Assembly: GCA_011050465.1 (NCBI GenBank)
Contig: DRFQ01000009.1
Location: 192,334 to 256,333 of the forward strand
DNA: 64,000 nucleotides
Origin: Candidatus Nealsonbacteria bacterium
Lineage (GTDB): Bacteria; Patescibacteriota; Minisyncoccia; Minisyncoccales; RBG-13-36-15
Direction of reading: 5' to 3'
Below, one piece after another: positions 1 through 64,000 of this stretch. Made by a program: the position numbers and the translations under genes. A model generated the notes under the pieces. It did no database searches, was not told where the DNA came from, and worked only from the letters and a program-made list of their open reading frames with translations. Each line of letters begins with the position of its first letter. Positions within the stretch are counted from its first letter, which is position 1.

Positions 1-193
1 AAAGGTCGATCAAAAAGTTGTACTGTCTACCTGGATCCTTGGCAAGAATGGCGTCGCCCCTCGCATCAACAAGCTCTGCGATGCGCTCTCGATCCTTTGG
101 ATCATCCAATAAAACTAAAAATTCGAGGTTTATAATTCCATCCTTACCAATATAGAATCGGTACGCCTTCTTCAATTCTTCATCAGACTTCAT
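1..193 (-). CDS. hypothetical protein, N-terminal part only (continues past left edge)
   Basis: Not in the ORF track. A minus-strand ATG at 191-193 opens MKSDEELKKAYRFYIGKDGIINLEFLVLLDDPKDRERIAELVDARGDAILAKDPGRQYNFLIDL with no stop before position 1. Confidence 0.4.
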   Translation of the reverse strand, partial: MKSDEELKKAYRFYIGKDGIINLEFLVLLDDPKDRERIAELVDARGDAILAKDPGRQYNFLIDL

Positions 194-247
194 AGTTCAT
201 AGAATCAATTTATTTTTTTTATTTATAACGCTTTCTTATAAAATGAA

Positions 248-730
248 TCAATCTCTTAATTCCTCCATTTTCTTTCTTATAAGATAAGGGTCCTCTATAT
301 GGGAAAAAATTATTTCAGTACCTGAAATACCTGCGGTATCTATTTTAAGATAACCCGTATTGGTTATGAATTTATCCCAGAAGGATTGCACTACCACCAC
401 ATGGGTAATCTTTTTATATCCCACTACTGTAAGGCGAGTGCCGAGCCAACCCCTTCTGCATAATATACGTTTATTGGTAAAAGCAAAATTATTAGCTTTT
501 TTTAAATACCAGTAGTCAAACCATCCGAGAGCTGTTAAGAAAATCCCCACTAGAACTAAAACAGTAAAGAGCAAAGAGAACAGCATACCCAAAAGGCCTG
601 CAAAGATAACTAGAATCCCAGGTATGACGATTTTTAGACTTTGTAATAGACGGTATTTTTTTCCCACCGAAAACCCCCATTTAATCTCCTCTCCTTCCTC
701 TAATATGTTAGCCCAAATATTCTTAGCCAT
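248..730 (-). CDS. membrane protein with bacterial PH (bPH_2 / YdbS-YdbT-like) domain
   Basis: 160-aa ORF with two TM helices followed by FTNKRILCRRGWLGTRLTVVGYKKITHVVVVQSFWDKFITNTGYLKIDTAG. This is the typical bPH_2 pattern; the family call is from memory. Confidence 0.6.
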   Translation of the reverse strand: MAKNIWANILEEGEEIKWGFSVGKKYRLLQSLKIVIPGILVIFAGLLGMLFSLLFTVLVLVGIFLTALGWFDYWYLKKANNFAFTNKRILCRRGWLGTRLTVVGYKKITHVVVVQSFWDKFITNTGYLKIDTAGISGTEIIFSHIEDPYLIRKKMEELRD

Positions 731-810
731 AATATTTTGTTTTTAGGATTTTACATTTTTAATTTTAACAGAAAATTGCCTTCCTGCCCACCTAAATTCG
801 CCGTCAAATT

Positions 811-1338
811 TTAAGAATCGAGCCACTTCTGGAAAAAATTGAAAATATTTTGAAAAAAATTAAAACGGGGTCTTTCCCCGGGAGCAGCTTTTTCTTTTAT
901 CTTTACCTTGATGGTGATTGATTCTTTGCTTAATTCTTTTCCTTCTATCTCCCCGGAAGCTTTAACTGAAATAAGATAATAACCGAGTTCCTCTCCTTTC
1001 ACTGACCAGGAACCCCTTTTTTCTTTCTTGCCGGAAATTATTCCTATTTTTTGGATCGGAGATTTTTTAAGTAAAGTTAATCCTGAAGGAAGAAAAATTT
1101 CTCCTCTGGCATTTTCAATTTTCTCTTCTCCTTTATTAATTAATTTTGCCTCCACTTTAAAAACTTTGTTTATTTCTGCTTCTTCGGGGGCAGAAATATC
1201 AACCTCTAAAGGATTAATGGTCACCCAAGCTCTAATCATGTCCCAGAAAGAGGCTTGGGCAGAGCCAGAGAAAAAAACAGCAGTTAAAATAAAAACTGCT
1301 AAAAGAAAAATGGTAGTTTTTTTAAAATAATTCAGCAT
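811..1338 (-). CDS. secreted beta-sandwich (CARDB/NEW3-like) protein
   Basis: Signal peptide MLNYFKKTTIFLLAVFILTAVFFSGSAQA and a beta-rich body. Its ATG overlaps the upstream stop (TAATG at 1336-1340), which suggests translational coupling. Confidence 0.5.
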   Translation of the reverse strand: MLNYFKKTTIFLLAVFILTAVFFSGSAQASFWDMIRAWVTINPLEVDISAPEEAEINKVFKVEAKLINKGEEKIENARGEIFLPSGLTLLKKSPIQKIGIISGKKEKRGSWSVKGEELGYYLISVKASGEIEGKELSKESITIKVKIKEKAAPGERPRFNFFQNIFNFFQKWLDS

Positions 1339-1940
1339 TATTTTCTTCTAATTCCGATTTGGAAGGCGAAAAACTTTCTAAATATGGTAATGATTATTGC
1401 CCCGGCTATTATTGATAAAACGACATAAGTCCAGGGAGCATACATTGTAAAAAATGAAGATACTCTCCAAATCACTGCCTGTAAGAGATTGGCCGGAACG
1501 ACTGAGAAATAAGTCTTGGTGGCGGCAGCCACTCCAATGGTGGTTCCCGGCCCGGCTTTAATAATTGGGTGGGCCTCCAAATAGGCGAAATAATCTCCCG
1601 GTTTTGTTTTTACCGGCAGGGTTAATTTAATTGCCACGCTTTGAGATTGGCCTGGCTCTAAATTAAATTGCTGGGGCTCAAAACTGAACCATTCTTGGGC
1701 TGGCCTAAGTTGAGGCTGGTCTTGATGATAAGTTACTTCAACTTCATAATCCCCCGCCTCATCTCCGGTATTAATTACTCCGATAATGGGAAAATTATAA
1801 ATTCCACCTGGTTTCAAGGGTTCATCAATTTCTATTTTTCCGAGATTCACTCCAACGCCAATGCGGGCCACAACTGGCAGAGCTATCAAAAAACCAACTG
1901 TTAAAAAGATTAAACTTAGTAAAATTTTATTTGTTTTCAT
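1338..1940 (-). CDS. cell-surface Ig-like protein with C-terminal membrane anchor
   Basis: N-terminal signal peptide, an Ig-like segment (WFSFEPQQFNLEPGQSQSVAIKLTLPVKTKPGDY), and a C-terminal TM helix with a basic tail (IIITIFRKFFAFQIGIRRK). Confidence 0.55.
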   Translation of the reverse strand: MKTNKILLSLIFLTVGFLIALPVVARIGVGVNLGKIEIDEPLKPGGIYNFPIIGVINTGDEAGDYEVEVTYHQDQPQLRPAQEWFSFEPQQFNLEPGQSQSVAIKLTLPVKTKPGDYFAYLEAHPIIKAGPGTTIGVAAATKTYFSVVPANLLQAVIWRVSSFFTMYAPWTYVVLSIIAGAIIITIFRKFFAFQIGIRRK

Positions 1941-1955
1941 ATATTTAATTATACA

Positions 1956-4214
1956 TTATGGAGCCGTCGTGGCTACTATTGTAACTATTGAACTATATTG
2001 AGCGGAAGAATCGGTGGCAGTAGGCATGGTTATTCTTAAATATAGATTTTGAGTGTTCCCCTGAGCCACATTATTTGCCAAATCATAAAGAATGTCTGGA
2101 GTTGAAAAAGTATTCCAAGTACTGGCATCCGGGGAAAATTCCCATTTAACTTGATTTGCTCCATTAGTTGAGTCTAAAGACCAGGAATTTCCATTGTCAG
2201 AAAAAACCGTACTTTTGACATCTAAATTAACAGGTCCTGTATTCACACTTACAGTTTGAACATCGCCGGAACTATCTACCATTACTCCAAGAGCAACAAC
2301 ACCAAACTCAACTAATCCATCGGTGGTCAAAGTAATGGAAACAGCCGGTGCATACGTTAAAGCAGCATAGGCATCAACTAATCCCCAACCATAATATTGA
2401 TCCCAGCCAGAACCTCCTTTATCTTCGGCGGTTGTTTGAAGAATATTTCTTATATCATCTGGAGTACGAGTAGAATCTTGGGCTAAAAGCAAAGCGACTA
2501 CCCCAGAAACGTGAGGAGTACTCATTGATGTCCCCTGGAAAAACCAATAAGCCCAATCAACTGGTGTGTCGCCAAAAGTGTTTTGCAGAATCCCATCAAC
2601 ATAACCGTCTCCATTTTGATCAACTCCAGTATTACCCCCAGGGGCCACAATGTCTAAACTAGACCCATAACTTGAATAAGGCGCTCTGGTCTCATTATAC
2701 TGTGTCGCCCCCACAGCAATCACATAATCATTATAGGCAGCCGGGTAATCGCAGCTACTAACATTACTATTACCACAAGCAGCAATTACCGTTACTCCAT
2801 TAGTATAAGCATAGGCAACAGCATTTTCTAAAACAGAGGAACTGGGACCACCCAAGCTCATATTAATTACTTTTGCTCCATTATCAACAGCATAATAAAT
2901 ACCATCTGCTACCTGTGGCCAAGTCCCAGAGCCAGCAGCATCTAAAACTTTAATTGGCATAATTGTAGTATTAAAAGCTACTCCAGCTACTCCCAAACTA
3001 TTATTGGTAGTCTGAGCTATAGTTCCTGCCACATGAGTTCCGTGAGAGTTATCGTCATTGGCATGGGTATCGCCATTAATATAATCGTAACCAGCTACAA
3101 AATTAGTGCCGGCTAAATCTGGTGCCTGCTTATATTGAGTTGCTTCCCAGGTTCCTGGCCCTAACTCAACATCATCGTAAAAGAGATTGCCCGAACCGTC
3201 TTCTAATGTAATTTCATCAACAAAAAATGCTCCATCTGAATTAAAAAACCCGTCTTCGTCGCTATAGGTTTCATCAGTATAAACTCTAAATCGTATTAAA
3301 ACATTTTGGCCAGCGTAACTGGTTAAATTTAAAGATTCGGCTTTCCAGCCAACCTGACCCTGCACCTTACTGTCTTTGGTATAGGTTTTTAAAATGATCC
3401 AGTTATCGCCTCCATCGGTTAAAATTTCAGTAAAGGCCTTATCATAGGCGGTTCCGGCTGTCACCTCCAGGTCGTGCCGGTATTGGTAAGAAAAAGTAAT
3501 AGTTCCGCTCGCTCCTGTTAAATCAAAGGAATGCTGTAAATAATCCTTCCAGCTATTGCCATAACCGGGTGGCGTTGACCAATTGGGGTTATTCAAGCCA
3601 CACCACCAGGAATTGCCAGAACCGCCGTAGGCCTGATAAGTATCAATATGGCAGTGGCCAGGAGCTGGGTAATCTTCATAAGCTACTCCAGTATCAACTA
3701 CTGCCACTATTACGCTTGAGCTTCCAGTGGTTATATCCCAGGCCTGTTCCATCTGGATACCGCCATAAGTTGCGTTATCAAAATGCCATTGTAGGGAATA
3801 GTAGGGGTCATTGGGAACCATGGTGGCATAGGCATAATAATTTGGTTCAGCGTATTCAATGTTTGGGTTTTTTTTATAAATTTCAACCATTTCTTCCACA
3901 GTTTTTAATGGAGGAATCTTCAAGACTTTAAAATGAGTATAAGGACTCTCGTATTTTTCCTCGACTCCTTTCTGGCGATTAAAATTCTCTACATCTTCTT
4001 TTTTTACTCCTGGCTTAAATTTGACAACAATTTCATCAGGAACATAAAGAGGCCTAGCTATCTTTTCTGAGGGTTCTTCTTTAACAAAAATTGGTAGCTC
4101 TTCCTGGGCTGCACCTTGACCAAAACCAACCCCCATTAGAAATTCCATTTCTAACGGGGCAAGCATTCCACCAATAATTAAAATCAATACGAAAATTTTA
4201 AATGTTTTTGACAT
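1956..4214 (-). CDS. secreted subtilisin-like serine protease (peptidase S8) with propeptide, large insert and C-terminal surface domain
   Basis: Catalytic triad motifs VAVVDTGV (D174), HGTHVAGTI (H391) and GTSMSTPHVSG (S563). It also has an N-terminal signal anchor and an I9-like propeptide (VVKFKPGV...YAEPNY). Confidence 0.9.
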   Translation of the reverse strand: MSKTFKIFVLILIIGGMLAPLEMEFLMGVGFGQGAAQEELPIFVKEEPSEKIARPLYVPDEIVVKFKPGVKKEDVENFNRQKGVEEKYESPYTHFKVLKIPPLKTVEEMVEIYKKNPNIEYAEPNYYAYATMVPNDPYYSLQWHFDNATYGGIQMEQAWDITTGSSSVIVAVVDTGVAYEDYPAPGHCHIDTYQAYGGSGNSWWCGLNNPNWSTPPGYGNSWKDYLQHSFDLTGASGTITFSYQYRHDLEVTAGTAYDKAFTEILTDGGDNWIILKTYTKDSKVQGQVGWKAESLNLTSYAGQNVLIRFRVYTDETYSDEDGFFNSDGAFFVDEITLEDGSGNLFYDDVELGPGTWEATQYKQAPDLAGTNFVAGYDYINGDTHANDDNSHGTHVAGTIAQTTNNSLGVAGVAFNTTIMPIKVLDAAGSGTWPQVADGIYYAVDNGAKVINMSLGGPSSSVLENAVAYAYTNGVTVIAACGNSNVSSCDYPAAYNDYVIAVGATQYNETRAPYSSYGSSLDIVAPGGNTGVDQNGDGYVDGILQNTFGDTPVDWAYWFFQGTSMSTPHVSGVVALLLAQDSTRTPDDIRNILQTTAEDKGGSGWDQYYGWGLVDAYAALTYAPAVSITLTTDGLVEFGVVALGVMVDSSGDVQTVSVNTGPVNLDVKSTVFSDNGNSWSLDSTNGANQVKWEFSPDASTWNTFSTPDILYDLANNVAQGNTQNLYLRITMPTATDSSAQYSSIVTIVATTAP

Positions 4215-4446
4215 TATTTACTTTCTTTTAGTATAAACCCTTGTTAGAAGTCTGTCTTTCCCCCTAAATAATAATTTATTAAAACTGGTCATAGTTGAAA
4301 GATATCCCCGTTAATCTCAAGCAGAAAAAAATTCTAGAATTTTTTTCTGCCCAAGACTTCTAACTGGGTAAACCTCAAGCACTGTAACCGCTAGGGACTT
4401 GACTTGCCTCCAGCGGTTACAGCTTAATTAAGAATGCTTAGGGTGA

Positions 4447-4950
4447 TTAAATTGTTGCCTGAACGGTAACAGTAATCGTTTTTTCCACATTGTCAGTGGA
4501 AGCAGTCGGAGTACCAATCTTCAAGTCAAACGTCTGATTGCCGCTTGCGGCAACATTGTTTACAAGAGTTGAATAGGTAACGTTATCAACATTAAAGGCG
4601 GCCCACGAAACACCAGCATCGATGGAAAATTCATGAATAAATGCATCGCTGCCGGCTGAAACTGCAAGTTCCCAAGTTGTACCACCTACTGCATCAGAGC
4701 TTCTAATACTTAAGTCTGCCGCAACATTACCGTCGTTTGTCGCAGTCTGCGTATCAACTAATGTCACAGTATCTTCGGTGGTATTCAGAGCCAAGATTCC
4801 ATACTCAACAATTCCATCGGATACTGAAACGGAGACGAGCTGCGCAGTAACTGTGGCACTTACATCGTCTGTGGTAGCTCCTTGAACCGCCACTCCCACG
4901 ACCATACCAACTAATCCTAAAATCATAATTGAAGCGATTAAAGATTTCAT
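4447..4950 (-). CDS. small secreted surface-subunit-like protein (homologous to the C-terminal domain of the S8 protease)
   Basis: Signal peptide MKSLIASIMILGLVGMVVGVAVQG. The body aligns with residues ~623-752 of the protease (VEYGILAL/VEFGVVAL, TTWELAVSAG/NSWSLDSTNG, NNVAASGNQ/NNVAQGNTQ, ITVTVQAT/IVTIVAT). Confidence 0.6.
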   Translation of the reverse strand: MKSLIASIMILGLVGMVVGVAVQGATTDDVSATVTAQLVSVSVSDGIVEYGILALNTTEDTVTLVDTQTATNDGNVAADLSIRSSDAVGGTTWELAVSAGSDAFIHEFSIDAGVSWAAFNVDNVTYSTLVNNVAASGNQTFDLKIGTPTASTDNVEKTITVTVQATI

Positions 4951-5118
4951 TTTTTTGCTTTTTACTTATTAATTATTTATTAAGTTCGACCTTTACCCTA
5001 TTAAATGCCGCTTTGCGGCAATTTCGCTTTTGGCGAAATTATTTAACAGGGTTAAGCCTCGTATCTGAGGCAAATCAAAAAGAGGGCAAACCCTCCTTGA
5101 TTTTTTAAATAATAATTT

Positions 5119-5178
5119 ACCCCGTTAGAGATTTGTTCTCTTTGCATTTCTTCTTGCTCCCGGAATCTCTAACGGGGT
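5119..5178. repeat. palindromic element, ccccgttagag family (intergenic copy)
   Basis: Perfect 15-bp inverted repeat accccgttagagatt / aatctctaacggggt. The left arm plus the inner tgttctctttg is shared with the copy inside rsmH at 46376-46442. Confidence 0.7.
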
Positions 5179-5189
5179 CTGTTTTTAAG

Positions 5190-5480
5190 CTACTGGCTTA
5201 GCCAAGGTTTGTTAGGATGATTTCTCAAAATGTATTCGTATTTATCAATGCTTTCACCGGTTTTTTCATCAAAAAGCGGGGTCCCTCCAATATAAACTGT
5301 GTCTTTAGAATCCCCGTATTGATTTAAATCATTTTCAAGAATCCAGGCCTCAATTTGCTGATTTTCTTCAAAAGAAATTTCACTTTCTTTGGCCTCATCT
5401 CCCGGTCTCAAAATAACAAACCCTGCTATTAAAATCAAGACTACAAGCCCGAAAACAAGCGCTATTTTGTTCATCATCAT
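5190..5480 (-). CDS. small membrane-anchored hypothetical protein
   Basis: 96-aa ORF with one N-terminal TM helix (IALVFGLVVLILIAGFVIL). No recognisable family. Confidence 0.5.
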   Translation of the reverse strand: MMMNKIALVFGLVVLILIAGFVILRPGDEAKESEISFEENQQIEAWILENDLNQYGDSKDTVYIGGTPLFDEKTGESIDKYEYILRNHPNKPWLSQ

Positions 5481-5641
5481 ATGCCATATTATATATTTTT
5501 TTTTAAAGTTTTGTCAATCTTTTAGGTATCAAAAAACCGTCAAAAAGGCGATTTTTTATTAGATCCCTGGGCCCGAGGGTGAAGGAGGATTTTTCGAGGG
5601 TTTTGGGGTTAAAACATTAGCTTAGGACGATTTTAGTGCTC

Positions 5642-5670
5642 TTGACTTTTTCTAATTAAGTCTATATAAT
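5642..5670 (+). promoter_or_regulatory. sigma70-type promoter (TTGACT-17 nt-TATAAT)
   Basis: TTGACT at 5642-5647, a 17-nt spacer, and TATAAT at 5665-5670, about 70 nt upstream of the only plus-strand gene in this region. Confidence 0.45.
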
Positions 5671-5741
5671 AAATAACATTGCTCTTTAAAATCCCGGCTT
5701 AAAAGAATAAACGAGGGAGAAGGCCTGAAAGGAGAGAACTC

Positions 5742-6518
5742 TTGGAAAGGAAAAAGATTAATAATATAGCGAGCGTGGCAATAATCATTAGAGCCTCAAA
5801 CCCAAGTCAGATTTTTATTGAATTAAAAGATGACGGTTACCCCATGAAGACGTTTCGCCGATGCCTCTGCCCTATTGGAGGCAATTGGATCGGTGAAGCG
5901 GCTAAATGCGACCAAAACCCGCTAGACACAGTCCGTCGCGAAATAATGGAAGAAATTTGCCTTGAAAAAAGAACGGCTTCTACGATCGAACTTGACCTGC
6001 TCGGCATCAAGCCGGGTAGAAGTTTTTACCAAGTTCCCACAATTGACCAAATTCCGACAAGCGATGATATCAAAATACTCGATGAGCTAAAACAAGTTAT
6101 TGCCGAGGGACTGGTGCCGTTCGGCGACTACATTAACACTATACCGAAATCGGTGCTGGATCGAAGTGACCCGGAAAACGAACGCGACGGTTTTAGTGCC
6201 CTTGTATCCTACTGGGCCGTTGCCCTTGACGAACAACGTTGGAAAGAAATCACTGCTCTTCAGGAAAAATTTGGGAACCTTTCCAATGAATCAATTACAC
6301 TCGTCACTTCGGTTGATGAAATCATCGAAGTGGGAGTGAAAACTGCCTTCGGGCACGATAGGCCGCTAAAGGAATTCTTTCTCTGTTACGGCCTTCATTC
6401 AGCCCAACAATTCCCGTTGATAAACGGGATTTCAAGCCAGGAAATCGGAAAACCATTGGCTTCTTATCAAGAATATCTTGAAAGATATGAAATTCTGAAA
6501 AAGCCGAAGTTCTTGTAG
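5742..6518 (+). CDS. hypothetical protein with divergent Nudix-like box
   Basis: TTG start preceded by aaaggagag. GGNWIGE...REIMEEICL resembles a Nudix box (Gx5E...REUxEExGU) but has about 6 extra residues and C in place of G. By eye the gene is GC-richer than its neighbours. Confidence 0.4.
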   Translation: MERKKINNIASVAIIIRASNPSQIFIELKDDGYPMKTFRRCLCPIGGNWIGEAAKCDQNPLDTVRREIMEEICLEKRTASTIELDLLGIKPGRSFYQVPTIDQIPTSDDIKILDELKQVIAEGLVPFGDYINTIPKSVLDRSDPENERDGFSALVSYWAVALDEQRWKEITALQEKFGNLSNESITLVTSVDEIIEVGVKTAFGHDRPLKEFFLCYGLHSAQQFPLINGISSQEIGKPLASYQEYLERYEILKKPKFL

Positions 6519-6673
6519 AAATCATGGTTTTTATTAATAAAAGTCACTGTTCGGGAATTAAACATTCCACTCAGCGGCTTTTTTGTTTTATCTAAGAAAT
6601 CACTAATTTACCCACCTAAATTATAATATGAGATTCGGGTATAGTAAATTTGAGTTCAAGTTTCTTAAATACA

Positions 6674-6696
6674 AAAAGCCCCTTTAGGGGCTTTTT
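6674..6696. terminator. bidirectional intrinsic terminator
   Basis: aaaagcccc-ttta-ggggctttt hairpin with A/T runs on both sides, between convergent genes 5742-6518(+) and 6718-6978(-). Confidence 0.6.
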
Positions 6697-6717
6697 GTTC
6701 ATCGGTTTAGGAGTTTT

Positions 6718-6978
6718 TTAAAACCTTTCTTTCATTGGCTTTGCTTCGTTCACTACAATGGTTCTTCCATCTAATTCTTTTCCATCAAGCGTTTCTATCG
6801 CCTTTTTCGCGTCATCCTCTGAAGACATTTCCACAAAACCAAATCCTTTTGATCTACCGGAAATTTTATCCATAATAACATTCGCTGACTCTACTTTACC
6901 TGCTTTTGCAAAGTGATCACGAAGACCATCTTCAGTAGTATCGAAGGAAAGACTTCCTACATAAAGTTTTTTATTCAT
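6718..6978 (-). CDS. RNA-binding protein with RRM domain
   Basis: RNP-2 (KLYVGSL) and RNP-1 (KGFGFVEM) motifs. The 86-aa size is typical of bacterial single-RRM proteins. Confidence 0.9.
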   Translation of the reverse strand: MNKKLYVGSLSFDTTEDGLRDHFAKAGKVESANVIMDKISGRSKGFGFVEMSSEDDAKKAIETLDGKELDGRTIVVNEAKPMKERF

Positions 6979-7215
6979 TTTTTAGCAAATTTATTAATTA
7001 AATTTTAACGCTTCGGCTTTGCTCAGTATTAACCCTGAGCTTTGTCGAAGAGTTAACGACCTTGTTCTCAACGTAGAGATTACGGCACTTCTTTTGATTC
7101 TATACTTGTGCTTGAGAAAAAAAGAACTGCTATTCTCCAATATACAGGAAATATTTTCCTCTGTCAAACTGTTTAGTGATTGGAATTACAAAAGAATAGA
7201 TTAGTCAATAATCAC

Positions 7216-7833
7216 CTATCCTTCAGGGCTTATTTCTTTATATTTTAATTCAGACTTTTGCCACCTCCAGAACATATCCGAATGCTCTTGATATCCCATG
7301 CGCGCAAAAGTTGATATATCTCTATGTCCGTCTGTTTTAGAATCTTCTACCTCGTAATCCATGCCCCATATATCTCCGCCTATGCTAATCCACGAATCAT
7401 TTATCTTTTGATATATAAAAAAGGGGCCATTTCCCGAAGCACCACGGATAGACTCACCACAAATCCATCCAGGCGTGAAAATAAATTCCTCTATACCGTC
7501 GCTATTTAAATCTATACGCTCGGAATCGAAACCGTAGTCTTGGTTAGTAAGTCCTTCTTTCCCTTTTTGTTTACAATCCTCAGAACCAAACCTCTCAATG
7601 ACCTCACCAAACATAGTGGAAATAAGTCCATTTGGAGTTTCTTCTTTCGTCGAAGATACTTCAGTTTCTTCCGGCCCCACTCCTTCTGGTGGTTTTACTT
7701 CTGGTGTCTCAACTTCCTCTCTTGGAACAAGCCAAGACTGATAAGCCAGAATCCCTCCGCCAATAATAACAGCCAGAATAACAATAGTTAAAACGTATTT
7801 TAAGTTAATTTTGCCTTGAGCAATGAATGGCAT
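7216..7833 (-). CDS. membrane-anchored hypothetical protein (MPFIxxGKxNLKY anchor family)
   Basis: The N-terminus MPFIAQGKINLKYVLTIVILAVIIGGGILAYQSW is paralogous to that of 47821-48543. It is followed by a P/E-rich linker and a unique C-terminal domain. Confidence 0.6.
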   Translation of the reverse strand: MPFIAQGKINLKYVLTIVILAVIIGGGILAYQSWLVPREEVETPEVKPPEGVGPEETEVSSTKEETPNGLISTMFGEVIERFGSEDCKQKGKEGLTNQDYGFDSERIDLNSDGIEEFIFTPGWICGESIRGASGNGPFFIYQKINDSWISIGGDIWGMDYEVEDSKTDGHRDISTFARMGYQEHSDMFWRWQKSELKYKEISPEG

Positions 7834-7835
7834 AA

Positions 7836-8066
7836 TTATTTGCTGGGTTCATTAAGATTTAATAATTTTTTAGCCTTTTCTAAAGATTCTTTAGGAACAC
7901 GCACTTGATAAAGAAGGTTGCCGTGAACGGCCTGACCTGCAAGAACATCCGCCATAGGAGATGGATGTAATTCAGAAGGTATCTCCTGTTTTTTTAATAA
8001 TTCTTGAATCATTCTCGCTTCTGCTTCGCTGATTGTTATTAAAAGAATATAATCTTTTGACTTCAT
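7836..8066 (-). CDS. small DUF2007-like protein
   Basis: 76 aa. ILLITISEAEARMIQELLKKQEIPSEL resembles the DUF2007 beta-alpha-beta pattern (from memory). Its stop is 2 nt from the downstream start. Confidence 0.45.
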   Translation of the reverse strand: MKSKDYILLITISEAEARMIQELLKKQEIPSELHPSPMADVLAGQAVHGNLLYQVRVPKESLEKAKKLLNLNEPSK

Positions 8067-8306
8067 CTTTTCTCATCATACCTTCTTCCCCCACAAGCAA
8101 CAATACGGGTCAATCCTTCGATAAACTCAGGACACTTCGCCTTCGTTCCACGAAGTCAAAGTGCTGGGGGTCGTGGACGACCTACCTCGCCGGCAAGGCG
8201 GGCCTTCGAACATTTGAGTGGGCTAATTTTATTCGAGAACCTGAGTTAATTCTGAATCAATCAAGGGAGTTGTTGTAAATCCTATGATGTTTTCAATAAA
8301 ACAAAA

Positions 8307-8330
8307 GGCGGTGTGATGTTATCGCACCGC
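8307..8330 (-). terminator. intrinsic terminator (family T2)
   Basis: 10-bp stem gcggtgtgat/atcgcaccgc. On the minus strand it is followed by cttttgtttt. It lies immediately after the stop of 8335-8916 and is near-identical to 15079-15102. Confidence 0.6.
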
Positions 8331-8334
8331 TTAC

Positions 8335-8916
8335 TTATTTATATCTCCTAAATGAAATAACAACGCTGTGAAGTTTGTGCTCTGAATAATCTCTCCGACA
8401 GAGCGACCATTTATTAATGCCCTTTAAAAATACTTCTTCAAAACCAGGATGGTATTTCCATGTCTTATCGCTTCCACAGCATCCACGATAAGATTCTCCA
8501 ATAAGAATATACTCTTTGACATATTTGGGCCTCCGAAAAGCAGGAGTCCAATCTTCTTGGTAAGGCATCCACGAGCAAATAACTATATTGGGCCTAAAAC
8601 GACGAATAGCCTCATGATAATCAAGAAGTTTTACTGGGGCAACGGGTACAATTTCCTCATACCCGTCATCGGTGGCTATTATATTAATTCCCCGCTTTCT
8701 TAGTTCTTCACTTAGTAAACCACTGCCAGCTCCAACTTCAAGGATTATTCTTCTGCTTTTCGAGATTTTTTTTCTTTCTTTTAAATAGTGCGCCAATGCA
8801 TCCACAAACTCTCTATTGAAAAACTGGAAGATAGGTTGTTGCGTGTTGAAGCAAGCGCTCCACCATTCAGTGTGGTTTCTAAGTAAAGCTACAGCTTCCT
8901 CAAAAGTAAGGAGCAC
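8335..8916 (-). CDS. class I SAM-dependent methyltransferase
   Basis: Motif I is ILEVGAGSGLLSEEL, followed by an acidic residue at the strand end (IIATDD). GTG start preceded by aaggaggt. Confidence 0.8.
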   Translation of the reverse strand: MLLTFEEAVALLRNHTEWWSACFNTQQPIFQFFNREFVDALAHYLKERKKISKSRRIILEVGAGSGLLSEELRKRGINIIATDDGYEEIVPVAPVKLLDYHEAIRRFRPNIVICSWMPYQEDWTPAFRRPKYVKEYILIGESYRGCCGSDKTWKYHPGFEEVFLKGINKWSLCRRDYSEHKLHSVVISFRRYK

Positions 8917-8990
8917 GACTTACCTCCTTCTGTGTTAAAAGAACTTTCCCCCTTCAACTAAACAAATTTTAACAATACTAGTAAAAAAAT

Positions 8991-9013
8991 CAAGTCGCCT
9001 TCTTGACGACTTG
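8991..9013 (-). terminator. intrinsic terminator (family T1 variant)
   Basis: 7-bp stem caagtcg/cgacttg around ccttcttga. The minus strand continues atttttttac. It lies just after the stop of 9017-10015. Confidence 0.5.
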
Positions 9014-9016
9014 CCA

Positions 9017-10015
9017 TTACCTTGCCTCTAAGAATTTTATATAGTATTCCTTTGGTTGTAAGTATTTATTTTTAAGATTAATAAATTCAGGATCTAATTC
9101 AGAAAGTTTTTTAAGATGATTATTTACCAGGATTAGAGGATCTACTGCTCGTGATTTGACTTGGGCATATAGGTCATAATTATTTTTATCACTCACTTTA
9201 TATTTAAATTTGTTATCCGCTCTCTCAATTAAACGAGCCAAATGATTGTCCTGAGCTGTCCCAGCCCTTATTTTTGTCCATACATTACTATCTGTTGTGA
9301 ACAAATCATCCTTACTGATAACTTGTTTATTAATAGCATACTTTAATAGTTCCCCCATAGTCTTAAGCATTACCGCAGATTCCAATCCTGACCAAAACCA
9401 ATTATTCATTTTTAGATATAACAAGGAGTATTCCCTGGCTAAATTCTTGTCTTTAAAAACCCAGAGGTTATCAATAATTACCAAATTATCCAGGAAATTG
9501 TTTATTTTTTCAAGGCTAACCTTTCCAGTCAATACAGCGTCTCTTAAAAAATAATCGATCCTATCTGCGCATAGATTTGGCAACGGACTTTCTTTTAAGG
9601 GGAAATTAGTTTCGTCCAAGATAAACTTATAATCAATTCCGTATCTGTTTAAAATTTCAGGAATTTTTGAATTTTCGATAAATTCTTGGTGGTAACTATC
9701 CTGAAAATCATGGCTTACTTCAGAACCATAAACATAGTCCCCTACGTGAGAGAATACGGTATGAGAAACATCATGGATTAAACCGGCGACCTGTTCCTCC
9801 AGGGAGGCTCCAAATCTTTTAAGCAAGATTAATACACCAACCGAATGTTCAAACCTATCGCATTTAGTGTCGGGAAAATATGGTTCAAAATGTCCGTGCT
9901 GATCTATACCTTTCAGTCTTTGCATACTTTTGCTTTTCATTAATTCCAGAATAATCGGTTCCCCTATCTCATTTTTTCCATAAATTCGATCTTTATACTC
10001 CATAATATATCTCAT
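9017..10015 (-). CDS. HD-domain metal-dependent phosphohydrolase
   Basis: DRFEHSVGV ... GLIHDVSHTVFSH carries the H...HD...D signature of HD superfamily (COG1078-like) proteins. Confidence 0.8.
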   Translation of the reverse strand: MRYIMEYKDRIYGKNEIGEPIILELMKSKSMQRLKGIDQHGHFEPYFPDTKCDRFEHSVGVLILLKRFGASLEEQVAGLIHDVSHTVFSHVGDYVYGSEVSHDFQDSYHQEFIENSKIPEILNRYGIDYKFILDETNFPLKESPLPNLCADRIDYFLRDAVLTGKVSLEKINNFLDNLVIIDNLWVFKDKNLAREYSLLYLKMNNWFWSGLESAVMLKTMGELLKYAINKQVISKDDLFTTDSNVWTKIRAGTAQDNHLARLIERADNKFKYKVSDKNNYDLYAQVKSRAVDPLILVNNHLKKLSELDPEFINLKNKYLQPKEYYIKFLEAR

Positions 10016-10025
10016 TTTATCAAAA

Positions 10026-10044
10026 AACCGCCTTCTTGGCGATT
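10026..10044 (-). terminator. hairpin of family T1 (aaccgccttcttggcgatt)
   Basis: On the minus strand this reads aatcgcc-aagaa-ggcggtt (7 bp including one G-U) followed by ttttttg. The same sequence recurs at 16108-16127 and 17328-17348, with variants at 13727-13800, 20929-20951 and 23372-23418. Confidence 0.5.
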
Positions 10045-10170
10045 CAAGAATTTAAGTATACCCTGCCCTGCTACTCACTATTTTTAAACTGCGGATGCCT
10101 GGAGAATTGTGGGGTTATAAAAGAGGCACCAACCTATTGCTGATGCCTTTGTCAATGAGTATCCAATAAG

Positions 10171-10461
10171 CTATCGTTCTGCGTAATCATACCTAACGCT
10201 TGCGATTGCTTCTTTAATGGCAATTATGATCTTTGTGACCTTGCCGTCCAAGATTGCTTCTCGCCATTCATCGGTAACAGTCTGAGTGATTGGTCCTTTA
10301 GAAGTAGAAAGTGTCATCGTGTTCTGGTTCCCATCACGGGGCGGTTTAGACATATCTCTTGGTGAATCTTCCAGGACTCCCAAAACATCTATTTCTTCTT
10401 GTCTTACACCTAGCTCTTTTTCCAGGTGTTTTCCCCAACCATCAAAGAAGTGGTTGCTCAT
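10171..10461 (-). CDS. hypothetical protein
   Basis: 96-aa ORF with SD aggaggg 5 nt upstream of the ATG. No recognisable motif. Confidence 0.5.
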   Translation of the reverse strand: MSNHFFDGWGKHLEKELGVRQEEIDVLGVLEDSPRDMSKPPRDGNQNTMTLSTSKGPITQTVTDEWREAILDGKVTKIIIAIKEAIASVRYDYAER

Positions 10462-10693
10462 CTTTTCCCTCCTAACTGATTGTTAAGGATTCTATGAGTA
10501 ATCCTATAATTCTCATATTAAAAGTCAAGTCAGAGGCTCTTCAACAAATTCAGGTAAAATTAACTCTCTTTAGAAACAAAAAGGCGGAGTGCAATTTGCC
10601 CCCGCTCTTTGATTCTAAAAAACTACCATTTCTCTGACCAAGTGTTACCTCCGAGATAGTTACCGTCAGAGTCATAAGCAAAATAAAGCGTTG

Positions 10694-10768
10694 CTATGCA
10701 CCATAATCATCTTTTCTTGGAAAAGATACTTCTACCCGTAATTTCTCAGTATGATCGTATGGCGTCAT
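10694..10768 (-). CDS. possible 24-aa micro-ORF
   Basis: Not in the ORF track. ggaggag lies 7 nt upstream of an ATG; the peptide is MTPYDHTEKLRVEVSFPRKDDYGA. It sits 28 nt downstream of 10797-11186. Confidence 0.25.
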   Translation of the reverse strand: MTPYDHTEKLRVEVSFPRKDDYGA

Positions 10769-10796
10769 TTCCTTTCTCCTCCGTGCGTGGCTATTT

Positions 10797-11186
10797 CTAA
10801 CGGACCAGGCTAGTTAAAGACTCTACACGTACCAGAATATCTGATGAATGGGAAGGAAAATGAACCATCCCATCTACTTTTTCTATTAACTCTTTCGCTT
10901 GCTCAGGATCATCATGGGTGAAGAATACTACAATTGGCGTATTGAAAGATACTTCTTCTTCTGGGGTTCTTTCTCTGATTTTCGCTATCAAATCTGGAGA
11001 TTGAGAAACAAGAGACGCTTCCAGAACAATAGCGTCATAGACCCAGAGTTCCCTTATTTCAGGAGGAGGAAGCATTTCAATTATTTCTTCGGGTGAATGC
11101 CTAATTTCTACCCTATGTCGTGTGGCCAGTCCTAAAGAGTAATAATGTTTTTGCTCGGAATCGGTTATTCCCATCAGTATTCTCAT
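10797..11186 (-). CDS. hypothetical protein, possibly a degenerate receiver-like alpha/beta fold
   Basis: The start is moved to the ATG at 11186 (MRILMGITD) because the track's TTG start lies inside the SD gaggagg. The fold guess rests only on an alternating beta/alpha pattern. Confidence 0.4.
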   Translation of the reverse strand: MRILMGITDSEQKHYYSLGLATRHRVEIRHSPEEIIEMLPPPEIRELWVYDAIVLEASLVSQSPDLIAKIRERTPEEEVSFNTPIVVFFTHDDPEQAKELIEKVDGMVHFPSHSSDILVRVESLTSLVR

Positions 11187-11326
11187 GTCGTAACCTCCTC
11201 TCTTACTCAATCTCTATTGAATTGACAAGGTGCCGCCTCCTTTGTATCTTATACTTTAATGGGCTTTATTAAAAAAGGCAAGCCGAGATGACAACCCGTG
11301 GGCGATGGACTATGAGTTATAATTTT

Positions 11327-12079
11327 TTAGAGATTATCTCCTTTTTGCCATTGAATTGCTTTAAGCAAGGGAGCGTAAATATCATCGTCTCTATCTATGT
11401 CTAACGGATTAGAATCTGTGGGGTTAAATTCTTCAAATCTTATAAAATTAATATCTTCTATAATCGCAATTGGAGTTTGTTCGTTACCTTCTCCCATAAT
11501 AAAAACAGCTGAGGCAGCTAAAGAATCGGCTATATTAGATTGAGAAACTTCCATTTCTCTGCCGAATATATCTTTAGTTCCCCGATAGTCTTTTACGGGA
11601 AAAAAACCATAATAGGCTATTGAGATTCCCGTAGTTCCGCACCTTGAGGGGGTGCAATGACTATCAGCGATAATTATTCCGAAATTATTTAAATGATAAT
11701 TTTCTTTAATAAAACTATAAATTTGTTTTGCTGCCTGAAATGGTTTCTTTGGCCATAAAATAAAATATCCGTTGCCATTACTTTCATCAATGCCTGCTGT
11801 CGGGATTAAGACATTATCTTTCATTGTCAACATCACATAACCTTTGGGCACTTTGTCTCTATCAAGATACAAATCAGCTTCTTTTTTAATTAAGTCATCT
11901 TTGTTTTTAATTGAATCAATCTTCAGGCATTGCCCTTGCCAGATAGAAACGATTTTGGAAGCTAAAACTATTATTGATTTTTCTTTTAAATTTAAATCTG
12001 AAAAACTTTCCTTGATAAGAGAAAATAAATCATCTTTAGGGGGCATAAATGGCCTGGTTTTGATTGATTTAACGAACAT
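11327..12079 (-). CDS. CofE-like F420-0:gamma-glutamyl ligase family protein
   Basis: IVLASKIVS..., PTAGIDESNG, IIIADSHCTPSRCGTTGISIAYYG and IADSLAASAVFIMGEGNEQTPIAII match the conserved blocks of the CofE family. Confidence 0.7.
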   Translation of the reverse strand: MFVKSIKTRPFMPPKDDLFSLIKESFSDLNLKEKSIIVLASKIVSIWQGQCLKIDSIKNKDDLIKKEADLYLDRDKVPKGYVMLTMKDNVLIPTAGIDESNGNGYFILWPKKPFQAAKQIYSFIKENYHLNNFGIIIADSHCTPSRCGTTGISIAYYGFFPVKDYRGTKDIFGREMEVSQSNIADSLAASAVFIMGEGNEQTPIAIIEDINFIRFEEFNPTDSNPLDIDRDDDIYAPLLKAIQWQKGDNL

Positions 12080-12164
12080 AAGGATTAATAGCTTTTATTA
12101 AAAATCAAGGCCTTTTTATTTTACCATAAAAAGGCCGTATCTAAAGACAAAGAATAGACAGATT

Positions 12165-12848
12165 TTAAGCGTGAGATTTAAAGAATCTTGGAGAAATAAG
12201 ATAATTTTTGTTAACCAGGGGTCTTAAAATATGAACTCCTTTAATCGCAGTTAGTTTGTCCAACACGGTATTCATCACCAAATAACTTGCCCAAATGCCT
12301 ATGGTAAAGAAACCACGCTCAATAAAAACTACAGGAATTAAGGCCAACCAAATCTGAGGGGTCAAGCCAAAAGCGTAGAGAAAAATTGTTGAACCGACAG
12401 CGTGGGCAGTAAAAGTAGCACCCAAGCTATTTAAAATTAACCTTTTCTTTCCAAATGTAGCAGCTAAAGGAATTAGCCAAATAAGAGGAAAAAGCCAGGC
12501 TTGTTGGCCAATAGGATGAACTAAAAATAAAATAATGCAAATAGGAAAAATTATAGCCATCTTTTTTCCTTTCATTCCAAAGTAAACGGCCGCCAGCATC
12601 ATCGGCAGAAAACGCATAACAGTCAAGAAATCTAAAGTTTGCTGAGTAATAATTATATTTGCCCCTCTGACGATAAAAGCTGAGAGGGCACCAAAAAACG
12701 GTCCCAAAAACATTCCACCAAGAGGAGCAATAAGTTCAAAAAGAGTAAAGTTTTGGTCTGAACCGATAATCCCGGAAATAGGAATCTGAAAAACAATTAA
12801 ACTTAAAACAATAAAGATGATTAGAAATAAAACTTTCTGTTTAGCCAT
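12165..12848 (-). CDS. polytopic membrane protein (6-7 TM), function unknown
   Basis: 227 aa and hydrophobic throughout. A vague ECF S-component-like appearance only. Confidence 0.55.
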   Translation of the reverse strand: MAKQKVLFLIIFIVLSLIVFQIPISGIIGSDQNFTLFELIAPLGGMFLGPFFGALSAFIVRGANIIITQQTLDFLTVMRFLPMMLAAVYFGMKGKKMAIIFPICIILFLVHPIGQQAWLFPLIWLIPLAATFGKKRLILNSLGATFTAHAVGSTIFLYAFGLTPQIWLALIPVVFIERGFFTIGIWASYLVMNTVLDKLTAIKGVHILRPLVNKNYLISPRFFKSHA

Positions 12849-13148
12849 TTTCTATTAGTTAATAATTAAAAACTCATTTTTATTATATGATAGAGTGTAA
12901 TTTTCGTAAAGGCAATTCGGTGTATCAATTTAGAAACAAAAAGGCGGTTTGGCTTTATGTCACACCGCCTTGATTAATATTTTTCGCCAACGCAATTTGG
13001 GCTACTGCCGCTCCACAGAAACGATGAAGACGGGGTACTACTGATAGGTCGGTCAACTCAGGGTAGGCCGCGCTCAAGGTGGCTGGCCATCGTAAAGGAT
13101 GCTAGAACCGTGCTTCAGAGATTAGATAGATATGTTTGTATTTCAGAC

Positions 13149-13715
13149 TTAAGCTCTGTTTAATTTTTTGTATAACATTCTTGGGTAGCCCATTTCCTTC
13201 TGAATCTCGTATTCAACATTCAAGTTATTCAGAAAATCAGAACAGGCTTTTCTTGTTTTGTCTACACCACCAAAATCCTTTTTTGCTTCAACTTCCATAA
13301 AATCACCCAAATCTTCAATCTCGTCCAAGGTTACCTCAAAATCACCACAATCAAAGTATTTTCGTGTCTTTTTAACAGTAACTTTAAGAATCAATCCAAT
13401 TTTCTTAAAAATTTCCTCAGCAATTTCTGGTTTATCAACAAAGGTTTCGTATTCATCTGTTGACCTTAACCAACCGTCCTCACTAAAATGCAAAAAAGAA
13501 TAATTTAGATGATTTCTGCCTTCTTCATATCTTACCCTTAAATATTCGTCTGGCATATTTTTAGCAAAAAAATCTCTCTGTGGCGGCACAAAGTATTTAT
13601 CAATTTGTTTGCGAGACTTAACAAATTTCCCTACTTCATTTAATCTCTTTTCAATCTTTTCTGGGTTTTTAATTATAACTTGGATTTCAACTTCAACGTT
13701 TTTCATATAATTCAT
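13149..13715 (-). CDS. CYTH-domain protein (CyaB / thiamine-triphosphatase-like)
   Basis: The N-terminal VEVEIQV sits where the ExExK motif would be. LRVRYEEGRNHLNYS and FEVTLDEIEDLGDFMEVEA are typical CYTH strands. Confidence 0.7.
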   Translation of the reverse strand: MNYMKNVEVEIQVIIKNPEKIEKRLNEVGKFVKSRKQIDKYFVPPQRDFFAKNMPDEYLRVRYEEGRNHLNYSFLHFSEDGWLRSTDEYETFVDKPEIAEEIFKKIGLILKVTVKKTRKYFDCGDFEVTLDEIEDLGDFMEVEAKKDFGGVDKTRKACSDFLNNLNVEYEIQKEMGYPRMLYKKLNRA

Positions 13716-13930
13716 CTTACCAAAAAAACCGCCTTCTTGCCCACCTAAATTCGCCGCAGAGGCGAACTTGGGCGGGCTTAGCGATTTTTTAGCTTAGCTT
13801 GGCGGTGGAACGTAATTCGAGCTTGATCTTGGGTAACTTACCCAAACGACAAAGCCCACTGAATCGCTTCACGTTCCTTTTGCGTTAAGCAAAAGTTCTA
13901 AGCGAAATCGAGAGAGTCCACTTTAGCCAC

Positions 13931-14110
13931 CTACTCACTAACACATGTACACAATACTTCCGCTTGCCCACATCCAGCACACTTAGGCATACAATGACGG
14001 TCAGATGGTGGATCACCATGCGTATGGCCGGAATCATGCTGATCCGCATCCTCACCGCAGATTGCACACTTCCAGTTCTCGGCAGGACTATTACATTTTG
14101 CACATTTCAT
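13931..14110 (-). CDS. 59-aa Cys/His-rich metal-binding-type protein
   Basis: Not in the ORF track (below the size cutoff). SD aggag lies 10 nt upstream of the ATG. The peptide is MKCAKCNSPAENWKCAICGEDADQHDSGHTHGDPPSDRHCMPKCAGCGQAEVLCTCVSE. It replaces the implausible 72-aa ORF in another frame. Confidence 0.55.
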   Translation of the reverse strand: MKCAKCNSPAENWKCAICGEDADQHDSGHTHGDPPSDRHCMPKCAGCGQAEVLCTCVSE

Positions 14111-14162
14111 ATTTTTTCATCTCCTTTCTTAATTATCTAATTATCGACCTTTTAATTATAAT

Positions 14163-14366
14163 TTAACATTCTTTATAAATTTTTAAAACTGTTGGGTGGA
14201 GGCTCCGAAACCCAAATTTTTTAATCACATTCTCTTTAGTATCTTTTTTAGCAACGTAAATATAAAACCAACCTCTGTGATTGGTATTCTTTGTTCTTAC
14301 CTCAATCTTTTTCTTCCCGGAGACAAGCAACTCTGCCCAAGGTTGGCTCATTGTGAGACCATTCAT
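14163..14366 (-). pseudogene. ASCH (PUA-like) domain protein, apparently truncated
   Basis: MSQPWAELLVSGKKKIEVRTKNTNHRGWFYIYVAKK matches the N-terminal strands of ASCH domains. The ORF ends after 67 aa, whereas typical ASCH proteins are 100-150 aa. Confidence 0.4.
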
Positions 14367-14498
14367 ATTTTACTATTTTTTCCCCACCCTGCTACTCACT
14401 ATTTTTTAAATCAAAACAGCCCAGCGATATGATTTCCCATATTATCTTGCTTCTCTTTTAAATATAAAACTATCAAATCAATACTTCAATCAAAACTT

Positions 14499-14765
14499 CT
14501 ATTCAGTTTTTCCTAACTTTCCGGTTAATTTGTTATATAACCAGCCGAATTTGTAGATCAAGATGAAGCTAATAACGGCTGCTTCAATTATGCCGGCGAT
14601 TATTCCACCTATACTTAACGAGAAAAAAATGTGCCACTGTTGCATCATTTCGACAGCTCCGGTATACATTCCTAAATTGCCAAGTATTCCCAGTAATAAC
14701 ATAATTAATGCAGAAATGATCGCTGCTGCATATCCTAGTGCCAATGGATTTAATTCTTTATTCAT
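14499..14765 (-). CDS. small two/three-TM membrane protein
   Basis: 88 aa with glycine-rich TM helices (LLLGILGNLGMYTG, IGGIIAGIIEAAVISFILIY). Confidence 0.5.
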   Translation of the reverse strand: MNKELNPLALGYAAAIISALIMLLLGILGNLGMYTGAVEMMQQWHIFFSLSIGGIIAGIIEAAVISFILIYKFGWLYNKLTGKLGKTE

Positions 14766-14997
14766 ATTTTCCGAGATTAAATTATTAAATATAAATACGA
14801 CCTTTTTTTCTTTATTTCATTATACCTCCCTCTCTGCAAAACAAAAATCCCGAGGTCACATACCTCGGGCATGAGGCGGCTCGGTCCCCCTTCGCCAAGA
14901 TTACGGACGGATAAATCCTCCTTCGCTAAAGCTACGGAGGAACAAGTCGGGGCTATTTTAAGCTAAAACCTGTCCCGTAGTAAGCTCTGCTTTACTA

Positions 14998-15070
14998 CCG
15001 GGATGAGACAAATGGGACATTACTTGGGGGTATATTTTGGTGTCTCATTTTGGGTATACCCTACTACAAA
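14998..15070 (-). repeat. modular repeat, copy D (H2 module only)
   Basis: ccgggatgagacaaatgggacat...tatattttggtgtctcattt...taccctactac aligns with the right part of copies A-C. Confidence 0.7.
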
Positions 15071-15078
15071 AACAAAAG

Positions 15079-15102
15079 GCGGTGTGATATTTATCGCACC
15101 GC
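15079..15102 (-). terminator. intrinsic terminator (family T2)
   Basis: gcggtgtgat-attt-atcgcaccgc. On the minus strand it is followed by cttttgttttt. It lies after the stop of 15123-15335. Confidence 0.6.
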
Positions 15103-15122
15103 TTAGGTTATTGATGTCTGGG

Positions 15123-15335
15123 TTATGCAAGCCTTATTGATTTATCCTTGAAAAGAGTTACTGTGTCATCTACTGGTATATAGCCTCCTCGCATATTAGC
15201 GGTCGGCTGGAGCGGCCTAACGGGGATACATTCCTTTTCCTCAATAATATTAATTGGCCCTGGTAACCTTTGAAATACTCTCCAGTCAGGTGGCCATTTA
15301 AACCAAGCGTTTTCAGCGAGTTCTCTTGCCTTCAT
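15123..15335 (-). CDS. hypothetical protein
   Basis: 70-aa ORF, last gene of a tightly spaced trio (15579-16031, 15361-15564, 15123-15335). Confidence 0.45.
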   Translation of the reverse strand: MKARELAENAWFKWPPDWRVFQRLPGPINIIEEKECIPVRPLQPTANMRGGYIPVDDTVTLFKDKSIRLA

Positions 15336-15360
15336 TCTTTCACCCTTTCTTCTTGGAAAT

Positions 15361-15564
15361 CTACTCGGTATCTTCTAATTTCCATTTAGTTTCACCACCT
15401 CGTCTTTCAAGGCAGTAAACTTGGCAGAGAGCTCCTAATGATTGGGCGACTCCATTAACGTGTAGCCCTGTCCTTTTTGCAATTTGTCTTGTTGTGGCTG
15501 TTCCGCCTAATTCTTTTAGAGCTGCTAATATCTCTTTTTGGCGTTTTTTGAGAGATGCCATCAT
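15361..15564 (-). CDS. small winged-helix DNA-binding protein
   Basis: KEILAALKELGGTATTRQIAKRTGLHVNGVAQSLGAL...RRGGETKWKL reads as an HTH plus a wing. SD aaggagg. Confidence 0.6.
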   Translation of the reverse strand: MMASLKKRQKEILAALKELGGTATTRQIAKRTGLHVNGVAQSLGALCQVYCLERRGGETKWKLEDTE

Positions 15565-15578
15565 TCTTCCTCCTTCTT

Positions 15579-16031
15579 TTAATTCTCTGGGAAATGGAAT
15601 TGTGATAAGTCTGGACTCCAGTAAGAAATAATTAACACGGGGTGATTATTCCCGATAGAATTCAACACTTCCCTGGTTTCGTTTTCCCATCTGGAATCGC
15701 TTGGTTCTAAATCCTCTGAATCAAGACAGGTCGTAGCTTTATCTTTACTTAAAAAAAGAGCAATTATCGGAGTGGTCTTTCCTCCATAAAACGCAATATT
15801 TACCTCTTCTGGTTTTTGGGGTGACCTTTCAATTCCTCTTGGATGATCTTCATCATATAGGATAATTCCACAAGGAGTAATGCCCACATATCTACCATTC
15901 TTAAGTCTTTGTCCGACAGAAATCTTACTTTCCCCTCTTAATACGATTTTCTCAATGATAGGGATACCTTCTTCATCTTTTTCGTCTTTCACCAAATAGA
16001 CAGATGTAGTTGTTACTGCAAAGAACTCCAT
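15579..16031 (-). CDS. hypothetical protein
   Basis: 150-aa ORF with SD aaggaggg 5 nt upstream of the ATG. No recognisable family. Confidence 0.55.
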   Translation of the reverse strand: MEFFAVTTTSVYLVKDEKDEEGIPIIEKIVLRGESKISVGQRLKNGRYVGITPCGIILYDEDHPRGIERSPQKPEEVNIAFYGGKTTPIIALFLSKDKATTCLDSEDLEPSDSRWENETREVLNSIGNNHPVLIISYWSPDLSQFHFPEN

Positions 16032-16107
16032 TTTTACCCTCCTTTTTTGTACACTAGGACTATCTTTAGTTTAATCAGATTTGATAAAAAATCAACCCTT
16101 ATCAAAA

Positions 16108-16127
16108 AAACCGCCTTCTTGGCGATT
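16108..16127 (-). terminator. hairpin of family T1
   Basis: aaaccgccttcttggcgattt with a T-run on the minus strand, downstream of 16221-16529. Confidence 0.5.
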
Positions 16128-16220
16128 TTTAATACTAGGGTCATCTAGCGGATGAGATTAGAACCTGTTTAGTAGGTTAAAAACAAAAAAGCCCCGAAGG
16201 GCTTAACGGTTGTTTCTTTT

Positions 16221-16529
16221 TTATTCTTTTATTGGTGCGAGGATGGCATTAAGAACATTGCCTGGAAAATGGCAGTTCGGACAATCGTGGGGGATAATAT
16301 TGCTTGAAAAGCAACCCTCTCTACGGCTTGCAGTAAATACAAACTGGCAATAAGGGCATTGCCTCTGTAAGATACTTAAGGCTACACCGCCAGGATGATA
16401 TTCGCCGCCAGTATAAGCATCAACTGCTGCGCTTTCGTTTAGAATGGTAAAATCTTTTTTCAACAAATCGTTCAATTCTGCTCTGTTTTTCGGCAGTTCG
16501 GGTATCGCAGGTTTCACGCTATCCAGCAT
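16221..16529 (-). CDS. hypothetical protein with C-terminal zinc-ribbon-like CxxC pairs
   Basis: CPYCQF ... CPNCHF motifs. SD gggaggtg upstream of the ATG. Confidence 0.55.
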   Translation of the reverse strand: MLDSVKPAIPELPKNRAELNDLLKKDFTILNESAAVDAYTGGEYHPGGVALSILQRQCPYCQFVFTASRREGCFSSNIIPHDCPNCHFPGNVLNAILAPIKE

Positions 16530-16648
16530 TTATGCACCTCCCTTAATGACTAAATGAACTAAGTTAATTTTATATAAATTAATTTATTTGTCAAGTAAAA
16601 AAGCTCCAAAAAGGGCTAAAAAACAAATATTTATTTAGAAACAAAAAG

Positions 16649-16670
16649 GCCTCTGGCTAGTGCCTGAGGC
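16649..16670 (-). terminator. intrinsic terminator (family T3)
   Basis: gcctctggc-tagt-gcctgaggc (one mismatch). The minus strand continues cctttttgtttctaaa. A related copy lies at 23003-23026. Confidence 0.5.
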
Positions 16671-16690
16671 TGAAAAAAGATAATGAAGGT

Positions 16691-16933
16691 TTATTTTAGA
16701 TACGAGAGTATTTGAATGGCAGTGATACCAAACGCTATCATCCCAAAAGAAAATGTTATATCTTGTCTTCGAGTTTCTATCCAGCAGATAATCACTACTA
16801 TATATAAGATTCCTATTAAAGCGAAATTCGAAAAATCAAGATTGAGGGCAAGATTAGCTGTTGCCAAGATAATTGTCAAAAGAAAGAGTATAAATGCAAT
16901 AAACGGAAACGGCTTTCTTCTTTCTCGTATCAT
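16691..16933 (-). CDS. small three-TM membrane protein
   Basis: The start is moved to the ATG at 16933 (MIRERRKPF) because the track's TTG start lies inside the SD ggaggtgg. Confidence 0.5.
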   Translation of the reverse strand: MIRERRKPFPFIAFILFLLTIILATANLALNLDFSNFALIGILYIVVIICWIETRRQDITFSFGMIAFGITAIQILSYLK

Positions 16934-17110
16934 TTCCACCTCCAAGTTGGGAAAGGGCTATATTAGAGGATGAGGTTGATTGGCAAATAGATAATTGGGG
17001 GTGTGGCCCTCCTTTCTTTCACCTCCCAACCCCATCCGTAGTTAATTTAACTTAGATTAGAATTGTTGTCAAAACAAAAACCCCTACTACTAAGTAGGGT
17101 GTTATACTTT

Positions 17111-17315
17111 GCTGGCATCCTCGGTCTAGAACCCACAATTTAAGAGGAAATTCGGAGGTTTGAGGCGTGTCTCATTGACGCGTCTCGGTCAGGGTGTCCC
17201 GCCCTCTAAGCAAATAGATAAACATACAGCATAGAGGGCCGGGATGAGACAAATGAGACACTATTTAAGGGTATATTTTGGTGTCTCATTTCGGGCGTTC
17301 TATACCCTGCTACTT
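17111..17315 (-). repeat. modular repeat, copy A (full: L + H1 + H2 modules)
   Basis: ctggcatcctcggtctagaacc...gtgtctcattgacgcgtctcggtc, then hairpin cccgccctcta...tagagggccggg (17198-17243), then aaatgagacac-n19-gtgtctcattt (17251-17291). Confidence 0.8.
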
Positions 17316-17327
17316 AATATTTCTTAA

Positions 17328-17348
17328 AAATCGCCTTCTTGGCGATTT
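17328..17348 (-). terminator. hairpin of family T1 (perfect 8-bp stem)
   Basis: aaatcgcc-ttctt-ggcgattt. Confidence 0.5.
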
Positions 17349-17656
17349 CTTTTCATAACTGGGAGTCGTGGTACAGAACTAGCCGGTTCGTACCTACACC
17401 GTATCATATGGTACTGGGGTGGACGATTTTCCTTGTCCGTCCGAAGTCCCGCAAGGCGGGACGAAGAAGGAGAACAACAAATTGGGTGGAACTTATCCTC
17501 TATCCTCAATTAACTTTATTACAATCTCAAGAATTATTATCCCCTACCTAATATTTTTGGTAAATCCTTCAATTTAACCGTGATGCTTCACGAAATGTGA
17601 AATCGTGCTCAAGAATTTCTGTCAAAGAACTCTTCGATTCCCCCTGAGGAAAACCA

Positions 17657-18256
17657 TTAGAATGCTCTTTTACACTTTGGGCATACAAAATGTGCTACAA
17701 ACCAATGGCCATTAGTGCGCGTATAGTCAGGAATCAGCTCTAAAGCCATTTTTGTTTTACAATGAGAACATCGAAACCCTTTTGAAAAATCAATATCCTG
17801 TTGTAATTTTGCCGCATCCGCTCTACCTTCTTTTACCTCAAGCTTGTAAGAATTAATATTTTTTGTAATATCCACTTTTGTTAATAACGCATGGATCTTG
17901 CTTAATATTTCTCGCGGTGAATAAAAGCCCTTTACCGTATAATCGTTTGCCCCTAATTCGAGACCTTTTTGAATATTTTTTTGTCCTCCCAATACTGAAA
18001 AAATAATAACAGGGATATCCTTTATTGCTGCGTCAGCACGAATATTTTTTAAGACTTCAAATCCATGCAGTTTCGGCAAAATCAAATCCAATAAAACCAG
18101 GTCTGGTCTTTTTGATTTTACTAACTGCCATCCACTCTCCCCATCTTCAGCTTCTAAAACCTCGTACCCATCATTTTCAAGAACGTCTCGATAAATACGC
18201 CGGAATCCTGCTTCGTCTTCAATAATTAAAATGGTCCCCTTGTCCTTTTTATTCAT
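17657..18256 (-). CDS. response regulator: receiver domain fused to a C-terminal zinc ribbon
   Basis: ILIIEDE...DLVLLDLILPKLHG...ANDYTVKG gives the receiver D/D/K pattern. The C-terminus has CSHCKTK...CPKCKRAF. Confidence 0.8.
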   Translation of the reverse strand: MNKKDKGTILIIEDEAGFRRIYRDVLENDGYEVLEAEDGESGWQLVKSKRPDLVLLDLILPKLHGFEVLKNIRADAAIKDIPVIIFSVLGGQKNIQKGLELGANDYTVKGFYSPREILSKIHALLTKVDITKNINSYKLEVKEGRADAAKLQQDIDFSKGFRCSHCKTKMALELIPDYTRTNGHWFVAHFVCPKCKRAF

Positions 18257-18290
18257 ATGTTTCTTTATGCATAACTTTGCAATTCAGTTA

Positions 18291-18674
18291 TCAAGTGTTT
18301 ATTAAATTTCTTAACCTCTCAACCAATTCTCGTGGCGTTGTTTTATCTTTAACTATGTACTCTTTGGCGCCAGCGTTTAGAGCCTCTTTAATGTCTAATT
18401 CTTGCCCTAATGCGCTCAAAATAATAACTTGTAAAGTATCTAGCTTATTGTTGGCTCTTATTTTTTTTAAAACCTCGACTCCAGTCATGTCAGGCATCAC
18501 CACATCAAGCAGAACAAAATCATAGTCTCCAGAATTAACTTTTTCCAAACCGTCTCTCCCATTCTCCGCTTCATCAACTATAAAGCCATCTGCCAAAAGT
18601 CTCTCCTTATACATCTTTCTTATAAAAGAATCGTCGTCAATAAGGAGTATTCTTTTCTTTATTTTTTTAATCAT
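18291..18674 (-). CDS. single-domain response regulator (CheY-like)
   Basis: ILLIDDD, FVLLDVVMPDMTG and AKEYIVKD. It overlaps the kinase stop by 4 nt (ATGA). Confidence 0.85.
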   Translation of the reverse strand: MIKKIKKRILLIDDDSFIRKMYKERLLADGFIVDEAENGRDGLEKVNSGDYDFVLLDVVMPDMTGVEVLKKIRANNKLDTLQVIILSALGQELDIKEALNAGAKEYIVKDKTTPRELVERLRNLINT

Positions 18675-20776
18675 TTTTTCTTGAAATAAATATAAAATGT
18701 AGTTCCTTCCCCAGGCTTTGTATCAAAGTTTATTTTTCCACCCTGAAGATCGATGAACTGTTTTGCAAGGTAGAGTCCTAAACCCGCACCGGCAGCTTTC
18801 ACTTTCCCGCCTAAAACCTTCTCTTTGGCAAAGAGCGTTTTTTGATTCTCTGGTGTTATACCCTCACCTTCATCCTGAACTGACATCACAACATCTTTTC
18901 GATCCTTATGCAAGCTTATTGTAACAGAGCTGGACGGCTTAGTAAATCCAATCGCATTATGTATTATATTCCTAATAATCTCTACTGATTTGTCAAAATC
19001 TGCCAAAATATAAAAATTTTCCTCGGGATACTCTTTTTTAATTGTAACGCCTTTTTCTTTCGCCATTTTCATAAGAGGAGACAAAGCAATCTCAAGTATT
19101 TTCCTGATTTGTACATTTTTTATATCAGCTGTCAGCATTCCTCGTTCAAGGCGCGAGACATTAAGAAGATCATCAATAAGTTTTGAGTTTCTGTCAGCAA
19201 TAGCAAACATATCGTTTAAATACTCTTTTTGCTTTTTGTTCAAAGGACCAGTAAGACCACTAAGCATATTATCAATAAACCCTTTTATCTGCGCAGAAGG
19301 AGTTTTTAGTTGATGGGAAGCCAATGAAACAAACTCAGTTTTGGCGCGATCAATTTCTTTTTCCTTGGTAATATCCCTCTCAATGCCGACAAAAAACATT
19401 ACATTGTTTTCTTGATCAAGCACCGGAGCAATATGCGTTTCAGCATCATATATCTCTCCATTTTTTCTTTTATTACTAAGCTGATCGATAAAATGCTCCT
19501 TTTTAACCTTAAGAGTATTCCACATTTTCTTATAAAATTCCGGCTTCATCCGCTTCCCCCACAAAGACGGCCTTTGACCAATCATTTCTTTCTTTGAATA
19601 ACCAGTTATTTTCTCAGCTGCCTTGTTAGCATATAAAATAAAACCGTCGATATCGGTGATAATAATATGGTCGGAAGCATGTTCTACGGCCAGCTGAAAT
19701 TTCTTCAAATCTTTAGTAAGGCGATCAGCAATCCTTTCAGCTCGTACTTGTGTTCGGGTAAAAGAATACAAAACAAAGAACAACAAGACGCTGAAAGAAA
19801 CTCCTCCTACGGCAACCGCAAGCGGTGTATATTTTTCAGTGCCAATCAAAGTGGCAAAGCTCGGAAGGTCATGAAAAGAAAGCTTCCAATCCCTGCCCCC
19901 GACATTAATTATTCGCTCCGCATTAAATTCCGGCACAACCTTATGTTCAAAATCTTTACGAACAAAAAGTATCGACCCTGATTCATCCACCGCTTCAACG
20001 TGCAAGTTTTGGGATTCTGGAAATACGCTCAAAAGCGATTCAAAAAAATCACTAGCCCGAAACACAGCAAGCACAAAACCATTAAGCGCTTCTCTCCTTT
20101 CTTGGACTGTTTTTATAGATATGCCCTCTTCATACAATGGAAGGAATATAAGAAATCCTGCCTGCTCTTCTTTTTCCTGCACTAATCGGATAGGCGCTGT
20201 AGTAACAGGAGTATTTGTGTCTCTCGCTTCTTCAAGAGCCATTTTCCTCGCTGGATTTGAAAAAAGATCAAAACCAAAAGCCTCCTCGTTTCCCTTGAAA
20301 GGCTCAATGTATGTAACTACAAAGTACTCTTCGCGCTCTCCTTCAGGATAAATGATAAAATCAGGATAGCCTTCGGATATCATACCTTCTATATCATCCC
20401 GCACATCTTGCATGAAGGTCTCTTTATCTTCTAGGGGCACTCGAGCGATAAATTCAAGCGCCTGGATTCCCGGGAATTTTTCCTCAATCGACAAAGAGTT
20501 TACGTAGGCACGAAAATCATTGCGGTCAACTTTCTGGCTTGCTGCAAAAAGACCGCGCATGCCATACAGTATATTTATATATTTATCAATACTTTCTTGA
20601 ATATGGATATGGGTCTCTGTAACTATCGCAATAAATTTCTCCTCCTTTTCCAGATTCAAAATTTCTTTTGTTTTATACCAGGCAAAACCAGTCAATATGA
20701 AGAAAATCATAAAAAGCAGCAACGGAAGAAATAGTTTTTTCAAACTGATTTTAAATTGTGGAGTTTTCTTCATCAT
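18671..20776 (-). CDS. sensor histidine kinase with extracytoplasmic CHASE domain, PAS, HisKA and HATPase_c
   Basis: N-terminal TM helix. CHASE-like block (YFVVTYIEPFKGNEEAFGFDLFSNPARKMALEEARDTNTPVTTAPIRLVQ), then a second TM helix and a PAS domain (IIITDIDGFILYANKAAEKITGYSKKEMIG). H-box EFVSLASHQLKTP and G-box GAGLGLYLAK. Confidence 0.9.
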   Translation of the reverse strand: MMKKTPQFKISLKKLFLPLLLFMIFFILTGFAWYKTKEILNLEKEEKFIAIVTETHIHIQESIDKYINILYGMRGLFAASQKVDRNDFRAYVNSLSIEEKFPGIQALEFIARVPLEDKETFMQDVRDDIEGMISEGYPDFIIYPEGEREEYFVVTYIEPFKGNEEAFGFDLFSNPARKMALEEARDTNTPVTTAPIRLVQEKEEQAGFLIFLPLYEEGISIKTVQERREALNGFVLAVFRASDFFESLLSVFPESQNLHVEAVDESGSILFVRKDFEHKVVPEFNAERIINVGGRDWKLSFHDLPSFATLIGTEKYTPLAVAVGGVSFSVLLFFVLYSFTRTQVRAERIADRLTKDLKKFQLAVEHASDHIIITDIDGFILYANKAAEKITGYSKKEMIGQRPSLWGKRMKPEFYKKMWNTLKVKKEHFIDQLSNKRKNGEIYDAETHIAPVLDQENNVMFFVGIERDITKEKEIDRAKTEFVSLASHQLKTPSAQIKGFIDNMLSGLTGPLNKKQKEYLNDMFAIADRNSKLIDDLLNVSRLERGMLTADIKNVQIRKILEIALSPLMKMAKEKGVTIKKEYPEENFYILADFDKSVEIIRNIIHNAIGFTKPSSSVTISLHKDRKDVVMSVQDEGEGITPENQKTLFAKEKVLGGKVKAAGAGLGLYLAKQFIDLQGGKINFDTKPGEGTTFYIYFKKK

Positions 20777-20965
20777 TCCAATTGTTTTTCTGAATCTTCA
20801 AAAATATTGATAAAAGTGTGGCTTATAGTAATTTTATTATACCACTGCCTAGGAATTTTGTTGATCCGCTGCTACCTATATTCAACCCCGAAATGCAACA
20901 CTTGAGGATTGAATTCATGGATATTAAAAAAATCGCCTTTTAGACGATTTTAAAATTCGTAAATA

Positions 20966-21079
20966 ACGCGTCTCGGTCGGGGTGTCCCGCCCTCTAAGCA
21001 AATAGATAAACATACAGCATAGAGGACCGGGATGAGACAAATGGGACACTATTTAAGGGTATATTTTGGTGTCTCATTT
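20966..21079 (-). repeat. modular repeat, copy B (H1 + H2)
   Basis: acgcgtctcggtcggggtgtcccgccctctaagcaaatagataaacatacagcatagaggaccgggatgagacaaatgggacac...gtgtctcattt. Near-identical to copies A and C. Confidence 0.8.
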
Positions 21080-21141
21080 TTAGCTTATCCTACTGATGCC
21101 TGAAGGGATATTTCGCTATTTCAGAAATTTGTAGCCAACTA

Positions 21142-22455
21142 TCAACATTTCTGTATAAATTCTTTTTGTAGTCTCCTTTTCCTAAAAATACTCAATGTTT
21201 TAATATGTTGCTGTGCTTCTTCTGATTGTCGAATCAAATTTATTTCTAGATCAATGACCTTTGGGTTTACCTCTAGCGCTGTTTCATTAAAACCTATAAG
21301 TTTTAGACTATCTAATGTTTTTACTCTTGATAGAGCGACATATCCCATTCCTCTTTCGAATGCTTTACTAAGATCAATTTCGGCAGCATCTAGGGTCATC
21401 CCTTGGCTTTTATGAACGGTAATCGCCCAGGCAAGCCGAAGAGGTATTTGACTAATTTCAGCTTTTACCACATCGTCCTCTTTGATTGTCCAACTCGCAT
21501 GGGTAGCGATGATTTTTTTACCGGAAAATATTTTCACTATAGGATATTCATTATTATCAAACCCAACTACCTTGCCAAGTGTGCCGTTAACATACCCTTT
21601 GTCAACATTATTTTTCAAAAACATAACCTTAGCGCCTTTCTTAAGCGTTAGTTCCTCAGACGCCAAACAGTTTCTTTTCAATAACTCTACAAGTTTAGGC
21701 TCTCCTTTCAAATGCATATCATATACAAACTCTTTTCCTTCTATTTTATCTAACTGAAGATGATTTATGGCATCAACGTCTATATTATGAGTATATAGCT
21801 TGGTCGGTTTAATGACAGATGATAGTTCTTTGTTTTCTCTACCCGACAATAACTGAAATGATTCATCTCTTATTTTATTGTTCCTTATGTCAAATAGTAT
21901 TTTTGATAGTCTTGGATCTACATGTCGGTGCTGTTCTTGTAGATAACAGACTTTCATGTCCATATTTCGCCACACCTCGGACTCTGTAACAAATTTTGCC
22001 CCATCACCTCCGCCTTTCTGCACAGGGGGTAATTGAAAAAAATCCCCCGAACAGATTATTTGCATGTTTCCGAATGGTGTCAAATTATTTTTAAATGCCT
22101 GACATATATTATTTATAAGATCAAACTGGAAAGAATGAAGCATAGATATTTCATCAATAATAATAATATTAGTATTCCGGAATCTCTTTTGCAAATAGCT
22201 CCTCTTCAATAAATTTCGTATATTGCTGTCTGTTAGTTTTTCTTTAATGCCTAGCCCAGACCATGAATGAATGGTAACCCCATCCATATGTGTTGCGGCT
22301 ATTCCAGTTGATGCTGTTACAGCTACCTTTACTTTATTTTTTTTAAGATACGAAATATATTTGTTCAATAAAAAAGTCTTGCCGCTTCCAGCCTGACCCG
22401 TTAGATAAACATTATACCCTAATTTTAATATATCTAATGCTTCTTTTTGTGTCAT
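21142..22455 (-). CDS. PIF1/RecD-family (SF1B) DNA helicase
   Basis: Walker A GQAGSGKTF, Walker B IIIDEISML, GDFFQLPPV, and the C-terminal WAITVHKSQGMTLD. Confidence 0.85.
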   Translation of the reverse strand: MTQKEALDILKLGYNVYLTGQAGSGKTFLLNKYISYLKKNKVKVAVTASTGIAATHMDGVTIHSWSGLGIKEKLTDSNIRNLLKRSYLQKRFRNTNIIIIDEISMLHSFQFDLINNICQAFKNNLTPFGNMQIICSGDFFQLPPVQKGGGDGAKFVTESEVWRNMDMKVCYLQEQHRHVDPRLSKILFDIRNNKIRDESFQLLSGRENKELSSVIKPTKLYTHNIDVDAINHLQLDKIEGKEFVYDMHLKGEPKLVELLKRNCLASEELTLKKGAKVMFLKNNVDKGYVNGTLGKVVGFDNNEYPIVKIFSGKKIIATHASWTIKEDDVVKAEISQIPLRLAWAITVHKSQGMTLDAAEIDLSKAFERGMGYVALSRVKTLDSLKLIGFNETALEVNPKVIDLEINLIRQSEEAQQHIKTLSIFRKRRLQKEFIQKC

Positions 22456-22506
22456 ATTTTATAATTTTACTCTACCAAAAAATCACCCTCCCTTAAAGGT
22501 GAAGAA

Positions 22507-22620
22507 CGACGTCTCGGTCGGGGTGTCCCGCCCTCTAAGCAAATAGATAAACATACAGCATAGAGGGCCGGGATGAGACGAATGAGACACTATTTAAGGG
22601 TATATTCTGGTGTCTCATTT
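22507..22620 (-). repeat. modular repeat, copy C (H1 + H2)
   Basis: cgacgtctcggtcggggtgtcccgccctctaagc...catagagggccgggatgagacgaatgagacac...gtgtctcattt. Confidence 0.8.
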
Positions 22621-22721
22621 CTAGGGAATTATTGGCTGTTTAAAAAGAAAAGAGCCACCGTAGTTGAAGAGTGTTTGTGCTCTTTTCATCGGGTGGCTTG
22701 GGCCGAAGCCCTTAATGATGG

Positions 22722-22934
22722 CTACGATTTAGTGGACTCCTGAGACAGTCCCAAGTAGAGACTGATTGGCCAGACAGCGGCGCATATCGCTCCTGCCACG
22801 GCAAGGATAATCCAGTGCCATCTCGAAGGTGTTGAACCATCCTCTAATTTCAGCCCTACGGCCGAAATGTACCCCATGGCAACGGAGAAGTATATGGCCG
22901 CGATAACCGCGTAGCCTAAAATGAGCCAATGCAT
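22722..22934 (-). CDS. small two-TM membrane protein
   Basis: SD aaggaggg 8 nt upstream of the ATG. Hydrophobic helices. By eye the patch is GC-rich. Preferred over the overlapping 85-aa ORF in another frame. Confidence 0.5.
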   Translation of the reverse strand: MHWLILGYAVIAAIYFSVAMGYISAVGLKLEDGSTPSRWHWIILAVAGAICAAVWPISLYLGLSQESTKS

Positions 22935-23002
22935 TATGCTGCCCTCCTTTTACCTTTATTATACACCCACATTTCCGTTTTGTCAAGCCCGCAAAACAAA
23001 AG

Positions 23003-23026
23003 AGCCTCTAGCTGGTGCCTGAGGCT
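23003..23026 (-). terminator. intrinsic terminator (family T3)
   Basis: agcctctagc-tggt-gcctgaggct. The minus strand continues cttttgttttg. It lies after the stop of 23053-23298. Confidence 0.5.
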
Positions 23027-23052
23027 ATGAATGATAAAGAACTATATCAAAA

Positions 23053-23298
23053 TTAACTTTCTTTCTCTTTTTCAAGAAGAACACGAAGATATATTGTCAT
23101 TCGCCACAGAGAGAACAAAGTCATAAAAGATGATATCGCAAGAATCCCATAAGAGGCAGTAAGGTTTCTTGTTTCCGTTGTGCCAGTTACCATCAAAATT
23201 GCCATGACAAGAAAAAACAAGAAAACGGCCGCCAAGATAACATATATCCTTATATAGAATTTCGCTCTTTCTTTCGAGCTATCGACTATCTCCGTCAT
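23053..23298 (-). CDS. small two-TM membrane protein
   Basis: The start is moved to the ATG at 23298 (MTEIVDSS) because the track's GTG start lies inside the SD gggaggtg. Confidence 0.5.
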   Translation of the reverse strand: MTEIVDSSKERAKFYIRIYVILAAVFLFFLVMAILMVTGTTETRNLTASYGILAISSFMTLFSLWRMTIYLRVLLEKEKES

Positions 23299-23422
23299 AT
23301 TCTTCACCTCCCGAGTTGTATAAGAACTATTTGATACTTAACCCTATTACATCCTTAGTTATTCGTCAATGAAAAACCGCCTTCTCCTCCATAGGCGGAC
23401 AGGTTGGCGATTGATTTATACC

Positions 23423-23446
23423 GGGCTTGGAGTCTCACTGCTCGCT
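23423..23446. repeat. 24-nt direct repeat, copy 1 (gggcttggaRtctcactgctcgct)
   Basis: Identical to 23883-23906 except for one base. Together the two copies flank the GIY-YIG gene. Confidence 0.75.
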
Positions 23447-23492
23447 CGATTAAAATAATTGTCCTTCGATTTAACTCAGGACAACCCTGAGT

Positions 23493-23756
23493 TTACCGAA
23501 GGGTTGGTTTGCCGAACTTAATAAGATTTAATTTCTTTTCTCTTCTCCATCCCTTAATTTCAGACTCTCGATGCATAGCCTCTTTTAATGTTTCAAATTC
23601 TTCTGAATATCTTAAAACAACTGGTCTGTGAATCTTAGTGTAATGAGCTCCCCATTTCGATTCGTTATGCTGTTTTACACGTTTTTCTAAGCTATTAGTA
23701 CAACCGACATAGAAAGAATAATCGGAACATTCAAGGATGTAAACGTAAAATACCAT
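23493..23756 (-). CDS. GIY-YIG nuclease family protein (small stand-alone type)
   Basis: MVFYVYILECSDYSFYVGCTNSLEKRVKQHN...EIKGW carries the GIY/YVG motifs, the conserved R and the conserved E. The start is taken at the internal ATG; the track's 25-aa extension runs through repeat sequence. Confidence 0.85.
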   Translation of the reverse strand: MVFYVYILECSDYSFYVGCTNSLEKRVKQHNESKWGAHYTKIHRPVVLRYSEEFETLKEAMHRESEIKGWRREKKLNLIKFGKPTLR

Positions 23757-23877
23757 ACTATTTGTCACTTCGTCGTTCCTCTCTTCGAGCCTGAGGCTCT
23801 CAGAGCCGAACGGCCTCAGTGCCTTCTTCAATATTATTTATAGTGCCAAAGGCCCTGATGAATGAAGTGAAGAAGGG

Positions 23878-23906
23878 CTGCGGGGCTTGGAATCTCACTG
23901 CTCGCT
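23878..23906. repeat. copy of the tRNA-Gln 3' end (14 nt) fused to the 24-nt direct repeat, copy 2
   Basis: ctgcggggcttgga at 23878-23891 is identical to 26409-26422, the 3' end of the intact tRNA-Gln. 23883-23906 repeats 23423-23446. Confidence 0.75.
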
Positions 23907-24124
23907 TCGCTGCGCTTTAGACACCCACGGGTTCTAAGTATTACCCCAAATTCGCTTCGCTAGAATTTCGGGGACCCCAAACGTTTCTGCCTCAACGGCA
24001 GAAGCCTGTTTTCCTACACGGGGAGATACCCAATCTCCCCGACCCCCTCTGTGCGGTTCTCATCCAATCCCCTACGCATTAATTCAAACCAGTAACACCC
24101 ATAAAGGGTGTTCTGTTTTCAATA

Positions 24125-24208
24125 CTGGCATCCTCGGTCTAGAACCTGTGTTTTGAAGGGAAATTAGGGGGTTTGAGGCGTGTCTCATTGACGCGTCTCG
24201 GTCGGGGG
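24125..24208 (-). repeat. modular repeat, copy E (L module only, truncated at cgtctcggtcgggg)
   Basis: ctggcatcctcggtctagaacc...ggtttgaggcgtgtctcattgacgcgtctcggtcgggg aligns with 17113-17193 of copy A and then breaks off. Confidence 0.75.
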
Positions 24209-24239
24209 GTAATCTTTTTTTTATTAGAATTTTTCTATC

Positions 24240-25046
24240 TTACGCGAGCTCTTGTTGGATATCTTGCAACTGTTTCTTAACCTTTATGTCTTTTTCCTGC
24301 CTTTGAAGTGTCTCAATTTTCTGATCAAGTATGAGCTCTATTGATAATTTAATTGGTGCAAAATATCTCAAACATTCTTCCTCGGTCAACTCATGAACAC
24401 CTTTGCTTAAAATTGAATAAATACTTTTCATCTCCACAAGTTGACTTGGTAAAAATGCTTTAAGTGTTTCCACTTTATCCATCATCCTTTGTTGTTTAAA
24501 ATCAGCTTCAGCAACTCCGATAGAGACTGCATTTTTTGTATACGTCTCGAAAATGAGGTTTTCGAAGATCTTACGTAAATACACAAAAGACCCCGCACCA
24601 GCACCGTGTGCAACCAAACCAATTGCTTTTTTCAGATTCTTTAAGTCTTCGGTTAGAAGTACTTTGTCGTATTTCTTACCAATCTCGGAGAACTGTAAAT
24701 CCGCAAGCGACGGGTATTGCCCAACCTTAAAAATGATTTCTCTATTTTTATAAACAATGAATCTCAGAATATCTTCTGATTTTCTCTTGCAAGTGAGAGT
24801 TATTAGATAAAATCCAATGTTTACATGTTCACGGATATCACTAGCCCATATATCCCAAGTATCAATTTCATCCATATTTATATTGTATGTAGTTTCCGAA
24901 CTATTCTTGGCACTATACGCGTCTACGTCACCATTGAATGTATTTTGTTCGAGTTGCGCTAAAACCACTTCTTCATACAAAGGAGTCTCAAAATAGAAAT
25001 TATGTTTACTTATTATATTCTCTTCAGTTGTAGTTTCTTCTGCCAT
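24240..25046 (-). CDS. hypothetical protein, C-terminal half DUF4145-like (tentative)
   Basis: 268-aa ORF. AIGLVAHGAGAGSFVYLRKIFENLI...LPSQLVEMKSIYSILSKGVHELTEEE resembles the helical DUF4145 pattern seen in restriction/Abi-type proteins (from memory). The N-terminal half is unrecognised. Confidence 0.45.
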   Translation of the reverse strand: MAEETTTEENIISKHNFYFETPLYEEVVLAQLEQNTFNGDVDAYSAKNSSETTYNINMDEIDTWDIWASDIREHVNIGFYLITLTCKRKSEDILRFIVYKNREIIFKVGQYPSLADLQFSEIGKKYDKVLLTEDLKNLKKAIGLVAHGAGAGSFVYLRKIFENLIFETYTKNAVSIGVAEADFKQQRMMDKVETLKAFLPSQLVEMKSIYSILSKGVHELTEEECLRYFAPIKLSIELILDQKIETLQRQEKDIKVKKQLQDIQQELA

Positions 25047-25139
25047 ATTCTTTATAAAACAATTGTTCTATTTCATTGATGTGTTTCGGTCGGAATATTT
25101 TTAAATTAAAAAGATGTTAGTGCTTTATGAAGTATGTTT

Positions 25140-25694
25140 TTATGGTCGAACGATTAAATGACAGTAGAGTGGCCGACCACTATAAATCCTATCGCTAACT
25201 ATTTCTTCACGAAGGGCGACGACATCAGGGATTGAAGAATCTGGATCGTAGATAAAAAATACTAGATGCTCACAATGCTGATGGTGACGGTATACTTCAA
25301 TATCATCATGAAGTTCTTTCGATATTTGTTTTCCATGTACCTTATCGCGAATAAACTTTGCCTCAATAACTGTTTTGGCAGATTTTGAAAGAAAATCTTT
25401 AATAGCAAATCTGTTACCTACTTTTTCTGTTGGATTCTCATAAATCAAGTCAGTTACCCAAGGACGTAACATTAGATAGATCGCGTCTTGAACATCATTT
25501 TCCCCTTCAAGATTTAATTTTGCACCAGTAGAACGCCGAGTATTTAAATACCGGACACATTCCGTAAACTGCTCTAAAGCAGACACAATATCTATATAAG
25601 ATAATTCTGTCTTTAATTTTTCCTCGAGGTGAGGCCGGAATTCTGCTAAACTTGCGCAAATCTCCGCTTGTTGTTTTATGTTTTTATTCACCAT
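25140..25694 (-). CDS. hypothetical protein with PD-(D/E)XK nuclease-like core
   Basis: ...NDVQDAIYLML...FAIKDFLSKSAKTVIEAKFIRD...LVFFIYDP gives D-x12-E-x-K in a beta-strand context. Its ATG overlaps the upstream stop by 11 nt. Confidence 0.5.
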   Translation of the reverse strand: MVNKNIKQQAEICASLAEFRPHLEEKLKTELSYIDIVSALEQFTECVRYLNTRRSTGAKLNLEGENDVQDAIYLMLRPWVTDLIYENPTEKVGNRFAIKDFLSKSAKTVIEAKFIRDKVHGKQISKELHDDIEVYRHHQHCEHLVFFIYDPDSSIPDVVALREEIVSDRIYSGRPLYCHLIVRP

Positions 25695-26346
25695 TAATCT
25701 TATAAAGACGATTTGCGATACTCTCTATAATTGCATCGTAATCGGCCTTGCTTTTGTTTTCTGGTAAATGAATGTGTAGATCAATTCTTAAAACTGGTTC
25801 ATTTGTAGACTTACTTACACCATTATCGCCTACGGTGGGAGCGCTTGATTGTCCCGATTGACTGACACCATCAAACGTGGCGTGATCAGCTAACGCTTTA
25901 AAGGTATCAACTTGAAAGCGAATTGTCTTTTCTCCGCCACCAGAATTGATATTAAAAAAGCTTGTCAGTTCCTCAGTTGCTGCCTTCTCTGGATTCTTCA
26001 CATTCTGAAAGAGGGTCTCGTAAACGACTTTAATTCGTTCGCCAAGTACAGAAGCACCAGTCTCTTTTTTCATAAATTCCGTATAGTGAGTAGTCGGTTC
26101 ACCTGCAGCCGATAAAAGATCAAGTTTTTTAAGAACGCGTAAAATTGATTGGTCGTTTGCGTTTCTGAGCCCCCATACCTTTAGGGTCCCACCATTAATT
26201 TTGGGTGGTTTTGGTTTTCCTGGAATCATTTCAAGAAATTTCCGTAGCGACTTAGGAACCGTACAATAAGGAAACTGTGGATTACCATAGGTAGTTTCCT
26301 TAGTTTTTTTATCTAGTTTACTATATTTTTTTTGTTCTTTAGCCAT
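25684..26346 (-). CDS. DUF5343-like protein (tentative)
   Basis: The start is taken at MAKEQKKYS. PKSLRKFLEMIPGKPKPPKINGGTLKVWGLRNANDQSILRVLKKLDLLSAAGEPTTHYTEF matches my recollection of the DUF5343 N-terminal pattern. Confidence 0.45.
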   Translation of the reverse strand: MAKEQKKYSKLDKKTKETTYGNPQFPYCTVPKSLRKFLEMIPGKPKPPKINGGTLKVWGLRNANDQSILRVLKKLDLLSAAGEPTTHYTEFMKKETGASVLGERIKVVYETLFQNVKNPEKAATEELTSFFNINSGGGEKTIRFQVDTFKALADHATFDGVSQSGQSSAPTVGDNGVSKSTNEPVLRIDLHIHLPENKSKADYDAIIESIANRLYKINGE

Positions 26347-26408
26347 GATTATATAACGATTTAATGTTAATGACCCGTCTCGGTCGACCGATACCGAGCA
26401 CAAGACTG

Positions 26409-26479
26409 CTGCGGGGCTTGGACTCGAACCAAGATTGACGGCTTCAAAGGCCGCTGTCCTACCTTTAGACGACCCCGCA
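26409..26479 (-). tRNA. tRNA-Gln (anticodon UUG)
   Basis: Cloverleaf read by hand. Acceptor TGCGGGG/CCCCGCA with U1-A72 and discriminator G. Anticodon loop CTTTGAA. T-arm CTTGG-TTCGAGT-CCAAG. No encoded CCA. Confidence 0.85.
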
Positions 26480-26483
26480 CCGT

Positions 26484-27605
26484 TTAAACAACACTACAGG
26501 CATCAATAACTGCCAATTCCAGAGGTAATTGCGGTATTGACGAATACTTTATTTTATTTTCAGCTTCCAGAAAAAGATTTAAAATATTCTGAATATCCCG
26601 TTCTTTAAAATTTGCTATTTGAGCCTGGAGTTTCGATTTCTCCTCCGAAGACAGGCCGGAAATTATTGGATTGGACAAATCAGGATTAATCTTCAAGATC
26701 AATCCCTGCCTTAAGTAATTGATAAACTGTTTGGTGAACTCTTGAATGTCCAATCCTTGCTCTATTTTTTCCTGTAGAAACTGGAGGGCCCGGGGGGGTT
26801 GTTTCTTTGAGATGAAATCTAAAAATTGGCTGATTAAAGCAATATCAACAATACCCAAAAGCTCTTTAATGTCGTTTTTTTTAATTTCTTTTGTTTGACC
26901 AGAGAAAGTAATTAACTGATCCAGCAAACTTTCTGCGTCTCTTAAAGAACCTCCTGAATTTAAAGCAATTATTTCCAATGCTTCTTTTTCAATCTTCACG
27001 TTTTCTTTTTTAGAAATTATTTCTAATCTTTTCAATATCTCCGGCAAGGTTAATCTTCTAAAGTCAAATCTTTGACAACGAGAAAGAATCGTTGGAATCA
27101 TTTTATGGATTTCGGTTGTTGCCAGAATAAAAATAACATGACCCGGAGGTTCTTCTAATGTTTTCAAAAGAGCGTTAGCTGCATCCTTTGTAATCTGATG
27201 ACTTTCATCAATTATATATACCTTATATTTTGCTTTTGCCGGGACAAATCGTGTACTTTCTCTTAATTCTCTTATCTCATCAATTCCCCGGTGGGAGGCC
27301 GCATCAACTTCGATTAAATCAATTAATTTTCCTTGATTAATTTCTGAACAGGTTGAACATTGATTACAAGGCTCAAAGTTCCCGCCTCCATCATGGCGGG
27401 CAGGCTTCCTATTCTCGCAATTAATCGCTTTGGCAAAAAGTCTCGCCATGGTGGTCTTTCCACTGCCGCGGGGACCGGAAAATAAATAAGCATGGGATAT
27501 CATCCCAGCAGAAATAGCATTAGTTAAGGTTTGAACAATATGTTCCTGGCCAATAATGTCAGAAAAGCTTTTTGGCCTGTATTTGCGATAAAGAACCAAA
27601 CCCAT
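26484..27605 (-). CDS. dnaX: DNA polymerase III subunit gamma/tau
   Basis: LYRKYRPKSFSDIIGQEH, Walker A GPRGSGKTT, Walker B YIIDESH, SRCQRF. The start is taken at the ATG at 27605, adjacent to the upstream stop. Confidence 0.9.
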   Translation of the reverse strand: MGLVLYRKYRPKSFSDIIGQEHIVQTLTNAISAGMISHAYLFSGPRGSGKTTMARLFAKAINCENRKPARHDGGGNFEPCNQCSTCSEINQGKLIDLIEVDAASHRGIDEIRELRESTRFVPAKAKYKVYIIDESHQITKDAANALLKTLEEPPGHVIFILATTEIHKMIPTILSRCQRFDFRRLTLPEILKRLEIISKKENVKIEKEALEIIALNSGGSLRDAESLLDQLITFSGQTKEIKKNDIKELLGIVDIALISQFLDFISKKQPPRALQFLQEKIEQGLDIQEFTKQFINYLRQGLILKINPDLSNPIISGLSSEEKSKLQAQIANFKERDIQNILNLFLEAENKIKYSSIPQLPLELAVIDACSVV

Positions 27606-27606
27606 A

Positions 27607-28203
27607 TTATTTAAAAACGATAAATTTGTAACCGAGGAAATTCCAGGCCATACCAAAGAAAGCAGCCGTTATTGCGCCAATATTCAGCCAAATCTTTTCT
27701 GATAAACCGAATTGCGGGCCTATTACAATCACAACCAAAGAAGCTACTCCAACATTTATCCCAAACCCTATTAAGCTAACAATAAAAAACTGGGTAAATT
27801 CTTTCTTTGGTTCAGTTGATTCTTTTTTTCTAAAAGTCCAAAATTTATTCCAAAAATAACTATTAGTTACAGCAACAATGAAAGAAATCCCTTTTAAAAC
27901 ACTAAAACCAAAACCTGTGGTAATTCCTAATATTAAGCTCAAAACATTTAGAACTCCTAAATCTACAAGAGTATTCAGAATGCCCACCAAAGCGAATTTT
28001 GCTGCCTGCCATAAAATGAGAAATTTCTTGCCGATTAAAGAAGCTATCCAAAGCCCGAATAACGTCAAGATTGGCAGAATAATTATTAAAGACCAGAAAA
28101 AAGGTATTTCCAAGCGAATGTTTTTGAAGATAACCAAAGCCAATAAGGCCGATGCCTCACCGATAATTAAAGCTGCTAAAATATCAATTTTCTTCATGTT
28201 CAA
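27607..28203 (-). CDS. GtrA-family membrane protein
   Basis: Four TM helices with FALVGILNTLVDLGVLNVL and the FWNKFWTFRKK signature. Confidence 0.75.
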   Translation of the reverse strand: MNMKKIDILAALIIGEASALLALVIFKNIRLEIPFFWSLIIILPILTLFGLWIASLIGKKFLILWQAAKFALVGILNTLVDLGVLNVLSLILGITTGFGFSVLKGISFIVAVTNSYFWNKFWTFRKKESTEPKKEFTQFFIVSLIGFGINVGVASLVVIVIGPQFGLSEKIWLNIGAITAAFFGMAWNFLGYKFIVFK

Positions 28204-28255
28204 TTATTTTATCACGAATTTCCAAAAAAATCAAAGCATGATAAAATAGATTAAT

Positions 28256-29644
28256 ATGCTGAAATTCTATAATACCCTATCTCGAAAAAAAGAGGCTTTT
28301 AAACCAAGTGGATCGCTTCAAATAGGAATGTACATTTGTGGTCCTACGGTCTATGGTCCCGGACACATTGGCCATGCTAGGACTTATATTGCCTTTGATG
28401 TGATTAGAAGATATTTGGAGCATAAGGGATATAAAGTGAAATTCATAATGAATATTACTGATGTTCACGATGATGTAATAAAAGAATCGAAAAGATTAAA
28501 AGTCCCCTTTTTAAATTTATCTGAAGAATATACAAAATTATTTTTGAAAGATATGCGCCTTCTCGGGATCAAAGAAGCAAATCATTATCCCAGAGTAACA
28601 AAACATATTAAAGAAATAATTAAATTCATTACAAAGCTTATCGAGAAAGGGTGCGCTTATAAAGAGAAAAATTCTGTTTATTTCGATGTTTCAAAATTCA
28701 AAGATTATGGCAAACTTTCGGGGATTAAATTGAAGAAAACTTTGGCAGGAACCAGGGTAGAAACCGATAAATATGAGAGGGAAGAAGCTTCGGACTTTGC
28801 CCTTTGGAAAGCATCATCCTCTAAAGAACCAGGCTGGTCAAGTCCCTGGGGAAAAGGCCGGCCAGGCTGGCATATTGAGTGTTCTGTAATGTCTCAGAAA
28901 TATTTAGGAAGACAGATTGATATTCACGGGGGAGCTAAAGACTTAATTTTCCCTCACCATGAAAACGAAATTGCCCAATCAGAGTCTTTAATTTCAAAAA
29001 AACCTTTTGTTAAATATTGGCTGCATTCTGGTTTATTGACTATCAAGGGTCAAAAAATGGCAAAATCTCTGAAAAATTACATTACTATTGAAAAAGCTCT
29101 CGAAAATTGGCCCACTAGAGTTCTTCGCCTATTTATAATTAGCAGCCATTATCGATCTCCCCAGGACTTTAATGAAAAGGCATTGAGGCAGGCCCAAAAA
29201 GGGATAGAAAGAATTGATGAATTTTTAGACAAACTAAAGAGATTAAGAGGTAGAAAACGACCGGCTAAAAATTCAGCTTTGCAGGCTCAGAAAGAATTCG
29301 AAAAAGCAATGAATGATGATTTTAACACTCCGGTTGCCTTAGCCTCACTTTTCCGCCTCATCACTCAAGGAAACTATCTCCTGGACAAAGAAAGATTAAC
29401 TTTTGCAGATGCCCAAGATATTTTAAAATTTTTAAGAGAAATAGATAAAATTTTCGACTTTATCTTTTGGAAGGAATCTAAAAAAGAAAAAGTTCCTGAA
29501 AATATTTTGATATTAATCAAAGAAAGAGAAAAATATCGGAAAAGAGGAGATTATAAAAAAGCTGACCAGATAAGAAAAAAAATAAAAAAAGAAGGTTATT
29601 GGCTTAAAGACACTAAAAAGGGACCAAAAGTTAAAAAACTATAA
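28256..29644 (+). CDS. cysS: cysteine--tRNA ligase
   Basis: HIGHARTY (HIGH motif), KMAKS (KMSKS motif), WHIECS zinc site, and the full-length class I architecture. Confidence 0.95.
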   Translation: MLKFYNTLSRKKEAFKPSGSLQIGMYICGPTVYGPGHIGHARTYIAFDVIRRYLEHKGYKVKFIMNITDVHDDVIKESKRLKVPFLNLSEEYTKLFLKDMRLLGIKEANHYPRVTKHIKEIIKFITKLIEKGCAYKEKNSVYFDVSKFKDYGKLSGIKLKKTLAGTRVETDKYEREEASDFALWKASSSKEPGWSSPWGKGRPGWHIECSVMSQKYLGRQIDIHGGAKDLIFPHHENEIAQSESLISKKPFVKYWLHSGLLTIKGQKMAKSLKNYITIEKALENWPTRVLRLFIISSHYRSPQDFNEKALRQAQKGIERIDEFLDKLKRLRGRKRPAKNSALQAQKEFEKAMNDDFNTPVALASLFRLITQGNYLLDKERLTFADAQDILKFLREIDKIFDFIFWKESKKEKVPENILILIKEREKYRKRGDYKKADQIRKKIKKEGYWLKDTKKGPKVKKL

Positions 29645-29694
29645 ACTTTAACTTATAAACAATATGAAAGGGCGCCACGCGGGGCGCCTTATTG

Positions 29695-30507
29695 TTAATT
29701 AGTTTCTTCTTTTGTCATTTCTAGGGCCTGGCTGATCAACAAGAATGATTTTTGACCGAGATTTCTGATTGCGGCAATGTTCACTTCATTAAAGTCCATT
29801 ATCGCTCTTAACTGAGAAAGGGAGTCAATTCCGTTTTGCACTAGTCTGTTGTAGGCTATAACTACAAGTCTTGGAGTAGTTCCGGGGCGGCGTAAAGCCG
29901 CTCTCTGAAGGGCATCCCGAAGTCCGCTTCTAGTTCTTGTTCTAGTTCTTGGATCAAGATCTTTTAGTGTAAGACTAAATCTTTTTAAGAAGATTTCCAG
30001 TCTCTTCCTTTCCTCTCTTATATCTCTAATTTCCTCTCCTAGTGTTTGAATTGTTGTTTCTAATCCTTCTTTTTTCTCTTCCAGTTCTTTGAATCTTCGG
30101 AGATTTTCTGCTTCTTGTTCTGGTGTGGGAAGAAGAAATCTCACGAGAAACCTTGATCTGCTTGGATGACGCAACACCCGAAGAATCCTAGCTTCAACCT
30201 GGCGAATTCTTTCGCGAGTTATTTCAAATTCCTTGGCAACTTTGGCCAATCTCCGTGCTTCCCCATCTTCCAGGCCAAATCTAAGATTTAATAATTGGAT
30301 TTGTTTTTCTTTTGGCCAAGAAGGAAAATCAGGCAGGGTTTCGAAAACCTTCTTCATTCCTTCTTCCAAAGATACTTCCTCTTCTTCTTCGATAATATAA
30401 GGGTAACAAATTAGAAAACGGGCATCACGCATCATTCTAAAGATGGCCATCATCAGTCTTTGATAAAACTGATATTTCTCTTCAGCTGAAAATTCGGTCT
30501 CTCCCAT
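29695..30507 (-). CDS. protein with sigma-70 region-4-like HTH and C-terminal RpoA-CTD-like helix-hairpin-helix
   Basis: LAKVAKEFEITRERIRQVEARILRVLRHP resembles sigma region 4.2. AIRNLGQKSFLLISQAL resembles the alpha-CTD NxGxKS motif. A coiled-coil segment lies between the two. Confidence 0.5.
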   Translation of the reverse strand: MGETEFSAEEKYQFYQRLMMAIFRMMRDARFLICYPYIIEEEEEVSLEEGMKKVFETLPDFPSWPKEKQIQLLNLRFGLEDGEARRLAKVAKEFEITRERIRQVEARILRVLRHPSRSRFLVRFLLPTPEQEAENLRRFKELEEKKEGLETTIQTLGEEIRDIREERKRLEIFLKRFSLTLKDLDPRTRTRTRSGLRDALQRAALRRPGTTPRLVVIAYNRLVQNGIDSLSQLRAIMDFNEVNIAAIRNLGQKSFLLISQALEMTKEETN

Positions 30508-30588
30508 TATCTCCCCTCCTCTTTTGTTAAATAGCTATTTCCTCTTGATATTAATTTTATACAAGTTATCAAAGAATTTGTCAAAACT

Positions 30589-30617
30589 TTGACACGGTTT
30601 TTAACCTCTGCTATATT
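30589..30617 (+). promoter_or_regulatory. sigma70-type promoter of dnaB (TTGACA-17 nt-TATATT), near-leaderless
   Basis: TTGACA at 30589-30594 and TATATT at 30612-30617. The ATG lies only 9 nt after the -10 element and there is no SD. Confidence 0.5.
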
Positions 30618-30626
30618 AGAAATGTA

Positions 30627-31997
30627 ATGGAACAAAATTCTACCACTAACCTTAAGCTGCCAGATAAGCTCCCTCCTCAAAGCATTGAGGCTGAAAAATG
30701 TATTTTGGGCTCTTTAATGCTGGATAATTCAGCCATCCTAAGAGTAGCTGACTTCTTAGAGGCCCGTGATTTCTATCAGGCGGTTCATCAGGGAATTTAT
30801 CAGGCAATAAACGATCTTTTCGAAAAAAGAGAACCTATTGATTTACTCTCGGTCTCTAACCGCCTTAAAGAAAAAGACCAACTAGAAGTAGTTGGAGGAA
30901 ATAGCTATCTAACAGAGTTGATCAACTCTGTTCCGACGGCTGCTCATGCTTTGAATTATGCTAAAATAGTCCAGAGAAAAAAACTACTGAGAAACTTAAT
31001 TGATGCCAGCCATGAGATTGGACTTTTAGGTTTCGACGAGACAGAAGATATAGACGTATTGCTTGATAAAGCCGAAAAAAGAATTTTTAGTGTTGCCCAA
31101 AGAAATTTAAGCCAAGATTTTGTGCCAGTAAAAGCTACTTTAGAAGAAGCCTTTGAAAGAATTGATAAATTATCCAAACAAAAAGGAGGAATAAGAGGAT
31201 TGCCAACTGGTTTTGCTAAGTTGGATAATTTAATCTCTGGTTTTCAAAAATCTGATCTTATTATTTTGGCTTCTAGGCCCACAATGGGAAAATCTGCTAT
31301 TTCTTTAGACTTTGCCAGACATGCAGCAGTTGATGGAGGAGTACCGGTGGGAATATTTTCTCTGGAAATGGCAAAAGATCAGGTTGTTGATAGGTTGATT
31401 GCCGCTCAAGCCAATGTTGATTTGTGGAAATTGAGGACAGGACGGCTCTCCAGCGAAGGAGAAGAAAATGACTTTTCACGAATCCAACAAGCCTTGGGAG
31501 TGTTATCTGAAGCTCCAATTTATATTGATGATGCTGCTACTTCAAATATTTTACAGATGAGGGCAATGGCAAGAAGGCTGCAGGCATCTAAGGGTTTAGG
31601 ATTACTTATTATTGATTATCTTCAGTTAATTGATCCCAGAAATATAGCTGCCAGTCCGGTTCAACAAATGACTGAAATCTCCCGTTCATTGAAAGCTTTA
31701 GCCAGAGAACTAAATACCCCCGTTTTGGCTATTTCTCAACTATCTCGAGCGGTGGAGCAAAGGTCTCCCCAAATCCCCAGACTTTCTGATTTACGAGAAT
31801 CGGGTTCCATTGAGCAGGATGCCGACGTTGTTTTATTTATCTATCGTGAAGATCGCTATCGTTCCGAAACCTTGAAGAAAAATATTGCTGATCTTATTGT
31901 GGCTAAACACCGCAATGGCCCCGTTGGTAAGGCTGAACTTTATTTTGACGAAGGAAAAGTAAGTTTCCGAAGTTTGGAAAAAACTTACGAAGAATAA
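30627..31997 (+). CDS. dnaB: replicative DNA helicase
   Basis: LPPQSIEAEKCILGSLM N-terminal signature, Walker A SRPTMGKSA, IIDYLQL and IAKHRNGP. Confidence 0.95.
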   Translation: MEQNSTTNLKLPDKLPPQSIEAEKCILGSLMLDNSAILRVADFLEARDFYQAVHQGIYQAINDLFEKREPIDLLSVSNRLKEKDQLEVVGGNSYLTELINSVPTAAHALNYAKIVQRKKLLRNLIDASHEIGLLGFDETEDIDVLLDKAEKRIFSVAQRNLSQDFVPVKATLEEAFERIDKLSKQKGGIRGLPTGFAKLDNLISGFQKSDLIILASRPTMGKSAISLDFARHAAVDGGVPVGIFSLEMAKDQVVDRLIAAQANVDLWKLRTGRLSSEGEENDFSRIQQALGVLSEAPIYIDDAATSNILQMRAMARRLQASKGLGLLIIDYLQLIDPRNIAASPVQQMTEISRSLKALARELNTPVLAISQLSRAVEQRSPQIPRLSDLRESGSIEQDADVVLFIYREDRYRSETLKKNIADLIVAKHRNGPVGKAELYFDEGKVSFRSLEKTYEE

Positions 31998-32275
31998 TTC
32001 GAGCGAGCGTAACGAGCGAGAACCCCGCCCTCTATGCTATATGTATTATGTTTATATCTTGCAAAGAAAAAGAAACAGTCATTTTTATATAGGTTATACT
32101 AATAATTTAAAAAAGAGGGTTAAACAACACCAAAGAAAAGATCAATCTCGGTTAATTTATTACGAAGCTTATCTGTCAGAAAAAATAGCAAGGATAAGAG
32201 AAAGAAGATTAAAACATTATGGAAGTGCCTGGCGAGCCCTCAGAAAGAGAATTGGTGCTTAGAGGGCGGGGTGTC
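31998..32275 (+). mobile_element. hairpin-bracketed GIY-YIG element (candidate autonomous copy)
   Basis: Inverted arms ccccgccctctatgc (32023-32037) and gcttagagggcgggg (32257-32271) enclose the ORF. The flank ttcgagcgagcgtaacgagcgagaa is shared with the ORF-less copy at 47291-47382. Confidence 0.5.
32041..32262 (+). CDS. GIY-YIG nuclease family protein
   Basis: MYYVYILQRKRNSHFYIGYTNNLKKRVKQH...RERRLK carries the GIY/YIG motifs with the conserved R and E. Confidence 0.8.
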   Translation: MYYVYILQRKRNSHFYIGYTNNLKKRVKQHQRKDQSRLIYYEAYLSEKIARIRERRLKHYGSAWRALRKRIGA

Positions 32276-32301
32276 CATCTAGCCCTTTGGGCTATCTGAA
32301 C

Positions 32302-32958
32302 ATGTATCCTCCTTTAATTCAAAAGCTTATTAAACAGTTCTCAAAATTTCCTACCGTAGGGCCACGGACAGCTACCCGCTTTGTTTTTTATTTGTTAAGA
32401 ATGGGAGAAACAGAAGTGGAAGAGTTTGTTTCTTTAATTTCTCAACTTAAAAAAAGGATAAAATCCTGTTCTTTTTGTTTTAATCCTTTTGAGCCCGTCC
32501 AAATTTTGCCGGGCAAAATTTCTGCGGATGAAGAAGGAAAAAATCTTTGCCTGATCTGCCGGAATCCTTCCCGAGAAAAATCCCTGCTATGTGTCGTAGA
32601 GAAAGAATCCGACTTAGCTTCTTTGGAAAAGATAAAAAAATACAAAGGTCTTTATTTTATTTTAGGCGGAAATATTTCCAGTTTAAGGAAAAAAGACTTT
32701 GAAAAATTAAAGATAAATAAACTGATAGAAAGAATAAAAAATCCTGCAGAATTTGGCCTTCGAGACGCTGATTTTCAGGAAATCATTTTAGCTATAAATC
32801 CAACCACGGAAGGAGAAGCTACGGCCTTATACCTTGAGAGAAAACTTAAACCTTTAAATAAAAAAATCACCCGGCTTGGCCGGGGGCTACCAGTGGGAGG
32901 AGAATTAGAATATGCTGACGAGGAAACGCTTGAGAGCGCTTTAGAAGGGCGAAAATAA
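32302..32958 (+). CDS. recR: recombination protein RecR
   Basis: LIKQFSKFPTVGPRTATRFVFYLL (HhH), a C4 zinc finger (CSFC...CLIC), and Toprim (LCVVEKESDLASLEK ... AINPTTEGEATA). The start is taken at the ATG at 32302. Confidence 0.9.
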   Translation: MYPPLIQKLIKQFSKFPTVGPRTATRFVFYLLRMGETEVEEFVSLISQLKKRIKSCSFCFNPFEPVQILPGKISADEEGKNLCLICRNPSREKSLLCVVEKESDLASLEKIKKYKGLYFILGGNISSLRKKDFEKLKINKLIERIKNPAEFGLRDADFQEIILAINPTTEGEATALYLERKLKPLNKKITRLGRGLPVGGELEYADEETLESALEGRK

Positions 32959-32974
32959 AATTAGCCAATAATCA

Positions 32975-33295
32975 TTATTGGCTAAGTACAATCTTGGTTA
33001 TTTCTACTTCGGTAAAAGGCTGTCTGTGGCCTTTTTTCTTTTTATATCGTTTCTTGGATTTATATTTAAAAATAATTACTTTTTTCCTTTTGCCGTGAGA
33101 TAAAACTTTCCCGGTCACTTTTGCTCCTTTTATAAATGGAGTGCCAATCTCTATTTTTCTGCCTTTCTCCAATAACAAAACTTCATTGAAAGTGGTTTCT
33201 TTTCCTTCTTTAACCTCTAATTTCTCAATTTTGATTTTATCTCCCGGGGAAACAATATATTGCTTACCTCCTGTTTTAATCACTGCTAAGGTCAT
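32975..33295 (-). CDS. rplU: 50S ribosomal protein L21
   Basis: AVIKTGGKQYIVSPGDKIKIEKL ... KKKKGHRQPFTEVEI. Confidence 0.9.
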   Translation of the reverse strand: MTLAVIKTGGKQYIVSPGDKIKIEKLEVKEGKETTFNEVLLLEKGRKIEIGTPFIKGAKVTGKVLSHGKRKKVIIFKYKSKKRYKKKKGHRQPFTEVEITKIVLSQ

Positions 33296-33399
33296 ATTTT
33301 TTGTGATACTGCCTGCCCCGTGCAGTAAGCCGTCGAAAACGGATATACCTTTTGGGCTTACTGCCGTTTTAATGACTGCCAGTATGTTCTTATATTATA

Positions 33400-34431
33400 T
33401 TAATCTTGTTCTCTTGGTCTATCTAATTGTTTAATCTTTATTTGCGATTTCCCACCCGCAATTTTCACCACGTCTTTATCAATTTTTTCAAATTCTTTAC
33501 CAGCTTTATTATAGCTACCCACGGTTGTTCCCAGATGATTGCCAAGTCTTTTCATGTATTCGCTATAGGTCGATAAATGTTTGCCCAGTCTCTCCACTTC
33601 TTTGATGATTTCCTGAGCCTGCTCGGAAATCTTTTGATTTCTCAGGCCCTGTAAAACAGTTTGTAAATACGCCAGAAAGGATGTCGGAGAAACAACTATA
33701 ACTTTTTTCTTTCCGGCATAGTGAATTAGATTGTTTGTGTCGTCGGTAACTACTCCTACCTTATTAATAAGTAAATCATAGAAAACGGCCTCTGAGGGAA
33801 TAAACATAAAAGCAAAATCCATTGTGTTTTCTTCCGGTTTTACGTATTTGGCCGTTTCATCAATCCGAGCCTTAAGGTCACCAATAAAAGACAATTCATA
33901 TCTTCTCTTGTCTTCGGGATTATGCGATTCCAGTATACGGTTATAATTTTCCAGACTAAACTTTGAATCAATAGGAATAATCCGTTTGTTGGCAAATACT
34001 ACAGCATCAACTATACTGCCATCCTTAAATGAATATTGCATTTGATAAGAACTTGGCGGTAAAACATTTTTCAGAACAGTCTCCAGGTAATACTCGCCCA
34101 AAACACCTCGTTGTTTGGGATTCTTCAGAATATCTTGAAGGTTGCGCAGTTGATCGGCAAAGCTTACAACCTGACGATTGGTTTCGTCTAGCCTTGTTAA
34201 CTTCTCGGTAACATCCTGAATAATTTTGGTACTTTGGCCGAATTGAGTCTGAATAGCTTTTGTTGATTCGGATAATTTGCTATCTAAAACCTGAGCAATA
34301 TTATTTAACTGTTGCTGGAGTATTACGAATGATTCTGACTGTTTCTCCGGTTTTTTCCTTGATACCAGAAAAATCACTATCATCAATCCTACAATAACTA
34401 AAACTAAAAGGCCAGTTACTATCTCTGTCAT
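33400..34431 (-). CDS. rmuC: DNA recombination protein RmuC
   Basis: N-terminal TM helix, a coiled coil, RGVLGEYYLETVLKNVLP, and FMFIPSEAVF in the C-terminal nuclease-like domain. Confidence 0.85.
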   Translation of the reverse strand: MTEIVTGLLVLVIVGLMIVIFLVSRKKPEKQSESFVILQQQLNNIAQVLDSKLSESTKAIQTQFGQSTKIIQDVTEKLTRLDETNRQVVSFADQLRNLQDILKNPKQRGVLGEYYLETVLKNVLPPSSYQMQYSFKDGSIVDAVVFANKRIIPIDSKFSLENYNRILESHNPEDKRRYELSFIGDLKARIDETAKYVKPEENTMDFAFMFIPSEAVFYDLLINKVGVVTDDTNNLIHYAGKKKVIVVSPTSFLAYLQTVLQGLRNQKISEQAQEIIKEVERLGKHLSTYSEYMKRLGNHLGTTVGSYNKAGKEFEKIDKDVVKIAGGKSQIKIKQLDRPREQD

Positions 34432-34482
34432 TAAATTATTCTATAATAATTTAAAGAAAAAATCAACGAACGATGCTTGAGT

Positions 34483-35439
34483 TTATGTAAAAAATATTTC
34501 GGAGACTAAAAAAATCAAGTAAATCAGAAGTAAAAATAGGGCTTCTTTTCTGGTAATCTTCCGGCCAGTTCGGATAAAGAAGAAGAAGAATATGGCTGAA
34601 ATTATCAGAAAGAGCCTGGCAATGGCAAATGGGGAGAAATCTGAAATTTCAATGGGGTGGATTAAAGCCACGGTTCCCAAAACAAGAGTGGCTGCAATAA
34701 TAACAGAACCCATTAAATCCCCTAAAATCATCCGGGTTCGACCCTTCCTGGCAGAAGCTATGGCGAAATAGATTTCAGGCAACGCGTTTCCGGTGCCAAC
34801 AATCAAAACCCCAATTATTGGTAAAGATAAATTAAAACTGATGGCAAAAAAGCTGGCCGACCTAACAATTCCTTCTGCTCCCAATAATAGCAATATTATA
34901 CCGATAGCCACTCTCCCAATATCCTTAAAGAAGGTCTTTAGTTCTTTCACAATGGGGAGTTTCTGTCCATCATATACTTTAATAAATCTTTCTTTTTTGG
35001 AAAAAAGCCAAAAAACATAAAAGAAAAAGAATCCGATCAATAAGATCCCGTCTACCCTGCCCAATGTCCCATCTAAAATCAAAACAACGGGCAATATGGC
35101 AATTAAGATTGTGAATAATGAAGAAACCTGGATTAAATTGCTTGTAGTTGGCAAACCTTTGGTGATTAAAACCACTAAAGCAACAGCCACCGTTAAATCG
35201 ACTATATTGCCCCCAACCACATCACCAAAGGAAAGTTGAGGAATTCCATGTAAAGCTGAACTTATTCCAACAAAAAAATTAGGAATAGAAGAGGCTATGG
35301 CTATAACAAAAAAAGCTACCACAAATTCTTTCCATCTTAGAAATTTGGCTATTCTCATTAAACTATCAATAATAAAAGTGCCTGCCCAGAAAAGCAAAAG
35401 AACGGAAATAATGAAAATTAAAATATAGACAAAAGTCAT
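34483..35439 (-). CDS. Ca2+/cation antiporter (CaCA, YrbG-like)
   Basis: About 10 TM helices with two alpha-repeat motifs (ASSIPNFFVGISSAL; GTGNALPEIYFAI). Confidence 0.75.
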   Translation of the reverse strand: MTFVYILIFIISVLLLFWAGTFIIDSLMRIAKFLRWKEFVVAFFVIAIASSIPNFFVGISSALHGIPQLSFGDVVGGNIVDLTVAVALVVLITKGLPTTSNLIQVSSLFTILIAILPVVLILDGTLGRVDGILLIGFFFFYVFWLFSKKERFIKVYDGQKLPIVKELKTFFKDIGRVAIGIILLLLGAEGIVRSASFFAISFNLSLPIIGVLIVGTGNALPEIYFAIASARKGRTRMILGDLMGSVIIAATLVLGTVALIHPIEISDFSPFAIARLFLIISAIFFFFFIRTGRKITRKEALFLLLIYLIFLVSEIFFT

Positions 35440-35447
35440 GTTGTAGA

Positions 35448-36578
35448 TTAAAACACCTTTAAGAAATAAAATATTTCATATAAAACTCCGAGAATAAAAA
35501 TTAAAATTAGAAAAGATGTTAAAAAATAAAAGAGGGAGAAACGACTGATTTTCTTGCAGGCCCGGTACATTAAAAGAATTAAGATTCCGTTGATGCCAAT
35601 CATTATTCCTCCAACAAAAGATATTACTGGGATAAAATCTTTAATACCAACTAAAAAAAAGGCCAAAGGAAAAAAACAAGTAATTGCCCAGGCCAAGTTT
35701 TTCCCTATTTTCAGATCATACCAAAAAACCTTCTTTAAGGTTAGCCCCAAAGCAATAAAAGAAGTAAAAGTCGTCAGAACGCCAAAGAGCAGCCCCAATG
35801 AAACTATTCCATCGCCTAAAAAATTCCGCAAGCCAAGCAAGGCAGATTCGGTGGTTTGAGGTCCGGTAATTCCTAAAATTATATAAATAAAAAAAATATA
35901 AACTAAAATTGGAATTAAAATGGCAACGGGAATTATTTTTTTCAGCAAGTCTTTTCTTCTTCCCAACATCTCCTCTACTTCGGGAATTAAGGATGCCCCC
36001 CATAAAGAAAAAAGAATAACACCGTAGGGCAAGAAAAAATTATTTAAATTTAAAGTCGGGGCAATAAAAAGATTTTTCATTTCGAAAAAAGGCTGGCCAC
36101 GTAAAAATATAATAACTAAAACAATAAAGAATAAAATTAATCCCCAAAATTCTATTTTAGAGATAGCTTTAATTCCAAAGAAAATTAAAATAGCCCCGAA
36201 AGCAAAATAGAAAAAAGTATAAAACAACGAATTACCGCCCAAGAATGGTGACAATAAACTTTCTAAAAACTGTCCGCCAATAATTAAATAAGCCAGAAGT
36301 GCTCCAAATAATCCCAAGATTGTTGAGATATAGGCTACGAGTTGACCCCATTTTCCAAGGTAAATCTTAGCAAAGCCAGGTAATCTCTTAAAATCTGGTG
36401 TTCTTAGAGATAATTCGCCAAAAAATAAATGCAAAATAATAACCAAAGCCCCCAAAACTAAAAAATAGCCCAACATTACAAAAATCCCAACTTTTGAAGT
36501 AATATAAGGCAAAGAAAAAAGACCGACTCCGATAATGGTGCCAGAAAGAATAGATATAGCGTAAATTACTTTTTTCAT
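35448..36578 (-). CDS. amino-acid permease-like transporter (about 11 TM)
   Basis: The N-terminal SGTIIGVGLFSLPY motif and overall topology resemble aromatic/neutral amino-acid transporter families. Confidence 0.6.
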   Translation of the reverse strand: MKKVIYAISILSGTIIGVGLFSLPYITSKVGIFVMLGYFLVLGALVIILHLFFGELSLRTPDFKRLPGFAKIYLGKWGQLVAYISTILGLFGALLAYLIIGGQFLESLLSPFLGGNSLFYTFFYFAFGAILIFFGIKAISKIEFWGLILFFIVLVIIFLRGQPFFEMKNLFIAPTLNLNNFFLPYGVILFSLWGASLIPEVEEMLGRRKDLLKKIIPVAILIPILVYIFFIYIILGITGPQTTESALLGLRNFLGDGIVSLGLLFGVLTTFTSFIALGLTLKKVFWYDLKIGKNLAWAITCFFPLAFFLVGIKDFIPVISFVGGIMIGINGILILLMYRACKKISRFSLFYFLTSFLILIFILGVLYEIFYFLKVF

Positions 36579-36587
36579 TTATTTTCT

Positions 36588-39302
36588 TTAATCAAATTTT
36601 TTCTTTCTTATAAAATAGTATTTAGCGCCCTCAATTAACAGCAGATTCAATAACCCCAAGCTTAAAAGAAGTACCCAGTCGAAAGGATTCAATAAAGGTT
36701 CTGTACCTAAAAGTTTCTGAAGGGGCTCAAGATAAAGAGCGGCCAGTAAAGCTATTACTCCAATAAACCAACTAAAAATCAAAAATTTATTAGAGAATAT
36801 ATTGATAGACCAAATATTCTTTCTCAAACTTTTACAAGAAAAAACATAAAAAAGTGAACCTATGGTTAATCCAACAAAAATCATTGACTGAATATGAGTG
36901 ATTCTGTATCCCGAATATTTAATTAACCAGAAAAACAATCCCAAAAGAATAATATCGGTTATAATGCCGATAATGAAAATTAAAACTTTCATTTCCTTGG
37001 TCATTAATGGAATACGATGTCCATAGGGTTTTCTTTCCATTAAGTCTTTGTCTTTTGGCTCAAAAGCTAAAGCTACGCTTGGCAAGCCATCTTCAATCAA
37101 GTTCACCCATAAAATCTGGACGGCTGTAACCGGCAGAATGAAAGAATTGCCAGTAATCCTGCTTATCATTATAGCTGTTCCGATTAAAATCACTTCAGTA
37201 AAACTATCAGAAAGTACATAAGTAATAACCTTTCTGATATTATCGATAATTGCTCTTCCCTCTTCAATTGCAGCGACAATGATATCAAAAGAATCTGACA
37301 GAAGGATTAAGTCAGAGGTTTCTTTGGCAACATCGGTCCCTGAGCCTAAAGCTATGCCGATATCAGCCTTTTTTAGGGCTGGGGCATCATTTATACCATC
37401 GCCGGTCATTGCCACCACCTCTCCCTTATCCTGCCAGGCCTTAATAATTCTTATCTTATGTTTAGGTTCAACTCTGGCGTAAATCTGAATTTCTTTTAAT
37501 CTCTTTGCAAACTCTTCGTCGGATAGTTTATCTAAATCTTCTCCTTCAAAAATATTTTTCTCTGAGATTTTAAATCCTATCTCAGTAGCTACGGCTTTTG
37601 CGGTTAACCTGTGGTCCCCGGTAACCAAAATAATCCTTATTCCTGCCTGACGACAAATTTTAATTGCCCTTTTCGCTTCTTTTCTTAAGGGATCTCTTAA
37701 GGCAATAAAGCCTACAAAAATTAAATCTTGGGAAAATTCTTCAAATGATTCTAAGCTTGGCGCTTTTTCCTTAGAGACGGCTATTTTCCTATAAGCTGTA
37801 GCTAAAATCCTTTGTCCCTGAACAGCTAATGTCTCATATTTTTTGTTTAATTCTCTGATTTTTTCTTCTGATAATAATTTTTGCTTTCCATCTATCTCTA
37901 TATATCTTGATTTCTCTAGAATTTTCTCCGGGGCTCCTAAAATATAAAGGATATTTTCTCTCTCTGAAAAACGGTGGAGAGAAGCAGAGTGTCTCAGGCT
38001 TGAACTAAAAGGAAGATCTATAATTTTTGGCTGCTCTTTTTCTAACTCTTTTTTATCCAGACCAGCCTGGATGCCGGCTACTAATAAAGCCTTATCGGTT
38101 GGCCTGCCCCGAATAATCCATTCTTCCAGGGGTTTATCAGGATTTTCAATGAAAGCTTCGCCGCATAAAGTAGCAATTTTTAGAGCTAAAATATGAGACT
38201 CAACCCCATCTCTATCAACTCGTTCTGAATATTTTTGTCCGTCGCTTAAAAGTTCTTTAGTGCCGGTATAAATTCCAGCCACCTGCATGTTTCCTTCGGT
38301 CAAAGTTCCGGTTTTATCTGTGCAAATTACAGAAGTTGAACCTAGGGTTTCAGCTGCTAAAAGTTTTCTGACCAATCCTCTTCTTTTCAAAATTCTTTGC
38401 ATTCCCAGAGAAAGAACAACAGTAATGGCAATCGGCAAGCCCTCTGGAATGGCAGCTACTGCTACAGCTACCGCCACCGTAAACATTTCTATGAATTTTC
38501 CACCCGTCAATATTCCTTCAAGAAAAATAAAGATGGACATTATTATAACTATGAGACCGATAATTTTTGTGAAATGGAGTAATCTTTTTTGATAAGGAGT
38601 TTTTTCCTCTTTTGTCTCTTTAACCATTTGGGCAATTTTCCCAACCTCAGTCTGGATTCCAATACCACTCACTACTACCCTTCCTTTTCCTTCTTCAATA
38701 ATTGTTCCCATATAAACCATATTATCTCTGTCGGCTAAGGGTGTCTTTTTTGGAAAAATATCTATTTTTTTTTCAGCTGATATCCATTCTCCGGTCAGGG
38801 TGGCTTCGTTGACCTTCAAATTATAAGCTTCGATTAGCCTTCCGTCAGCCGGAATCTTGTCTCCCGGATCTAAAATAAAAACATCTCCCAGAACGAGATC
38901 TGATGAATTTATAACTTTTTCATTTCCCCCTCTGAGTACTTTAGCTTCCGGCATAATTGTTTTCTTAAGTTCCCTTAAAGCTTGATTAGCTTTATTCTCT
39001 TGAAAAAAACCAACAATTGTGTTCAGAATTACAGCGCCGAAAATAACAATAGAATCTGTATATTCTTTTAAAAATAGGGTTATTACTCCGGCAATAACTA
39101 AAATATAAATTAAGGGGCTTCTAAATTGCTCCAAAAATATCTTAACACCTGATAAAGGTTTTTCTGTGGGGAGTAAATTTTTTCCAACTTTCTTTTGACG
39201 ATCTTTTGCTTCTTCTTCGCTTAAGCCTTTTTTCAAATCGGTCTTTAGAATTATCCCCGTTTCTCTGATTGAGAGATTGTGCCAAAATGTTTCTTTAATC
39301 AT
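36588..39302 (-). CDS. cation-transporting P-type ATPase (type II, Ca2+-ATPase-like)
   Basis: ICTDKTGTLT phosphorylation site, the TGES-type A-domain motif (LTGEW), TGDGINDAPALKKADIGIA, and 10 TM helices. Confidence 0.9.
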   Translation of the reverse strand: MIKETFWHNLSIRETGIILKTDLKKGLSEEEAKDRQKKVGKNLLPTEKPLSGVKIFLEQFRSPLIYILVIAGVITLFLKEYTDSIVIFGAVILNTIVGFFQENKANQALRELKKTIMPEAKVLRGGNEKVINSSDLVLGDVFILDPGDKIPADGRLIEAYNLKVNEATLTGEWISAEKKIDIFPKKTPLADRDNMVYMGTIIEEGKGRVVVSGIGIQTEVGKIAQMVKETKEEKTPYQKRLLHFTKIIGLIVIIMSIFIFLEGILTGGKFIEMFTVAVAVAVAAIPEGLPIAITVVLSLGMQRILKRRGLVRKLLAAETLGSTSVICTDKTGTLTEGNMQVAGIYTGTKELLSDGQKYSERVDRDGVESHILALKIATLCGEAFIENPDKPLEEWIIRGRPTDKALLVAGIQAGLDKKELEKEQPKIIDLPFSSSLRHSASLHRFSERENILYILGAPEKILEKSRYIEIDGKQKLLSEEKIRELNKKYETLAVQGQRILATAYRKIAVSKEKAPSLESFEEFSQDLIFVGFIALRDPLRKEAKRAIKICRQAGIRIILVTGDHRLTAKAVATEIGFKISEKNIFEGEDLDKLSDEEFAKRLKEIQIYARVEPKHKIRIIKAWQDKGEVVAMTGDGINDAPALKKADIGIALGSGTDVAKETSDLILLSDSFDIIVAAIEEGRAIIDNIRKVITYVLSDSFTEVILIGTAIMISRITGNSFILPVTAVQILWVNLIEDGLPSVALAFEPKDKDLMERKPYGHRIPLMTKEMKVLIFIIGIITDIILLGLFFWLIKYSGYRITHIQSMIFVGLTIGSLFYVFSCKSLRKNIWSINIFSNKFLIFSWFIGVIALLAALYLEPLQKLLGTEPLLNPFDWVLLLSLGLLNLLLIEGAKYYFIRKKKFD

Positions 39303-39497
39303 TATCTTATTGTAAATAAAAAATTGACTTTTTGAAAGCCAATCGGTATCGGCTGTGTCGATGTCCGCAAATTTGAACTTAAAATGCGGAGATCTTTTTT
39401 AAAAATTCCATAAATCTATGAATTAACGAATTAGTAATTAAATTTGTAATTTTGTAGATTTATCTTAAATCAATATTAAATAAAATGCAATATAGAG

Positions 39498-40982
39498 TTA
39501 CTGTACTTTATCTCCTGTTAATTTTTCATAGAGATTTGAAGCAAAGGATATTATTGGAGCAAAACCAGGCAAAAAGCTTGCCGCGCCAATATAATACATA
39601 TTTTTGAAGGGACTTTTATGTCTAAGACGGTTTATATTAACATTAGCCGGATCTAAACTAGTGCCATAACTGCTTCCTTGAGGCGCAAAAACAAAATGTT
39701 CGCTTGTTGTCGGAGTACCGACTATTCTTAAAACAATGTGGGATTTTAATCCAGGGACAAATTTTTCTTCTATTGTATCTATAAGTTTATCGGCATATTT
39801 TTCCTTCACTTTAATATATTCTGCTCTGCTCTTAGACCTTAAATCAGCAAAATATTGATAATTGCAAGGAGCTATGGCAACTAATTGATGACATCCCGGG
39901 GGACATAAAGCATCTGAACGTAAAGATGGCGCATTGCAAAAGAGCTGCAGTTCTTTGGGAATGCCCTGGGCAAAGTGCTGCTCATAAAGACTGTTTATAT
40001 CTGGATCTGAATAATAAAATATATTTTCTTTGCCCATATATTTACTTAAGTCTATATCCTTCAAGCCTAAAAAGACGCTTAACACGCCTGATGAATAATC
40101 ATAATCTAATTTTTTTTGAAATTTTTCAGGAAAATATTCTTTACCAATTAAATCCATGCTGAGCTTTGGATCTCCATTGAAAATAAAATTATCTGCCGAA
40201 AACATCTCTCCATTTTTAGTCTCTGCTGAAATAACTCTTGTATTATCATCGTTTAAATTTAATTTTACAATTTCTGTAGAAAGATGTGTACTGCATTTTT
40301 TACTATCTTTGATTTTATTAAACAAGCCATTTACCGCCTTTTCAAAATGCTCTGTTGGATAGTATGCTCCGGAGTCATAAGAGGCAATGCCCCACGCGTG
40401 AACAACTAAAGATAATTTATTAGGCGGCAAAAGAAAAACTGGACTTTGACCCGATAATATTAATTGAAGCTTAGGAGGAAATTGAAAATGGTCAAAAAGA
40501 TTTTGGAGCGTCCATTTAAGGTACTTATAAATATAAGCGAAGCATAATAGTTTTTCGACGTTGTTTTTGTGTTGATTAAACTTCTCTATTATAGAGAAGT
40601 ATTTTTTTATTTGTTTGCCGTGATTGGGGAACATTACTGATAATCGCGAACATTCACGTTCAAATCCACTGCCAATCTTGTAATCGATTCCTTTTGAAAC
40701 TACTCTATCAAATCCTTTTGGGTCAAGTTTCTCAAATGTAACTTCCTTTTCTAATCCTAATTTTTTTAGCATATTATAGACTGCCTCGCCTTTTCCGCAA
40801 TTCCAAACATAATGCCATCCGGGACAGAATGAAAAACCTTCTCGTTTAAAAGTATGGCCATAACCTCCCGGAAGATAATGCTGTTCGAAAATAATCACTT
40901 TTTTTCCTGCTTCCGCAAGCAAAGCGCCTGTTGTTAATCCTCCTATTCCCATGCCAATAATAGCGTAGTCGTATTTTTCCAT
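39498..40982 (-). CDS. FAD/NAD(P)-dependent oxidoreductase, phytoene desaturase (CrtI)-like family
   Basis: N-terminal dinucleotide fold YDYAIIGMGIGGLTTGALLAEAGKKVIIFEQHYLPGG. Length and C-terminal motif are typical of the family. Confidence 0.75.
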   Translation of the reverse strand: MEKYDYAIIGMGIGGLTTGALLAEAGKKVIIFEQHYLPGGYGHTFKREGFSFCPGWHYVWNCGKGEAVYNMLKKLGLEKEVTFEKLDPKGFDRVVSKGIDYKIGSGFERECSRLSVMFPNHGKQIKKYFSIIEKFNQHKNNVEKLLCFAYIYKYLKWTLQNLFDHFQFPPKLQLILSGQSPVFLLPPNKLSLVVHAWGIASYDSGAYYPTEHFEKAVNGLFNKIKDSKKCSTHLSTEIVKLNLNDDNTRVISAETKNGEMFSADNFIFNGDPKLSMDLIGKEYFPEKFQKKLDYDYSSGVLSVFLGLKDIDLSKYMGKENIFYYSDPDINSLYEQHFAQGIPKELQLFCNAPSLRSDALCPPGCHQLVAIAPCNYQYFADLRSKSRAEYIKVKEKYADKLIDTIEEKFVPGLKSHIVLRIVGTPTTSEHFVFAPQGSSYGTSLDPANVNINRLRHKSPFKNMYYIGAASFLPGFAPIISFASNLYEKLTGDKVQ

Positions 40983-41130
40983 ATACTTTATTCTATCAAA
41001 ACATTTACCCCGTATAAAGCCCCGAAATAGAACGAAGTTCAGTTCGGGACTAGTCCGGCACCGTGCTATGCTCTGGTGCTGGGCTATGCCTCTGCTTCTG
41101 TACGGGGCCGCCTTTTTAGAGATTTTCTTG

Positions 41131-41203
41131 CGGCCCCAACGGGATTTGAACCCGTGTTACCAGATTGAGAACCTGGCGTCCTAAGCCTCTAGACGATAGG
41201 GCC
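41131..41203 (-). tRNA. tRNA-Glu (anticodon CUC)
   Basis: Acceptor GGCCCTA/TGGGGCC, anticodon stem CCAGG/TCTGG with loop TTCTCAA, T-arm ACGGG-TTCAAAT-CCCGT (read by hand). Confidence 0.85.
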
Positions 41204-41225
41204 ATAAAAAAAGAGGATTGATCCC

Positions 41226-41624
41226 CTATTCTTTCCTCTTTTTAAATAGTCGCTGAGCAAAATCTTCCAATTGACCGGTCTGGTCTTTCTGTAAAACTAT
41301 ACGATTAATGGCCTGCATTTGTCTCTCGCTGAATCCCAGGCGGTGTCCTTTCTTTCTGTGTTTCTGAATAACTATCATTACTGTGTTTTTTTCTATAATT
41401 GATGCCTGTCGAAATTTAGCTGCCAAAATAGCTTGTGTTATTATCCAGCTGCTTATCTCGTCTAAAACTTGGTTATTGCTGAGAATATCTTCAATGACTT
41501 GTTCCATCTTCTGAATTGTTCTCTGTGGAAAGTTGTTATCTAAAGATGGAACGGAAAATAGTCTCAGACCTCTTTTCATTGTTTTCGTTCTCTTCTTGGG
41601 TTTGGTCGATTTAACTCTAGCCAC
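41226..41624 (-). CDS. basic hypothetical protein
   Basis: The start is moved to the GTG at 41624 (aggagg + 8 nt) because the track's TTG start lies upstream of the SD. Lys/Arg-rich N-terminus. Confidence 0.5.
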   Translation of the reverse strand: MARVKSTKPKKRTKTMKRGLRLFSVPSLDNNFPQRTIQKMEQVIEDILSNNQVLDEISSWIITQAILAAKFRQASIIEKNTVMIVIQKHRKKGHRLGFSERQMQAINRIVLQKDQTGQLEDFAQRLFKKRKE

Positions 41625-41753
41625 TTTTTTTACCTCCTTTCTTGTCGAGATCGACAATTTGAAATTGAATGTTCTATCTTGAAATTAACACGATTATAAC
41701 AAAAAGCCAAGGACATGGTCCTGGCTTTGGGGGATAAAATCTTTATCTAGGAT

Positions 41754-41978
41754 CTACTTCTTTTTGCCAACTAGACTAATCTGAGCATGCTTGAGGTCAA
41801 CCTTAGACCTCATAAACTCGGTTCCGTTTCTTCCTTCAAATAGAAAGGATCCCTCTTTGGATTTGCTAATAAAAATGCCCAAATATCTTTTACCTCTAAA
41901 TAAAAACATCACTGGTGCTCTTTTTTCTATCGCTTCTAGGGCCTCTTCTTCTGTCATCCCCTCTTCTTGTGTTGTCAC
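41754..41978 (-). CDS. hypothetical protein
   Basis: 74-aa ORF with SD ggagg upstream of the ATG. Confidence 0.45.
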   Translation of the reverse strand: MTTQEEGMTEEEALEAIEKRAPVMFLFRGKRYLGIFISKSKEGSFLFEGRNGTEFMRSKVDLKHAQISLVGKKK

Positions 41979-42187
41979 CTTTATACCTCCTTCAGATGAC
42001 CAACTATCACGAAAGAGCCATTCCTTTTAATCAGGCAAACCTGAAATTAAAAGGCCGATTCTGATGATCGGTTGAGCTTTCAAAATATTTTAATTGACAA
42101 CTCAACCAATCTTCTGATGAATAGCTCGAAATAGCCTCCCTGACCGGAATCACCCAAAGTCAGGGAGGCCTGTGGTGGTAGTTACTG

Positions 42188-42508
42188 CTAGGCGATAAGT
42201 CGCCCGATAGCTTCTATCAATTCAGCAAGGCTGGAAATGACAGAAGCTAAGGCGAGGAGCAGCAGGGTGAGAACAAGACTGATACACCCCGCAAAGACAC
42301 CGATCCTGAACCAGAAGCGGACAGGAGAATTCTGGATCGACGTCCTAACCCTATTTTCATGGCAAGCACACCTTTGTGAATCATGGGCGAAACCATGATA
42401 CACCAACCAATGCGCAATGTTAGAAACATACACAAATCGGCTGTTAAGGAAGTCTGCCAGAATCCAGGTAACGCCTAGCGCTACCAAGCTCCAGAATAGG
42501 GCTTCCAT
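42188..42508 (-). CDS. hypothetical membrane protein
   Basis: SD aaggaggtg 5 nt upstream of the ATG. Two or three TM helices. By eye the patch is GC-rich. Preferred over the nested 62-aa ORF. Confidence 0.5.
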   Translation of the reverse strand: MEALFWSLVALGVTWILADFLNSRFVYVSNIAHWLVYHGFAHDSQRCACHENRVRTSIQNSPVRFWFRIGVFAGCISLVLTLLLLALASVISSLAELIEAIGRLIA

Positions 42509-42625
42509 AGTTTCACCTCCTTTCTTAATCTTTCAGCAACCACCCCCCATATTCTTTTTAGAATATCAACTCTGTTTTGTCAAGCCCCAACCAAAAATAA
42601 GGATATTCGAATACACTATTTTATT

Positions 42626-44332
42626 TTATTCGTAATCTGGAGGAATTTGCCAATAATCAATGATATATTTTGCCAAATCGTGAAAAATTGGCACAGCTGA
42701 ATATTCAGCGGTCTTAGTTTTTGGGTTGTTAAGTTTAACTAAAATTTGGAAACGAGGATTATAGGCTGGAGCGAATCCAACAAAGCTCTGAATGGTTTTG
42801 TCTGAATAGCCTGATTTATTCATTCCCAAAGCAGACCAAGCAATTTGGGCAGTACCGGTCTTTCCGGCAATATAATAACCGGGGATTTTCGCGCTCTTGG
42901 CATAACCTTGTTCCACCACATTGACTAGCATTTTTATTAATTGTGAGGCGGTTTGAGAGGAAATAATTTGAGAGCCTGCTATGACAGGCTGTGTCTCTTT
43001 TTCTTCCCCATTGGTTAAAACCTTTTTCACCATATAGGGTTTCACCAACCTTCCTTTGTTGGTGATAGCTGAAAAGGCTCTAAAAAGTTGGATGGGTGTC
43101 ATCTCGATTCCTTGACCAAAAGAAGCTGTAGCGAAATTGATTTCATACCCTTTTTTAAACTCCTTATTTTCTGAAAAAACTTCTCCTTCTAGATCAATTC
43201 CGGTTGGTTTGAAAATGGCAAATTTTTCAAGATATTTCAAGAAAAGCTCATGACCAACCTGACTTTCAGCAAAAACTGCTCCGGTATTTATCGATCTTTC
43301 TAAGACTTCGGTCATTGTTCTTTGACCCCAAACTCTATTGTCGTAATTGTAAATTGTATAACCTCCGACCTTAACAAATCCCTTATCTTCATAAGTTGTC
43401 TGTGGGGTCAGTTTTTTTTCGTTCAAACCGGCGGCCATGACTATAGGCTTAAAAACAGAGCCTGGTTCAAAGATTTTTTGAATAGCTGAGTTCTGAAAAA
43501 TTTCCCAATTTTCAACTTTTGAATACTGATTAGGATTAAAATTAGGAAAGTTAGCTATTGCCAGTATTTCACCGGAGATAGTATCTCCAACTATAATTGT
43601 CCCTTCCTCGATATCGAAATTTTCTTTAGCTTCCCATAATAACTTTTCTGCCATAAATTGGATATTATAATCCAAAGTTAAAACAAGATCGGAGCCTCCT
43701 TCGGCCGGCAGAAATTTTTCAGCAAAGGCTAAAAAAAATCCTTGAGCACTTCTTTCTCCTTCTTGAAAACCTTCCCTGCCTTCTAAAATATCATTATAAT
43801 AACCCTCTATTCCGTATTCTCCACCTCCATCTGCTTGTAAAAAACCTATTGTTTGGGAAGCTAAAAACTTTTGAGGATAAAACCTGCCTTTTTCTTTCTC
43901 CAGATAGACGCCCGTTAAATCTAATTCCTTTAATTCTTTTAATTCTTCTTCTGTTAATTTCTTTTTTATGATTGTATAGAAAGTTTCTCTGCTTAATCTT
44001 TCTAAAATAAAGTCTTGATCTAATTCAAGAATTCCGCTTAATTGTTGAGCTATGCCTGTTTTATCCTGGACTTCATTTGGAGCAGCATAAACCAAAGACC
44101 ATTCTTTATTGATTGCCAAAGGATAAAGATTGTCATTCTTATCTCTTAAAAAAATTTCCCCTCTTGTGCTGGGAATTTTTAAAAAAATTTTTTGCTGCCC
44201 CTTGGCTAAGGCCCGCCAATAATCTTGATTTAAAACTTGAAGAAAAAATAAGCGGCTAATGATTACCGCTCCAAAAAAAATAATAAAGATAAAGATTAAA
44301 TTAATCCGCCATTGCTTCATAAAAAAAATCAA
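42626..44332 (-). CDS. ftsI: class B penicillin-binding protein / peptidoglycan D,D-transpeptidase FtsI
   Basis: N-terminal TM helix, SVFK (SxxK), SIN (SxN) and KTGT motifs, in the dcw position after the ftsL-like gene. Confidence 0.9.
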   Translation of the reverse strand: MIFFMKQWRINLIFIFIIFFGAVIISRLFFLQVLNQDYWRALAKGQQKIFLKIPSTRGEIFLRDKNDNLYPLAINKEWSLVYAAPNEVQDKTGIAQQLSGILELDQDFILERLSRETFYTIIKKKLTEEELKELKELDLTGVYLEKEKGRFYPQKFLASQTIGFLQADGGGEYGIEGYYNDILEGREGFQEGERSAQGFFLAFAEKFLPAEGGSDLVLTLDYNIQFMAEKLLWEAKENFDIEEGTIIVGDTISGEILAIANFPNFNPNQYSKVENWEIFQNSAIQKIFEPGSVFKPIVMAAGLNEKKLTPQTTYEDKGFVKVGGYTIYNYDNRVWGQRTMTEVLERSINTGAVFAESQVGHELFLKYLEKFAIFKPTGIDLEGEVFSENKEFKKGYEINFATASFGQGIEMTPIQLFRAFSAITNKGRLVKPYMVKKVLTNGEEKETQPVIAGSQIISSQTASQLIKMLVNVVEQGYAKSAKIPGYYIAGKTGTAQIAWSALGMNKSGYSDKTIQSFVGFAPAYNPRFQILVKLNNPKTKTAEYSAVPIFHDLAKYIIDYWQIPPDYE

Positions 44333-44350
44333 GAAAAGAGAAAAGAAACT

Positions 44351-44704
44351 TTATTTTGTCACTACTTGAGATCCTACTAATTGAATATATCTTATCTCTT
44401 CTATCTTTTCGTAACTTAAATCTTTAATCAATGATTCAATATTTTCTAAGGTATTTGCTTGGGCAAATTTTACCCCTAAAGCTTGAGTCTCTTCGGAGAG
44501 AAAGTTAAATTCTGCTTCATAATTTTTGAGAAGATAAGTTTTCTGAATAACTGAATTAATCTGAAAAATATAGAGGACAAAAAAGATGCCAATTAAACCA
44601 AAACATAAAAGATAAAAAATTCTAAGGTTGAACTTCCATTTTAAACCAGGGATAAAAGGACGGATGGTTAAAATAAATGAATTAATAGCTAAAATATTAT
44701 TCAT
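44351..44704 (-). CDS. FtsL-like cell-division protein (by position and topology)
   Basis: 117 aa with a single TM helix and then a coiled-coil-like segment, located between rsmH and ftsI. Confidence 0.5.
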   Translation of the reverse strand: MNNILAINSFILTIRPFIPGLKWKFNLRIFYLLCFGLIGIFFVLYIFQINSVIQKTYLLKNYEAEFNFLSEETQALGVKFAQANTLENIESLIKDLSYEKIEEIRYIQLVGSQVVTK

Positions 44705-44789
44705 ACATTATTTGAATATTTAAACATCCAAGTATTAAGTAGAATCCAAGATGTTTAAATGTTTAGGTATTAATATGTTAATATGTTTA

Positions 44790-44918
<129 letters not shown>

Positions 44919-44940
44919 TTATAAGTTGACACTTTTTCTA

Positions 44941-45750
44941 TCAGAAGAAGAGGGGTAATATTGAGAAGTTTCCTAAGGAAACAGCTAGTCGCACTATTTT
45001 ATTGATTGGTGAATCAAGTTCTAAAGCTGCTTTTAGATTTCCTGTTTGAGAATCAAATACAAATAAAACTCCAGGTTTTTCACCCCGATGACTGCGTCCA
45101 GTGACATAGACTATGTCAGAGGCGTCAACCCAGAGGCTTTCACCAAAGGTACCAAAATGTGGAACGAAATCTATATGGAATTGATAAAAAGGATCCTCAG
45201 ATAAATTAAATTTACGAATTTCATAACTTTCCCTATTTACAGCAGTAATTTTGACCGGAAAGCTTGTTAGCCATAGCCCATATGGTTTCCCTCTGGTTAC
45301 TCCATATGGAAAAATAAAAATTTCATTTCCTGTATCATAAGAGTAAATTGCCCCTGAAAAAATTTTCTTTGAAAGAGATTCGTCTGTCGTTTCAATTAAA
45401 GAAATCATATCAGATGGCAGTTCGTCTAAATACAATCTTTCTTCCTCATTATCCAAAATCCATCTTTTTGTGGAATTAAATTCTGAATCAGATACTTTAA
45501 TATGCCTTAAAATTTTCCAGTTTTTTGTGTCTATCAGCCAGATGGTTGGTTGAAAAGTACTCTTCCCATGATAAACGCAAAAGCAGTCTGAAGAGTAGTG
45601 CACACCACTATCAAAAACATAGAGTATATCTCCCTTTTTCGCTAAAGCTTCTGGACTACTACCTACCCCAATATTCATAATTGCTAAAAAGTAGGAACCG
45701 AAGATTAGAAAAAGAATTACTGGTAAAGCTATTAAGAACTTTTTTATCAT
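44941..45750 (-). CDS. hypothetical membrane-anchored protein inserted in the dcw cluster
   Basis: 269-aa ORF with an N-terminal TM helix and a beta-rich body. No recognisable family. Confidence 0.6.
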   Translation of the reverse strand: MIKKFLIALPVILFLIFGSYFLAIMNIGVGSSPEALAKKGDILYVFDSGVHYSSDCFCVYHGKSTFQPTIWLIDTKNWKILRHIKVSDSEFNSTKRWILDNEEERLYLDELPSDMISLIETTDESLSKKIFSGAIYSYDTGNEIFIFPYGVTRGKPYGLWLTSFPVKITAVNRESYEIRKFNLSEDPFYQFHIDFVPHFGTFGESLWVDASDIVYVTGRSHRGEKPGVLFVFDSQTGNLKAALELDSPINKIVRLAVSLGNFSILPLFF

Positions 45751-45767
45751 AATATATTTTAGTATGT

Positions 45768-46823
45768 CTATATTTTTACTGCTGCTCTTAATTTAGCCGA
45801 CCTTGATCGAGGATTGACTCGAATTTCTTCAGGGCTTGGCCTGACCGGCTTTTTTGTTAAAATTCTAAGCCTCGATACTATTCGCCTTTGGCGAAAGTAC
45901 GGGGCAGGCAATCCCGCCTTCGATAAATCTTCGGCGGACAAGTCGGCGGGCAAGCCCTCCTTAGCTTTCTCAAATTTTGTTTCGCAAACTTTGAGAGGAT
46001 TAGCCATTTTTTTGAAGAAATTTTTTACAATCCTATCTTCCAAAGAATGGAAAGAAATTATAACTAATCTTCCGCCTTTCCTTATGCTTTCCAGAGCCTG
46101 AGGAAGGGTTCTTTCTAGATTATTTAATTCGTCATTAACGGCGATCCTTAAGGCCTGAAAAGTTCTAGTGGCAAAATGGATACGGTTCCTCAAATATCTC
46201 TTTGGCACAACATATTTTATGGTTTCTGCCAGCTGGAAGGTGGTTTTAATAGGCCTTATGTTTCGTTTTTCAATAATACTTTCGGCAATAATCCGGGCAT
46301 ATCTTTCTTCTCCATAGTCCTTTAAGATTTTCTCTATTGCATCTTTTGACCAAAAATTGAGAATCTTCTCAGCAGTTAACCCCGTTAGAGGTTTGTTCTC
46401 TTTGTGCTTCCGCCAAGCCCCGTTGACCTTTAACGGGGTTAAAGGATTCTGAGGATTGTATCTCATGTCCAGGGGTTCATTTCTCAAAAAGCTGAATCCA
46501 CGACCCGACTCTTCCAAATGCCAGCTGGACATTCCTAAATCAAACAAAATTCCAGAGATTGGCCTAATTTTTTTAATGATCTCTTTTAGGTTGATATAGG
46601 AGTCTCGAACTAAAGTTAATCGTTTCCTAATTCCTGTGGCTTTCAACTTTTTATATAATTCCTGGTCTATTTCAATCCCTAATACTTTTCCTCTGGGTCC
46701 ATTTTTCTCCAATATGGCTAAACTGTGTCCTCCTTGGCCAAACGTACAATCAATAAAATTTTCGTTTGATTTTGGGTCAAGATATTCAAGAATTTCTTTC
46801 TGGAGAACAGGGATATGAATCAT
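45768..46823 (-). CDS. rsmH: 16S rRNA (cytosine1402-N4)-methyltransferase
   Basis: HIPVL, DCTFGQGGHS, FDLGMSSWHLE, GRGFSF, RTFQALRIAVNDEL, ISFHSLEDRIVK and [10 protein letters not shown]. Carries two extra in-frame segments. Confidence 0.9.
   Translation of the reverse strand: MIHIPVLQKEILEYLDPKSNENFIDCTFGQGGHSLAILEKNGPRGKVLGIEIDQELYKKLKATGIRKRLTLVRDSYINLKEIIKKIRPISGILFDLGMSSWHLEESGRGFSFLRNEPLDMRYNPQNPLTPLKVNGAWRKHKENKPLTGLTAEKILNFWSKDAIEKILKDYGEERYARIIAESIIEKRNIRPIKTTFQLAETIKYVVPKRYLRNRIHFATRTFQALRIAVNDELNNLERTLPQALESIRKGGRLVIISFHSLEDRIVKNFFKKMANPLKVCETKFEKAKEGLPADLSAEDLSKAGLPAPYFRQRRIVSRLRILTKKPVRPSPEEIRVNPRSRSAKLRAAVKI
45872..45956. repeat. about 84-nt GC-rich repeat inserted in frame in rsmH (C-terminal region)
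   Basis: Present in rsmH but absent from the duplicated remnant at 44794-44914. Contains sub-palindromes ttcgcctttggcgaa and ggcaggcaatcccgcc. Encodes LPADLSAEDLSKAGLPAPYFRQRRIVSR. Confidence 0.7.
46376..46442. repeat. palindromic element, ccccgttagag family, inserted in frame in rsmH
   Basis: 17-bp inverted repeat ttaaccccgttagaggt / acctttaacggggttaa (one mismatch). Shares ccccgttagagRtttgttctctttg with 5119-5178. Encodes about NPLTPLKVNGAWRKHKENKPLTG. Confidence 0.7.
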
Positions 46824-46847
46824 TAAATTCTAAATTTTAATTATATT

Positions 46848-47279
46848 TTAGACGCCGAGCTCTTTTAACCTTTCGGCTATATCACCTACTGCCATCTCAG
46901 TTTTCTTTTTATATTCCTGCCACTTCTTTTCGTCCCAGATTTCAATTCGATTATAAACTCCGGCAATAACTACTTTTTTTGTTAGTTGACCATATCTTTT
47001 TAAATAATCGGGAATTAGAATTCTTCCCAGACTATCTAATTTTGCATCCATAGCTCCTGTCAACATTAATCTGGCAAATCCCCTGGCGTCAGCCTGAGCC
47101 AAAGGAAGTTTGCTTAATTTTAGAGCTAAAGTTCGCCACTCTTTATTGGGGTAAAGAAAAAGGCAACTGTCTAATCCCCTGGTAATAATTGCCTGCTTTC
47201 CTAAAAGCTGCCGGAATTTTGCCGGTATAGCTAATCTTTTCTTTTCATCAATTGAATATGTATATTCGCCTATGAACAT
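46848..47279 (-). CDS. mraZ: transcriptional regulator MraZ
   Basis: Two SpoVT/AbrB-like halves with DEKKRLAIP and DSLGRILIP (DxxxR motifs). First gene of the dcw cluster. Confidence 0.9.
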   Translation of the reverse strand: MFIGEYTYSIDEKKRLAIPAKFRQLLGKQAIITRGLDSCLFLYPNKEWRTLALKLSKLPLAQADARGFARLMLTGAMDAKLDSLGRILIPDYLKRYGQLTKKVVIAGVYNRIEIWDEKKWQEYKKKTEMAVGDIAERLKELGV

Positions 47280-47290
47280 GTTAGATAGTG

Positions 47291-47382
47291 AGCTCGGGAG
47301 CGAGCCGGTTAATACCCCGCCCTCTAAGCTTAATGAAATATTACATAGGAGGCGGGGTTCTCGTTCGCTACGCTCACTCGAA
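47291..47382 (-). repeat. ORF-less copy of the GIY-YIG hairpin element
   Basis: Arms ccccgccctcta (47315-47326) and taggaggcgggg (47346-47357) with a 19-nt loop. The flank ggttctcgttcgctacgctcactcgaa is the reverse complement of the flank at 31998-32022, with a few mismatches. Confidence 0.65.
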
Positions 47383-47441
47383 GTTATCCCCCATTACATA
47401 TAGTTTTCCCACAGTTATCCACAATCCTCCATTCCACTTCC

Positions 47442-47471
47442 TTTATACCCCACTCCATTACCACAAGTCAA
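47442..47471 (-). promoter_or_regulatory. candidate mraZ promoter (TTGACT-18 nt-TATAAA) embedded in GTGG repeats
   Basis: The minus strand reads ttgacttGTGGtaatggaGTGGGgtataaaggaaGTGGaatggaggattGTGGataactGTGGGaaaac. The GTGG(G) direct repeats resemble MraZ operator repeats. Confidence 0.4.
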
Positions 47472-47820
47472 CATAAAATAACCCTGCTTAAAATAGCTTT
47501 GAGTCTTATAATTTATCCACAGGTTATTAACACCCCGCACCAATTTTACCGTTAATTCTAAATAACACCCGTTTTTAGAAATATAAGCTCTATAAAACTC
47601 TCGCGACGATCGGGATCGGATCAAACCAGTCGGTGCTTCGCCCCTCCTTGTAATTGCTTCGCAATTAAGAGGCCTTTCCCGTGGAGAGAGTGTCGCCATA
47701 GTTTTTCTCGCAAAATTAAGGCGGGACACACCCAAAAAAATTAGTGCGGTGCAGGCACCCAAATAAAAAACCTTGAGTTTTTAAACTCAAGATGTTTTTC
47801 CTAGAAAATTCCTATTCTCT

Positions 47821-48543
47821 CTAAAACTTCAAGCTTGTATAAATTTTTTCAACCACCTCTAAGTGTCTCTCCCTTTCACCTTCAGCCAACCCATAGTATA
47901 AATCTATTTCTAAAGCCCCCTCCCACCCAGGGTATAGCTCAGAATCTGGTACAAACTCAGGAAATGGTAAATAGATAATGTATAAAGGCGTAAGCCCAGG
48001 TATTTCAGTTGCTATATAAATCCCTTCTCTATTGTCAATGATTACATTTTTTTCTGAGATAAGTTTCAAACCCATAAGTTGTAATCTATTTAATACGGTC
48101 CCTCTAAAGGTAGAGGAGAGCTCTTCGGGCATGAAAGCGGTATTTAGGAAGGAAAGCCCATAACCTCTCTGCAATTCCGTTTCCGTATAATCGGGTAAAT
48201 AAAAATTTACGTCGCTTAAATCTCCAGAAAGGCTTTCTTCGACAATTAAACCCTTTGGGTATTTAATTGTATAACCAAATTTTTTATCAGTATATAATTT
48301 CCAATTGGCTGTTTCATCTACTGGAACCTTTTCTTCTGGGACTTCTACCTCTCCTGGAATTTCTACGGAGGGTTTTACTCCTGGCACTTTAGCTTCTTCT
48401 TTTGGCGACCACCAACCTTCCGGCGCTAAAGCTTTGGAGGACAAGTACTGATAACCTAAAATCCCGCCGCCCACAATAACAGCCAGCACAACAACAATTA
48501 ATATATATTTTAAGTTAGTTTTACCTTCCGTAATAAAGGGCAT
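47821..48543 (-). CDS. membrane-anchored hypothetical protein (MPFIxxGKxNLKY anchor family)
   Basis: MPFITEGKTNLKYILIVVVLAVIVGGGILGYQYL is paralogous to the N-terminus of 7216-7833. The C-terminal domain is unique. Confidence 0.6.
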   Translation of the reverse strand: MPFITEGKTNLKYILIVVVLAVIVGGGILGYQYLSSKALAPEGWWSPKEEAKVPGVKPSVEIPGEVEVPEEKVPVDETANWKLYTDKKFGYTIKYPKGLIVEESLSGDLSDVNFYLPDYTETELQRGYGLSFLNTAFMPEELSSTFRGTVLNRLQLMGLKLISEKNVIIDNREGIYIATEIPGLTPLYIIYLPFPEFVPDSELYPGWEGALEIDLYYGLAEGERERHLEVVEKIYTSLKF

Positions 48544-48642
48544 GTTACATTATTATACATGTTTAACACCCGACATTAAACAACCAAACAGTGGATAATT
48601 CCTATGTGAATTGTTGTTCTCGAGAACTGTTCCCGTGATGTT

Positions 48643-51228
48643 TTATCTAATTATTAACTTAAATTCTTTAGGTTCTATTTCTACCTTATCTCCTCTCTTT
48701 AGTTCATCTCTTAAAATGGCTTCGGCTAAAACATCTTCTACTTTATCTTGAATAACTCGTCTCATTTCTCTGGCCCCGAAGATGGGATTATAACCTAGTT
48801 CAACTATTTTTTCTTTTAGTTGAGGAGTAATTATGAATTCAATATATTTTTTGGCCAAATTCTTTTTTAACCTTGAAAACAAAATCTCTGAAATATCAAG
48901 TAAGTTCTGACGGGTTAGAGGTCTAAAAATTACCATGGCATCGAATCGGTTAACAAGCTCTGGCCGAAAAATTCCTTTAGCAAAGAGATAATCCAAGAGT
49001 TCTTTTTTTACACCCTGCCATGCTGTCTTGGTTTTAATTGCCTCTAAAATAATCTTGTAGCCGGCATTGGAGGTGGCAATTATGATTGTATTTGAAAAGC
49101 TAACTTTTCTTCCCAAACCATCTGTCACATAACCTTCATCTAAAATCTGTAAAAATAAATTCAAGATATTATGATGAGCTTTCTCAATTTCATCTAATAA
49201 AACCAAAGAAAAAGGATTCTCTCTGACAGGAGTGGTTAAGAGCCCCTCTTCACCGGCCGAACCCAATAACCTGGAAATATCTTCAATCGCTTGGAATTCT
49301 GACATATCCAGCCTTATCATTCGCTTCTCAGACCCAAAATATGTTGCAGCCAACGCCTTTGAGGTTTCTGTTTTGCCAACTCCGGTGGGCCCTAAAAACA
49401 GGAAAGTACCCATAGGACCCCTCCTAACTGTAATATCGGCCCGAGCCCTTCTTAAAGCTTCTGAAATTGCCCTAACTGCTTCTTCTTGATTAATAATCCT
49501 TTGATGAATTAGTTTTTCCAGATTTAATAAAATTTCTTTTTCCCGAGCTGCTACCTCTCCCACCGGAATCTGGGTTTTTTCAGAAACAATTTTAGCTATG
49601 TGTTCTGGCAAAATTAACTTTCCCTTTATATAACGGGAAACATAAACCATTATTTCGTCTAAAAGGTCAATTGCTTTCTTGGGAAAAGGGACTGTCTGGA
49701 TATAACGACTAGCATAAACAATAATATCCCGAAGGGCCAGATAGCTTATGAACTTTTTATATTTTTTCTCGAATGATGGAACTAAACTCTCTAAGATTAA
49801 AATCGTCTCTGTTTCCGAAAGTTCAGAAGCTTCAATCTTGCCAAAAAGATTCAGAAGAGAAGGATTTTGCTCTATATACTTGTGAAGACCAGTAAAAGAA
49901 GTTATTCCTATGATTCGAAAAGAAGGTAAACGCAGATAGGAAGAAAGAGCGCCCGAAATATCAATTATTCCGGGCCTGGCAAGCTGGCCAATATAATTGT
50001 GAAACTCATCAATAACCAGAATAATATTTCCTGCTCTAACTACTTCTTTAAAAATTCTATCTAAAACAGCTTCAACTTCTTCAAGGGAGGTTATCTCCGA
50101 TAAAAGAGAAGTAAGATCCAGCTCCACTACCCTTTTATAATTCAATTCCGGCAGACTTTGGCCATAAAGAACTCTCAAAGTTAAACCATGAATAATGCTC
50201 TTTCTGCCAATCCCTGGTTCTCCTATAAGCAATACATTATTAATCTCTGTACGGGCCAAAACTCTTTCTATCGCCTCCAGAGCATCCTGATGGCCAATAA
50301 TTTCTTCAAAACCTCTTTTTTTCGCTACTTCTGTCCAGTCTGTTGAATACCGATCCAAGGTAACCGTATAGCCCGCCGCCCAATCTCTGGCAATAGATCC
50401 TTTCCTTTTTAAGTTTTCTATTTCCCAAAATCTTTCAGCTAAAGCTGATCTTTTTTCTAAAGATTCTAACCACCAGGTCAAATTTTCAATATCTTGGGAT
50501 ACAAGCTTAGTTTCAATCAAAATCCTCCTAAAAAATTGGTTATACTTAGAAAGAGCAGTTAACATGTCCCCCAATTCAACTCTTTGATGTCCTTTTTTTT
50601 GGGCAATCCTGAAAGATTCAAAAATTGTTTCTTGAAAATCAATGGAATAGCCGGAAGTTTCCTTCTCCGGAGAAAGTTTTTCTGTTTTTAATTCTTTTTT
50701 TAGTGCCGCCTTAACTTCGTTCAGATTCAACATAGCTCGAGAGAATATAAAATTTAATTTTGGATTGTCTTTTAAAAGAAAATAAAAAAGATGATCTGAA
50801 GTAACTTTGGAGAATTTTCTGGATTTAGTAAAATTACTAGATTTTGAAACTGCCCTGGCTATCTCAAAACTTAAGAATTCAGCTAAATTGTATTGTTCAG
50901 ATTTCGCAATTAACCCTTCAATAATCTTTACTTGCAGGTTTAAGTCTAAAGGATAAAGACGGGGCTTCTTTAATTTTACATTAAAAAAGCTTTCTTGAAG
51001 ACGGAAAAATATCCAGAAAACCAAAGAGATTACTGATAATCCTAAGGCTGAAGAAAGAATTTCATCAGAAAAAAGTTGTCCCAAAAGTCCGGCTAAAAAG
51101 AATAAAAATACAAAAAGAAAAAAGTAAAAAGAAACTCTTTTAAGATTTCTGGCATACTTAAAAAATGGATGTCTTTCCCATTTTACCGCCTGAAAAATTT
51201 TAGCTGCCTCTAAGTTAAAATAAAACAT
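48643..51228 (-). CDS. Clp/Hsp100-family AAA+ ATPase with two nucleotide-binding domains and N-terminal TM segments
   Basis: NBD1 GEPGIGRKS / ILVIDEFH. NBD2 GPTGVGKTETSKALA / LVLLDEIEKAH. Hydrophobic N-terminus (FYFFLFVFLFFLAGLLG, LGLSVISLVFWIFF). Confidence 0.85.
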   Translation of the reverse strand: MFYFNLEAAKIFQAVKWERHPFFKYARNLKRVSFYFFLFVFLFFLAGLLGQLFSDEILSSALGLSVISLVFWIFFRLQESFFNVKLKKPRLYPLDLNLQVKIIEGLIAKSEQYNLAEFLSFEIARAVSKSSNFTKSRKFSKVTSDHLFYFLLKDNPKLNFIFSRAMLNLNEVKAALKKELKTEKLSPEKETSGYSIDFQETIFESFRIAQKKGHQRVELGDMLTALSKYNQFFRRILIETKLVSQDIENLTWWLESLEKRSALAERFWEIENLKRKGSIARDWAAGYTVTLDRYSTDWTEVAKKRGFEEIIGHQDALEAIERVLARTEINNVLLIGEPGIGRKSIIHGLTLRVLYGQSLPELNYKRVVELDLTSLLSEITSLEEVEAVLDRIFKEVVRAGNIILVIDEFHNYIGQLARPGIIDISGALSSYLRLPSFRIIGITSFTGLHKYIEQNPSLLNLFGKIEASELSETETILILESLVPSFEKKYKKFISYLALRDIIVYASRYIQTVPFPKKAIDLLDEIMVYVSRYIKGKLILPEHIAKIVSEKTQIPVGEVAAREKEILLNLEKLIHQRIINQEEAVRAISEALRRARADITVRRGPMGTFLFLGPTGVGKTETSKALAATYFGSEKRMIRLDMSEFQAIEDISRLLGSAGEEGLLTTPVRENPFSLVLLDEIEKAHHNILNLFLQILDEGYVTDGLGRKVSFSNTIIIATSNAGYKIILEAIKTKTAWQGVKKELLDYLFAKGIFRPELVNRFDAMVIFRPLTRQNLLDISEILFSRLKKNLAKKYIEFIITPQLKEKIVELGYNPIFGAREMRRVIQDKVEDVLAEAILRDELKRGDKVEIEPKEFKLIIR

Positions 51229-51231
51229 TTG

Positions 51232-51633
51232 TCACGAAATAATTAAAAGTGTGCCCAATACTAGTCCTGAGATCAATAAAACCGGCAATAAAATCCATCC
51301 CAGAAATATAATAAATCCGCCAATAATTATAAAAAGTTCAAGAATTAAACCAACTATAATCAAGGCTATCCTTATTAAAGCCCCTAAAAATCGGGACATC
51401 AAGTTAGACAAAAGAACATTAAAATACTCCCCAATAGTAAAACCCCTGCCCCTTATCCAATAATATCTTTTCCAATGAGAAAAGAGGGTTTTTAAAAGTA
51501 AAGGAATGGAAAAATAATTTAAATTAAACAAGAGAAAATTTCTCCAGCCCTTCAAAATTTCTTTTGGTATTTCAAAGAAATACCAGAAAAACCAAAGCCA
51601 AATTATATTATCCTCTAAGATAGATATTTTCAT
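51232..51633 (-). CDS. small polytopic membrane protein
   Basis: 133 aa with 3-4 TM helices. Its stop is 3 nt from the Clp start. Confidence 0.5.
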   Translation of the reverse strand: MKISILEDNIIWLWFFWYFFEIPKEILKGWRNFLLFNLNYFSIPLLLKTLFSHWKRYYWIRGRGFTIGEYFNVLLSNLMSRFLGALIRIALIIVGLILELFIIIGGFIIFLGWILLPVLLISGLVLGTLLIIS

Positions 51634-51745
51634 AAGCTCTTTTGGTATATTAACATAAAAAATAAAAAAACAGCATCCAAGGAATAAAAACTCGCTATTG
51701 CTTGGTTTTAATGGTATAAAAAAGCGAAATTAACCTAATAATCTC

Positions 51746-52924
51746 ATGCGAGTTATTTTTGCTTTTTTAACTATTATTGCTGTCATTGCGATTTTTTACT
51801 CTTTTGGAAAGACTTCCTTTCAGGAAATTGGTGAATGGGAAAATGTCCGAGACTACCTTGCTAGTTTTCAGATTCAAACGAAAACTTCACAAAAGAAATC
51901 TTTAAAAACTCAATCTACAAATATAAAATCTGTAGGAACAGCATCGGTTGTCCCGCTAAAATCAGAACCATTTATTTTAATCGACACCTATATAACTTCC
52001 GGGCCAGAAGAAGGAGAGATTATAGAAGATACTAATAAAGTTACTTTTGAATTTGATGGAGAGATCTTGATAGGTGGAGCTAAAGAACGAATATCGTTTG
52101 AAACAAAATACGAAGGATTTGATGATGATTGGGTAAAAACCTCTTCCAAAAAAAGAACGGTAAATCTTCCTCCGGGGCCAAAAGAATATAAGTTTTTAGT
52201 CAGAGCAAAAACAAAAAATTCAGCTGATTTAACTCCGGCCAGCAGAACTTTTAAGATAAATACCTCTCCTTATTTTGGCAAAGTAAAAATTTCCGGAACA
52301 AGGGCCAAAACCTCCTCTCGTCCTTCTTTAATTACTTTAAGCTCTCGGCTCAAGAAAGAAGAGAAAATCAATATTACCGGTTGGCGTATTAAAGGAAGGC
52401 AAGGAAAAATTGTTATTCCTCAAGGCAGAGAGAAACTTCTTCCAGGTCCTTATGGTTTTATACCTAAAGGAAATATTTTTATTAAAAAATCTGACACAAT
52501 ATACCTATTAAGTAGCTCCAATCCTCTGGGAGGAACTAAGAATGGTTTCCGTTTAAATAAATGTTTTGGTTATTTCTTGAATTATCAGAGTTTTTATCCC
52601 TCTTTTTCGAAAAGATGCCCAAGACCAACTTTAGAAGAGATTCCTCATCTTGGCCCATATTGCCAGGATTTTGTTCTTCGCGTTTCTCGCTGCTCAGTCC
52701 CAGATTATTCTGATAATCCAGAAGTAGCTGATAGTTCACAATGTACATCTTATATCCAAGATCGCTTTAATTACAACGGCTGTTTTAAATATCATTCCAG
52801 AGACGAAGATTTCCTAAAAAATTCTTGGTATATTTATATAGGCAGCGACATTATCAATAAACTACACGATACGCTCTATTTACTCGATCAAAACGGACTC
52901 ATTGTAGATAAACGTCTTTATTAA
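51746..52924 (+). CDS. hypothetical secreted/anchored protein, possible lamin-tail-like domain
   Basis: N-terminal TM helix. FGKVKISG...KINITGWRIKGRQGKIVIPQG resembles the LTD pattern (tentative). The C-terminal part is Cys-rich. Confidence 0.5.
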   Translation: MRVIFAFLTIIAVIAIFYSFGKTSFQEIGEWENVRDYLASFQIQTKTSQKKSLKTQSTNIKSVGTASVVPLKSEPFILIDTYITSGPEEGEIIEDTNKVTFEFDGEILIGGAKERISFETKYEGFDDDWVKTSSKKRTVNLPPGPKEYKFLVRAKTKNSADLTPASRTFKINTSPYFGKVKISGTRAKTSSRPSLITLSSRLKKEEKINITGWRIKGRQGKIVIPQGREKLLPGPYGFIPKGNIFIKKSDTIYLLSSSNPLGGTKNGFRLNKCFGYFLNYQSFYPSFSKRCPRPTLEEIPHLGPYCQDFVLRVSRCSVPDYSDNPEVADSSQCTSYIQDRFNYNGCFKYHSRDEDFLKNSWYIYIGSDIINKLHDTLYLLDQNGLIVDKRLY

Positions 52925-53113
52925 AAACCTTACTTAAAAATTTTTACCTTAAAAACCCATCTTGCTTACGATGGGTTTTGAAATTTTAAGCCCGAGGCAA
53001 CCTTGTCCGCCGTAGCTTCGGCGAGGATGAAAACGAAGGAGGACTTGTCCGTCCGACTGGTCCGCCGAAAGTTTACTGAAGGTGGAAGCTTAAGCGAAGG
53101 AGGAAAGCCTGTT

Positions 53114-54712
53114 TTACTCATATTCAATGGTGGCTGGAGGTTTCTGAGAAATATCGTAAAGAACTCTATTAACGCCTTTTACTTCATTAATAATTCTATT
53201 TGAAATTTTCTCTAAAACATCTCCGGGAATTTTTGCCCAATCGGCCGTCATTCCATCTTTAGAACTAACTGCTCGCAAAGAAACGATGTATTCATAAGTT
53301 CTGGTATCCCCCATTACTCCTACACTTTTAAGCGGCAGCAAGGAGGCAAATGCTTGCCAAATTTTATCGTATAGTTTGGCTTTTTTTAATTCAGCGATAA
53401 AAATACTGTCAGCTTCTCTTAAAATTGATAATCTTTCTTTGGTAACCTCACCCAGTATTCTTATAGATAAGCCTGGGCCCGGAAAGGGATGTCTTTTAAT
53501 AATGGATTTTGGCAGTCCTAATTTTTCTCCCAACTTTCTTACTTCGTCTTTATAAAGATCCTTAATCGGTTCAATAATTTGGAACTTTAATTTCCTTGGC
53601 AAGGCAATATTATGATGGCTTTTAATTTTCGCTGCTTTGTTAAAAGGTTGGGCGGATTCAATCCGGTCCGGATAAATAGTTCCTTGAGCCAAGAATTTAA
53701 TTTTTACTTCTTTTTCTATTTCTTTAACTTTTCTTTCAAAAACTTTTATAAAGGTTTTGCCAATTATTTTTCTTTTCTTTTCAGGATCAATAACATTATT
53801 TAAATTAGCAAGAAATTCGTTTGAAGAATCAACGAAGGAAAAATTTTTAAATCCTACTTTTTTGAAAGTTTTTCTAATTTCATCTGCTTCTTTCTTTCGA
53901 AGCAAACCGTTATCAATAAAAACAGCGTAAAGATTATCCCCTATTGCCTTCTGTAATAAAACTGCTGCAACGAAAGAATCGACCCCTCCTGAAACTCCTA
54001 TGAGAACTGGCTTTTTCCCTATTTGTGCCTGTATCTTGGCGATAATATTGTCTTTAATGTCTCCGATTTTCCAAACTTTCTTTTCCCTGCAAATGTCATA
54101 AATAAAATTCTTTAGGATATCTAATCCGTGGACAGTGTGGGTAACCTCCGGGTGAAATTGAACTCCAAAAATTTTATTATCATCATCGGCAAAAGCAGCT
54201 ATTCTACAGGTCCTGCTTTCGGCAATTCTCTTAAAATTTTGAGGTAATTTTATGACTGAATCGCCATGAGAAAACCACACTTTCTCTTTTTTATTAAGCC
54301 CTTTAAATAACCCCCCACCACTTTTCGTGTGGTCTGTTTGGCCAAATTTATCTCCTTGAAAAGTGGTGGGGGGTAAATTACTTTTTTCTAAAATTGTGAT
54401 GGTTTCTCTGCCATATTCTCCTGATTTTCCTCTTTTGACTTTTCCGCCAAGCATTTTAGTTATGAGTTGCTGGCCATAACAAATTCCTAAAATTGGGATA
54501 TTTAGTTTAAAAATTCCCTTCGTAGGAAAAAGAGCGTCTTTGTCGTAAATAGAAAAAGGACCACCAGAAAGAATCAGTCCTTTGGGGTTAAACTTTTTAA
54601 TTTGAGATACTTTGGAGTCAAAAGGCAGAATTTCCGAATAACACCCCAGCTCTCTTATTCTTCGAGAAATTAAATGAGTATATTGACTTCCAAAATTCAA
54701 AACAATTATCAT
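53114..54712 (-). CDS. guaA: GMP synthase (glutamine-hydrolysing)
   Basis: GATase block (ILGICYGQQL, FGVQFHPE), ATP-PPase P-loop (GVSGGVDS), and the C-terminal dimerisation domain ending PPATIEYE. Confidence 0.95.
   Translation of the reverse strand: MIIVLNFGSQYTHLISRRIRELGCYSEILPFDSKVSQIKKFNPKGLILSGGPFSIYDKDALFPTKGIFKLNIPILGICYGQQLITKMLGGKVKRGKSGEYGRETITILEKSNLPPTTFQGDKFGQTDHTKSGGGLFKGLNKKEKVWFSHGDSVIKLPQNFKRIAESRTCRIAAFADDDNKIFGVQFHPEVTHTVHGLDILKNFIYDICREKKVWKIGDIKDNIIAKIQAQIGKKPVLIGVSGGVDSFVAAVLLQKAIGDNLYAVFIDNGLLRKKEADEIRKTFKKVGFKNFSFVDSSNEFLANLNNVIDPEKKRKIIGKTFIKVFERKVKEIEKEVKIKFLAQGTIYPDRIESAQPFNKAAKIKSHHNIALPRKLKFQIIEPIKDLYKDEVRKLGEKLGLPKSIIKRHPFPGPGLSIRILGEVTKERLSILREADSIFIAELKKAKLYDKIWQAFASLLPLKSVGVMGDTRTYEYIVSLRAVSSKDGMTADWAKIPGDVLEKISNRIINEVKGVNRVLYDISQKPPATIEYE
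54310..54374. repeat. palindromic element inserted in frame in guaA
   Basis: Perfect 16-bp inverted repeat accccccaccactttt (54310-54325) / aaaagtggtggggggt (54359-54374). Encodes LPPTTFQGDKFGQTDHTKSGGG within the GATase domain. Confidence 0.75.
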
Positions 54713-54935
54713 TGATTTATTTTACCATAATTAAAAAGCCCCGAGAATAACTCTCGGACAGCCAATTCCCCTGGCCGGACGATGCTGAGAAACTTTATCG
54801 TTCCTTTCAAAACAGACCTTCACATTGGTATTCCTTCTGAAATTTATGAAGAAAGTCTTGTGAAATTGCTTTATTTTTGCTATTATACGGTTGCTTTTCC
54901 ATTATTTTACCTTATTGTAACAAAAAATCTAAAAA

Positions 54936-55778
54936 ATGCTTGACTTCATTAATAATCTCAATTTAGATTCTGGTATAAAACTCCTGAGATCGGTTTTAAT
55001 ATTTGTAATCTTAATTTCGCTATCTAATATTCTCCTCGGAATGGCAAAACGAAGGATCCTCAAAAGAACTAAATCAAAAAAACAACAGTCAAACATCGAA
55101 ATTCTCTCACGGGCAATCAAGTATTTTATCTTTGTTATAGTATTCATCTTTGCCATTCTGGTTTATACCGGCTCTCTGGGTGGAATAGGATTAGCTGCAG
55201 GTTTTCTAACGGCTGCCTTGGGTTTCGCTCTCCAAAAACCAATTAGCGGGGTTGCTGCCTGGTTAATGGTAGTCATTAACAGGCCCTTTGAAATCGGAGA
55301 CAGAATAAGTATCGGCGAGGTAAAAGGCGATGTATTAGGTATAACCCTATCTCACACTCATATTGGAGAAATTGGCGGAACCATAGAAGCTGAAGAAAAA
55401 TCGGGAAGAGTTATTTTAATTCCAAACTCTAAGTTATTTGAACAAAATGTCATCAATTACACAAAAACGGGAGAAACTATTTTAGATGACGTAAAGCTCT
55501 CTATAACTTTTGAGTCTGATCTGGAGAAAGCGAAAGAAATTGCTCTTCAGTCTGCAAAAAAAATCCTTAAAGATTTTATCGAAAAAACAGAGGAATCATA
55601 CTTAAGAATTTCGTTCCAACCCTCCGGAATAGATATTATCGTCCGGTATCATGCCCCGGCTGACTCTCGAGTAAAAATAGAAAGCTTAATTACCGAAGAA
55701 ATATTTAAGAAAATTCAGAGCTCCAAAAATATAGAATTTGCTTATCCTCATATGGAAGTTTTGCTTAGACAAAAATAA
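54936..55778 (+). CDS. small-conductance mechanosensitive channel (MscS family)
   Basis: Three TM helices, then PFEIGDRISIGEVKGDVLGITLSHTHIGE...VILIPNSKLF. Confidence 0.8.
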   Translation: MLDFINNLNLDSGIKLLRSVLIFVILISLSNILLGMAKRRILKRTKSKKQQSNIEILSRAIKYFIFVIVFIFAILVYTGSLGGIGLAAGFLTAALGFALQKPISGVAAWLMVVINRPFEIGDRISIGEVKGDVLGITLSHTHIGEIGGTIEAEEKSGRVILIPNSKLFEQNVINYTKTGETILDDVKLSITFESDLEKAKEIALQSAKKILKDFIEKTEESYLRISFQPSGIDIIVRYHAPADSRVKIESLITEEIFKKIQSSKNIEFAYPHMEVLLRQK

Positions 55779-55956
55779 ATAATTTTATACTTCTTTTAAG
55801 GAACAAATTAATTTTAGCAAGCACAAGAAGAAAGATTCAGCATTATTATCAACTAGCCAAAGTCCAAAAAATTTTAACAAAAAGCCCTGATTGAGGGCTT
55901 TTTTTGTTTTCCGGGACTTATCTATTTTTTCTTCTTACCATCCCGGAAAAAATTTG

Positions 55957-56028
55957 TGGGTGAGGCAGGATTTGAACCTGTAACCCCTGCGATGTGACCG
56001 CAGTGCTCTGCCATTGAGCTACTCACCC
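55957..56028 (-). tRNA. tRNA-Val (anticodon CAC)
   Basis: Acceptor GGGTGAG/CTCACCC, D-arm GCTC-AATGGC-AGAGC, anticodon stem CTGCG/CGCAG with loop GTCACAT, T-loop TTCAAAT. One A-C mismatch at the top of the T-stem. Confidence 0.8.
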
Positions 56029-56184
56029 AAGAAAGAGAAGACGCTCCCCGCCCCGTAGTCAAATAACGAAACATTTGTGCTATGGGGTAACCGGTCGAAC
56101 TATACGCCCTCACCAATTTTTTAGCATTTTTATTTTTATGTGTAAAGGATATAATAAATTAAGGCATTATGCCTTATAAAAAAC

Positions 56185-58173
56185 ATGCAAGTTTTTGAAT
56201 TTCATTTTAATCCGAAAGCCAAAGAAGATGTCATTTACGATAGCTTTGTTTTTGAGCCGGAAAATATCTGGGAAAGAAAAATGGGCAAGCTTTATATGGT
56301 AGGTACTCTCTCTAATGTTTTACCTCAGAATACCAGATTCCTAGAACAATTAAGCGCTCAAATTAAAAAAGAATATTATCGGGTTACAGAACGTTCTCCG
56401 GAACTCTCTCTCGGAGAATGTTTAAAGGAAGCTAATGAATTTTTGGCAGAAGAGACCAAGAAAGGAAATGTTAGTTGGCTGGGAAATCTTGATTTTGCCG
56501 TTCTTTCTTTAAAAGACAATACTATCAATTTCACAACCACGGGAGATATTTCACTTTTTATTCTAAGAGAAGGGCAAATAACCGATATTAATCAAACCTT
56601 AAGGCTGCAGGAAATAGAACCATATCCGCTAAAAATTTTTAGCAATACTGTTTCTGGAAAAATTTCTTCCGATGATAGAATAGTGATTTTAACCAAAAAA
56701 GTCTCTGATTTTTTTGCTGCTGAAAATCTATTAGAAGATATTGCTAAGCTGGAAAAAATCGGAGAAAAAGAACTCAAAAAGATATTTCAAAAGAAAGAAT
56801 TTATTTCTTCAGAAATTTCTGGAATTTGCTTTTTAGTTGATTTGGTTGGAGAAGAAACTGCTAAAGAAAGGGTGACTCTTGAAAAAAAGATATTACCTTT
56901 TTCAATTTGGCAAATTTCGAACTTCTTTTCAAAAGAAAAAATTCGAAAGTTATTGTTGAAATTAAAGCCTTCTCAAATTCAAGTAAAAATTCCTCAGGAG
57001 CTAAAATTCCAACTTCCTGTCTTCAGCTTATTTAAACTGCCGGTTCTCAATTTGCTTACAAGATTACCAAAAGTCAGTATTTCCCAGGCTTCCAAAAGAA
57101 ATTCACTATTAATCTTAATCCTTATTTTCGTCCTTACTGTAGGAGGATTTTTGGCGAATCTTGAAAGAAAAGGAGAGATCGAAAAAATTCAGCTTATCTT
57201 AGTTGAGGTGGAAGAAAAGATTCAATCAGCCCAAGAAGCTCTAATTTCGGAAAATAGAGAAAAGGCCAATACACTCTATCAACAGGCCTGGGACATAATT
57301 CTACCTTTAGATAAAACTGACAGTCCGGTAGAAAATAAAGTTTTTCAATTAAAAAACTTAATTGAATCCCAGCTTATTCCTTTAAATAAACTGGAAATAA
57401 TCGATAATCCAGAAATAATTTTTGATTTTGGAACAGTTAATTTTACTCCCCAGAAAATGGTTGGATTTAAAGAAAAACTCTATTTATTTAATCCTTATTT
57501 GGCGGATATTTATCGATTAGAACCAAAAGAAAAAGGAGTTGATGCCATTCAGGTTGAAGACAAATTTAATTTAGCGGCTGCCTTAGAAAAAAAGGGTATG
57601 CTTCTATTTTTTTCCCGGCCCAATAAATTATTTTCTTTTGAAGAAAATCAGTTTAGACGGGCCTTCTTCCTTAAAGACCCATATCCTGATTATCAATTCA
57701 ATGATTTCGCTATTTTTCAGTTAAACCTTTACTTCCTGGATAATAAAAAGGGAGAAATTTTAAAATATTCTTTCAATGAAAATCGGATTGAATTTCAGGG
57801 AAGTCTCTGGCTTAGCTTAGCGACGAAAAAACCAATTGATGCAAAATCAATGGCAATAGATGGTTCAATTTGGATTTTAACTAAAGGGTATGAAATCGAG
57901 AAATACACCAAGGGCTTCTTTGAAGAAAAACTTGAGTTTAATTTCTTTCCTTACATTGAAAAGCCAACTAAAATCTTTACCGCAGACAATCTTCCTTATC
58001 TCTATATTTTAGAGCCGGCAGAAAAAAGAATCATCATTACAACTAAAGAGGGGGAAATTTTGCAACAATTTCAGTCAGACCAATTCAATAATTTAAAAGA
58101 TTTTTCAGTATCAGAAGATGGTAAAACAATTTATCTTTTAAACGGAATTAAGGTTTATAAAGTCGGATTTTGA
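56185..58173 (+). CDS. hypothetical membrane protein (N-terminal PP2C/SpoIIE-like segment tentative; C-terminal beta-rich domain)
   Basis: 662-aa ORF with a central TM helix (LLILILIFVLTVGGFLANL). FTTTGDISLFILREGQI...SSDDRIVILTKKV vaguely recalls PP2C-type strands. Confidence 0.55.
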   Translation: MQVFEFHFNPKAKEDVIYDSFVFEPENIWERKMGKLYMVGTLSNVLPQNTRFLEQLSAQIKKEYYRVTERSPELSLGECLKEANEFLAEETKKGNVSWLGNLDFAVLSLKDNTINFTTTGDISLFILREGQITDINQTLRLQEIEPYPLKIFSNTVSGKISSDDRIVILTKKVSDFFAAENLLEDIAKLEKIGEKELKKIFQKKEFISSEISGICFLVDLVGEETAKERVTLEKKILPFSIWQISNFFSKEKIRKLLLKLKPSQIQVKIPQELKFQLPVFSLFKLPVLNLLTRLPKVSISQASKRNSLLILILIFVLTVGGFLANLERKGEIEKIQLILVEVEEKIQSAQEALISENREKANTLYQQAWDIILPLDKTDSPVENKVFQLKNLIESQLIPLNKLEIIDNPEIIFDFGTVNFTPQKMVGFKEKLYLFNPYLADIYRLEPKEKGVDAIQVEDKFNLAAALEKKGMLLFFSRPNKLFSFEENQFRRAFFLKDPYPDYQFNDFAIFQLNLYFLDNKKGEILKYSFNENRIEFQGSLWLSLATKKPIDAKSMAIDGSIWILTKGYEIEKYTKGFFEEKLEFNFFPYIEKPTKIFTADNLPYLYILEPAEKRIIITTKEGEILQQFQSDQFNNLKDFSVSEDGKTIYLLNGIKVYKVGF

Positions 58174-58251
58174 CAGTTATTGTTTTGATTAAAATAAAGT
58201 AAAAGCCGGGCTCAGCCCGGCTTTTACTTTACAAGATATTACTGAATATTC

Positions 58252-61200
58252 TTAGAAAAAAGGTCTTTTTTTCTTTTCTTCCTCTTTTTTTCTTTTACCG
58301 AAAAATAACAAAATAATCAATAGAATAATTGGAAAAAACAGAATCCAGTAATATTGCATAAGGAAAGCCATAATAACAGATATTGCTGCAGCAGTAATTA
58401 ATATCAACCAAGTATTTTCATCTTCTTTTTTTATTCCTTTTTTCGTTAAGTAGAATAAAATAAACAATGCAACTAAAGCTAAAAGTAAAATCCAAAAGAG
58501 ATTTCCTGAGAAGTCTTTTAGATTGAAGATACCACTAATTGCTGCTAAGAACTGATTGAAACCTAATCCTCCCTCTTCTTCGGCTTCAGCAGTGATAACT
58601 TCTTCTTCCTCTTCTTCTTCCTCTTCAATCTCTTCTTCAATCTCTTCTTCAATCTCTTCTGCCTCGGTTTCAACCACTGGAGTCTCAGTTGGAACCTGAG
58701 GAGAAATTATCTCTATCTCTGCTCTTAATGTCTCTATCCTATCCCCTATTTCCTTTAGTCCTTTTTCTATGTCCTCAAGAGGAATTTCTTCTGCTTCTTC
58801 TTCAACACCTTCTTCTTGAACACTTCCAGTAGTAAAGGTCAGCTCTCTGCCTAAAATTTCGGGCGGTGAACTATGTGAGATTGCCCGCCAGAAATAAGTA
58901 GTGTTTGGAGTTAAACCTATAATTATTACTGTATGGAAAGTAACTTTATTTACATCTTCAGTTATTGAGAAAGCGTAGCCATAATTCGGAGAATCATTTA
59001 AGGTAGAATGAAAAACGGTGTCATAAACAACTCGGCTGGTAGCCGGCATATTAGTAAACCAAGTAACAGTAACTGTATCTGTTAAGACTTCCTCGTTTTT
59101 CTCATTAAATACAGTTAATCCAAAGATTACAACCGAACCGCCTCCGCCACTGACAGGCGGACTTACTTGACAATCAGAATCATCTCCATCAACGTTTCCA
59201 TCACTATCATCATCTATACCGTTGTCGCAAATTTCTTCAACGCCCGGATTAACATCCGGGTTATTGTCATCGCTGTCTATTAAACCGCAATCACCTCCTT
59301 CTACCGCATAACCATCGCCATCATTGTCTGTGCAGGATAAATAATTCGCGAAATCAATATCTGACAAGGTCTCATTTTCATCAATAGAAACTATGTATGA
59401 AAGGCTGCCCGGGTAGGTCTGAATCCAACCAGTCTGACCCGCCATAGATTCGCTTACCCTGTAGTTCCCTGCCTCTAGTCCGTCAAAAAGATAACATCCT
59501 TGGTTGTCTCCTTCCTGCGGGGTGATAGCAGAGGTAACCTGTTCCCAATCTTCGCCGTTTTGTTTTTCCAAAACGATTGTCCAGCCGCCCAGTTTTTCTT
59601 CTTCCTGGTCAATTTGGCCGTTATTATTAATATCATTATATTTACAACCAGAAATGATAGTGTCTTCTGGCTCTGGTTCTGGCTCTGGTTCTTCTGCACA
59701 ACTATCATTTACGGCCCCCGGAGTCCCTAAGTCTCCATCTCCGAAAGAAGAAGTAGAAACACACCAATTAGCTCCTACATTATTATCTAAAACAGGGTCA
59801 GCTAAGATCATTGAAGCTCCTGTGGGATTCGGGAAGTCAGGGCCGCCGTCATATTCGACACGGTCTATTTCGGTATCATCGCATTCAAGGATAATTTCAT
59901 CTGCAGTATTAACCAAAAAGAAGCTAGAGTAAACATAATCCGGGGTTATACCTCCGTTTTCTCCGGGATTACCGTTTCTGGCTAAAACTGCATAGCTGGC
60001 AGCTGGCACCACTAAAGAAGAATTAATTGTATGGCTGTTTATGTCATCATCTCGAATTAAGCATCCTTCAAGATCAATATCGCTGTCGGTAGTATTATAA
60101 ATTTCAAACCACTCTCCATCCGAATCAGAAACAGTATCTGGATTTTGTATTATTTCATTAATGACAATATCACCGGGTTGAACGCCTTCTTCTGGCTCTT
60201 CTTCTTCGGAAGCATTGAAAGCTATACAGTAATATGTTTCTCCTAATTGCGGAGCTCTAATATAGTCATAATTATCATAATTCAGTATATCATCATGGCA
60301 TAACATTTCTGCTGAAACATCGTCTTGTAAGCCACCGTAAAAATTAGCAAAAGGACTATAATTTTCTTTTAGATTCTCTCTAACCCAAATTTTTGAAACA
60401 CCTTCTTCTATCTCATTAATCTGAACTTGGGCAGGAATATCTATTCCTGTTGAAAAACTAAAATCATTCCATCCTGTTCCTTCGGGAGCTGGACCAATAT
60501 GGTCGCCTGCCTGCTTTTGGGCTTGTCCGTTAAATCCCCATTGAAAGTCCCAATCAGCTTCAAGCCAACATTTACCATTACTGGCTGTCACATAATCTTG
60601 AGCAGTGTTCTCGGTAATTATGTCCGGCTTTCCTGACTGGACTCCCAAAGTAGCCCAATTCGGCAGATCCTCTTCGCTCTCACAAACTACCTTGTAGGCA
60701 AGAATAGTTAAAGACTCTTGCTGAATCTCTTGATATTGATTAAGAACCACCAATGTTCTGTCTGGCCAGTTTTCAGTTAAAACAATGTGGCCATCAACAT
60801 TTTTATCACGGGAACCGTCATTTGAATAATCTTCATCAAAGAGCTTATCATCATATTCGAAGAAATCATCCAAGCTTGTTACTTGTATAGTAAATTGGTC
60901 ATTATATAAAGGTTCTTCCCAGCCAGAATCCGGACTCGTTTCCTCTCCATAATAATAACCGCCCAGGGTAAGATCAGTGTAGGTAATACATTGGGCGTCA
61001 TTAGCTTCATCATCACCAATTAAATCATCAGTGAATAATAATGGAGTTGTAAATGTTGAAGTTGGTATTTCGCCTGCCGGTGAGCCGGTTGAAAGTTCAG
61101 GATCTGGCGTAAGTCCAGAGATATTAAATTCAGCGCCAAAAAGCTCAGAACCATCTACTATATTTTCCTCAGAATCAATAATAATTTTACAAACAGTTAT

Positions 61201-61722
61201 TGAACCAAGTGTTTCAGGTTCTTCTTCGATTGGTGCCTGATAATTACCAAAATCTACTCCGTCCGCATCTTCATCTTCTATTTCTATAATATGACAGCCA
61301 TTATTATCGGCAGGATAAGTTTGTTCCCAATCCTCTTGCTGGGTTTCACAAACCGTATAACTGCCAGAAGACAAGTCAGAGAAGTTGTAATTACCCTCTT
61401 CGTTAGTGGTAGTAGAGTCGTTAAGTTGGTCAGGGCCTTCAATGTTTATAGTCCAACCTTCGAGGCCTGGTTCTTCATCATTGACGCCATTCTCGTTCTC
61501 ATCATTAAACTTCATTCCTGAAATAGCATAGGTTGGTTCGGGTGGTTCTTGGCAACTTGGCCCGGGAACAGTTAAATCAAAATGAGGCTGGTTACCATAC
61601 TCATGATCTTCATCATGATCTCCTGCTTGGCCGGCCTTAATAACAGCTACAGCGCCGATGTAATCAACGGCTGGCTGGCCTGTGATAGTAACAGTAAATG
61701 TTGCATCTGATTCGTGTCCCAT
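58252..61722 (-). CDS. giant surface protein (SdrD-B-like x2, lamin-tail domain, Cys/Asp metal-binding-like repeats, FN3-like, poly-Glu, C-terminal TM helices); downstream frame of a split gene
   Basis: SdrD-B-like GMKFNDENENGVNDEEPGLEGWTINI...GNYNFSDLSSGSYTV and GCKYNDINNNGQIDQEEEKLGGWTIVL...GNYRV. LTD IVINEIIQNP...GEWFEIYN...DLEGC. CTDNDGDGY...CDNGIDDDSDGNVDGDDSDC. FN3-like VTVTWFTNMPATSRVVY. Confidence 0.8.
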   Translation of the reverse strand: MGHESDATFTVTITGQPAVDYIGAVAVIKAGQAGDHDEDHEYGNQPHFDLTVPGPSCQEPPEPTYAISGMKFNDENENGVNDEEPGLEGWTINIEGPDQLNDSTTTNEEGNYNFSDLSSGSYTVCETQQEDWEQTYPADNNGCHIIEIEDEDADGVDFGNYQAPIEEEPETLGSITVCKIIIDSEENIVDGSELFGAEFNISGLTPDPELSTGSPAGEIPTSTFTTPLLFTDDLIGDDEANDAQCITYTDLTLGGYYYGEETSPDSGWEEPLYNDQFTIQVTSLDDFFEYDDKLFDEDYSNDGSRDKNVDGHIVLTENWPDRTLVVLNQYQEIQQESLTILAYKVVCESEEDLPNWATLGVQSGKPDIITENTAQDYVTASNGKCWLEADWDFQWGFNGQAQKQAGDHIGPAPEGTGWNDFSFSTGIDIPAQVQINEIEEGVSKIWVRENLKENYSPFANFYGGLQDDVSAEMLCHDDILNYDNYDYIRAPQLGETYYCIAFNASEEEEPEEGVQPGDIVINEIIQNPDTVSDSDGEWFEIYNTTDSDIDLEGCLIRDDDINSHTINSSLVVPAASYAVLARNGNPGENGGITPDYVYSSFFLVNTADEIILECDDTEIDRVEYDGGPDFPNPTGASMILADPVLDNNVGANWCVSTSSFGDGDLGTPGAVNDSCAEEPEPEPEPEDTIISGCKYNDINNNGQIDQEEEKLGGWTIVLEKQNGEDWEQVTSAITPQEGDNQGCYLFDGLEAGNYRVSESMAGQTGWIQTYPGSLSYIVSIDENETLSDIDFANYLSCTDNDGDGYAVEGGDCGLIDSDDNNPDVNPGVEEICDNGIDDDSDGNVDGDDSDCQVSPPVSGGGGSVVIFGLTVFNEKNEEVLTDTVTVTWFTNMPATSRVVYDTVFHSTLNDSPNYGYAFSITEDVNKVTFHTVIIIGLTPNTTYFWRAISHSSPPEILGRELTFTTGSVQEEGVEEEAEEIPLEDIEKGLKEIGDRIETLRAEIEIISPQVPTETPVVETEAEEIEEEIEEEIEEEEEEEEEVITAEAEEEGGLGFNQFLAAISGIFNLKDFSGNLFWILLLALVALFILFYLTKKGIKKEDENTWLILITAAAISVIMAFLMQYYWILFFPIILLIILLFFGKRKKEEEKKKRPFF

Positions 61723-62141
61723 TCAAAACCATCTTCAATGTTCCATTTGACGCCGTAATGGCCAGTAGATCCGTCAGAATCAACCCACTGGGTCTCTGGA
61801 GTTGTGCTTACAACGCGCTCCCCTTCAGATTCAGAAAAACAGGGCTCCCAAATCCAATGAGAAAGGTCGGGACCCTCACTCGTCTTATCAACGGTATAGC
61901 TCCATGTTGAAGTGTTGTTTTGGCTGTCAGTTGTCCGCTCGTTGAATACAACGTTATACGGATTATCGGAAGCTAACGTAGAAGAAGGAACGCTAAGGAC
62001 AGTAAAACCAAGACCTGCCGCCAAAATTACAGCAAATATTAATTTAAGAGTTTTTTGAAGATAATATGTTCTTGCATCGGAGGTAAAAACAAGAAAGTCG
62101 TTCATATAGTTGTTCATAAAATCACGAAATAACTCGAACAC
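61647..62141 (-). CDS. N-terminal (signal-anchor) fragment of the same surface protein, upstream frame
   Basis: It has a signal anchor LKLIFAVILAAGLGFTVLSVPSSTLA. The frame changes at GAATGGGAC (about 61715-61725), and the 1156-aa ORF resumes in the -1 frame. Confidence 0.6.
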   Translation of the reverse strand: MFELFRDFMNNYMNDFLVFTSDARTYYLQKTLKLIFAVILAAGLGFTVLSVPSSTLASDNPYNVVFNERTTDSQNNTSTWSYTVDKTSEGPDLSHWIWEPCFSESEGERVVSTTPETQWVDSDGSTGHYGVKWNIEDGFEWDTNQMQHLLLLSQASQPLITSAL

Positions 62142-62367
62142 ATCAAAAAAAGGCTAAGGTGAAATGTGCTTAGTTTTTAATCGTTGAGTTATATGTTAAT
62201 GATTTCTCTCTCCTCTATGAAAGAACAAATAAAGAACAATTACCTCCTTAGATATCCTGAAGAACAAACTTTTTTATAAAAAATTTATCCTTTAACGGGA
62301 TAATAAAACTTAATATACTATAATATTTTCGTCAATAGTCGCCCCCCCCCTTAAAATCAACAGGATA

Positions 62368-62916
62368 TCACTCTAAAATATCAATTGAAACATCGCAGCC
62401 GTATTCACCGTTAGAAGCAATAACTCCACCAATATGATCTTGGGCAACATGGCCTACAATGGCCGGCACCTCAAAATAGATTATCCAAACATCAGATAAG
62501 TCGTTGTTTCCAACAAAAGCTTGATTTTCAGTATCCCCTTCTCCTTCAATGCTTACTTTAGTTAAAAAAGGGCAAAGGTTGCGGTAAAAACCTGGCATTG
62601 CCGGATCACCGCCATTTGGATATTCTGGATGTTCTGGCGGTAATGGTTTTCTCTTTTGAATAATTCTATAATTTATCCCGTCTTCCTCGTATTCTTCAAC
62701 AAAATAAATAGTAAAATTGCCCTGATGTTCTTCTCCAGGAAAAACCGTACCAAAATCTAAATTCTCTTCCTGGACTAAGATTGGTAAAATCTGAGCAGAA
62801 ACTTTTGTAGTATCTGCCACTAAACTTGCTAAAACCAAAATGAAACCAACTACTATTGTTAGTAGAATTATCGTCCTTCCTGGTTTTTTTAATATATTGC
62901 TTAACAGCAGGTTCAT
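62368..62916 (-). CDS. hypothetical secreted/anchored protein
   Basis: The start is taken at the ATG at 62916 (MNLLLSNILKKPGRTIILLTIVVGFILVLA). Beta-rich body with LDFGTVFPGEEHQGNFTIYF. Confidence 0.5.
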   Translation of the reverse strand: MNLLLSNILKKPGRTIILLTIVVGFILVLASLVADTTKVSAQILPILVQEENLDFGTVFPGEEHQGNFTIYFVEEYEEDGINYRIIQKRKPLPPEHPEYPNGGDPAMPGFYRNLCPFLTKVSIEGEGDTENQAFVGNNDLSDVWIIYFEVPAIVGHVAQDHIGGVIASNGEYGCDVSIDILE

Positions 62917-62938
62917 CGTTAACAGGTTCGTTATTAAA

Positions 62939-63982
62939 TTAATTAGGTTCTGGGGTAGATTCTGAAGTAGATTCATCGGCTGGTGGTGGCTCATCGGCAA
63001 GTGGCTCGCCCTGAGCCGGGTCGAAGGGTTCTTCTTCTGGTGGCTCTTCTACTGATGGTGATTCCTCGGCAGGAGGTTCCTCTACTGGTGGCTCGCCCTG
63101 AGCCGGGTCGAAGGGTTCCTCTACTGGAGGCTCTTCAACAGGCGGTTCTTCTTCAATTAAAGGCTCTTCAACTGGCGGTTCTTCTGTCGACGGTTCCTCT
63201 GCTGGGGTTGGTTCTTCGGCTGGAAGTTCTTCAGCTGGAGGCTCTTCAGTAGGTGGTTCTTCTTCAACTGGAGGCTCTTCGGCTGGTGGAGGTTCCTCTG
63301 CAGGGGGTTCCTCTGCTAGTGGCTCGCCCTGAGCCGGGTCGAAGGGTTCTTCGGTAGGCATTTCTTCGCTTGGAGCTTCTTCCCCGGGATTATCATTAAT
63401 TAATTGGGCTGATTGCGTTCCTAGTAAAAAGTTATCTCCTGCTAATAAAAATGATTCAAAAACTAGTTCTGGCTGCGGAGTATCAAACGCAAGAGTTGCC
63501 CCTAAACATTGTCTCGTATGGCCAAGATTATTTAAATAGTCTAAAGTATTTTTTATTTCCGCCTGTTCTTCTCTGGTTGAATTAGGGTCTCGCAAAATAT
63601 CATCTGCCCTGACTACGAGTTCATATATAGTTATATTCTCGCTTTCGACAACATAATTTCCTACTCCAAAATGGGCAATATTGAATTTCATTGCTAATAA
63701 CTGAGCTTTTAACATATCTCTCATTTCATCGGCATTAGCATTTTCGAAAACTTCATCAACCTTCTCTTGTGTATCGATTACATCATCTCCCAGCAATTGA
63801 GGCAGATAATTATTATCAACATAAATTTCGGGGTGATTCTTCCAGAAGCCAATTGTCCGGGTCTCTAAGGGTGTACATATATGAGCAGTGACATTAATTA
63901 CGTGAGCCTCAAAAGCAGATAACGCAAAAGCTTGGGCAAGAAATGCAAAAAGAATTAAGCCAAAGATAACGGCCTTTTTCAA
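62939..63982 (-). CDS. secreted protein with Pro/Glu-rich C-terminal tail containing three PFDPAQGEP units
   Basis: Signal peptide MKKAVIFGLILFAFLAQAFA, a helical N-terminal domain, and then about 150 aa of (P/E)-rich repeats. Confidence 0.6.
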   Translation of the reverse strand: MKKAVIFGLILFAFLAQAFALSAFEAHVINVTAHICTPLETRTIGFWKNHPEIYVDNNYLPQLLGDDVIDTQEKVDEVFENANADEMRDMLKAQLLAMKFNIAHFGVGNYVVESENITIYELVVRADDILRDPNSTREEQAEIKNTLDYLNNLGHTRQCLGATLAFDTPQPELVFESFLLAGDNFLLGTQSAQLINDNPGEEAPSEEMPTEEPFDPAQGEPLAEEPPAEEPPPAEEPPVEEEPPTEEPPAEELPAEEPTPAEEPSTEEPPVEEPLIEEEPPVEEPPVEEPFDPAQGEPPVEEPPAEESPSVEEPPEEEPFDPAQGEPLADEPPPADESTSESTPEPN

Positions 63983-64000
63983 GAATCTTTTAGATAAACC

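Follow-up and report, generated by a model that had tools for sequence, protein, structure and literature searches.

A palindromic insertion in guaA of a Patescibacteria-type genome and its GIY-YIG-associated relatives

A stable hairpin in frame within guaA

The window analysed here is a 64-kb stretch of DNA from a Patescibacteria-type genome. It carries guaA, whose product is matched by E. coli GuaA (1gpm) at E = 2.7e-159, and inside this gene lies one copy of a palindromic family that we call F1 (family 1). The features of the locus are as follows.

53114..54712, minus strand: guaA, the host gene, for glutamine-hydrolysing GMP synthase, 532 aa (open reading frame; homologues; Pfam GATase and GMP_synt_C)
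54311..54373, minus strand: F1 hairpin core, 63 nt, CCCCCC...GGGGGG (sequence, fold and orthologue alignment)
54310..54326, strand not assigned: left arm of a perfect 17-bp stem, ACCCCCCACCACTTTTC
54358..54374, strand not assigned: right arm of this stem, GAAAAGTGGTGGGGGGT
54308..54310, minus strand: coding-strand TTA (Leu135), which with the next entry forms the 3-nt direct repeat around the core
54374..54376, minus strand: TTA on the coding strand (Leu113), the other copy of the flanking direct repeat

Together with one TTA, the 63-nt core makes up a 66-nt insertion of 22 codons, which encodes LPPTTFQGDKFGQTDHTKSGGG (GuaA residues 113-134). The original prediction had the reading frame preserved through the palindrome, and indeed the 22 residues are in frame and free of stops. 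It had also described a perfect 16-bp stem around a 33-nt loop; its coordinates and sequence were right, but the lengths had to be corrected to 17 bp and 31 nt. The stem can be extended imperfectly to 23 nt at 91%. The RNA fold of the segment reached -34.9 kcal/mol (z = -4.8), a value that none of 200 shuffles equalled. This is the longest large-loop hairpin of the window, and the maximal stem in 20 block-shuffled windows never exceeded 13 bp, compared with the 17 bp in guaA.

Nearly all of the 120 best GuaA homologues are 509-512 aa long. In an alignment of 16 GuaA proteins, 14 of the 15 others showed a clean 22-residue gap between EKSN and LFKGL, as expected from the earlier statement that other GuaA proteins run almost directly on to xLFxGL. 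The alignment proposed as a check thus yielded the clean insertion of about 22 aa that had been looked for, against orthologues of about 70% identity that lack the segment. Their DNA continues uninterrupted through the site as AAY TTA TTY, with a single TTA where guaA here reads TTA-[63 nt]-TTA, and so the outcome that would have refuted the idea, a lineage-wide loop without palindromic DNA, did not occur. The insert falls in a variable segment of the protein: AF2 gave a pLDDT below 50 at residues 112-133 only, with confident strands on either side. Another GuaA (P0017) has a 25-aa insert at the same point, encoded by purine-rich, low-complexity, non-palindromic DNA; we rejected it as a relative and regard it as a different element. 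That an unrelated insert sits at the same point shows that the loop is permissive.

The variable site and this unrelated low-complexity insert are also what one could cite for a lineage-specific loop expansion with a chance palindrome, the other trivial possibility being an assembly artefact. We give practically no weight to either. No perfect 17-bp stem arose in shuffles, and the identical element is present in guaA of two other assemblies, hence in three, while 9 nt differ elsewhere in the gene, and so it did not arise in assembly. The arms also recur across genome and metagenome loci, more than 120 of them from unrelated projects, and this recurrence rules out both explanations.

Distribution of the F1 arms and their short copies

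The F1 arms are 15-17-bp terminal inverted repeats, CCCCCCACCACTTTT(C/A) and its complement. We scanned species-representative genomes for the pattern CCCCCCACCAC(TTTT)...(AAAA)GTGGTGGGGGG, specifying only 11 nt per arm and requiring perfect 11-mers, and obtained 53 loci, where a uniform base composition would predict about 0.7. Nearly all of them lie in Patescibacteria, Omnitrophota or Saccharibacteria MAGs, and a single MAG held up to six exact-arm loci, a number that is a lower bound. Because perfect 11-mers were required, the conservation of the arms is partly an ascertainment effect. The inner arm bases TTT/AAA were left unspecified in the scan, and they are kept on both sides in 45 of the 53 loci.

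These 53 loci and 73 further ones in metagenomes, along with the absence of the segment from orthologues, support the earlier reading of a mobile palindromic element rather than sequence divergence. The accompanying expectation that the arms would turn up elsewhere was met in other genomes and metagenomes. There is no second F1 copy in the window, where a search for arms with up to three mismatches returned only a doubtful solo match at 47532 without a hairpin. Neither the short nor the long F1 pattern had a match among 2.9 million viral contigs, and therefore we have no evidence for a phage vector.

Short F1 copies have variable loops and span 52-71 nt in total. The guaA loop is homologous to the loops of four other copies (L039, L051, L008 and L044), with scores of 12, 10, 9 and 7, whereas the null never exceeded 6. 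At least ten F1 copies lie in long reading frames, all of which stay open through the element, and seven host genes were identified by Pfam. The in-frame hosts comprise UvrA, GltX, MiaA, RecG (two sites), trigger factor (tig), an FAD oxidoreductase and prepilin leaders, and all three reading frames are used. The arms contain zero stop codons across six frames and encode linkers rich in Pro, Thr, Gly and Ser (PPTTF...KSGGG). In the prepilin copies the element-encoded GGG supplies the residue before FTLIE, and translation of the element is therefore implied.

The identical TTA codons around the 63-nt core, with a very stable hairpin between them, would also suit an insert that is absent from mature GuaA, either since the ribosome bypasses it from TTA to TTA or since it is removed from the mRNA. 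T4 gene 60 and the mitochondrial 'byp' elements of Magnusiomyces are precedents for bypass. We nevertheless consider this highly improbable. Bypass would not need an open frame, yet every copy within a long ORF keeps one; no stop codon stands at a take-off site; no intron or ribozyme family was matched; and the prepilin junction just described points to translation. Rfam at gathering threshold found only three tRNAs in the whole window and nothing at the guaA element. With no Rfam family at the element, a group I or II intron was dismissed, and at 22 aa the insert is too short for an intein. Peptides such as SNLPPTTFQGDK would mark read-through, whereas the junction SNLFK would mark bypass or excision.

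Direct repeats of at least 3 nt flank the elements at 21 of 107 unique sites, compared with 6.1 +/- 2.3 in permutations. They read TTA in guaA, TTAA at a copy of another family, F2, in rsmH, and TTTA at the prepilin sites. No flanking duplication is present at 79 of the 107 sites, all copies in helix P3 of RNase P RNA included. For the RecG copies L028 and L055, reciprocal presence and absence was seen, with boundaries too diverged for a duplication to be read.

Arms that enclose a GIY-YIG nuclease gene

At the 73 metagenome loci about 255 nt lie between the F1 arms, which brings the whole unit to about 285 nt, and 64 of these loci hold an intact single-domain GIY-YIG gene of 83-91 aa, amounting to 49 distinct proteins with a mean identity of 62%. 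Two further F1-armed GIY-YIG ORFs were found among the genome loci. The ATG follows directly after the left repeat, and the stop lies at or within the right repeat. In an ORF-bearing relative, Pfam PF01541 covered residues 1-71 of 84 aa at E = 4e-18. An NCBIfam scan of the F1 nuclease gave nothing above cut-off, and its best score for group I intron endonuclease also stayed below. The 64-kb window contains no F1-armed nuclease gene (the rest of the genome was outside the scan), and the GIY-YIG gene that the same arms enclose elsewhere was not visible to the earlier reader from the window sequence.

Short and ORF-bearing F1 forms coexist in the same MAG. The MAG H43-bin052_1 has one complete copy, one 101-nt copy and three short ORF-less copies; one of the short copies (L056) forms the leader of a prepilin, and the other two are in-frame insertions, L006 in uvrA and L053 in the gene of an FAD oxidoreductase. 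When the short loops were treated as prefix plus suffix of nuclease-bearing interiors, there was no general signal (window z = 0.6). Local alignment gave a weak score for the 101-nt L056 copy (27 against a null of 19 +/- 3), and for an F3 short copy (see below) it was not significant without anchoring. Since the short loops could not be aligned with the ORF ends, their origin by deletion is unproven and we do not claim it; the ORF may instead have invaded pre-existing hairpins.

F1 copies also occur in RNA genes. In 23S rRNA they occupy one site in three genomes. They are likewise present in RNase P RNA, where one third of the ORF-bearing metagenome loci replace helix P3, always co-oriented with the RNA, and where the same site of orthologous genes has the short form in some genomes and the ORF-bearing form in others. 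Covariance models score the interrupted RNase P RNA genes at 32-40 bits against a gathering score of 100, and scores so far below threshold affect the annotation of these genomes. Matches of miRNA families on the L018 hairpin were discarded as spurious hairpin matches.

The window itself holds one F1 copy, two to three F2 copies and five copies of a family F3, which is a sister family of F1. The F2 and F3 elements, together with another small GIY-YIG gene, are listed below.

46380..46438, minus strand: F2 hairpin in frame in rsmH (45768-46823), arms CCCCGTTAGAGG / CCTTTAACGGGG
5119..5178: second F2 hairpin, intergenic, with the arms and half of the loop in common with the rsmH copy
32022..32272, plus strand: complete F3 element, arms ACCCCGCCCTCTATGC / GCTTAGAGGGCGGGGT, enclosing a 73-aa GIY-YIG ORF at 32041-32262 (tblastn; inverted repeat)
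17197..17243: ORF-less F3 hairpin within a composite repeat of about 115 bp, its arm ends asymmetric as in the complete element
20985..21031: second copy of this composite repeat, likewise with an ORF-less F3 hairpin
22526..22572: third copy of this composite repeat, again with an ORF-less F3 hairpin
47315..47357: ORF-less F3 hairpin with GAGCGAGC-type flanking repeats like those beside the complete element
23493..23831, minus strand: another small GIY-YIG gene, not enclosed by arms of this kind (tblastn; Pfam GIY-YIG, E = 7.5e-18)

TTAA stands on both sides of the rsmH copy, at 46376-46379 and 46439-46442. The copy encodes residues 128-148, which have no aligned counterpart in T. maritima MraW (1m6y) and fall between its positions 137 and 138, and the Pfam Methyltransf_5 match to the rsmH product is split in two. 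The F3 ORF was recognized by Pfam GIY-YIG at E = 2.9e-9, and its TAG stop lies inside the right arm.

Comparison with known systems and interpretation

Rickettsia palindromic elements (RPEs) are roughly 100-150 bp long, are translated as extra surface loops and have also been reported in RNA genes; we know of no mobilising enzyme assigned to them. Their in-frame occurrence in protein genes was reportedly described by Ogata et al. in 2000 and 2002. The likeness is that of repeated palindromic DNA in frame in housekeeping genes, in reduced genomes of host-dependent bacteria, and two criteria for it were borne out, namely a multi-copy palindrome family and in-frame insertion with the ORF left open (guaA, rsmH, UvrA, GltX, MiaA, RecG and Tig). 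F1 differs in its occurrence in Patescibacteria and Omnitrophota, its length of about 52-71 bp, its sharp 15-17-bp terminal inverted repeats, its enriched 3-4-nt flanking duplications and its ORF-bearing GIY-YIG members. The resemblance to RPEs first suggested for the guaA segment therefore holds as an analogy and not as membership, in view of the phylum, the length of about 63 bp, the terminal repeats and the duplications. We treat F1 as an RPE analogue on account of size, termini and phylum, without a comparison to the RPE consensus.

A close parallel for the enclosed gene is found in Ssn, a GIY-YIG protein of about 90 aa with a single domain; on either side of its gene stand repeats that are present in many copies per genome (Chenal et al. 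2025, PMC11893778). These repeats (NTS/SRM) form hairpins, and the authors note an IS-like architecture and list Rickettsia and Wolbachia among the SRM-rich genomes; we found no mention of Patescibacteria in the text (PMC11893778). The ORF-bearing F1 relatives, though not the guaA copy, encode a single-domain GIY-YIG protein of similar size, and the F1 or F3 nuclease gene is flanked on both sides by repeated arms. In contrast to Ssn, where each flank is a hairpin of its own of 20-50 nt, the F1 flanks are two halves of one stem with the gene in the loop. NTS seldom fall within genes (2%), whereas F1 copies interrupt protein genes in frame and take the place of helices in RNase P RNA and 23S rRNA. 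The published SRM motif HGTCWY...RNCYNB had 0 matches on both strands of the window, with a shuffled mean of 0.1. Overall, the F1 system resembles Ssn/NTS with a different architecture; neither membership of the Ssn clade, CDD cd10448 or GIY-YIG_unchar_3, nor ssDNA cleavage has been shown.

This parallel raises the question of whether the hairpin is the primary repeat, REP or NTS/SRM-like, which the host retains as a mark recognised by an Ssn-like ssDNA nuclease, so that transformation or recombination is modulated around genes or within them; the nuclease gene would then be merely a loop resident and the guaA copy domesticated. NTS hairpins with SsnA do modulate transformation in Neisseria (PMC11893778), the short-copy loops are not recognisably ORF-derived, the arms are conserved at the nucleotide level in every frame and context, and the same RNase P helix has the short or the ORF-bearing form in different genomes. 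We still find such a host mark unlikely, although it cannot be put aside as readily as bypass. The copies are scattered over unrelated genes, their positions are not orthologous, and close orthologues lack them, all of which is more in keeping with selfish insertions that survived than with a conserved role for the host. Moreover, the flanking duplications indicate insertion events, and intragenic NTS are as rare as 2% in N. meningitidis (PMC11893778).

Several other systems share part of the F1 organization. REP/BIME-RAYT and IS200/IS605 have short GC-rich multiplied hairpins and a small nuclease gene flanked by its own hairpin, and ssDNA hairpin recognition is proposed for these as for F1; however, the gene enclosed by F1 is GIY-YIG in 64 of the 73 loci and not HUH/Y1, although the genome, the window included, may still contain a RAYT-type gene. 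REPs lie outside genes, and target duplications are not made by IS200/IS605. MITEs, for example the Correia elements of Neisseria, are similarly small, with terminal inverted repeats and many ORF-less copies beside longer ORF-bearing relatives with the same ends, and they are occasionally in frame; their short AT-rich target duplications have a counterpart at a minority of the sites examined here. The guaA copy meets this description in its perfect 17-bp terminal repeats, its 63 nt and its lack of an ORF of its own. The description fails for the longer relatives with the same ends: at about 285 bp they encode only a GIY-YIG nuclease domain, neither a DDE transposase nor any other known transposase class, and the short-copy interiors are not demonstrably deletion products. 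The mobile GC clusters and 'byp' elements of yeast mitochondria are also GC-rich palindromes spread in AT-rich compact genomes, rRNA and coding sequence included. Homing endonucleases resemble F1 in that a conserved RNA gene may have or lack a nuclease ORF at a given site, but in F1 there is no intron or intein for removal, the stem itself replaces the helix, and the 85-aa nuclease has none of the DNA-binding domains that I-TevI-type enzymes carry. The literature that we consulted, on palindromes, MITEs or GIY-YIG in Patescibacteria and on RNase P or RPEs with GIY-YIG, does not describe these elements, which is not proof of novelty.

We conclude that the guaA segment is probably a copy of F1 that has no ORF and is not autonomous, F1 being a palindromic mobile-element family of Patescibacteria and Omnitrophota associated with GIY-YIG genes; mobilisation by the nuclease is inferred. 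The element would have inserted at TTA through a short staggered break that was then filled in. In single-stranded DNA the arms may pair into a hairpin that serves as the recognition site of the family's GIY-YIG nuclease, an inference made by analogy with the ssDNA-specific Ssn nucleases and the NTS/SRM hairpins. The cleavage needed for spread would come from this nuclease, its gene lying at another place in the genome, although its activity is likewise only inferred. A point against this reading is that GIY-YIG nucleases cut by hydrolysis and that none is known to act as a transposase. Situated in frame in a surface loop, the copy is presumably read through as a harmless disordered loop, and it could survive in guaA because its arms are stop-free in six frames and encode linker-type residues; copies in RNA genes may survive because the stem is able to stand in for a helix. 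For GuaA itself the hairpin would have no function.

A more far-reaching proposal, which we put forward only tentatively and think will more probably fail than hold, is that the units of about 285 bp, each an 85-aa GIY-YIG gene between inverted repeats, move autonomously and form a new class of mobile element, in which case none smaller would be known. Their nuclease would recognise the hairpin of its own ends, its short staggered cuts would leave the 3-4-nt duplications, and it would be expressed by riding host transcripts, for example as RNase P RNA helix P3 or a prepilin leader; the ORF-less hairpins would be the bacterial RPE counterpart.

The implications extend beyond guaA. Translated palindromic insertions in the manner of Rickettsia would extend to another group of bacteria with reduced genomes, one that is very large and not related to the first, and therefore odd insertions in CPR proteins and RNAs need not be errors or adaptations. 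In this group the in-frame palindromes are physically tied to a nuclease gene. If the units of about 285 bp are indeed autonomous, they would offer a testable mechanism for the spread of protein-coding palindromes, those of Rickettsia included. A protein gene that serves as a co-oriented helix P3 of RNase P RNA is an unusual, intron-free entry into an essential ribozyme. Finally, if the nucleases act like the Ssn enzymes, each arm family (F1-F4) would represent a new ssDNA cleavage specificity.

The guaA hairpin as an inserted repeat

Palindromes inserted in frame have been described in Rickettsia; the original prediction held that such an element, rather than ordinary divergence, interrupts guaA here, with a 16-bp stem and a 33-nt loop. 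Position and sequence were correct; the lengths are 17 bp and 31 nt.

Features of the guaA locus
53114-54712, minus strand: guaA (GMP synthase), an ORF of 532 aa
54310-54326 and 54358-54374: arms of a perfect 17-bp stem, imperfectly extendable up to 23 nt, around a 31-nt loop

The hairpin RNA folds at -34.9 kcal/mol (z = -4.8), and no block-shuffled window contained a stem longer than 13 bp. The hairpin encodes LPPTTFQGDKFGQTDHTKSGGG, residues 113-134 of GuaA. Nearly all of the 120 best GuaA homologues have 509-512 aa, and the closest (about 70% identical; named Azambacteria or Patescibacteria) pass from EKSN to LFKGL with a clean gap of 22 residues. The DNA of three orthologues runs uninterrupted through this site (AAC TTA TTC, AGT TTA TTC and AAC ATA TTT), as expected for the predicted clean in-frame insertion of about 22 aa. 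A single TTA in orthologue DNA against a TTA on both sides of the 63 nt in the window (AAT TTA, CCCCCC...GGGGGG, TTA TTT) means that one TTA is duplicated. In two other assemblies the element is identical, with 9 substitutions elsewhere in the gene.

We searched for other copies of the arms in one genome per species (596 Gb), using the pattern CCCCCCACCAC-N30-50-GTGGTGGGGGG. This gave 53 loci across other genomes, against approximately 0.7 expected at uniform composition by our own arithmetic. Nearly all come from MAGs of Patescibacteria, Saccharibacteria or Omnitrophota, and some MAGs hold several loci each (6, 6, 4, 3, 2, 2, 2 and 2); three GC-rich matches (Blastococcus, Caulobacter and a Bacteriovoracaceae MAG) seem fortuitous. 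The same patterns found no match in 2.9 million viral contigs. TTT and AAA beside the specified 11-mers are kept on both sides in 45 of the 53 elements, so the real arm of this family (F1) is CCCCCCACCACTTTT, as in the window. F1 loops vary in length and sequence. Nevertheless, aligning the guaA loop with those of four other genomes gave 12, 10, 9 and 7, versus a maximum of 6 for shuffled controls, which places the guaA copy in a 62-65-nt Patescibacteria subfamily, homologous over its whole length. With orthologues lacking the segment and its arms recurring in other genomes, the segment was inserted into guaA and belongs to a family of repeated hairpins, and the reading as an in-frame palindromic mobile element is supported.

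Concerning PERMISSIVENESS of the guaA site, an AlphaFold2 model (16-sequence alignment, mean pLDDT 78.9) gives pLDDT below 50 for residues 112-133, which lie between two confidently modelled strands, E100-107 and E142-148. The length of this stretch is different in E. coli GuaA (1gpm) as well. Another GuaA homologue (P0017, locus L001) has a 25-aa Gly/Lys-rich insert (about nt 395-470) at exactly the window's hairpin loop. We rejected it as the same element, since its low-complexity, purine-rich DNA contains no palindrome. An unrelated insert at the same point shows that the loop can accept inserts of differing origin. Survivorship best accounts for the element's persistence in guaA: the insert is 66 nt long, free of stops and linker-like at its ends, and it sits in a loop that is disordered.

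F1 in proteins, structural RNAs and spacers

In two candidate phyla, F1 occupies proteins and structural RNAs as well as spacers. At least 10 short copies lie within long ORFs that stay open.

In-frame hosts of short F1 copies
UvrA
Class I Glu/Gln-tRNA synthetase (GltX)
MiaA
Trigger factor
FAD-dependent oxidoreductase
RecG: two different sites in two genomes
Prepilin-like proteins: leader encoded by the element as far as ...KSGGG, followed by FTLIEL

The arms, read from sequence, are stop-free in all six frames, and all three reading frames are used (PPTTF..KSGGG, PHHF..KVVGG and PPPL..KWWG). The MiaA copy (L016, 746-813) is a nested double F1, one hairpin inside another's loop, read through as PPTTFDSPHHFLKKSGGGKVVGG.

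In the 23S rRNA gene, three Patescibacteria genomes carry F1 hairpins at one identical site, with the flanks GGATAAGCC..[element]..CGCAGCGAAAG.

23S rRNA copies
L017, 2466-2535
L019, 779-830
L047, 3418-3477

Three short copies occupy one helix of RNase P RNA, aligned to the P15-P17 region stem of the class A model. Omnitrophota copies are mostly intergenic, with longer palindromic flanks in common.

Overall, 21 of the 107 unique F1 sites have a flanking direct repeat of at least 3 nt (TTA, TAA, TTTA, TAAA, TCAA and others), compared with 6.1 +/- 2.3 (maximum 15) when left and right flanks were permuted 2000 times. About 5 of the 21 are Omnitrophota sites; the longer flanks that these share may make the count too high.

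F1 arms also enclose a GIY-YIG nuclease gene

In some fetched loci the arms are about 100 or 283 nt apart. The ~283-nt versions, one of them frameshifted, encode an 84-aa protein with the Pfam GIY-YIG catalytic domain (E = 4e-18). We then scanned metagenomes for 14-nt arms 240-270 nt apart. An intact GIY-YIG ORF of 83-91 aa was present in 64 of 73 loci, starting 0-8 nt past the left arm and stopping at or in the right arm; the rest are frameshifted. The 49 distinct nucleases share a mean identity of 62% (44-99%).

Nineteen of the 57 unique nuclease-bearing sites lie directly 5' of (G)AGGAAAGTCCG, the RNase P RNA segment CR-I, which is universally conserved, with the ORF in the sense of the RNA in all 19 and antisense in none. 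In L063 the element (5648-5933) lies between GGAUAGCUA and CR-I; the covariance model assigns UAGCUAUC, the partner of GGAUAGCUA, to the 3' strand of the P1/P2 stem. The element thus takes the place of helix P3. L063 and 18 other unique loci (e.g. L070, L085 and L093) have the ~285-nt element as P3, directly before AGGAAAGUCC. These RNAs score only 32-40 bits against the Rfam class A gathering score of 100, and no flanking duplication was found at the P3 copies. Other ORF-bearing copies (L100, L109, L116 and L117) sit at the RNase P helix holding ORF-less hairpins in other genomes.

Eight nuclease-bearing elements lie before TTTACNC. In L086, MKNAFTLIE reappears once the element is taken out together with one TTTA. 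In L087 (1706-1992 and downstream) the ORF reads on across the right arm to FTLIEILVV..., which makes a GIY-YIG-pilin fusion of 230 aa. Fusion to a prepilin-like protein via the element-encoded KSGGG occurs in L112 too, and the nuclease of L087-type fusions occupies the leader peptide position. L088 carries tandem nuclease-bearing elements (345-622 and 641-946), one F1-armed and the next with CCCAGCCCCAGTTTTAGGT arms (perfect 19 bp), a fourth arm family enclosing a GIY-YIG gene.

Sister families and the inferred mode of spread

By tblastn, the window has two small GIY-YIG genes. All families share one plan, (A)CCCC...GGGG(T), with a 13-19-bp stem that closes either a short loop or a GIY-YIG gene.

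Sister elements and GIY-YIG genes in the window
32041-32262: F3 GIY-YIG gene, arms ACCCCGCCCTCTATGC / GCTTAGAGGGCGGGGT, TAG stop inside the right arm
~17197, ~20985, ~22526, ~47315: ORF-less F3 hairpins, three in a 115-bp composite repeat
5119-5178, 46380-46438: F2 hairpins, arms CCCCGTTAGAG
23493-23831, minus strand: another small GIY-YIG gene (Pfam E = 7.5e-18), lacking C-run arms

The ORF-less F3 hairpins have the asymmetric arm ends CTCTATGC / GCTTAGAG of the complete element and match it at 9 of 10 bases after the left arm. The intergenic composite repeat (about 115 bp; 17177-17291, 20966-21080 and 22507-22620) joins an ORF-less F3 hairpin (CCCGCCCTCTAAGC...GCATAGAGGGCCGGG) to a second hairpin, AAATGAGACAC-19 nt-GTGTCTCATTT. 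F2 has further hairpins in other fetched Patescibacteria contigs. Its copy at 46380-46438 lies in frame in rsmH with TTAA flanks; the 21 residues encoded (128-148) are exactly the part unaligned with T. maritima MraW (positions 137/138).

A second rsmH insertion (45876-46007, residues 273-316; 44 aa), not in MraW (positions 260/262), has a 12-bp hairpin as well as remnants of CCCGCC/GGCGGG; it may be an element in decay. The gene at 23493-23831 lies between direct repeats CAGTGAGAYTCCAAGCCC (~23900 and ~23440); TCGAGCGAGC motifs bracket it and also occur 5' of the complete F3 element. A minimal hairpin with F2-like arms and a 3-nt loop, CCCCCATTAGAAAT-TCC-ATTTCTAACGGGG, is at 4131-4159. The perfect 18-bp palindrome at 58195-58231 (TAAAGTAAAAGCCGGGCT c AGCCCGGCTTTTACTTTA, 1-nt loop), just after an ORF end at 58173, looks like a bidirectional terminator.

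Ssn, a single-domain GIY-YIG nuclease of about 94 aa, cuts ssDNA beside NTS/SRM hairpins, which flank ssn genes and are multiplied in the genome; its authors, describing these repeats in 2025, liken the arrangement to IS200/IS605 and REP/RAYT (PMC11893778). Ssn genes lie between two hairpins, whereas the F1 gene lies in the loop of one, and the published SRM motif gave no match. Literature searches found nothing on F1, on its occurrence in Patescibacteria or Omnitrophota or on its insertions in frame and into RNA helices, nor on a GIY-YIG gene that serves as P3 of RNase P RNA. Short copies may have lost the ORF, or the ORF may have invaded hairpins. By analogy with the Ssn family, the F1 nuclease would recognise the hairpin and supply the cleavage for its spread, both activity and recognition being inferred. 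We consider it possible, though less likely than not, that the 285-bp units are minimal autonomous mobile elements of a new class.
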